Positions 1 through 32,000 of a DNA stretch of 32,000 bases are shown here, one piece after another; position 1 is the first letter of the stretch, and each line of letters starts with the position of its first letter. The DNA is from Promethearchaeum syntrophicum (GTDB taxonomy: Archaea > Asgardarchaeota > Lokiarchaeia > Sigyniarchaeales > Promethearchaeaceae). Position numbers and translations under genes: made by a program. Location: assembly GCF_008000775.2 (NCBI RefSeq), contig NZ_CP042905.2:840001-872000 (forward strand), read 5' to 3'. Below the pieces are notes generated by a model that was given only the letters and a program-made list of their open reading frames with translations, made no database searches and was not told the DNA's origin.

Positions 1-9435: not shown

Positions 9436-9447
9436 TAGATTTATCTC

Positions 9448-10077
9448 TTATTTGGGATTCAATTTCTCAATAATCTTTTTTAATTCACCATTATTTTTAA
9501 CAATTTTATTTAATAAATCTCTTTGTTCATCATTAAATTCATTACCATATTTTTTTTTCAAATCCAATAGTATTTTATGGGTGCTATTTTTTACTTTTTT
9601 TAACGTTTTCAACGTTTTATCATCAATTTTCTTATTTTCCAAAAAAGCTGAATCATCAATTATAAATTCTTTTTTCGGAGCCGTTTCTAAAATTTTAATG
9701 TCATGTTTTCTCCTAAGTAAAACTTGTTTTATTGCTTCAATTAACTCCGATGGATCTACTGGCTTTTCTAAATAATCATACGCACCTAATTTAATAGCCC
9801 CTATACAAGTATCTAAATTTGGTTCACCAGTAAAGAAAATAATTCCTCCATTTAAACCATATTCTTCTTTTAGTTTCGTCATCAGTTGGATTCCATTCAT
9901 TTTTGGAAGAATTATATCAACTAAAAATAAATCAAACGTAAATTGGGATACTAACTTCTTTGCAGAGGGAAAATCCATTGCAGTTTCTGCTATAAATCCT
10001 ATTTTCTCTACTATTTTTTTTACACTCTCTCTCAATACTTTTTCATCATCAATAACTAGTATTTTCGCTTTAGCCAT
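9448..10077 (-). CDS. Response regulator: CheY-like receiver domain plus a ~85-aa charged helical C-terminal extension, with no recognisable DNA-binding output
   Basis: KILVIDDE, phospho-acceptor context FDLFLVDIILPKMNG, IFFTGE and KLGAYDYLEKP. It lies 7 nt downstream of the histidine kinase gene on the same strand. Confidence 0.85.
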   Translation of the reverse strand: MAKAKILVIDDEKVLRESVKKIVEKIGFIAETAMDFPSAKKLVSQFTFDLFLVDIILPKMNGIQLMTKLKEEYGLNGGIIFFTGEPNLDTCIGAIKLGAYDYLEKPVDPSELIEAIKQVLLRRKHDIKILETAPKKEFIIDDSAFLENKKIDDKTLKTLKKVKNSTHKILLDLKKKYGNEFNDEQRDLLNKIVKNNGELKKIIEKLNPK

Positions 10078-10084
10078 AATTTAT

Positions 10085-11953
10085 TCACCTTTCTTCTTTT
10101 AAAAATTCAACATTTTCTGGAAATTCTAATATGAAAGTTGTTCCGCTTGTCTTTTTCTCATCATTTTTAGAATTTATAGCAGGACTCTTACAAAGAATCC
10201 TCCCGTAGTGATTTAGCATAATCGTATGAACTATTGACAGACTCAATCCTATATGATATTTTTTCAGTTCATTATTATATATCGTATATGGATCCCAGTT
10301 TGAATAAAATGGATCGAAAATTTTATCTAATTCATCTGCTTCAATCCCAATTCCATTGTCACTTATTGAGATTACTATATAATTTTTTTGTTGATATAAT
10401 ATATTTTCTAAAGTAATTTGAATTAATCCTTTAATTCCTTCTTTCAATTTTATTGATAAGTATGCATTTTCAATGATATTGTTTAATATATATTTTAATT
10501 GTGAGAAATTTCCATAAATCTTTGCCCGATTAATATTTTTTGTAAATTTAATTTTAACTTCTTTATATTTTTTTTGAGTTTTTATGTCATTTATTGTCTG
10601 TGCAACTACCTCAACTAAATCAGTGTTTTTTCTGAAATGTTTTTCCCTCGTAATTTCTGAAAAAAGTCTTAAATCTTTTAATACTGTCTTTATTCTTCTT
10701 CCTTCTAGTACAATATCATTTATTTGTGTCTTAATTGCAGATTTTGCATCAGTGAATTCTTTTTCTTCTTTATTTTGTTTAATATTAAAAATATCTTCAC
10801 AATCATCAACTAAGACTGATAGGGCTGAAATAATTGACATTAAAGGATTGTTAATCTGATGAGATAATAATGTTGAAATTTGCCCTATAATTGCGAATTT
10901 TTGAGCTACTTTTAGATCTTCCTGAAAATTCTTAATTTTTTCTTTAGAAGATAAAATTTCTTCATCTTTATTTCTTAATGCTAAATGGTATTCATAAATT
11001 TTTTTCTGAAGATGCTCTTCTTCAGATATGTCCTTCCCTGTTATTAAAATTGAATCGATTTTTCCATTATCGTTTATTACTGGAACTAACGACAAATTAA
11101 TTGTTCTAGAATTTGGTATTTCATTAGTTTTTCTTTCAGATTTTGTTTGGAATAGAAAGTTGTTTTCTAAAATAATTTCCTTATTTCTTACTTCAGTTAA
11201 TAGTTCGTAGAAGTTTTCCTCATTTCTTCCTGGAACTAGTGGTAATTTTTTGTTTTTTATTTCACTAAATTTAAATTTGGTTGAGTTTTCTGCAGCTTTA
11301 TTCCAAAATATTACTTTTCCAGTTAAATCAGCGTCAATTATTATATCTGGACTTGAATTTAGAAGTAAATTTAAAAAATTATTCGTTTTATTATCTTTTG
11401 TTTCTAGATGAGTTATATCTTTGTACAGTCGAGCTTGTAATATGGCAATACTAACTATTGGTTTTATTTCTTCAAGTAAAGCAATTTCTTTCTCTGAAAT
11501 TTTCTCAGTTCTTTTTAAAAAATAAAAGCAAAGAGAACCTACCATTTGGTCCTCTTTAATATAAAGGGGTATTCCAAAAGCATAATTAAATCCTAAAGGT
11601 TTCAAAATTTTAGAAGCATCCATATTTTTGGAATAATTGGATAGAGCGATATACTTCTTATTTCTTTCACGGTAAAGTCTATTATCTAAACCTTGTTCAT
11701 CTGGTTTTAATAAGGACCCCTTAATTGACATTTCTTCTGAAATATTATATGTCGTATTATAAAAACCAATTTCTGGACCCCAAAGAACTATTGTGGCAGC
11801 TTCTGCATGCAAGTAATGAGCACAAGCTTCTAATGTTTTTTCGAGAATTAAATCGGGTTCGGATGTTTCCAGCAGTTTTGATAATATTTGTTGTCTTTTT
11901 TTTATAGAATTATGAAAAAAATCTATTTCTATATTTTGCTTGGAATTATCCAT
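10085..11953 (-). CDS. Sensor histidine kinase (GAF-like, PAS, HisKA and HATPase_c regions), apparently cytoplasmic
   Basis: H-box LLSHQINNPL, N-box ILNNIIENAY, G1 ISDNGIGI and a G2-like HIGLSLSIV. A PAS-like segment reads DIIIDADLTGKVIFWNKAAE, and the N-terminal region is GAF-like. I saw no clear transmembrane segment. Confidence 0.85.
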   Translation of the reverse strand: MDNSKQNIEIDFFHNSIKKRQQILSKLLETSEPDLILEKTLEACAHYLHAEAATIVLWGPEIGFYNTTYNISEEMSIKGSLLKPDEQGLDNRLYRERNKKYIALSNYSKNMDASKILKPLGFNYAFGIPLYIKEDQMVGSLCFYFLKRTEKISEKEIALLEEIKPIVSIAILQARLYKDITHLETKDNKTNNFLNLLLNSSPDIIIDADLTGKVIFWNKAAENSTKFKFSEIKNKKLPLVPGRNEENFYELLTEVRNKEIILENNFLFQTKSERKTNEIPNSRTINLSLVPVINDNGKIDSILITGKDISEEEHLQKKIYEYHLALRNKDEEILSSKEKIKNFQEDLKVAQKFAIIGQISTLLSHQINNPLMSIISALSVLVDDCEDIFNIKQNKEEKEFTDAKSAIKTQINDIVLEGRRIKTVLKDLRLFSEITREKHFRKNTDLVEVVAQTINDIKTQKKYKEVKIKFTKNINRAKIYGNFSQLKYILNNIIENAYLSIKLKEGIKGLIQITLENILYQQKNYIVISISDNGIGIEADELDKIFDPFYSNWDPYTIYNNELKKYHIGLSLSIVHTIMLNHYGRILCKSPAINSKNDEKKTSGTTFILEFPENVEFLKEER

Positions 11954-11980
11954 TAAGATTTAACCTCGAATTTATTTCTA

Positions 11981-12004
11981 TTTATCAATTTATTTATCAA
12001 TTTA
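11981..12004. repeat. Perfect tandem 12-mer (TTTATCAATTTA x2) in a divergent promoter region
   Basis: TTTATCAATTTA at 11981-11992 is repeated exactly at 11993-12004, followed by TTTATA and TTTATATATA (12005-12020). It lies between the divergent histidine kinase gene (start 11953) and the LMW-PTP-like gene (start 12029 or 12041). Confidence 0.6.
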
Positions 12005-12028
12005 TTTATATTTATATATAAGAAATAT

Positions 12029-12532
12029 ATGGGTATTACAATGAATCGTTTGAAAAATGCTATGGATATTGGAATTGTTTGTATCGATAATACAAAATTA
12101 AGCCCAGTTGCAGCAGTGTTATTTAGATCTTACGCGCTTCAATCGAATATCCCTAAAGTTAGAGATATTCAATTCTATGATGCCGGATATAAACGCGGTG
12201 GAGAAGTTGCTAATTCTGCTAAAGGTTTTCTTCAAACACAGGGATTTGGAACAACCTATATGTTAGAATCTAGAAGAATTGATAAACAATGGATAAAATC
12301 AAAAGATATTATTTTAACAATGGATAAATTCATTAAAAGAGATATTATCTATGATTATCCGCTAGTCCATCAAGATTTAAAAGAAAAAGTATTCACTTTA
12401 ACTGAAATCGCTGGAATTCAAGAAAAAATTAGGGATCCTGGAGAAAATTACGAAGAGGATCTTGATTCGGTGTTTTTATTAATCGATAAATGCTGTAAAA
12501 AAATAATAAAAAAATTAGAACAAGCAAACTGA
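12029..12532 (+). CDS. Low-molecular-weight phosphotyrosine phosphatase (LMW-PTP/ArsC-fold)-like protein with a degenerate P-loop
   Basis: IGIVCIDNTKLSPVAAVLF aligns to the LMW-PTP signature V-C-x-G-N-x-C-R-S-P-x-A-E, and a late IRDPGENY resembles the DP-loop. The P-loop Arg position is Leu (CIDNTKLS). ATG at 12041 is an alternative start. Confidence 0.55.
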   Translation: MGITMNRLKNAMDIGIVCIDNTKLSPVAAVLFRSYALQSNIPKVRDIQFYDAGYKRGGEVANSAKGFLQTQGFGTTYMLESRRIDKQWIKSKDIILTMDKFIKRDIIYDYPLVHQDLKEKVFTLTEIAGIQEKIRDPGENYEEDLDSVFLLIDKCCKKIIKKLEQAN

Positions 12533-12554
12533 TACCATCAAAAAAACGAAGAAA

Positions 12555-13427
12555 ATGAAGAAATTGAAACTATGGGATTACCACGTGCATACTCAACTCT
12601 GCAATCATGCCAGAGGAAATGTAGAAGATTACGTGAAACAGGCAATTAAAATTGACTTAGGGGAAATTGGCGTAAGTGACCATTTTCCAATGCTTTTATT
12701 GCCCGAAGAGTCGCATGACTTTGCTATGGGTATAAATGAATTTCCAGAATATTTAGACGAATGTAAACGCGCTAAAAATAAATATAAAGATGAAATTACT
12801 GTGAAAATTGCTTCAGAAGTCGATTTTTCTCCCTCGTCATTTTCAGGATACAGAAAGCTTGTGTCCCCATATTTAGAAACTTTGGATTACATTATCGGGT
12901 CAATACATATAATTAAAATTCCTGAAACGGAAACATTTGCTATTGATGGACCAATTGCAAATGAGAAATTCAACCTTTTTGGAGAAGATAGAATTTTTAT
13001 TGCTTATTACAATGACCTTATTCGAATGGTTAAGAATGGATCGGATTTTTATAATATTGTAGGACATTTGGATTTACCAAAAAAATATGGGAATTTTTTA
13101 GGAGAATCGGAAAAAATTTGGAAAAAAATAGATGTCTTACTTGATTTAATCAAAGTTAAAGAATTAGTAGTTGAAATTAATCATTCCGGTTATTATAAAC
13201 CTGTTGGAATCCAATATCCAGATGATAAAATAATACGAGAGTTAGTCAAAAGAGAAATTCCAATAGTTTTAGGATCTGATTCACACTATCCGAAATATCT
13301 TGCCTTTAATTTTGAAAAAACACTTTCCAAATTAAAAAGAATGCAATTTGAAGAGAAAACTCAAGTTAATTTGTGTAAATTCTCAAAGAGAGAAAAAACT
13401 CTTATTAAATTGGACTCAGTTATCTGA
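12555..13427 (+). CDS. PHP-domain phosphoesterase (histidinol-phosphatase HisJ-like family)
   Basis: N-terminal DYHVHTQLCNHA motif, later GVSDHFP, IGSIHI, VGHLDLPKKYG and LGSDSH metal-ligand-like motifs. Both the motifs and the ~290-aa length are typical of HisJ-type PHP phosphatases. Confidence 0.7.
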   Translation: MKKLKLWDYHVHTQLCNHARGNVEDYVKQAIKIDLGEIGVSDHFPMLLLPEESHDFAMGINEFPEYLDECKRAKNKYKDEITVKIASEVDFSPSSFSGYRKLVSPYLETLDYIIGSIHIIKIPETETFAIDGPIANEKFNLFGEDRIFIAYYNDLIRMVKNGSDFYNIVGHLDLPKKYGNFLGESEKIWKKIDVLLDLIKVKELVVEINHSGYYKPVGIQYPDDKIIRELVKREIPIVLGSDSHYPKYLAFNFEKTLSKLKRMQFEEKTQVNLCKFSKREKTLIKLDSVI

Positions 13428-15188
13428 TTTTATTAGGTTTTTTTTAAATTCATTAAAATCCGACTCATTAAAGGACATCTTAAAATAATTTTTAAGATTT
13501 TCTTGATAATAGCATTTCAATTCTTTAAAAGTGCATTTTTCTAGTAATTTCACATAATTCAGACGCATTAAAACTTCTTTTTTATAGGGTCTTTTTGCAT
13601 TAATGAACACTATAGAGCTGAAAAATTCTTTAACTTCTGGAAAATTTAAAACTACCCAAGTAAAGAAGCATTCCATCAAATTTTCAAAGAAAAGATAGTA
13701 ACTCGTATCATCTAGTATCACTGTTTTATCATTTTGAGGTTTAATTAAACAGAAATTAAGTTTTTTGTAGAAACCTGAAACACCAATTTTATATGGTTTA
13801 AAAGTATATTCTCCAATTCCAAATATAGAAAAAAGAGGTTTCTCATGGTAAACTTTTGATTTTCTTGCGTTAAATTTATCCAAATTTTTATTTAAATAAT
13901 TCCATAGTTTTGGAGCCTTTTCTTCCAATAATTTGGTATCTTGCCCGAGCTTGTGTTGTGTAATTATTATTTTATAACGACTTTTTTTAGCAATTTTGAC
14001 TTGTAAATCCGAGGATTTTAGAAATGGATAGAGAAATTTTTTTTCTAGTTCAACTTCTTCATCATTTCCATTAAGTAAAAATCCTTTCTGATCATAATGT
14101 AAAACCATTACTTTAGACAAATCATGTTTAACACCATGTCTCCATATTTTGGGAGATTTTCCTTCCAACCATTTGTAATTCATGTAATTATCAATATTCG
14201 AAACAAATTTATTATCAACCCACCCAAAGGTACTGCATTTTGAATTATCTATATTTTCATTAAATGGTTGTTTTTTGCATATATATTCTGACGATTCACC
14301 AAAATGTGCAAAAAAAAGGGACCCATGAGCATTAATGTGAAAAATCTTTTGAAAATTCGTTCCTAATGCATAAATTTCAGACAAATTAATGGAAGATCTA
14401 CGATGTTCTTTCAATATTTTTTGTATTACCGTATCCTTCAATAAAAATGCGATTTTCCCACTCAATCCGCTTTTCATCAGATTTTGAAGTAAATTTATCA
14501 TTATATATTCAGCAATATCAAAATTACTTTTCCCGGTTAATGCATCTAATCCTTTTAATCCCATAAAATTTGATTTCTTAGGTGCATTTGAAGAATCTAA
14601 TTTAGATAATTCTGTATTTGTAATCCAAGGGGGATTACCAATAATTAAAAGTTCCTTTTTTGAATTCTTCTCTATTTTCTTAAAGATATCTAAATATTCA
14701 GAAGAGAAGATGTTAAATCGGTAGAAATTAATTTCAGCTTGAAAATTTAATTCAGACTTCAATTTAATTATATTTAATTTAAAAATCCATTCATATTTCG
14801 GCTGTATATCAACGCAATATATTATTTTTAATTTAGAAAAAGTTCTCAAAGCAGATATGATAAAATTTCCTTCTCCACAAGTTGGTTCCATTAAAATTTC
14901 TGGATTACAATCCTTTTTTTGTAAATACAAACAAATTTTAAGTGAAAAATCTAGTGGAGTTTGAAAGTCTCCAAGATCTTGATTTGAACATATTTCTTTT
15001 TTTTTATTATTTAGTAAATCTAAGAGAAAAACTCGGAATTCATTCAGATCTTTTTCAGATCGAAAAAAATTGTTTATGTTAGTCTTCTTTTTTAGTTCCT
15101 TGTTTATATCTTCAAGAGTTTTCTTATATTTTAAAAAATTATCAACCATATTCAAATTTTCATTGAGAAAATAAACTGAAAAAGGCAT
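13416..15188 (-). CDS. N6-adenine-specific DNA methyltransferase (gamma class, TaqI/Eco57I-like) with a C-terminal target-recognition region
   Basis: Motif order DLGDFQTPLDF, then SAM-binding motif I MEPTCGEGNFI, then catalytic motif IV IIGNPPWI. The C-terminal ~300 aa resembles TaqI-type specificity domains (FLYPFLKSSDL..., KIGVSGFYKKLNF, DDTSYYL). The 3' end overlaps the convergent PHP gene by 12 nt. Confidence 0.85.
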   Translation of the reverse strand: MPFSVYFLNENLNMVDNFLKYKKTLEDINKELKKKTNINNFFRSEKDLNEFRVFLLDLLNNKKKEICSNQDLGDFQTPLDFSLKICLYLQKKDCNPEILMEPTCGEGNFIISALRTFSKLKIIYCVDIQPKYEWIFKLNIIKLKSELNFQAEINFYRFNIFSSEYLDIFKKIEKNSKKELLIIGNPPWITNTELSKLDSSNAPKKSNFMGLKGLDALTGKSNFDIAEYIMINLLQNLMKSGLSGKIAFLLKDTVIQKILKEHRRSSINLSEIYALGTNFQKIFHINAHGSLFFAHFGESSEYICKKQPFNENIDNSKCSTFGWVDNKFVSNIDNYMNYKWLEGKSPKIWRHGVKHDLSKVMVLHYDQKGFLLNGNDEEVELEKKFLYPFLKSSDLQVKIAKKSRYKIIITQHKLGQDTKLLEEKAPKLWNYLNKNLDKFNARKSKVYHEKPLFSIFGIGEYTFKPYKIGVSGFYKKLNFCLIKPQNDKTVILDDTSYYLFFENLMECFFTWVVLNFPEVKEFFSSIVFINAKRPYKKEVLMRLNYVKLLEKCTFKELKCYYQENLKNYFKMSFNESDFNEFKKNLIKSDN

Positions 15189-15249
15189 CTTATTAAACTA
15201 TAAGTTAGGATTTAATTAATTTAATTAATAATTTTGCCTTAGAAAAAAT

Positions 15250-15981
15250 ATGTTTCGGATTCCCGAAAGGAAACATAGTAACAAGATTATAGAGAATTTA
15301 CTCTATTTTTCTGAGCTACAAATGTTAGATTGCAATATGTATATCCTAAAAGATGACGTTGGAGGATTAACTCTAATTGATTTGGGAAATGGATTATCAA
15401 TGAAACCTTTTATCGCATCTCTTGAGCAACTTGGTTTAAATCCCAAAAACATATCAAAAATACTTATCACGCATGAGCATCTTGATCATATAATGGGGAT
15501 TTACCCAATAATGGAATTATTAAAAAATAATCCTCCCGAAATTTTCGCTCATCCATATACTGCAGAATTATTGGAAGAAGGTGATGAAAAAAAAGTTGTT
15601 CCTCCGATGTTTGGAGCATCTCCAAAAACTTTTGGATTAACTATTGTTCCTATTAAAAATGTAACCCGGATTAATGAAAATGATGAAATTAAAATAGGAA
15701 CATTTAATTTAAGGGTCATCTATACTCCAGGTCATAGTAAAGGGTCAATCTCTTTTTATGAACTGAATAATAAAATATTATTTCCTGGTGATGTAGTTTT
15801 TCCTCATGGTTCTTTTGGACGTTATGATTTTCCAGGATGTTCCTTGAAGGATCTAAAAAATTCTATTAATAGATTGGCTGATTTAGATACAAATATGCTA
15901 TGTTCTGGTCATATGCCCCCGGTTGAAAAGGATGCCAAATCTCAAATCGCGAATTCTAAAAAAAATATAAATTGGATGTAG
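15250..15981 (+). CDS. MBL-fold metallo-hydrolase
   Basis: HxHxDH motif (ITHEHLDH), then TPGHSKGS, FPGD and a late GH, as in glyoxalase II-like beta-lactamase-fold hydrolases. Confidence 0.85.
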   Translation: MFRIPERKHSNKIIENLLYFSELQMLDCNMYILKDDVGGLTLIDLGNGLSMKPFIASLEQLGLNPKNISKILITHEHLDHIMGIYPIMELLKNNPPEIFAHPYTAELLEEGDEKKVVPPMFGASPKTFGLTIVPIKNVTRINENDEIKIGTFNLRVIYTPGHSKGSISFYELNNKILFPGDVVFPHGSFGRYDFPGCSLKDLKNSINRLADLDTNMLCSGHMPPVEKDAKSQIANSKKNINWM

Positions 15982-16061
15982 AATCAAATGCCGAAATTTT
16001 TATTTACTAATAAGATCAATAAAACATTGGAATAAAAAAAAAAAAATAAGGTAGAAAAATC

Positions 16062-16123
16062 TTGGAAAGTGCAAAAATGGATAGGGGTGTATAGTTCTGG
16101 CGATTTTGGAAAGTGCAATAATG
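16062..16123 (+). repeat. Duplicated 18-nt translation-start segment; the upstream copy opens a 10-codon mini-ORF
   Basis: TTGGAAAGTGCAAAAATG (16062-16079) and TTGGAAAGTGCAATAATG (16106-16123) match at 17 of 18 nt, 44 nt apart. The first copy reads MESAKMDRGV-stop (16062-16094). The second is the start of the longin-like gene (MESAIMFKG...). Confidence 0.6.
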
Positions 16124-16567
16124 TTTAAAGGTACAAATTTAATAGAAAAGCAATTTTATTCTACAGATGACGTTTTAGATAAAAACATTCGAAATAGCCT
16201 TTTGCAAGCAATATCTGGTCTAGCAGCTAATGCTTTCAACGATGAAATCAGAAGTTTCACATTGGGGGATTTTTCCATTATTTTAATGACTCAAGTATTA
16301 TCTGATCCTAATCAAATTAATAATCCATCATACACTCCTTCTTTTCAGGACACTCTTTTGATGTTTTGCATCTGCGAAAAGAATACAGATGAGAGCGCAA
16401 TTCAAAAAGGAATGGCTGATGCCCTTTTTCAATTTCAAAACAGGTATTCTCTTAATGATATCTACGCGAAGAAAAAAAAGAAGTTTAGTAATTTTACAAA
16501 ACGACTAGATAATATTTTCAAAGATCTCATCTTGAAATCTGAAGATCGGTTTAAACTGTTGTTTTAA
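16106..16567 (+). CDS. Longin-like small protein, paralog A (hypothetical)
   Basis: 153 aa and a clear paralog of the 17963-18421 product: DEIRSFTLGDFSIILMTQ vs DDIQKFTLGTYTIVLLTQ, CICEKNTDESAIQKGMADAL vs CIVNKNTDIDWLRKAMKNTL, and KSEDRFKLLF vs KKEDRFRNVF. The element order is beta-beta-alpha-beta-beta-alpha-alpha. The TTG start at 16106 is supported because MESAIMFK aligns with KMAILEV of the paralog. Confidence 0.6.
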   Translation: MESAIMFKGTNLIEKQFYSTDDVLDKNIRNSLLQAISGLAANAFNDEIRSFTLGDFSIILMTQVLSDPNQINNPSYTPSFQDTLLMFCICEKNTDESAIQKGMADALFQFQNRYSLNDIYAKKKKKFSNFTKRLDNIFKDLILKSEDRFKLLF

Positions 16568-16687
16568 TTGCAATTTCACACATAAATGAACAAGAAAAGT
16601 AACTTCACGGTAAGATTTTTCCATTTTTATTTTTTACGAAGAATCTTCTGATATTTTTTATATAGAAATTGAGAGAATCTAATTTAG

Positions 16688-17926
16688 AGGTGTTTAAAAA
16701 TTAGTTCCAATCTTAGTGCTGAAGCAAAATTAGCCTATCAAGCCTACCTAGATGCAAATGGCATTGATGAAAGGATTGAAAAACTACAAATTTTTCTAAG
16801 ACTTGTTCCAAAACATAAAGCTACTGAAAAAATTGTTGCTTTAAACAAAACTAAACTTTCTAAGCTGAAAGATGAAAAAGAAAAGAAAATAAGACAAGTA
16901 AAAACCATTGCTTCTGCCATAGATGATCCTTTTACATTTAAACATGAACCCGAAACAATACAATTAGTCATGATCAGTGATTTTTTTGAACATTTTGGGG
17001 TGGGAAAAACAACTTTACTTCAAAATTTAAGTGGAGGATTAAAACATGCTAAACCCGGTGTGTTCACAGCAGAACCGCTCTTAGGTATATATACTTGGAA
17101 CCACATCAAATTTCAATTGGTTGAAGAACCCGCTTTGCATGATTCTCAATTTTTAAATCGGATAATGGTTGGAGTAAGACGTGCAGATATCTTAGCACTA
17201 GTTATTGATTTATCAAGAGATCCAATAAAGCAAATTGATAATATTCTTTCAATTTTGGATAATTATCATATTTATCTGAATAGGAATCCCCCGCAAATAA
17301 AAATAGAACGAACTGGATCAGGAGGGATTCAGATTTTCTTCCTCTCAGCTGAAGCAAAAGAGTGTGAACATTTAAGTGATTTTATCAAAGATATGGTTAA
17401 AGCTTGGGGAACTATAAATGCTTCGGTTAAAATTTATGAAAAAGTCTCTATTGAAGAAATTGAAATTGCATTCTCACGAAATGCCTCTTTTAAAAAAGCA
17501 TGCATAATCGCAACTAAAGCAGATCTACCAAATACCAAAGAAATATACAAAAAATTAATATCTTTCTTGAAGAAATCAAATAAATTAAAAATTTCATCTT
17601 ATCCTGTAGCCATTACTTATAATGAAAATGGTGAAGAAATTAGAAAAGGCTTAGATAATTTTGCTCTTGATATTCTAAATAAATTAAATCTTATTCGGAT
17701 TTTCACAAAATCCAAGAAGGGAGTTGCAGAAAAACCCTTGATTTTATCACAAGATTGTACTGTGGGAGATGTAGCTAAAGACATTCATAAAGATCTATTT
17801 GATACATTCAAATTTGCATACATTTATAGAGAAGTAGAAGGAGAAATTACAAAAAGACGAATTCGCGCTGGAATTAATTTCAAAGTTAATAATTTTGACG
17901 TAATTGAAATTTTTTCACGAGTTTAA
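16688..17926 (+). CDS. Divergent DRG-family (Obg-like) GTPase with C-terminal TGS domain; start codon unresolved
   Basis: The frame is open from 16688, after TAG at 16685. The upstream part encodes the DRG N-terminal signature (VPKHKATEKIVALNKTKLSKLKDE, compare TQKNKATE..LG.LKAKLAKLR). Downstream come the P-loop FGVGKTTLL, the G2-like VFTAEP, ADILALVID, the DRG insert IYLNRNPPQIKIERTGSGGIQI, TKAD, and the TGS domain (LIRIFTKSKKG...CTVGDVAKDIHKDL...FDVIEIF). The first canonical start in frame is ATG at 16970. Confidence 0.8.
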   Translation, partial: RCLKISSNLSAEAKLAYQAYLDANGIDERIEKLQIFLRLVPKHKATEKIVALNKTKLSKLKDEKEKKIRQVKTIASAIDDPFTFKHEPETIQLVMISDFFEHFGVGKTTLLQNLSGGLKHAKPGVFTAEPLLGIYTWNHIKFQLVEEPALHDSQFLNRIMVGVRRADILALVIDLSRDPIKQIDNILSILDNYHIYLNRNPPQIKIERTGSGGIQIFFLSAEAKECEHLSDFIKDMVKAWGTINASVKIYEKVSIEEIEIAFSRNASFKKACIIATKADLPNTKEIYKKLISFLKKSNKLKISSYPVAITYNENGEEIRKGLDNFALDILNKLNLIRIFTKSKKGVAEKPLILSQDCTVGDVAKDIHKDLFDTFKFAYIYREVEGEITKRRIRAGINFKVNNFDVIEIFSRV

Positions 17927-17962
17927 TTTTCAGATTCTTAGGAAGAAAAACATAGAAAAAAC

Positions 17963-18421
17963 TTAGATAAATACATTTCGAAATCGATCTTCTTTTTTAT
18001 AAATTAAATCTCCTAATATTTTATCTACTCTTTCATTAAAAATTGTAAATTTCGACCTATTGTGATTGATAATATCATATGAAGTAAAACGGCTCGTAAA
18101 ACTAGAAAGAGTATTCTTCATAGCTTTTCTTAACCAATCAATATCCGTATTCTTATTTACAATACAATAAATATGAATATAAGATTTTTTTTCTGATTTC
18201 TCTGTAAATGGAATATTTTGAGTGAGTAAAACAATTGTATATGTTCCAAGTGTGAATTTTTGAATATCATCTTCCAAATTTTCTGCCAGAATTTCTATTC
18301 CGTGAATTAATCCCTCTTTATATTTATCATCATTAATTATACTGGAATTATAATATCTTCTAGATAATAATACTTCCGATTGATGTGAAATAATAACTTC
18401 TAATATTGCCATTTTAATCAC
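17963..18421 (-). CDS. Longin-like small protein, paralog B (hypothetical)
   Basis: 152 aa, paralogous to the 16106-16567 product (alignment given there). It is convergent with the GTPase gene, with 36 nt between the two stop codons. Confidence 0.6.
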   Translation of the reverse strand: MIKMAILEVIISHQSEVLLSRRYYNSSIINDDKYKEGLIHGIEILAENLEDDIQKFTLGTYTIVLLTQNIPFTEKSEKKSYIHIYCIVNKNTDIDWLRKAMKNTLSSFTSRFTSYDIINHNRSKFTIFNERVDKILGDLIYKKEDRFRNVFI

Positions 18422-18661
18422 TCCTTAACCTTGACATTAATAATTTTTGCTGCAATTTGAACTCACACTTTTTTAGTAATATTTTGATTTAAAATAAATT
18501 TGTATTCGTTTACAATGTATTAGAATGAATCATAGCAAAAGACAAAATCGAATAGAATTTAATTTTAGTGGGTTATACACCATTATTCCAATCAAATATT
18601 TCACCTAAATGAGGCAACATTTTCCGAAAATTCATATTACGGGATTCTTTTCCACATTCAT

Positions 18662-19636
18662 ATGAATGGTATACTTAGCGCTTTCTTAATGATCATCACC
18701 TTTTCCCTCTCTTTTATTCTCATCCGGAAAATCGAGCTTACCTATACTACCGTTTATATCAATTTGATACGAGCTATTATTGGTTTCAGCTGTTTTACAA
18801 TATATAACTTGATTTCGGGACGGTTTCACCAAATATTTGATCTAAATCTTCAGATATGGGTAATTTTGGGCGCTAGCATTATTTTTTCGGTCGTTTTAGG
18901 GGATACAGCTTATTTTAAATGTCAAAAACTTATTGGTCCCACCAATGCAGCCACTTTTGCAATCACTTCACCGATTTTTACTATGATCCTCGCTATTCTC
19001 ATTCTTAGAGACTCGTTTCAATGGATATTACTTTTCTCGTCAATCATCACGGGCACGGGAGTATATTTGTTAATACATCTACAGGAAAAATCAGCCACAG
19101 ATCACCATTCAATGGTAGCCCAACTTAAGAAAAAGGCGGATTTAAATAAGAAGACCCTACTTTTGGGTACTTTATTCGGTATCCTGGCTTCACTTGCATG
19201 GTCCTTTGCCACTATCTTTACTGAAATGGGAATGGAGCGGAGTGAAGAAATTTTGCATATTGGATCCGATATTACCATGGTAACTAATATTATTCGCTAT
19301 TTTGTCGCCACTACATGTATGGGAGGGTGGTGGACGTTTTATCGTTCAAAAAAGAAAAAACACAGACAATACAACCAAAATTCAGGTTCCACATGGCGAT
19401 CCGTTCTTATTTTGCTTCTTTCTGCAATTTTAGGCACTTTTTTGGGTGAAATTTTCTTTGGCATCGCCATAGTACAAACAGGTTCTACATTTATTGCTAT
19501 CATGGGATCCACTTTACCTGTGTTTACAATCCCTTTAAATTACCTAATAAACAAAGAAAAGGTAGATCTCAAAAGTCTTCCGGGGATATTGGTTACCATT
19601 GTGGGAGTTATTGTATTGATTATTGTCTCGGCGTAA
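18662..19636 (+). CDS. EamA/DMT-superfamily transporter
   Basis: About 10 hydrophobic segments in two halves, split by a charged loop (HSMVAQLKKKADLNKK). Both the sequence character and the ~320-aa length fit EamA-domain permeases. Confidence 0.75.
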   Translation: MNGILSAFLMIITFSLSFILIRKIELTYTTVYINLIRAIIGFSCFTIYNLISGRFHQIFDLNLQIWVILGASIIFSVVLGDTAYFKCQKLIGPTNAATFAITSPIFTMILAILILRDSFQWILLFSSIITGTGVYLLIHLQEKSATDHHSMVAQLKKKADLNKKTLLLGTLFGILASLAWSFATIFTEMGMERSEEILHIGSDITMVTNIIRYFVATTCMGGWWTFYRSKKKKHRQYNQNSGSTWRSVLILLLSAILGTFLGEIFFGIAIVQTGSTFIAIMGSTLPVFTIPLNYLINKEKVDLKSLPGILVTIVGVIVLIIVSA

Positions 19637-19657
19637 TTTGTGGGAAAATAGGTAAAT

Positions 19658-19682
19658 TTCTTCATTTGTTTATAATGAAGAA
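19658..19682. terminator. Hairpin between convergent EamA genes (possible bidirectional terminator)
   Basis: TTCTTCATT (19658-19666) pairs with AATGAAGAA (19674-19682) across a 7-nt loop, in the 81-nt gap between two convergent genes. Confidence 0.3.
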
Positions 19683-19717
19683 GAATCAACATTATAAAAG
19701 ATATTTTCGATTAGAAT

Positions 19718-20647
19718 TTAATTTTCAAGTTCTGAATTTTCTGATATTTCCTTGGTTTCGATTTTTTTTAAACCACGATTTCTAATTATAATCGAAAGAA
19801 TAAATCCAATAAATACTATGATTCCTCCAATTACAGTTTGCCAAGTGATAATCTCTTTTATGAACAACCAACCAAAAAATGTTGCATAAATCGGTTCCGC
19901 AGATATTATTATTGCCGTAGTTGTTTCATCGATATACTTTTGACCCCATACTTGTAATATAAATGTTAGGGTAACAGTAAAAATACCTAAATAGATTAAC
20001 ATTATCCATTCTAAGGGCTGTATAATTGAAAATGAAAAAGGTAATTCTGTAAATAATGCAATAATCACACTAATAATAAGATTTATAATTATTTGGATAA
20101 GAGTTAAAGTAAAAATATTTATTTCTTTTAGATATTTGGAGATAAATATTATATGAAATGCGATACAAACCGCTCCAATTAAATTATATACCTCTCCTAT
20201 ACCGAAGCTAAAAAATATCGTAGACCCCTCATAAAACATAATAAAAAAACCCGCTAAAACTAATAGAATTGGGAAAAAAAGAAATTTCTGAAATCGAGTC
20301 TTATAAAATATCCATGAGAGAATTGGTGTTAAAATAACAAAAAGACCGCCGATAAATCCTGTTTTTCCTGCACTTGTATATTGAAGACCTTTAGTTTGAA
20401 CAAACACTCCAATTAAAAATACCGAACTTAGAAGTAAACTCAATTTTAATGTCTTCTTGTTTATTTTAGTAGTTTTTTTTACAAACGGAAGAAACCCAAT
20501 TAAAGCGAAAGCCATTCGAAAGGCAATCATCCAGAAAATGGAGATATTTTCATTAAGTGTTTTTGTAATTGGATAGAATGTTCCATAAAAAATTGGAACC
20601 ATTGCAATCGCTATAAAAGCTAAAAAATAATTTTTCTTTAGGTTCAA
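19718..20647 (-). CDS. EamA/DMT-superfamily transporter
   Basis: Ten-TM-like hydrophobicity pattern with two EamA-like halves. PITK, FRMAFA, GLQYTSAGKTGFI and AEPIYATFFGWLF are typical of the family. The listed start is TTG. Confidence 0.8.
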   Translation of the reverse strand: MNLKKNYFLAFIAIAMVPIFYGTFYPITKTLNENISIFWMIAFRMAFALIGFLPFVKKTTKINKKTLKLSLLLSSVFLIGVFVQTKGLQYTSAGKTGFIGGLFVILTPILSWIFYKTRFQKFLFFPILLVLAGFFIMFYEGSTIFFSFGIGEVYNLIGAVCIAFHIIFISKYLKEINIFTLTLIQIIINLIISVIIALFTELPFSFSIIQPLEWIMLIYLGIFTVTLTFILQVWGQKYIDETTTAIIISAEPIYATFFGWLFIKEIITWQTVIGGIIVFIGFILSIIIRNRGLKKIETKEISENSELEN

Positions 20648-20709
20648 ATTTTCTTCCTTCTGATTCTCTAAATTTTAAGATTTAAATAAATTCATTCTTT
20701 TCAATTTGT

Positions 20710-21498
20710 ATGAATGAAACCATTAAAATACTTAATAAAAGAAGATCAGTTCGAGCTTGGGAGACTACCCCGATAACAGAACATCATCTAAAAACAATAA
20801 TTCATGCTACAATGCGCGCACCTACTGCAGGAAATCAAATGTTGTATACAATTTTGCAGGTGGATGATCAAAAAAAAAAAGATAAATTAGCAAAAACTTG
20901 CGATAATCAACCTTGGATAGCAAAAGCTCCACTAATTTTAATTTTTTTGTCAGATATGCAACGTTGGTATGATTTTTATGCTAGTTGCGGTGTGAAAGAA
21001 TTATGCGAAAAGCAAAACCTTACATATCGAACTCCAAAAGAATCAGATCTAATGATTTCATCTTGTGATGCATTAATTGCTGCCCAAAATGCTGTGATTG
21101 CTGCAGAATCCTTGGGTATTGGGTCTTGTTACATTGGTGATATAATGGAAAATATCGAAATCCATCGAGAAATGTTTAATTTACCTAAATGGGTTTTCCC
21201 AATCACTATGTTGTGCTTTGGTTATCCCAAATCTAAAATTGAGAATCCCAAATTAACCCCGCGCTTTGATGAGAAATATGTGTATTATCATGATGAATAT
21301 AAAAGATTGGAAAAGGAGGATTTTGATGAAATGTTCAAGAAAAAAATTGAGGCATTTAACAATATGGAAAAAAAACCTTCCGGTGTTGATAATTTTGGGC
21401 AACAATTTTATACATATAAAACGGGAGCAGATTTTTCAGTAGAAATGGAGCGATCTGTGAAAAAAGCCATTAAGGATTGGAATGAAGCCAAATCTTAA
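20710..21498 (+). CDS. Nitroreductase-family (FMN-dependent) oxidoreductase
   Basis: ILNKRRSVRAW, APTAGNQM, AIAAQNAVIAAESLGIGSCYIG and FGYP motifs are typical of the nitroreductase fold. A ~70-aa extra C-terminal extension is present. Confidence 0.8.
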   Translation: MNETIKILNKRRSVRAWETTPITEHHLKTIIHATMRAPTAGNQMLYTILQVDDQKKKDKLAKTCDNQPWIAKAPLILIFLSDMQRWYDFYASCGVKELCEKQNLTYRTPKESDLMISSCDALIAAQNAVIAAESLGIGSCYIGDIMENIEIHREMFNLPKWVFPITMLCFGYPKSKIENPKLTPRFDEKYVYYHDEYKRLEKEDFDEMFKKKIEAFNNMEKKPSGVDNFGQQFYTYKTGADFSVEMERSVKKAIKDWNEAKS

Positions 21499-22457
21499 GA
21501 TTTAATTCTAAAAAATCTGGTAGTTCCATAAGCTATTTCTTGCACTTTTGGATTTTGTTTGAGATTTTTTATTATTTCATTATATACTTCTTCAATTTCT
21601 GATATAGATTTTCTTCCTTTCAGAAATGTTACTATATCCTCTTCCCTCATTGGGTGCCTACCAATAATATCCAAGACTGCCTTAGTTGGATTTGATTTTA
21701 TTGAAGTAAAATCACCTGTGGGTAAATAATCCATACGTTGCGCATCTAATATTTCTCTGGCTTTTATAACAATTTTTTCATCGGGAATTTTAACCCATTG
21801 TTCTGCAGGAGGTCTTACAGGAACATTAACAAAAACTACATTTGGATGTATATTCTTAATAAGATCAGCAATTTTAGTTATACTTTCAACATTATCGTTT
21901 ATCCCTCTTACGAGCATGACCTCTAAATAGATTATCCCGGAAAATTCTTTACGAAATTCTATGTACCCTTTATACCTACTGATAAAATCAACTGAATTTA
22001 AGGGTCTGTTCATTTTTCTAAAACTTTGCTCATCCCAACTGTCGAAATTTAATAAAACAACATCTGCAAATGATAATTCTTTTCTAATTTGAGGATCTGC
22101 CATCAGCGAACCATTTGAAATTACTGCAACTGGTTTATCTTGAATTTTTTTTATTCTTTTTATGAGATCACCTAAACTCAAATAAAGCGTAGGTTCTCCA
22201 TCCCCCACTATTGTGATAATATCATATTGAGAAGAATCTATAATGTTTAAATATTCTTTCAACTCGTTTATTATATATTCTACGTTATAATATATTTGAC
22301 GTTTTCGTGTATATTCTGTAGTCCTTCCAAGTTGACAATATACACAAGAAAAATTACAAGTTTTTTTAGGAATTGGGCTAATTCCAAGTGACTGTCCCAA
22401 CCTGCGTGAAGGAACAATTCCAAAAACAATTTTATAATCTGAATTTGATTCTTTCAT
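21495..22457 (-). CDS. Radical SAM protein (COG0731-like)
   Basis: VFGIVPSRRLGQSLGISPIPKKTCNFSCVYCQLG carries the CxxxCxxC cluster motif in the context typical of this widespread radical SAM family. Later VGDGEPTL supplies a GGE-like SAM-binding motif. Confidence 0.8.
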   Translation of the reverse strand: MKESNSDYKIVFGIVPSRRLGQSLGISPIPKKTCNFSCVYCQLGRTTEYTRKRQIYYNVEYIINELKEYLNIIDSSQYDIITIVGDGEPTLYLSLGDLIKRIKKIQDKPVAVISNGSLMADPQIRKELSFADVVLLNFDSWDEQSFRKMNRPLNSVDFISRYKGYIEFRKEFSGIIYLEVMLVRGINDNVESITKIADLIKNIHPNVVFVNVPVRPPAEQWVKIPDEKIVIKAREILDAQRMDYLPTGDFTSIKSNPTKAVLDIIGRHPMREEDIVTFLKGRKSISEIEEVYNEIIKNLKQNPKVQEIAYGTTRFFRIKS

Positions 22458-22520
22458 TAATTTCGCTCAATTAATATAAGTGATTTTGGTAATTAATTTT
22501 GATTAAAATTATCTAAATAA

Positions 22521-22568
22521 GTAAAAAAAAAGGTTAAGGAATTTTTAAAGTAAATTCATGAATTCCTT
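22521..22568 (-). terminator. Hairpin plus oligo-U tract at the 3' end of the GPH transporter gene
   Basis: AAGGAATT (22536-22543) pairs with AATTCCTT (22561-22568) across a 17-nt loop that spans the stop codon. On the minus strand a run of nine T follows (22522-22530). Oligo-T tracts are the usual archaeal termination signal. Confidence 0.35.
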
Positions 22569-24043
22569 CGCCGTTCTAGGAGTTTTTTTTGAACATTGTC
22601 CCATTTTTCACCATGAAGAGGGAAAAGTTTTAGTAAAATTAATACAATCAATAAACTGACACCACTAACCCCAACCATAAGTATCTTCAATCCCGTTTTC
22701 AATCCCGTATAATCAATACCCTCTCCAGCTACGGAGGGTACTAAATAATTTTCGAATCCATACCCCGTTAAAACTATAGCAATTGAAAGAAAGACTACGA
22801 TTGTGGAATAACGATTGATCAGCGCATTAACTCCATAAAATGAACCTTGCCGTCTCAATCCTGTATTTAACTCATCTTCATCAATAACTCTTCCGATTAT
22901 TATATCAGTAAAATACATTGCACCAGAAAGACCTATTCCTACAAACACCATACAAATAACGGCTGCAATTGGTCGATTATCTAAGAAGAGAAATGGTATT
23001 AAGGCAGCAATCCATATTCCTTCAGTTACCATAAAAGCGTTTCTATATCCAATTTTATTGCCTAACCATTCCATCACAGGAAATAGTGCAGCTGCTGTTA
23101 ATAAAGCTGCAAGAAGAAGAATTGTTAATAACATCTCCCCGGATTCAATACCAATAACATGAATACCGTATAAAGTTAAAATCGTGGTAAACATTTTAAA
23201 AGTAGTCCATGTAAATAAATTTGCGGTGATAAATATAATAAAGGTCTTATTTTTCATGGTTGTTTTCAAAGATTCAAAGATTCCTGGAGTTTTTTCTTTT
23301 TGAATTTCTTCTTGTAGTTCTTTTTTATCTTCTTTCATACCGAACATAAAGAATATAACCGAAAATAGAACTACAAATGCAGCGATCATTAACCCGGTTT
23401 GCAGATACATATTTGAAACTTCAGATCTAGCTTGCAATGTATCAACTTCTGGAACCATCGGATTTATAATTAATGTAGGAACAACAAATCCAATTAACAA
23501 TCCAATAATTGTGAGTAAATTTTTATATTTATTGGCTCGACCTCGGGCTTTTTCATTTTTAAACATTTCGGGAAATAGCGAGAGTTGATTTATACTGAAA
23601 ATAGTGTAGATCAAATCATAAAGCATTATAATAAAAACCATATAAATACCATTAACTATCTCTGAAGTAGGTCCAATTCTCCAAAATTTAGGGGGGGTAA
23701 ATAAGAAGATGTTAATTAAAGCAAACGGTATAAAAGAAACGATAATCCAAAACCGTCTCCTTCCGAACTTACTTTTTGTTTTATCTGAGAGAGGGCCTAA
23801 TAAAGGGTCATTAATTGAATCCCAAATTGCAAATATAATAAAAGAAACTGCCAAAGTTGTTACACCCACACCAACTACCGCAAAGTAATACGTAAAAATT
23901 AAAAATTGGAACGCTTGGTGTGACATTTGGTCCGTCATAGCACCAAATCCGAAAGCCATAGTTGTTTTTGCTGAATGCTTAGGTTGTTTGTAGTCTAAAG
24001 CAATATTTCTCGTAGTCTGAATATTTTCTTCCATAATTATCAC
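22556..24043 (-). CDS. GPH-family (glycoside-pentoside-hexuronide:cation symporter-like) MFS transporter, copy A
   Basis: Twelve-TM-like profile and the GPH signature WDSINDPLLGPLSDKTKSKFGRRRFW (D..NDP..G..SD.T.S..GRRR). Paralogous to the 25936-27399 gene. Confidence 0.85.
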   Translation of the reverse strand: MIIMEENIQTTRNIALDYKQPKHSAKTTMAFGFGAMTDQMSHQAFQFLIFTYYFAVVGVGVTTLAVSFIIFAIWDSINDPLLGPLSDKTKSKFGRRRFWIIVSFIPFALINIFLFTPPKFWRIGPTSEIVNGIYMVFIIMLYDLIYTIFSINQLSLFPEMFKNEKARGRANKYKNLLTIIGLLIGFVVPTLIINPMVPEVDTLQARSEVSNMYLQTGLMIAAFVVLFSVIFFMFGMKEDKKELQEEIQKEKTPGIFESLKTTMKNKTFIIFITANLFTWTTFKMFTTILTLYGIHVIGIESGEMLLTILLLAALLTAAALFPVMEWLGNKIGYRNAFMVTEGIWIAALIPFLFLDNRPIAAVICMVFVGIGLSGAMYFTDIIIGRVIDEDELNTGLRRQGSFYGVNALINRYSTIVVFLSIAIVLTGYGFENYLVPSVAGEGIDYTGLKTGLKILMVGVSGVSLLIVLILLKLFPLHGEKWDNVQKKLLERRRNS

Positions 24044-24241
24044 ATTTTAAGGTGATTTCGATTTCTCAAATACTTTCGATCAAACCTTTTATTGTTTATA
24101 CATAAAACTTTGTTTATTAAATAAATATGGTTTTAAGGTATAAACCAACTACAAAAAGGGGAAAAAAGATAAATCAATTTAATTCAATATTAATTTAGAT
24201 TAAGGTTCTTTTTCAAATTCTCTGAATTTTGGCGGAATTCC

Positions 24242-25108
24242 TTAAGAACTTGCTATTTTTGAGAAATCTCTTCCTAAAATACCCATCATCTGTTCCCGAT
24301 TGGATTCATGGGTTTCCATATATATAAATCTCCCATTTGGTAATTCTTTTGCGATTTTAGGATAATCACGCTTATAATGGATAAGATCGTTTGTATCATT
24401 AAAGACAAATACTTTTTCATCAATTTTAGATAAATTTATGAACAGTTCAAAATGACGGGATTGGAACGCCGCTCTTTTCCATTTCTACATAACTGCTTCT
24501 TGGATTAAATCCTCTGCTCGTTGTTTTTGCACTTCTTCTGTCATTTTTCTGAGCCTTAACCATTTTAATAACGGTTTTATTAAATACAGAAGCTAAACTG
24601 GAAGAATAGGTACAATATAATTAAGCATCCATTGAGGATACCAGAGTCGATGCATGGGATCAATAGTAACAATTGAAGGCGCGGTGATTGTCTTAGTCAT
24701 TAATCCTTGTAAGATTACAGCTCCCCCCCAACACGGACCCATTAGAATAAAATCATTATTACCATTTAATTCTAAAAATTTTAAAGCAACACCGACATCT
24801 TTGGCTTTCTGGTTCATGCTCAATTTTGCTTTAAATCTTTTAATTCGTCTTGTTTTCTTTTCCCTTGTTTCAATATAGAAAAATTCGACCTTTTCATGTA
24901 GAAATTCATAGAAATCTTGAAAATTTCGAGGAATTACTCCCCAACCAGGAACAAATACTACAAGCTTTTTTGAAATTTTATTTTTGGGATTTACATGAAT
25001 AACTCGAATTTCTCCATCAACTACAGGAACATAGATTATCTCTCTTGTTTCTCAATCTTCCATTGAAAAATCAGGAAAAATTGTATCTGTCCTTGTCTCA
25101 TCGAGCAT
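24242..25108 (-). pseudogene. Alpha/beta-hydrolase (dienelactone-hydrolase-like, G-x-C-x-G-G nucleophile elbow) gene with three in-frame stop codons
   Basis: My manual minus-strand translation from ATG 25108 to TAA 24244-24242 stays in one frame for 288 codons. Internal stops are TGA (25054-25052), TAG (24592-24590) and TAG (24487-24485). Hydrolase features are retained: VVFVPGWG, LMGPCWGG, FVFNDTNDLI and YMETHES. The listed 76-aa ORF at 24593-24823 is the middle piece. Confidence 0.75.
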
Positions 25109-25383
25109 TTTTTAAATTTTATGCTCTTGTTCTTTTGTGATTATGAATAAACTGATCATACAAAACAGTCTTTTTATAATTTAATAGGTTAATTTTGATC
25201 GCAAATAAAAAAAAAGTAAAAATAATATTATTATTTCCTGATTAAACGGGTTTCTTTCAGTTCTTTCTTCATTTTTACTAATTTCTCACCATGTAACGGA
25301 TAGAATAAGAGTAATATAATTACTTTAAAATTTTGCAATCATATCCACTGGAGACATTAAAATCTTTAGATCAGTTCGCATCT
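25041..25383. repeat. Direct repeat, copy A (~345 bp): hydrolase 5' end + intergenic spacer + GPH transporter 3' end
   Basis: Aligns by eye along its whole length with 25744-26089. Examples are TCTCTTGTTTCTC..TGAAAAATCAG..TGTCTCATCGAGCATTTTTT, ACAGTCTTTTTA, and TTCTCACCATGTAA.GGATAGAATAA.AGTAA.ATAATTAC...ATTAAAATCTTTA....GTTCGCA. Confidence 0.8.
25231..25383 (-). pseudogene. Remnant of the 3' end (about the last 45 codons) of a GPH transporter gene
   Basis: The minus strand reads ...YPLHGEKLVKMKKELKETRLIRK-stop, versus ...YPLHGEKLAQMKKELKEARLTHR-stop in the intact copy B. A 1-nt indel upstream (CAAAATTTTAAA vs CAAATTTTGTG) breaks the frame, and homology ends at about 25383. Confidence 0.7.
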
Positions 25384-25680
25384 GTTCCCAGGTCTGCTCG
25401 CCGGAACAATGACATTTTTGATTAGTTTATATTTCTTTTCAGAAGTATATTTTTCCTTGGTAAATCGATTCCTAGATTTATCAAGAAATAAAATTAAACC
25501 ACAGAAAATCAATACAACTCCAAAAATTGTTCCTAATAAACTCCAATATATTGGGATAAAAAAAATTAAACTTATTGTTCCAAGAATGCAATAGACTAAC
25601 CCATATATTTTTTCGATTTTCTTATTCTTATATCCATATGGGAATAAAATAAGAAATATGAAATTAATAATATCTATCAT
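25366..25680 (-). CDS. Small three-TM membrane protein, copy 1 (hypothetical); its 3' end runs into the transporter remnant
   Basis: 104 aa. The first ~68 aa are paralogous to the 28437-28697 product (MIDIINFI.LILFPYGYKNKKIE..YGL.YC.LG...L.IFIPIYWSLL....GVVLIF.G..L.LDKS). The C-terminal tails differ, and the last few codons derive from the GPH remnant. Confidence 0.55.
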   Translation of the reverse strand: MIDIINFIFLILFPYGYKNKKIEKIYGLVYCILGTISLIFFIPIYWSLLGTIFGVVLIFCGLILFLDKSRNRFTKEKYTSEKKYKLIKNVIVPASRPGNRCELI

Positions 25681-25730
25681 GGTGATCTAATAAGAAAAAT
25701 GTAAATTAAAAAACTTTTTTACATGAAATA

Positions 25731-25811
25731 TCAGATTTTTATTTCTCTTGTTTCTCCATCCTCCACTGAAAAATCAGTGACAATTTTATCTGTTTTTGTC
25801 TCATCGAGCAT
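25731..25811 (-). pseudogene. Remnant of the 5' end (~22 codons) of the alpha/beta-hydrolase gene
   Basis: The minus strand from ATG 25811 reads MLDETKTDKIVTDFSVEDGETREIKI-stop, versus MLDETRTDTIFPDFSMED(TGA)ETREIIYVP... in the long copy. Homology is lost at about 25744. Confidence 0.65.
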
Positions 25812-26089
25812 TTTTTGAATATTTTGCTCTTGGTCATCTTTAATTTTATATAAATTGGTCAAATAAAACAGTCTTTTTAACATTTTTATAAGATACTTTT
25901 GATTAAAATAAAATAAAAAAATAGAAAACTTGTCATTACCGGTGTGTTAAACGCGCTTCTTTTAGTTCCTTTTTCATTTGCGCTAATTTCTCACCATGTA
26001 ATGGATAGAATAACAGTAAAATAATTACCACAAAATTTGCGATCATTCCGACTGGAGTCATTAAAATCTTTAAACCCGTTCGCAAATCT
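25744..26089. repeat. Direct repeat, copy B (~345 bp): hydrolase 5' remnant + intergenic spacer + 3' end of the intact GPH transporter copy B
   Basis: Partner of 25041-25383; see that entry for the aligned strings. Confidence 0.8.
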
Positions 26090-27399
26090 CCAACATTTAA
26101 GCCTTCTCCTACAAGGTACTGCTCCCATCCATATCCAGAAAGAACGATCATTATAATAACAAATGTCAGAATCGTTGAATATCTATTAATTAATCCATTT
26201 ATTCCATAAAACGAACCTGCTCGATTTCTTCCATTTTTCAGTTCATCTTCATCAATAATATCGGCAATAATAGGATCCACGAAATAAATTCCTCCTGATA
26301 ACCCTATTCCCATGAAAACCATACATAATAACCCGAGATAAGGTTTATTATCCAGAAACCAGAATGGGATTAAAGCAAAAATCCAGAAAATTTGAGTGAG
26401 AATAAAACCATTTCTCCACCCGATTTTCCTTCCAAGTTTCTCTAAAAGTGGAAACATAATCCCTGCAGTTAAAAATCCAACGAGTAATAATAAGGAAATC
26501 ATAAATGCATCCTCTTCGATGCCTAATACATGGATAGCATAAAGTGAGATAATTGATGTTAGGAGTTTGAAAACCATCCATTTGATGAGGTTAGCGATAC
26601 AAAAAACAACAAAAGTTTTGTTTCTTATTGTATCCTTAAGCATCTCAAAAAATCCTGCTTTTTCTGCTTCATAATCTTCTTCTGCTGATTCTTCTACCAT
26701 GCCAAGTTTGAAGAATAGAAATCCGGTTATAATTGTTAAAGCTCCCACAACAATACCTGCTGTTATGTACATACTGGGTATTTTTTCTAATATATCAGGT
26801 GGTGTATCAATTGTCGGTGCTAATGGTGAAATAAATATTGTTGGAAGAACGAATCCAACTAATAATCCGAATATTGTGAAAACTCCACGCCACATATTCG
26901 CGCGTCCACGTGCTGCATCTGTTTTAAACATTTCCGAAAAAACAGCTAATTGATTTATTGAAAAAATAGTATATACTGAATCATAAAGTGCTATAGTTAT
27001 AATCATATATAGGAATATTGCTATCTGGGTTCCATTAATCGGTGCAATGAATATAAACATGTTCATTAATCCAAAAGGGATGATACTAATCATAATCCAG
27101 AACCCTCGTCGTCCATATTTACTTTTTGTTTTATCACTCAAAGGTCCGATCATTGGGTCGTTTATTGAATCCCAAATTGCGAATATTATGAATGCAGTGG
27201 TAATATATGATATATGAAGATGTAGAACGGCGTAATAATACGTAAAAATTAAAAATTGGAACATTTGATGCGACATCTGATCCGTCATTGGACCTAATCC
27301 ATATGCGATCATTGTCTTTCTCGGCACCTTTCCAGAATACATATTTAAATTTTCTTGATCCAAATCAGCTCTAATATCTTTTACGATTTTTTCCGTCAT
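25936..27399 (-). CDS. GPH-family MFS transporter, copy B
   Basis: WDSINDPMIGPLSDKTKSKYGRRGFW signature and collinear similarity to copy A throughout (GLGPMTDQMSHQMFQFLIFTYYYAV vs GFGAMTDQMSHQAFQFLIFTYYFAV; both end in YPLHGEK). Confidence 0.85.
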   Translation of the reverse strand: MTEKIVKDIRADLDQENLNMYSGKVPRKTMIAYGLGPMTDQMSHQMFQFLIFTYYYAVLHLHISYITTAFIIFAIWDSINDPMIGPLSDKTKSKYGRRGFWIMISIIPFGLMNMFIFIAPINGTQIAIFLYMIITIALYDSVYTIFSINQLAVFSEMFKTDAARGRANMWRGVFTIFGLLVGFVLPTIFISPLAPTIDTPPDILEKIPSMYITAGIVVGALTIITGFLFFKLGMVEESAEEDYEAEKAGFFEMLKDTIRNKTFVVFCIANLIKWMVFKLLTSIISLYAIHVLGIEEDAFMISLLLLVGFLTAGIMFPLLEKLGRKIGWRNGFILTQIFWIFALIPFWFLDNKPYLGLLCMVFMGIGLSGGIYFVDPIIADIIDEDELKNGRNRAGSFYGINGLINRYSTILTFVIIMIVLSGYGWEQYLVGEGLNVGDLRTGLKILMTPVGMIANFVVIILLLFYPLHGEKLAQMKKELKEARLTHR

Positions 27400-27644
27400 G
27401 ATTTAGTTTCCTTCTATATTTAGAATCTTAATATTTCTTCAACCTTGCTATATTGATATTTTTGATTTTCTGAATGAAAAACATGTTTACATTTTAGTTT
27501 TTAAGGAGACAATTCACATATTCTTCAAGATCGATTATATTAAGCAATTAATATTAATTAGATACCTATTAACATTAAAATAATATTCTTTTGATCAAAT
27601 AAAAAAAATGAAAATTTTTAGGTTACAATATTTAATACTAATCC

Positions 27645-28343
27645 ATGTTAGCAGAATTGACATATACTTTTGAAATTATAACAATTATCGCAAGTTTTTA
27701 CAGCACTTATAGAATTTTGAAAAAAAAATCTAATTTATTGTGTAGTAATTTAATGGCCGTAGCAACAGGTTTTATTGGATTATATGTTTTATTCGTTTTC
27801 TTATATGATATAATCCAAACATTATGGTCCATTGAAATTTTTCTCAGAATTGCTATGATGTCTATATTAATTGCAACTTTATTTATGTTTTATTCCATGA
27901 ATTGCATGGTTTCTTCAAGTGCATGGTTTCAAAATAAGAAAAAATGGGTGCCGTATATCATTGTAATATTTGGATATACAATTTATTTAATTTTTGCCCA
28001 TTTAGTTACCGTTGAGAGTTATAACCCTTTGAATATCAGCATTGAATTACCGCCGCTTATCATTATGGTTATAATGATGCTTCATTATCTCGTTGCAAGT
28101 CTGTCTAAATTGTTTAGGTTCGGTATAAAAAAAACTGAAGGATTCAGCCAGAAAAAGATGAAAATTTTTGCTACCGGATTAATGTTGAGTGTTATCAGCA
28201 TTTTTATTAATATTTTCAGTCAAATTTTTTCAGGTTCAAATGCCGGAGAGATTTTGGATGTAATATTCTTTTTTAGCCTTGCATGTTCAGTAGTCGTTAT
28301 AGCTTTTGGATTCTTACTCGAACCAAAAAAGGAAGCAGAATGA
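27645..28343 (+). CDS. Integral membrane protein with about seven predicted TM segments (hypothetical)
   Basis: 232-codon ORF with about seven hydrophobic stretches separated by short basic loops (KKKSN, NKKKW, RFGIKKTEGFSQKKMK). No family was recognised. Confidence 0.55.
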   Translation: MLAELTYTFEIITIIASFYSTYRILKKKSNLLCSNLMAVATGFIGLYVLFVFLYDIIQTLWSIEIFLRIAMMSILIATLFMFYSMNCMVSSSAWFQNKKKWVPYIIVIFGYTIYLIFAHLVTVESYNPLNISIELPPLIIMVIMMLHYLVASLSKLFRFGIKKTEGFSQKKMKIFATGLMLSVISIFINIFSQIFSGSNAGEILDVIFFFSLACSVVVIAFGFLLEPKKEAE

Positions 28344-28436
28344 CCTCTTTAAAAAATTTTTTTCAATTTTTTTTCTAAAGGTATTTAATTTACGAGATTA
28401 TACAAATTTTCATTGACCATCGAAGGAGAATATTGA

Positions 28437-28697
28437 TTAAATAATATTTCTTATTGGTGGAGCTTGTCTGAATTGTAGTTGTCTTGATTTAGATTTATCA
28501 AGAATTAAAACGAAACCTAAGAAAATCAATACAACTCCAACAGTAGTATCTAATAAACTCCAATATATTGGAATGAAAATAGTTAAACAGATTATGCCAA
28601 GAACGCAATAGATTAATCCATATACTATTTCGATTTTCTTATTCTTATATCCATATGGGAATAAAATAAGAAGTATAAAATTAATTATGTCTATCAT
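28437..28697 (-). CDS. Small three-TM membrane protein, copy 2 (hypothetical)
   Basis: 86 aa, paralog of the 25366-25680 product. The nucleotide sequences align over the first ~200 nt with high identity by eye. Confidence 0.55.
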   Translation of the reverse strand: MIDIINFILLILFPYGYKNKKIEIVYGLIYCVLGIICLTIFIPIYWSLLDTTVGVVLIFLGFVLILDKSKSRQLQFRQAPPIRNII

Positions 28698-29104
28698 AAC
28701 ACACTATTAATAAAAGTATAAAAATATAATTCTTTCTAAAATGAAAAAATAGTTTTTTTTGAACAAAGTAGTATTAAATTTCAGAGATCTACCTTAGAGC
28801 ATGTTAATTTATTGAAGAAAAGAATTGAATTCTATGACTAAATCACCCAAAAATTATATAAATCTCCTTAAAAATATTTCTCGAATTTTTTTTTTCAAAA
28901 GATTTTTAATATACAAATTTATAAAATATTTTGACAACATTGATTAATTCATATCAAAGTGAGGAAGCACGTCAACTCCATGAAGAAAAAGAACGACTGA
29001 GCTACTACGATTCAAAAGAATTGACTAATTTAAAATTCTCTGTAATATTGATGTTGATTGTTTTGTTGGCTATTCATTTGTATGTTTTTAGTTGAGAATA
29101 ATAT

Positions 29105-29863
29105 TTAATTCAAATAACCAAGTAGATCTTTTCGTATTTTATTAAACTCAAGACTGGTGCGATCTCGTGGGTGAGGAATCTCGATATTGAATTCTTTTAA
29201 TACTTTTGCAGGTAATTTTGTTAAAACTAATACTCGCTTACTTAGAAATGTTGCTTCATCGATATTATGGGTTACAAATACAATTGTTAACTTCTGTTTT
29301 CGCCAAATTTCCAATAAATCTTCCTGTAAAGAATTCCGGGTTTGAGCATCAAGGGCTGAAAATGGTTCATCCATTACTATAAGTTTACTAGTTGGATTTA
29401 TGGCTAATGCCCTACATATTGCAATTTTTTGTTTCATTCCACCAGATATTTCATGAGGTAAGTATTTACGGAATTCATTCATTCCTACAAGATCCAGCAA
29501 TCGTTCTACTGTTTCATCTTGGTCCTCTTTAGAAATATTTTTAATATTTAAACCAAATCGAATGTTTTTTTCAATATTTAGCCACGGAAATAACGAAAAT
29601 TCTTGCGGAATATATCCTATTTTCCCAAGACTTTCAAAATTTTCGTAATAATTATCTGATTTTGGAGAATATTCCAATGATCCATCAAAATCTTTATCAA
29701 ATCCTGCAAGTATTCTGAGGATTGTAGTTTTTCCACATCCACTTGGTCCAATAATTGACACAAAATCGTTTTCGGTAACGTTAAATTCCAAGTTCTTAAG
29801 AACAAGATTTTCTGTTTTTTCAGGTGTTATGAATTTTTTCGAATTAATACCAAATTTAAACAT
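29105..29863 (-). CDS. ABC transporter ATP-binding protein (nitrate/sulfonate/taurine NitT/TauT family, SsuB/TauB-like)
   Basis: Walker A GPSGCGKTT, signature ISGGMKQKIAICRAL, Walker B LIVMDEPFSALD and H-loop FVTHNIDEA. Confidence 0.9.
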   Translation of the reverse strand: MFKFGINSKKFITPEKTENLVLKNLEFNVTENDFVSIIGPSGCGKTTILRILAGFDKDFDGSLEYSPKSDNYYENFESLGKIGYIPQEFSLFPWLNIEKNIRFGLNIKNISKEDQDETVERLLDLVGMNEFRKYLPHEISGGMKQKIAICRALAINPTSKLIVMDEPFSALDAQTRNSLQEDLLEIWRKQKLTIVFVTHNIDEATFLSKRVLVLTKLPAKVLKEFNIEIPHPRDRTSLEFNKIRKDLLGYLN

Positions 29864-29905
29864 TTTTTTCCCTTAGATATTATATTTTTTTGTAATACAA
29901 TTGAT

Positions 29906-30718
29906 TCATTGATGTAATCTCCATTTCAAAGCATAATTCTCAATCAGAACAAAAACTCCATTTATTAACAAACCTATAATTGCAATCATTAACATCCCCG
30001 CGACCATATTTGAATAATTACCAATATTTTTCATATAATTAATAAAATAACCGATTCCAGCCCCGCTAATACCCATCATTTCCGCTGCAATGACACACAT
30101 CCAACCTACTCCAATTGCCACTCTTAATCCAGTGATAATACTTGGTAATATTGATGGCAAAATTACATCCCATGCGATTTGTGATCTTGACGCACCCAAA
30201 GATTTTGCAACATCTTGGTATACTTTTGAGCTTTGGCGAACTCCATCATATATATTTTGTAATAATGGAAAAAAAGCTCCCATAAAAATTATAAAAGCAT
30301 GGGATGTGGTTGTTAATCCAAATGTAATTATTGCAAATGGGATCCAGGCTATTGGGGGAATTGGGCGAATCATTTCAATTATTGGTTTAATTATTCCATC
30401 TAAGAAAGGGTTTACTGCTATTGCAATCCCTAAAGGTATTGCAATGATAAATGCATAGAGAACCCCTATAAAAACTCGAAATAGACTTGCACCTACATGT
30501 TCTAATAGTGTAACTCCATCAACTGGATTCCAAAATAGAATAAAAAATGATTTGAACGCCTCATGAGGAAAAGGAACTACACTTATCCCATTATATGAAA
30601 GTTGGAGAATTAAAACAAAAATATACCATAATACAATGAATAATGCAAATCCTAATACAATATTAACAGTAATTCGGACATTCGGCTTTTTTTGAATTTC
30701 AATTGAAGTTTTTTCCAT
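29906..30718 (-). CDS. ABC transporter permease (SsuC/TauC-like, BPD_transp_1)
   Basis: Six-TM profile and an EAA-loop-like DVAKSLGASRSQIAWDVILPSILPSIITGLRVAIG. Confidence 0.9.
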   Translation of the reverse strand: MEKTSIEIQKKPNVRITVNIVLGFALFIVLWYIFVLILQLSYNGISVVPFPHEAFKSFFILFWNPVDGVTLLEHVGASLFRVFIGVLYAFIIAIPLGIAIAVNPFLDGIIKPIIEMIRPIPPIAWIPFAIITFGLTTTSHAFIIFMGAFFPLLQNIYDGVRQSSKVYQDVAKSLGASRSQIAWDVILPSILPSIITGLRVAIGVGWMCVIAAEMMGISGAGIGYFINYMKNIGNYSNMVAGMLMIAIIGLLINGVFVLIENYALKWRLHQ

Positions 30719-30774
30719 ATTTTTTCCTTCTAATTATACTTCTTTCAATTAATTCTAGATTTTATTTTTTATTT

Positions 30775-31422
30775 CTATTTATCATTCCGAGTAATTTTCA
30801 TATAAAACACTTCATTACGTATTTGTATTTCACAACTACAATTAATAGGATCTTTTTCTAAGACAGTTTTAAAATATTGGCTCCAATATTTTCCATATTT
30901 TATTTGGTTAAAGTTGTGATAAAATGCAATTTCGAAATTTCTTCCATAATTTATGTCTTTTGGCTTATCTTGAGCTTTTATTTGAATTTGCCAAAAATAA
31001 TTCCCTGCTATCCAAATACTTCTAATTGCATTCAAAATTTCATACAAAGTTAAAGTGGAAATATCATTGGTATTATGAAACCATTCGATTAATTGAACAC
31101 AATTGTTATTTTCTTGTGGTTCTGTGGGAATTTTATCAATATACGACATGAATGTTGTGCGTCCGACTGCTACCATGCTGAAATCACTTCTCATTAAGTG
31201 CCACAATTTGTATGGGTCGAGATTTCTTTTTTTTATATCATCTAATAAGTGATCCCGTATTTTTATTAAATCCACGGCTTCTTCAATGACCCTAGAAAGA
31301 CTTCCATAGGATATAGACAATTTTTTCATAGTATCATACGTTTCCTTAGAAACTGTAGTATGAATGTGCTGTTTTTCTGATTTCATGAAATTTTTTCCCA
31401 CACTTTTGATCATTATGAACAC
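30775..31422 (-). CDS. Putative ribbon-helix-helix (CopG/Arc-like) transcriptional regulator with an uncharacterised C-terminal domain
   Basis: HIHTTVSKETYDTMKKLSISYGSLSRVIEEAVDLI fits the RHH pattern of a beta strand followed by two helices. It heads the same-strand run with the ABC permease and ATPase genes. The listed start is GTG at 31422; ATG at 31413 or ATG at 31386 (MKSEKQHIHT...) are alternatives, and 31386 would leave the palindrome outside the CDS. Confidence 0.5.
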   Translation of the reverse strand: MFIMIKSVGKNFMKSEKQHIHTTVSKETYDTMKKLSISYGSLSRVIEEAVDLIKIRDHLLDDIKKRNLDPYKLWHLMRSDFSMVAVGRTTFMSYIDKIPTEPQENNNCVQLIEWFHNTNDISTLTLYEILNAIRSIWIAGNYFWQIQIKAQDKPKDINYGRNFEIAFYHNFNQIKYGKYWSQYFKTVLEKDPINCSCEIQIRNEVFYMKITRNDK

Positions 31423-31434
31423 GAGTGTTCATAA
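31413..31434. promoter_or_regulatory. Perfect 10-bp inverted repeat (candidate operator) in the divergent ABC transporter promoter region
   Basis: TTATGAACAC (31413-31422), GA spacer, GTGTTCATAA (31425-31434). The arms are exact reverse complements. It sits at or just upstream of the 5' end of the RHH regulator gene and 77 nt upstream of the divergent binding-protein gene. Confidence 0.5.
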
Positions 31435-31510
31435 AGGTCTGTTACTTCTAAGATCTTAATAGATATAAATTTTGATGATTTTGAATCAAAATTCTATCGG
31501 AGTTTAGAAA

Positions 31511-32000
31511 ATGGTATCAAGAAAAAATAAAGCATTATTATTGATTTCTATTTTAATGTTAACAGGTATAACTGCCGTTTCTATCTACTTCGTGGATAAA
31601 AATAGAGCAGATGTAAAAATAGGTTTTTTAGAAGGGGATTTACATCAACTCGCATTCTATGTTGCTAGAGAAAATGGTTTTTATGAAAAAGAAAATATAA
31701 CGATTAAAGGAGTTTCCTTTGCGAATGGTGGTGATGTAATGACTTCATTTGCTGCTAGTAAAAGAAGCATTGATATGGCATATTTTGGGTTTGCTCCTGC
31801 CCTTTATCACAGATTTAATAATCCAGCAGCAAATATTACAGTTTTAGCTGGTGTAAACGTAAATGGATCTGCATTGATTGTGAAAAACGATTCATCAATT
31901 CAAACAGGAGCAGACCTTGAAGGACTTAAAATTGCAGTTCCAGCTCGACACAATATGCAAGATTTTATATTGAGTATGATCCTCAACAATTCAGGATTAA
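31511..32000 (+). CDS. ABC transporter substrate-binding protein (NMT1/SsuA/TauA-like), 3'-truncated by the window edge
   Basis: I translated this by hand because it is absent from the ORF track (it is open-ended). It reads MVSRKNKALLLISILMLTGITAVSIYF (signal anchor), then VKIGFLEGDLHQLAFYVARENGFYEKENITIKGVSFANGGDVMTSFAA...GLKIAVPARHNMQDFIL, which is typical of NMT1-type binding proteins. Confidence 0.8.
   Translation, partial: MVSRKNKALLLISILMLTGITAVSIYFVDKNRADVKIGFLEGDLHQLAFYVARENGFYEKENITIKGVSFANGGDVMTSFAASKRSIDMAYFGFAPALYHRFNNPAANITVLAGVNVNGSALIVKNDSSIQTGADLEGLKIAVPARHNMQDFILSMILNNSGL

What the first reader, a model, noticed from the sequence alone, without database searches (positions are those of the whole stretch)
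16062..18421. Two paralogous longin-like proteins bracket a divergent DRG/TGS GTPase: candidate GTPase-plus-regulator module
The products of 16106-16567 (+) and 17963-18421 (-) are clear paralogs, with shared FTLG..(S/T)I.L.TQ, C.NKNTD and EDRF motifs. Their predicted beta-beta-alpha-beta-beta-alpha-alpha order is the longin-type layout. They immediately flank a DRG-family GTPase on both sides. In eukaryotes, longin and roadblock domains are the recurrent platforms that regulate or anchor GTPases (SRalpha-SRbeta, Mon1-Ccz1, TRAPP, DENN, Ragulator-Rag; bacterial MglB-MglA). The known DRG partners are DFRP proteins, not longin domains. I do not recognise a longin-DRG-longin arrangement as a described system. 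It could be an archaeal GTPase/GEF-like or ribosome-associated module. The functional link is inferred from adjacency alone.
Basis: partly seen in the sequence, partly recalled or inferred. Interest (0 to 1): 0.75.

Follow-up and report, generated by a model that had tools for sequence, protein, structure and literature searches.

The report
Longin-like partner gene of DRG-like GTPase
In Loki-type Asgard archaea, a small unannotated longin-fold protein is almost always encoded directly in front of a divergent DRG-type (ribosome-associated) GTPase, which points to an undescribed GTPase-plus-partner pair; the second copy that brackets the GTPase in this window is an extra found only in this genus.

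Summary
A (16097/16106-16567, +) and B (17963-18412/18421, -) are true paralogs (33% identity, E 2e-27). They flank a 408-aa DRG-like GTPase, whose real ORF starts at ATT 16700, not ATG 16970. A's AlphaFold model has the longin strand/helix order, and its Foldseek hits in the PDB are almost all longin domains. Neither A nor B matches any Pfam or NCBIfam family.

The conserved unit is the pair, not the triad. In 50 of 56 species-level genomes (Promethearchaeota, Loki-type Asgard), an A ortholog lies directly upstream of the DRG-like gene on the same strand (median gap 24 bp). This holds across three different flanking architectures and two deep clades. Three look-ups that started from the GTPase found the same upstream gene.

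B occurs only in the window's genus, is convergent to the GTPase, is missing from this spot in a close relative, and is under purifying selection. In other Loki genomes an Arf/Ras-like small GTPase occupies B's position.

The GTPase keeps the DRG architecture, with Rbg1/Rbg2 as best matches, but has a non-canonical G3 motif and, in this clade, a truncated switch II.

Best reading: A is the dedicated partner or regulator of this GTPase. No physical interaction was tested. I found no description of this pairing in the literature searched.

The parts
16097..16567 (+). Gene A: longin-like protein (156 aa from CTG 16097; 153 aa if TTG 16106). It is the conserved upstream partner gene of the DRG-like GTPase.
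   Evidence: ORF. The N-terminus MAILE is conserved in relatives and the CTG start is conserved within the genus. AF2 model pLDDT 80, pTM 0.75, with longin order. Foldseek PDB hits are almost all longin domains, with a few roadblock proteins lower down. No Pfam or NCBIfam hit. Orthologs lie upstream of the DRG-like gene in 50 of 56 genomes.
16568..16699 (+). Spacer between A and the GTPase. At 132 bp it is unusually long (median 24 bp elsewhere). It is AT-rich, with oligo-T runs at 16617-16636, TTTATATA at 16657-16664 and a Shine-Dalgarno-like AGAGGTG at 16686-16692.
   Evidence: Sequence read directly. Gap comparison across loci. Promoter and terminator roles are not tested.
16700..17926 (+). 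DRG-like GTPase, 408 aa, ATT start. Layout: N-terminal helical (HTH-like) region, Obg-type G domain with S5D2L-type insert, C-terminal TGS. G1 is FGVGKTT, G3 is EEPA instead of DxxG, switch II is shortened by 5 residues, and G4 is TKAD.
   Evidence: Translation. Pfam. Motif alignment over 54 orthologs. phmmer against the PDB gives Rbg2 and Rbg1. AF2 model pLDDT 78, with the P-loop and switch I below pLDDT 50. Foldseek best hits are Rbg1 and Rbg2 at full length. dN/dS 0.04-0.10.
17963..18421 (-). Gene B: genus-specific paralog of A (149 aa from ATG 18412; 152 aa from GTG 18421). It is convergent to the GTPase gene.
   Evidence: 33% identity to A, E 2e-27. Only 10 close homologs were found, all 69-90% identical. 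Its nearest non-B relatives are clade-1 A proteins at 39-41%. dN/dS 0.11-0.14, so it is a functional gene. It is not at this position in L014.
15250..15981 (+). Metallo-beta-lactamase-fold gene. It is the conserved immediate upstream neighbour of A in clade 1 and is listed as context only, not as part of the module.
   Evidence: Pfam Lactamase_B in relatives. Immediately upstream of A in most clade-1 loci; separated from A by intervening genes in L011. In many clade-2 loci it lies about 5 kb away on the opposite strand.

Best explanation
A two-gene module is conserved in Loki-type Asgard archaea (phylum Promethearchaeota). A ~150-aa longin-fold protein (A) is encoded directly upstream of, and probably co-expressed with, a divergent DRG-family GTPase.

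Shown: the fold prediction, the DRG architecture, the degenerate G3/switch II, and the conserved gene pair.

Inferred: A binds the GTPase as its dedicated partner. It would stabilise the GTPase and/or control its nucleotide state or localisation, as longin and roadblock platforms do for small GTPases and as DFRP proteins do for eukaryotic DRGs. The GTPase would act on the ribosome or tRNA through its HTH and TGS domains, as Rbg1 does. Its altered switch II (G3 Gly replaced by Ser or Ala; in the window's clade also Asp to Glu and a 5-residue deletion) would make it dependent on a partner.

B is a genus-specific duplicate of A, kept under purifying selection. It may form a heterodimeric longin platform with A or act as an alternative subunit. 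It is not part of the ancestral module.
For: Fold: the AF2 model of A has the longin order bbabbbaa(a). Most of the 50 Foldseek PDB hits listed are longin domains, including several that contact GTPases or GTPase-like domains: AP sigma/mu, Mon1-Ccz1, TRAPP, VAMP7, COPI zeta, SR-alpha SRX and Fuzzy-Inturned. A few LAMTOR/MP1-p14 roadblock proteins and one Loki Rag-like GTPase appear lower in the list.

Gene pair: A lies directly upstream of the DRG-like gene on the same strand in 50 of 56 GTDB species-representative loci, with gaps of 13-176 bp and a median of 24 bp. The pair survives three different flank architectures:
- MBL-A-DRGL-EamA/B
- MBL-A-DRGL-Arf-like
- prenyltransferase-FolD-A-DRGL-helicase or TPR
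It also survives divergence down to 35-40% identity between the two clades. Three look-ups that started from the GTPase each found a 151-153-aa gene with no Pfam hit upstream.

GTPase: DRG architecture. G3 is DMPS or EEPA instead of DxxG, and clade 1 lacks the GxGNG switch II segment. The P-loop and switch I are modelled at low confidence.

Selection: both the GTPase and B are under purifying selection.

Precedent: eukaryotic DRGs need DFRP partners for stability and GTPase stimulation (bioRxiv 10.64898/2026.05.13.724932).
Against: - No interaction was modelled or measured. A multimer prediction was not possible with these tools.
- In L011, L012 and L016, A sits directly next to an Arf/Ras-like GTPase with no DRG-like gene. 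In L021, L057 and L059, A stands alone. A can therefore persist without an adjacent DRG-like gene.
- The most conserved part of A, the C-terminal DL..K.EDRF tail, is also kept in distant subfamilies whose downstream gene is a coiled-coil protein rather than a GTPase. That motif is therefore not specific to the DRG-like partner.
- In the window the A-GTPase spacer is 132 bp and carries oligo-T and TATA-like elements, so co-transcription here is uncertain.
- A lacks the beta1-beta2 arginine finger and GP motif of known GAP longins.
- The 42 clade-2 genomes share extended synteny, so they are not fully independent observations.
Confidence: 0.6

Rival explanations
1. A's real client is the Arf/Ras-like small GTPase found at the same locus in other Lokiarchaeia. 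This would be the classical longin plus small-GTPase pairing, and the DRG-like gene would be only an operon neighbour.
For: A-DRGL-Arf-like order in L008, L010, L015, L018, L019 and L020. A lies directly next to the Arf-like gene, with no DRG-like gene, in L011, L012 and L016. Known longin partners are small GTPases (PDB hits).
Against: No Arf-like gene at the locus in any of the 42 clade-2 genomes or in the window's genus. No Arf-like hit anywhere in the 32-kb window. The A-DRGL pair is far more widespread than A-Arf-like.
Confidence: 0.15
2. The pair is conserved synteny or co-regulation only. A and the GTPase would work in the same process (for example translation or stress) without forming a complex, or A would serve a generic role shared by its whole family.
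For: The C-terminal EDRF motif is shared with subfamilies that have non-GTPase neighbours. Rare fusions of the domain to TIR and PRTase-CE effectors suggest a generic adaptor or sensor domain. Clade-2 genomes share long synteny blocks.
Against: The gaps are very short (median 24 bp) and the pair is strictly co-directional, while all other neighbours change between clades. Gene order in archaea rarely survives this much divergence without a functional link (established comparative-genomics knowledge).
Confidence: 0.2
3. One reading: an obligate three-part module in which two longin paralogs (A and B) bracket and jointly regulate the GTPase, as a Mon1-Ccz1-like heterodimer.
For: A and B are paralogs and both are under selection. 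The triad recurs in L001-L007. Longin regulators are often heterodimers of paralogs (PDB hits).
Against: B is found only in one genus. It is convergent to the GTPase. It is separated from the GTPase by a 246-aa gene in L007. It is absent from the locus in L014. Forty-plus genomes have the pair without any B.
Confidence: 0.15
4. The GTPase is a pseudo-GTPase or scaffold that no longer cycles nucleotide, at least in the window's clade, and A is its structural partner rather than a regulator.
For: The first P-loop Gly is lost. G3 is EEPA, with neither Asp nor Gly. Switch II has a 5-residue deletion. The P-loop and switch I have pLDDT below 50. Precedent: the AAGAB pseudoGTPase bound to a longin-fold sigma adaptin is among the fold hits (9ddt).
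Against: The P-loop GKT(T/S) and the G4 TKxD motif are invariant, and the protein is under strong purifying selection. Clade 2 keeps Asp in G3 and a DRG-like switch II.
Confidence: 0.2

Closest known systems
DRG-DFRP complexes (yeast Rbg1-Tma46, Rbg2-Gir2; human DRG1-DFRP1, DRG2-DFRP2)
   Same: A DRG-architecture GTPase (HTH, G domain with S5D2L insert, TGS) with a dedicated small partner. Rbg1 and Rbg2 are the best sequence and structure matches of the window GTPase. DFRPs stabilise DRGs and stimulate their GTPase activity.
   Different: The partner here has a longin fold, not a DFRP domain, and has no Pfam hit. The GTPase has a non-canonical G1 and G3 and is only about 22% identical to Rbg1. 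The literature read here states that archaea have a single DRG and names no archaeal partner.
Longin-domain GEF and GAP platforms for small GTPases (Mon1-Ccz1, TRAPP, DENN, Fuzzy-Inturned; FLCN-FNIP, GATOR1 NPRL2/3, C9orf72-SMCR8)
   Same: The same predicted fold, and these are the top structural neighbours. Paralog pairs such as A and B mirror the heterodimeric longin platforms.
   Different: The clients of those platforms are Ras-superfamily small GTPases, not an Obg/DRG-class GTPase. A is a single-domain protein. It has no conserved Arg or GP motif in the beta1-beta2 loop that defines the GAP longins.
Roadblock/MglB-MglA and Ragulator-Rag modules, and the Asgard LAMTOR1-like + Rab-like + DENN operon (Liu et al., bioRxiv 10.1101/2020.10.19.343400)
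   Same: A small platform-domain gene of the roadblock/longin superfamily encoded next to a GTPase gene in prokaryotes. An Asgard operon of this general kind has been described.
   Different: A has the longin topology, not the roadblock topology (no N-terminal helix). The GTPase is DRG-type. Tran et al. note that MK-D1 small-GTPase genes generally do not sit in operons with roadblock or longin genes (PMC10933270).
SR-alpha SRX (longin) with SR-beta (Arf-like GTPase)
   Same: A longin domain bound to a GTPase in the translation/translocation context. SRX (2fh5_A) is among the fold hits. An Arf-like GTPase gene joins the locus in several Loki genomes.
   Different: No SRP-receptor NG domain, and no sequence similarity to SR-alpha. 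The conserved neighbour here is DRG-like, not Arf-like.

Membership tests
Longin domain (structural class) | beta-beta-alpha-beta-beta-beta-alpha-alpha topology: a five-stranded sheet between helix 1 and helices 2-3 | tested here: met
   AF2 model of A: E2-7, E10-16, H26-43, E50-53, E56-64, E83-91, H96-113, H116-120, H124-141. Most Foldseek PDB hits are longin domains, with TM 0.45-0.61 and E from 2.5e-3. This rests on a predicted structure only, and the E-values are modest.
Longin domain (sequence families: Pfam Longin, Clat_adaptor_s, Sybindin, etc.) | Significant match to a curated longin-family profile | tested here: not met
   No Pfam family for A. B has only sub-threshold hits to unrelated families. 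No NCBIfam family for either.
Roadblock/LC7 (MglB, LAMTOR) | alpha-beta-beta-alpha-beta-beta-beta order with an N-terminal helix | tested here: not met
   The model starts with two strands and has no N-terminal helix. LAMTOR and MP1 hits rank below the longin hits.
GAP longins (FLCN, NPRL2, SMCR8 type) | Conserved arginine finger and GP motif in the beta1-beta2 region (PMC12290439) | tested here: not met
   The conserved positions over 63 family members include no Arg or Gly-Pro in residues 6-12. The conserved arginines are R29, R113, R133 and R148.
DRG family GTPase | Domain architecture: N-terminal HTH, Obg-type G domain with S5D2L insert, C-terminal TGS | tested here: met
   Pfam MMR_HSR1, MMR_HSR1_Xtn and TGS (stronger in clade 2). 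Full-length alignment to Rbg1. Foldseek best hits are Rbg1 and Rbg2 over about 400 columns, far ahead of YchF.
DRG family GTPase | Canonical G motifs: G1 GxPxxGKS, G3 DxPG, G4 NKxD | tested here: not met
   G1 is (Y/F/H)xxPGxGKT in clade 2; clade 1 also lacks the Pro (window: FEHFGVGKTT). G3 is DMPS in clade 2 and E(E/M)P(A/S) in clade 1. G4 is TK(G/A)D. Clade 1 lacks 5 residues of switch II. Pfam MMR_HSR1_Xtn scores 28.2 bits in the window protein, below the 35.2 cut-off.
DRG family GTPase | Single-copy archaeal ortholog of eukaryotic DRG1/2, as opposed to an extra paralog | not testable with these tools
   The whole genomes could not be scanned for a second, canonical DRG. The low similarity to Rbg1 (120 bits for clade 2, 57-65 bits for the window) and the restriction to one phylum suggest a paralog.
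DFRP (DRG family regulatory protein) | DFRP domain that wraps the TGS and G domains of DRG | tested here: not met
   No Pfam hit of any kind for A, and only sub-threshold hits to unrelated families for B. The predicted fold is longin. A functional analogy remains possible.
Anti-phage defence system component | Match to a PADLOC model or a typical defence neighbourhood | tested here: not met
   No PADLOC hit for A, B or the GTPase. Only rare distant family members are fused to TIR or PRTase-CE.

The most novel reading that the evidence does not exclude
Lokiarchaeia-type Asgard archaea have a second, lineage-specific DRG paralog whose catalytic switch has degenerated. It has become dependent on a longin-fold subunit that controls its nucleotide state or ribosome association. 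This would be the first longin-domain regulator of an Obg/DRG-class (translation-associated) GTPase. In Promethearchaeum, duplication of the longin subunit (A and B) would be creating a heterodimeric platform of the Mon1-Ccz1 kind.
Probability: 0.35. Interest if true: 0.8.

Novelty: new variant of a known kind. Interest (0 to 1): 0.6.

Why it matters
Longin and roadblock platforms are thought of as regulators of Ras-like small GTPases in membrane traffic. Their expansion in Asgard archaea is read as a prelude to the eukaryotic endomembrane system. A conserved pairing of a longin-fold protein with a DRG-type, ribosome-associated GTPase would extend that regulatory logic to the translation-factor-related Obg/DRG class.

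It would also give the first candidate partner for an archaeal DRG-like protein. Eukaryotic DRGs need unrelated DFRP partners, and the literature read here names no archaeal partner.

Tran et al. point out that Asgard GTPases and their regulators are hard to match because they rarely share operons. This pair would be one of the few that can be matched from the genome.

The genes occur in cultured strains' relatives (Promethearchaeum, Lokiarchaeum ossiferum), and the system has only two or three small soluble proteins. The hypothesis is therefore directly testable by co-expression, GTPase assays and ribosome binding.

Tried and rejected
1. Pseudo-complex AF2 model. A GS-linked A+GTPase sequence aligned with unpaired homologs was misaligned by MAFFT, with GTPase rows placed on the A segment, so I did not submit it. 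No multimer prediction was obtained, and the tool reports no PAE in any case.

3. Finding a canonical DRG in the same genomes. The third protein search, with a DRG-like profile, returned 572 hits but listed only the 120 best, all from within the family.

4. Defence-system reading. There are no PADLOC hits for A, B or the GTPase, so I rejected it for this locus.

5. The 139-aa ORF at 6238-6657 as a third family member. hhalign gave probability 0.1%, so I rejected it.

6. Asgard-wide distribution. Submitter labels (Thor, Odin, Hod, Hermod, Heimdall) are internally inconsistent; for example, the 'Hod' L039 and 'Odin' L043 proteins are 93% identical. Most records are filed as Promethearchaeota, which is the Loki phylum in NCBI taxonomy. 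I therefore claim only Loki-type Asgard.

7. Literature searches for a longin-DRG pairing found nothing. The supplementary asCOG tables were not available.
Full report
**What is at the locus.**
The window is about 30% G+C. Its proteins match MAGs filed as Promethearchaeum, Promethearchaeia or Lokiarchaeota, so it comes from a Loki-type Asgard archaeon. The finding covers three genes.
- Gene A is listed as ORF 16106-16567 (+).
- Gene B is listed as ORF 17963-18421 (-).
- Between them lies a GTPase gene. The ORF finder lists it as 16970-17926, but its reading frame is open from 16688 and encodes a conserved DRG-type N-terminus.

Relatives call a 408-aa product that begins MSSNL. In the window the corresponding codon is ATT at 16700, preceded by AGAGGTG. 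A probably starts at CTG 16097 (MAILE..., with CTG also in three congeners). B probably starts at ATG 18412.

**Checking the observation.**
A and B are 33% identical over their full length, E 2e-27.

B is a working gene, not a decaying copy: dN/dS among its orthologs is 0.11-0.14. The GTPase gene gives 0.04-0.10, and that calculation includes the region upstream of ATG 16970.

**The small proteins.**
Neither A nor B has a significant hit in Pfam or NCBIfam, and neither has any PADLOC hit.

An AlphaFold2 model of A, built from a 37-sequence alignment, has pLDDT 80 and pTM 0.75. Its order is strand-strand-helix-strand-strand-strand-helix-helix-helix, which is the longin order, not the roadblock order.

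Foldseek against the PDB returns almost only longin domains. These include AP sigma and mu N-termini, Mon1 and Ccz1, TRAPP subunits, VAMP7, COPI zeta, SR-alpha SRX and Fuzzy/Inturned. Roadblock proteins such as LAMTOR appear lower in the list. The scores are modest (E from 2.5e-3, TM 0.45-0.61), so the fold call is supported rather than proven.

B was not modelled. Its fold follows from its homology to A.

The family is small. A profile search of 1.84 billion representative proteins found 170 with E <= 0.001.

The positions conserved over 63 members lie in strand 1 (AILE), Y18, helix 1, the FxLG turn, the CI..KNTD strand, F110/N112/R113, F127/F130/R133 and the C-terminal DL..K.EDRF tail. That tail is the most conserved segment, yet it is modelled with low confidence.

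There is no conserved arginine or GP motif between strands 1 and 2. That feature defines the GAP longins FLCN, NPRL2 and SMCR8 (PMC12290439).

**The GTPase.**
Evidence for DRG membership by architecture:
- Pfam finds MMR_HSR1, the DRG-specific MMR_HSR1_Xtn (below its cut-off) and TGS.
- phmmer against the PDB gives only yeast Rbg2 and Rbg1, at 6e-17 and 1.7e-14.
- A clade-2 ortholog aligns with Rbg1 end to end at 1.6e-33.
- The AF2 model (pLDDT 78) matches Rbg1 and Rbg2 over its full length (2e-23), far ahead of YchF.

Its motifs, however, are not canonical:
- The first P-loop glycine is lost (xxxPGVGKT[S/T] in clade 2, FGVGKTT in the window).
- G3 is DMPS in one clade and E(E/M)P(A/S) in the window's clade, instead of DxPG.
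- G4 is TK(G/A)D.
- The window's clade has lost five residues of the GxGNG switch II segment.

The P-loop and switch I are the least confident parts of the model. GKT and TKxD are invariant across the family. Nucleotide binding is therefore plausible, but normal switching is doubtful.

**Genomic context: the key result.**
Close relatives (L001-L007) repeat the A-GTPase-B arrangement. More distant ones do not.

A scan of one genome per GTDB species found 56 loci. I annotated them with profiles for A/B, the GTPase, the upstream MBL gene and an Arf-like GTPase. The results:
- In 50 of the 56 loci, an A ortholog lies directly upstream of the DRG-like gene on the same strand, with gaps of 13-176 bp and a median of 24 bp.
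- L016 has A followed by an Arf/Ras-like gene.
- L021, L057 and L059 have A alone.
- L034 ends at the contig edge.
- L058 is a B copy.

Two further loci fetched earlier, L011 and L012, also have A followed directly by the Arf-like gene.

Three look-ups that started from GTPase proteins each showed a 151-153-aa gene with no Pfam hit immediately upstream.

The pair persists while its surroundings change:
- MBL-A-GTPase-(B or EamA) in the window's genus.
- MBL-A-GTPase-Arf/Ras-like GTPase in Harpocratesius, Lokiarchaeum ossiferum and others.
- Prenyltransferase-FolD-A-GTPase followed by a convergent helicase or TPR gene in a second clade of 42 species.

The two clades are only 36-46% (GTPase) and 35-42% (A) identical to each other.

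Two caveats apply. The 42 clade-2 genomes share long synteny, so they are not independent. The phylum labels given by submitters are unreliable: proteins labelled 'Hod' and 'Odin' are 93% identical. I therefore claim the pair only for Promethearchaeota, the Loki phylum of NCBI taxonomy.

**Where B fits.**
- B has only 10 close homologs, all 69-90% identical.
- Its nearest non-B relatives are clade-1 A proteins, at 39-41% identity.
- It evolves faster than A: 73-87% against 91-94% identity within the genus.
- It is convergent to the GTPase.
- In L007, and probably in L058, a 246-aa membrane protein gene lies between B and the GTPase.
- In L014, whose A is 90% identical to the window's, the GTPase is followed directly by the EamA gene with no B.

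The bracket is thus a lineage-specific elaboration. It occupies the place where other Loki genomes have the Arf-like GTPase gene.

**Most likely mechanism.**
Shown:
- a longin-fold protein family;
- a DRG-architecture GTPase with a degenerate switch;
- a tightly conserved co-directional gene pair.

Inferred:
- A is the dedicated partner of this GTPase.
- It stabilises the GTPase and/or sets its nucleotide state or location. This would be a functional analog of DFRP for eukaryotic DRGs, which confer stability and stimulate GTPase activity, and of longin platforms for small GTPases.
- The GTPase acts on ribosomes through its HTH and TGS domains, as Rbg1 does.
- B may pair with A as a heterodimeric platform or replace it under some conditions.

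I put the functional A-GTPase partnership at about 0.75 and the overall statement at 0.6. The specific activity (GEF, GAP, chaperone or anchor) is open.

Points against:
- A sometimes occurs with only the Arf-like gene, or alone.
- The EDRF tail is shared with distant subfamilies whose conserved neighbour is a coiled-coil protein.
- The window's 132-bp spacer contains oligo-T runs and a TATA-like box.
- No interaction was modelled.

**Comparison with what is known.**
The closest systems are:
- DRG-DFRP: the same GTPase architecture, but an unrelated partner fold.
- Longin GEF and GAP platforms: the same fold, but a different GTPase class, and the GAP motif is absent here.
- Roadblock/MglB-type and Asgard LAMTOR1-like/Rab-like/DENN operons.
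- SR-alpha SRX with SR-beta.

Tran et al. state that MK-D1 small-GTPase genes generally do not share operons with roadblock or longin genes. The DRG literature read here says archaea have a single DRG and names no partner for it. None of seven literature queries found a longin-DRG pairing. The asCOG supplementary tables could not be read, so a prior listing there cannot be excluded.

**Open question.**
I could not determine whether these genomes also hold a canonical DRG. The weak similarity to Rbg1 and the restriction to one phylum suggest that the gene is an extra paralog. I estimate this at about 0.8, by inference only.

**Verdict.**
- The real feature is a conserved longin-like plus DRG-like gene pair. 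It is a new variant of the known longin/roadblock-GTPase theme.
- Interest: 0.6.

Noticed in passing
window 16097-16099 and 16700-16702: Non-ATG start codons. A appears to start at CTG (CTG also in L013, L014 and L007; ATG in L001, L008, L019 and L036). The DRG-like gene appears to start at ATT (ATT also in L013; ATG, GTG or TTG in other genomes). Both are preceded by GGTG-type Shine-Dalgarno-like sequences.
   Followed up: partly
window 16062-16074 and 16106-16118: Exact 13-nt direct repeat TTGGAAAGTGCAA, with copies 44 bp apart. The second copy covers codons 4-7 of A, and the first lies in its 5' region. Its function is unknown.
   Followed up: no
window 1093-3498 (+): An 801-aa protein with cysteine-rich N-terminal motifs and repeated winged-helix/PCI domains. 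It has weak Pfam hits to the UFM1 E3 ligase (UFL1) and to DDRGK, so it may be a UFMylation-related eukaryotic-signature protein.
   Followed up: no
window 4067-4813 (-): A 248-aa protein that hits ThuA and, weakly, the IFT52 GIFT domain.
   Followed up: no
window 13416-15188 (-): A 590-aa type II DNA methyltransferase (PADLOC MTase_II, 3.6e-115) lies between the PHP and MBL genes. It is present in the window's genus (window, L001, L007, L013) but absent from the same synteny block in L008 and L010. No partner restriction enzyme was looked for.
   Followed up: partly
window 6238-6657 (+): A 139-aa ORF with no Pfam hit that looks by eye like a small roadblock/longin-type protein. It is not related to the A/B family by hhalign (probability 0.1%). 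Its fold was not tested.
   Followed up: partly
L074 159-1082; L076 566-1571: A distant subfamily of the A/B family (P0105, P0117) keeps the C-terminal DL..(S/T)PE(E/D)RF motif. It is followed by a conserved coiled-coil gene (M..IHMPS(E/D)DE...) instead of a GTPase.
   Followed up: partly
P0078 (445 aa) and P0080 (683 aa), from the representative search: Rare fusions of the A/B-type domain to a TIR domain and to TPR plus a PRTase-CE effector domain. These are architectures typical of conflict or signalling systems.
   Followed up: partly
L063 (DATKTW010000100.1); L039 versus L043: L063 is filed under a 'Nanopelagicaceae bacterium' MAG but carries the Asgard locus, so the contig is probably mis-binned. 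MAGs labelled Hodarchaeota (L039) and Odinarchaeota (L043) have 93% identical DRG-like proteins, so the submitter taxonomy is unreliable.
   Followed up: partly
L036 2070-3593 (+): In clade-2 genomes, the conserved block upstream of the pair includes a 507-aa actin-family protein fused to C-terminal zinc ribbons. It sits next to a CBS-domain gene and a prenyltransferase gene.
   Followed up: no
L017 6841-7658: The DRG-like gene downstream of A is split into three frame-shifted fragments. This is either a pseudogene or an assembly error in a co-assembled MAG.
   Followed up: no
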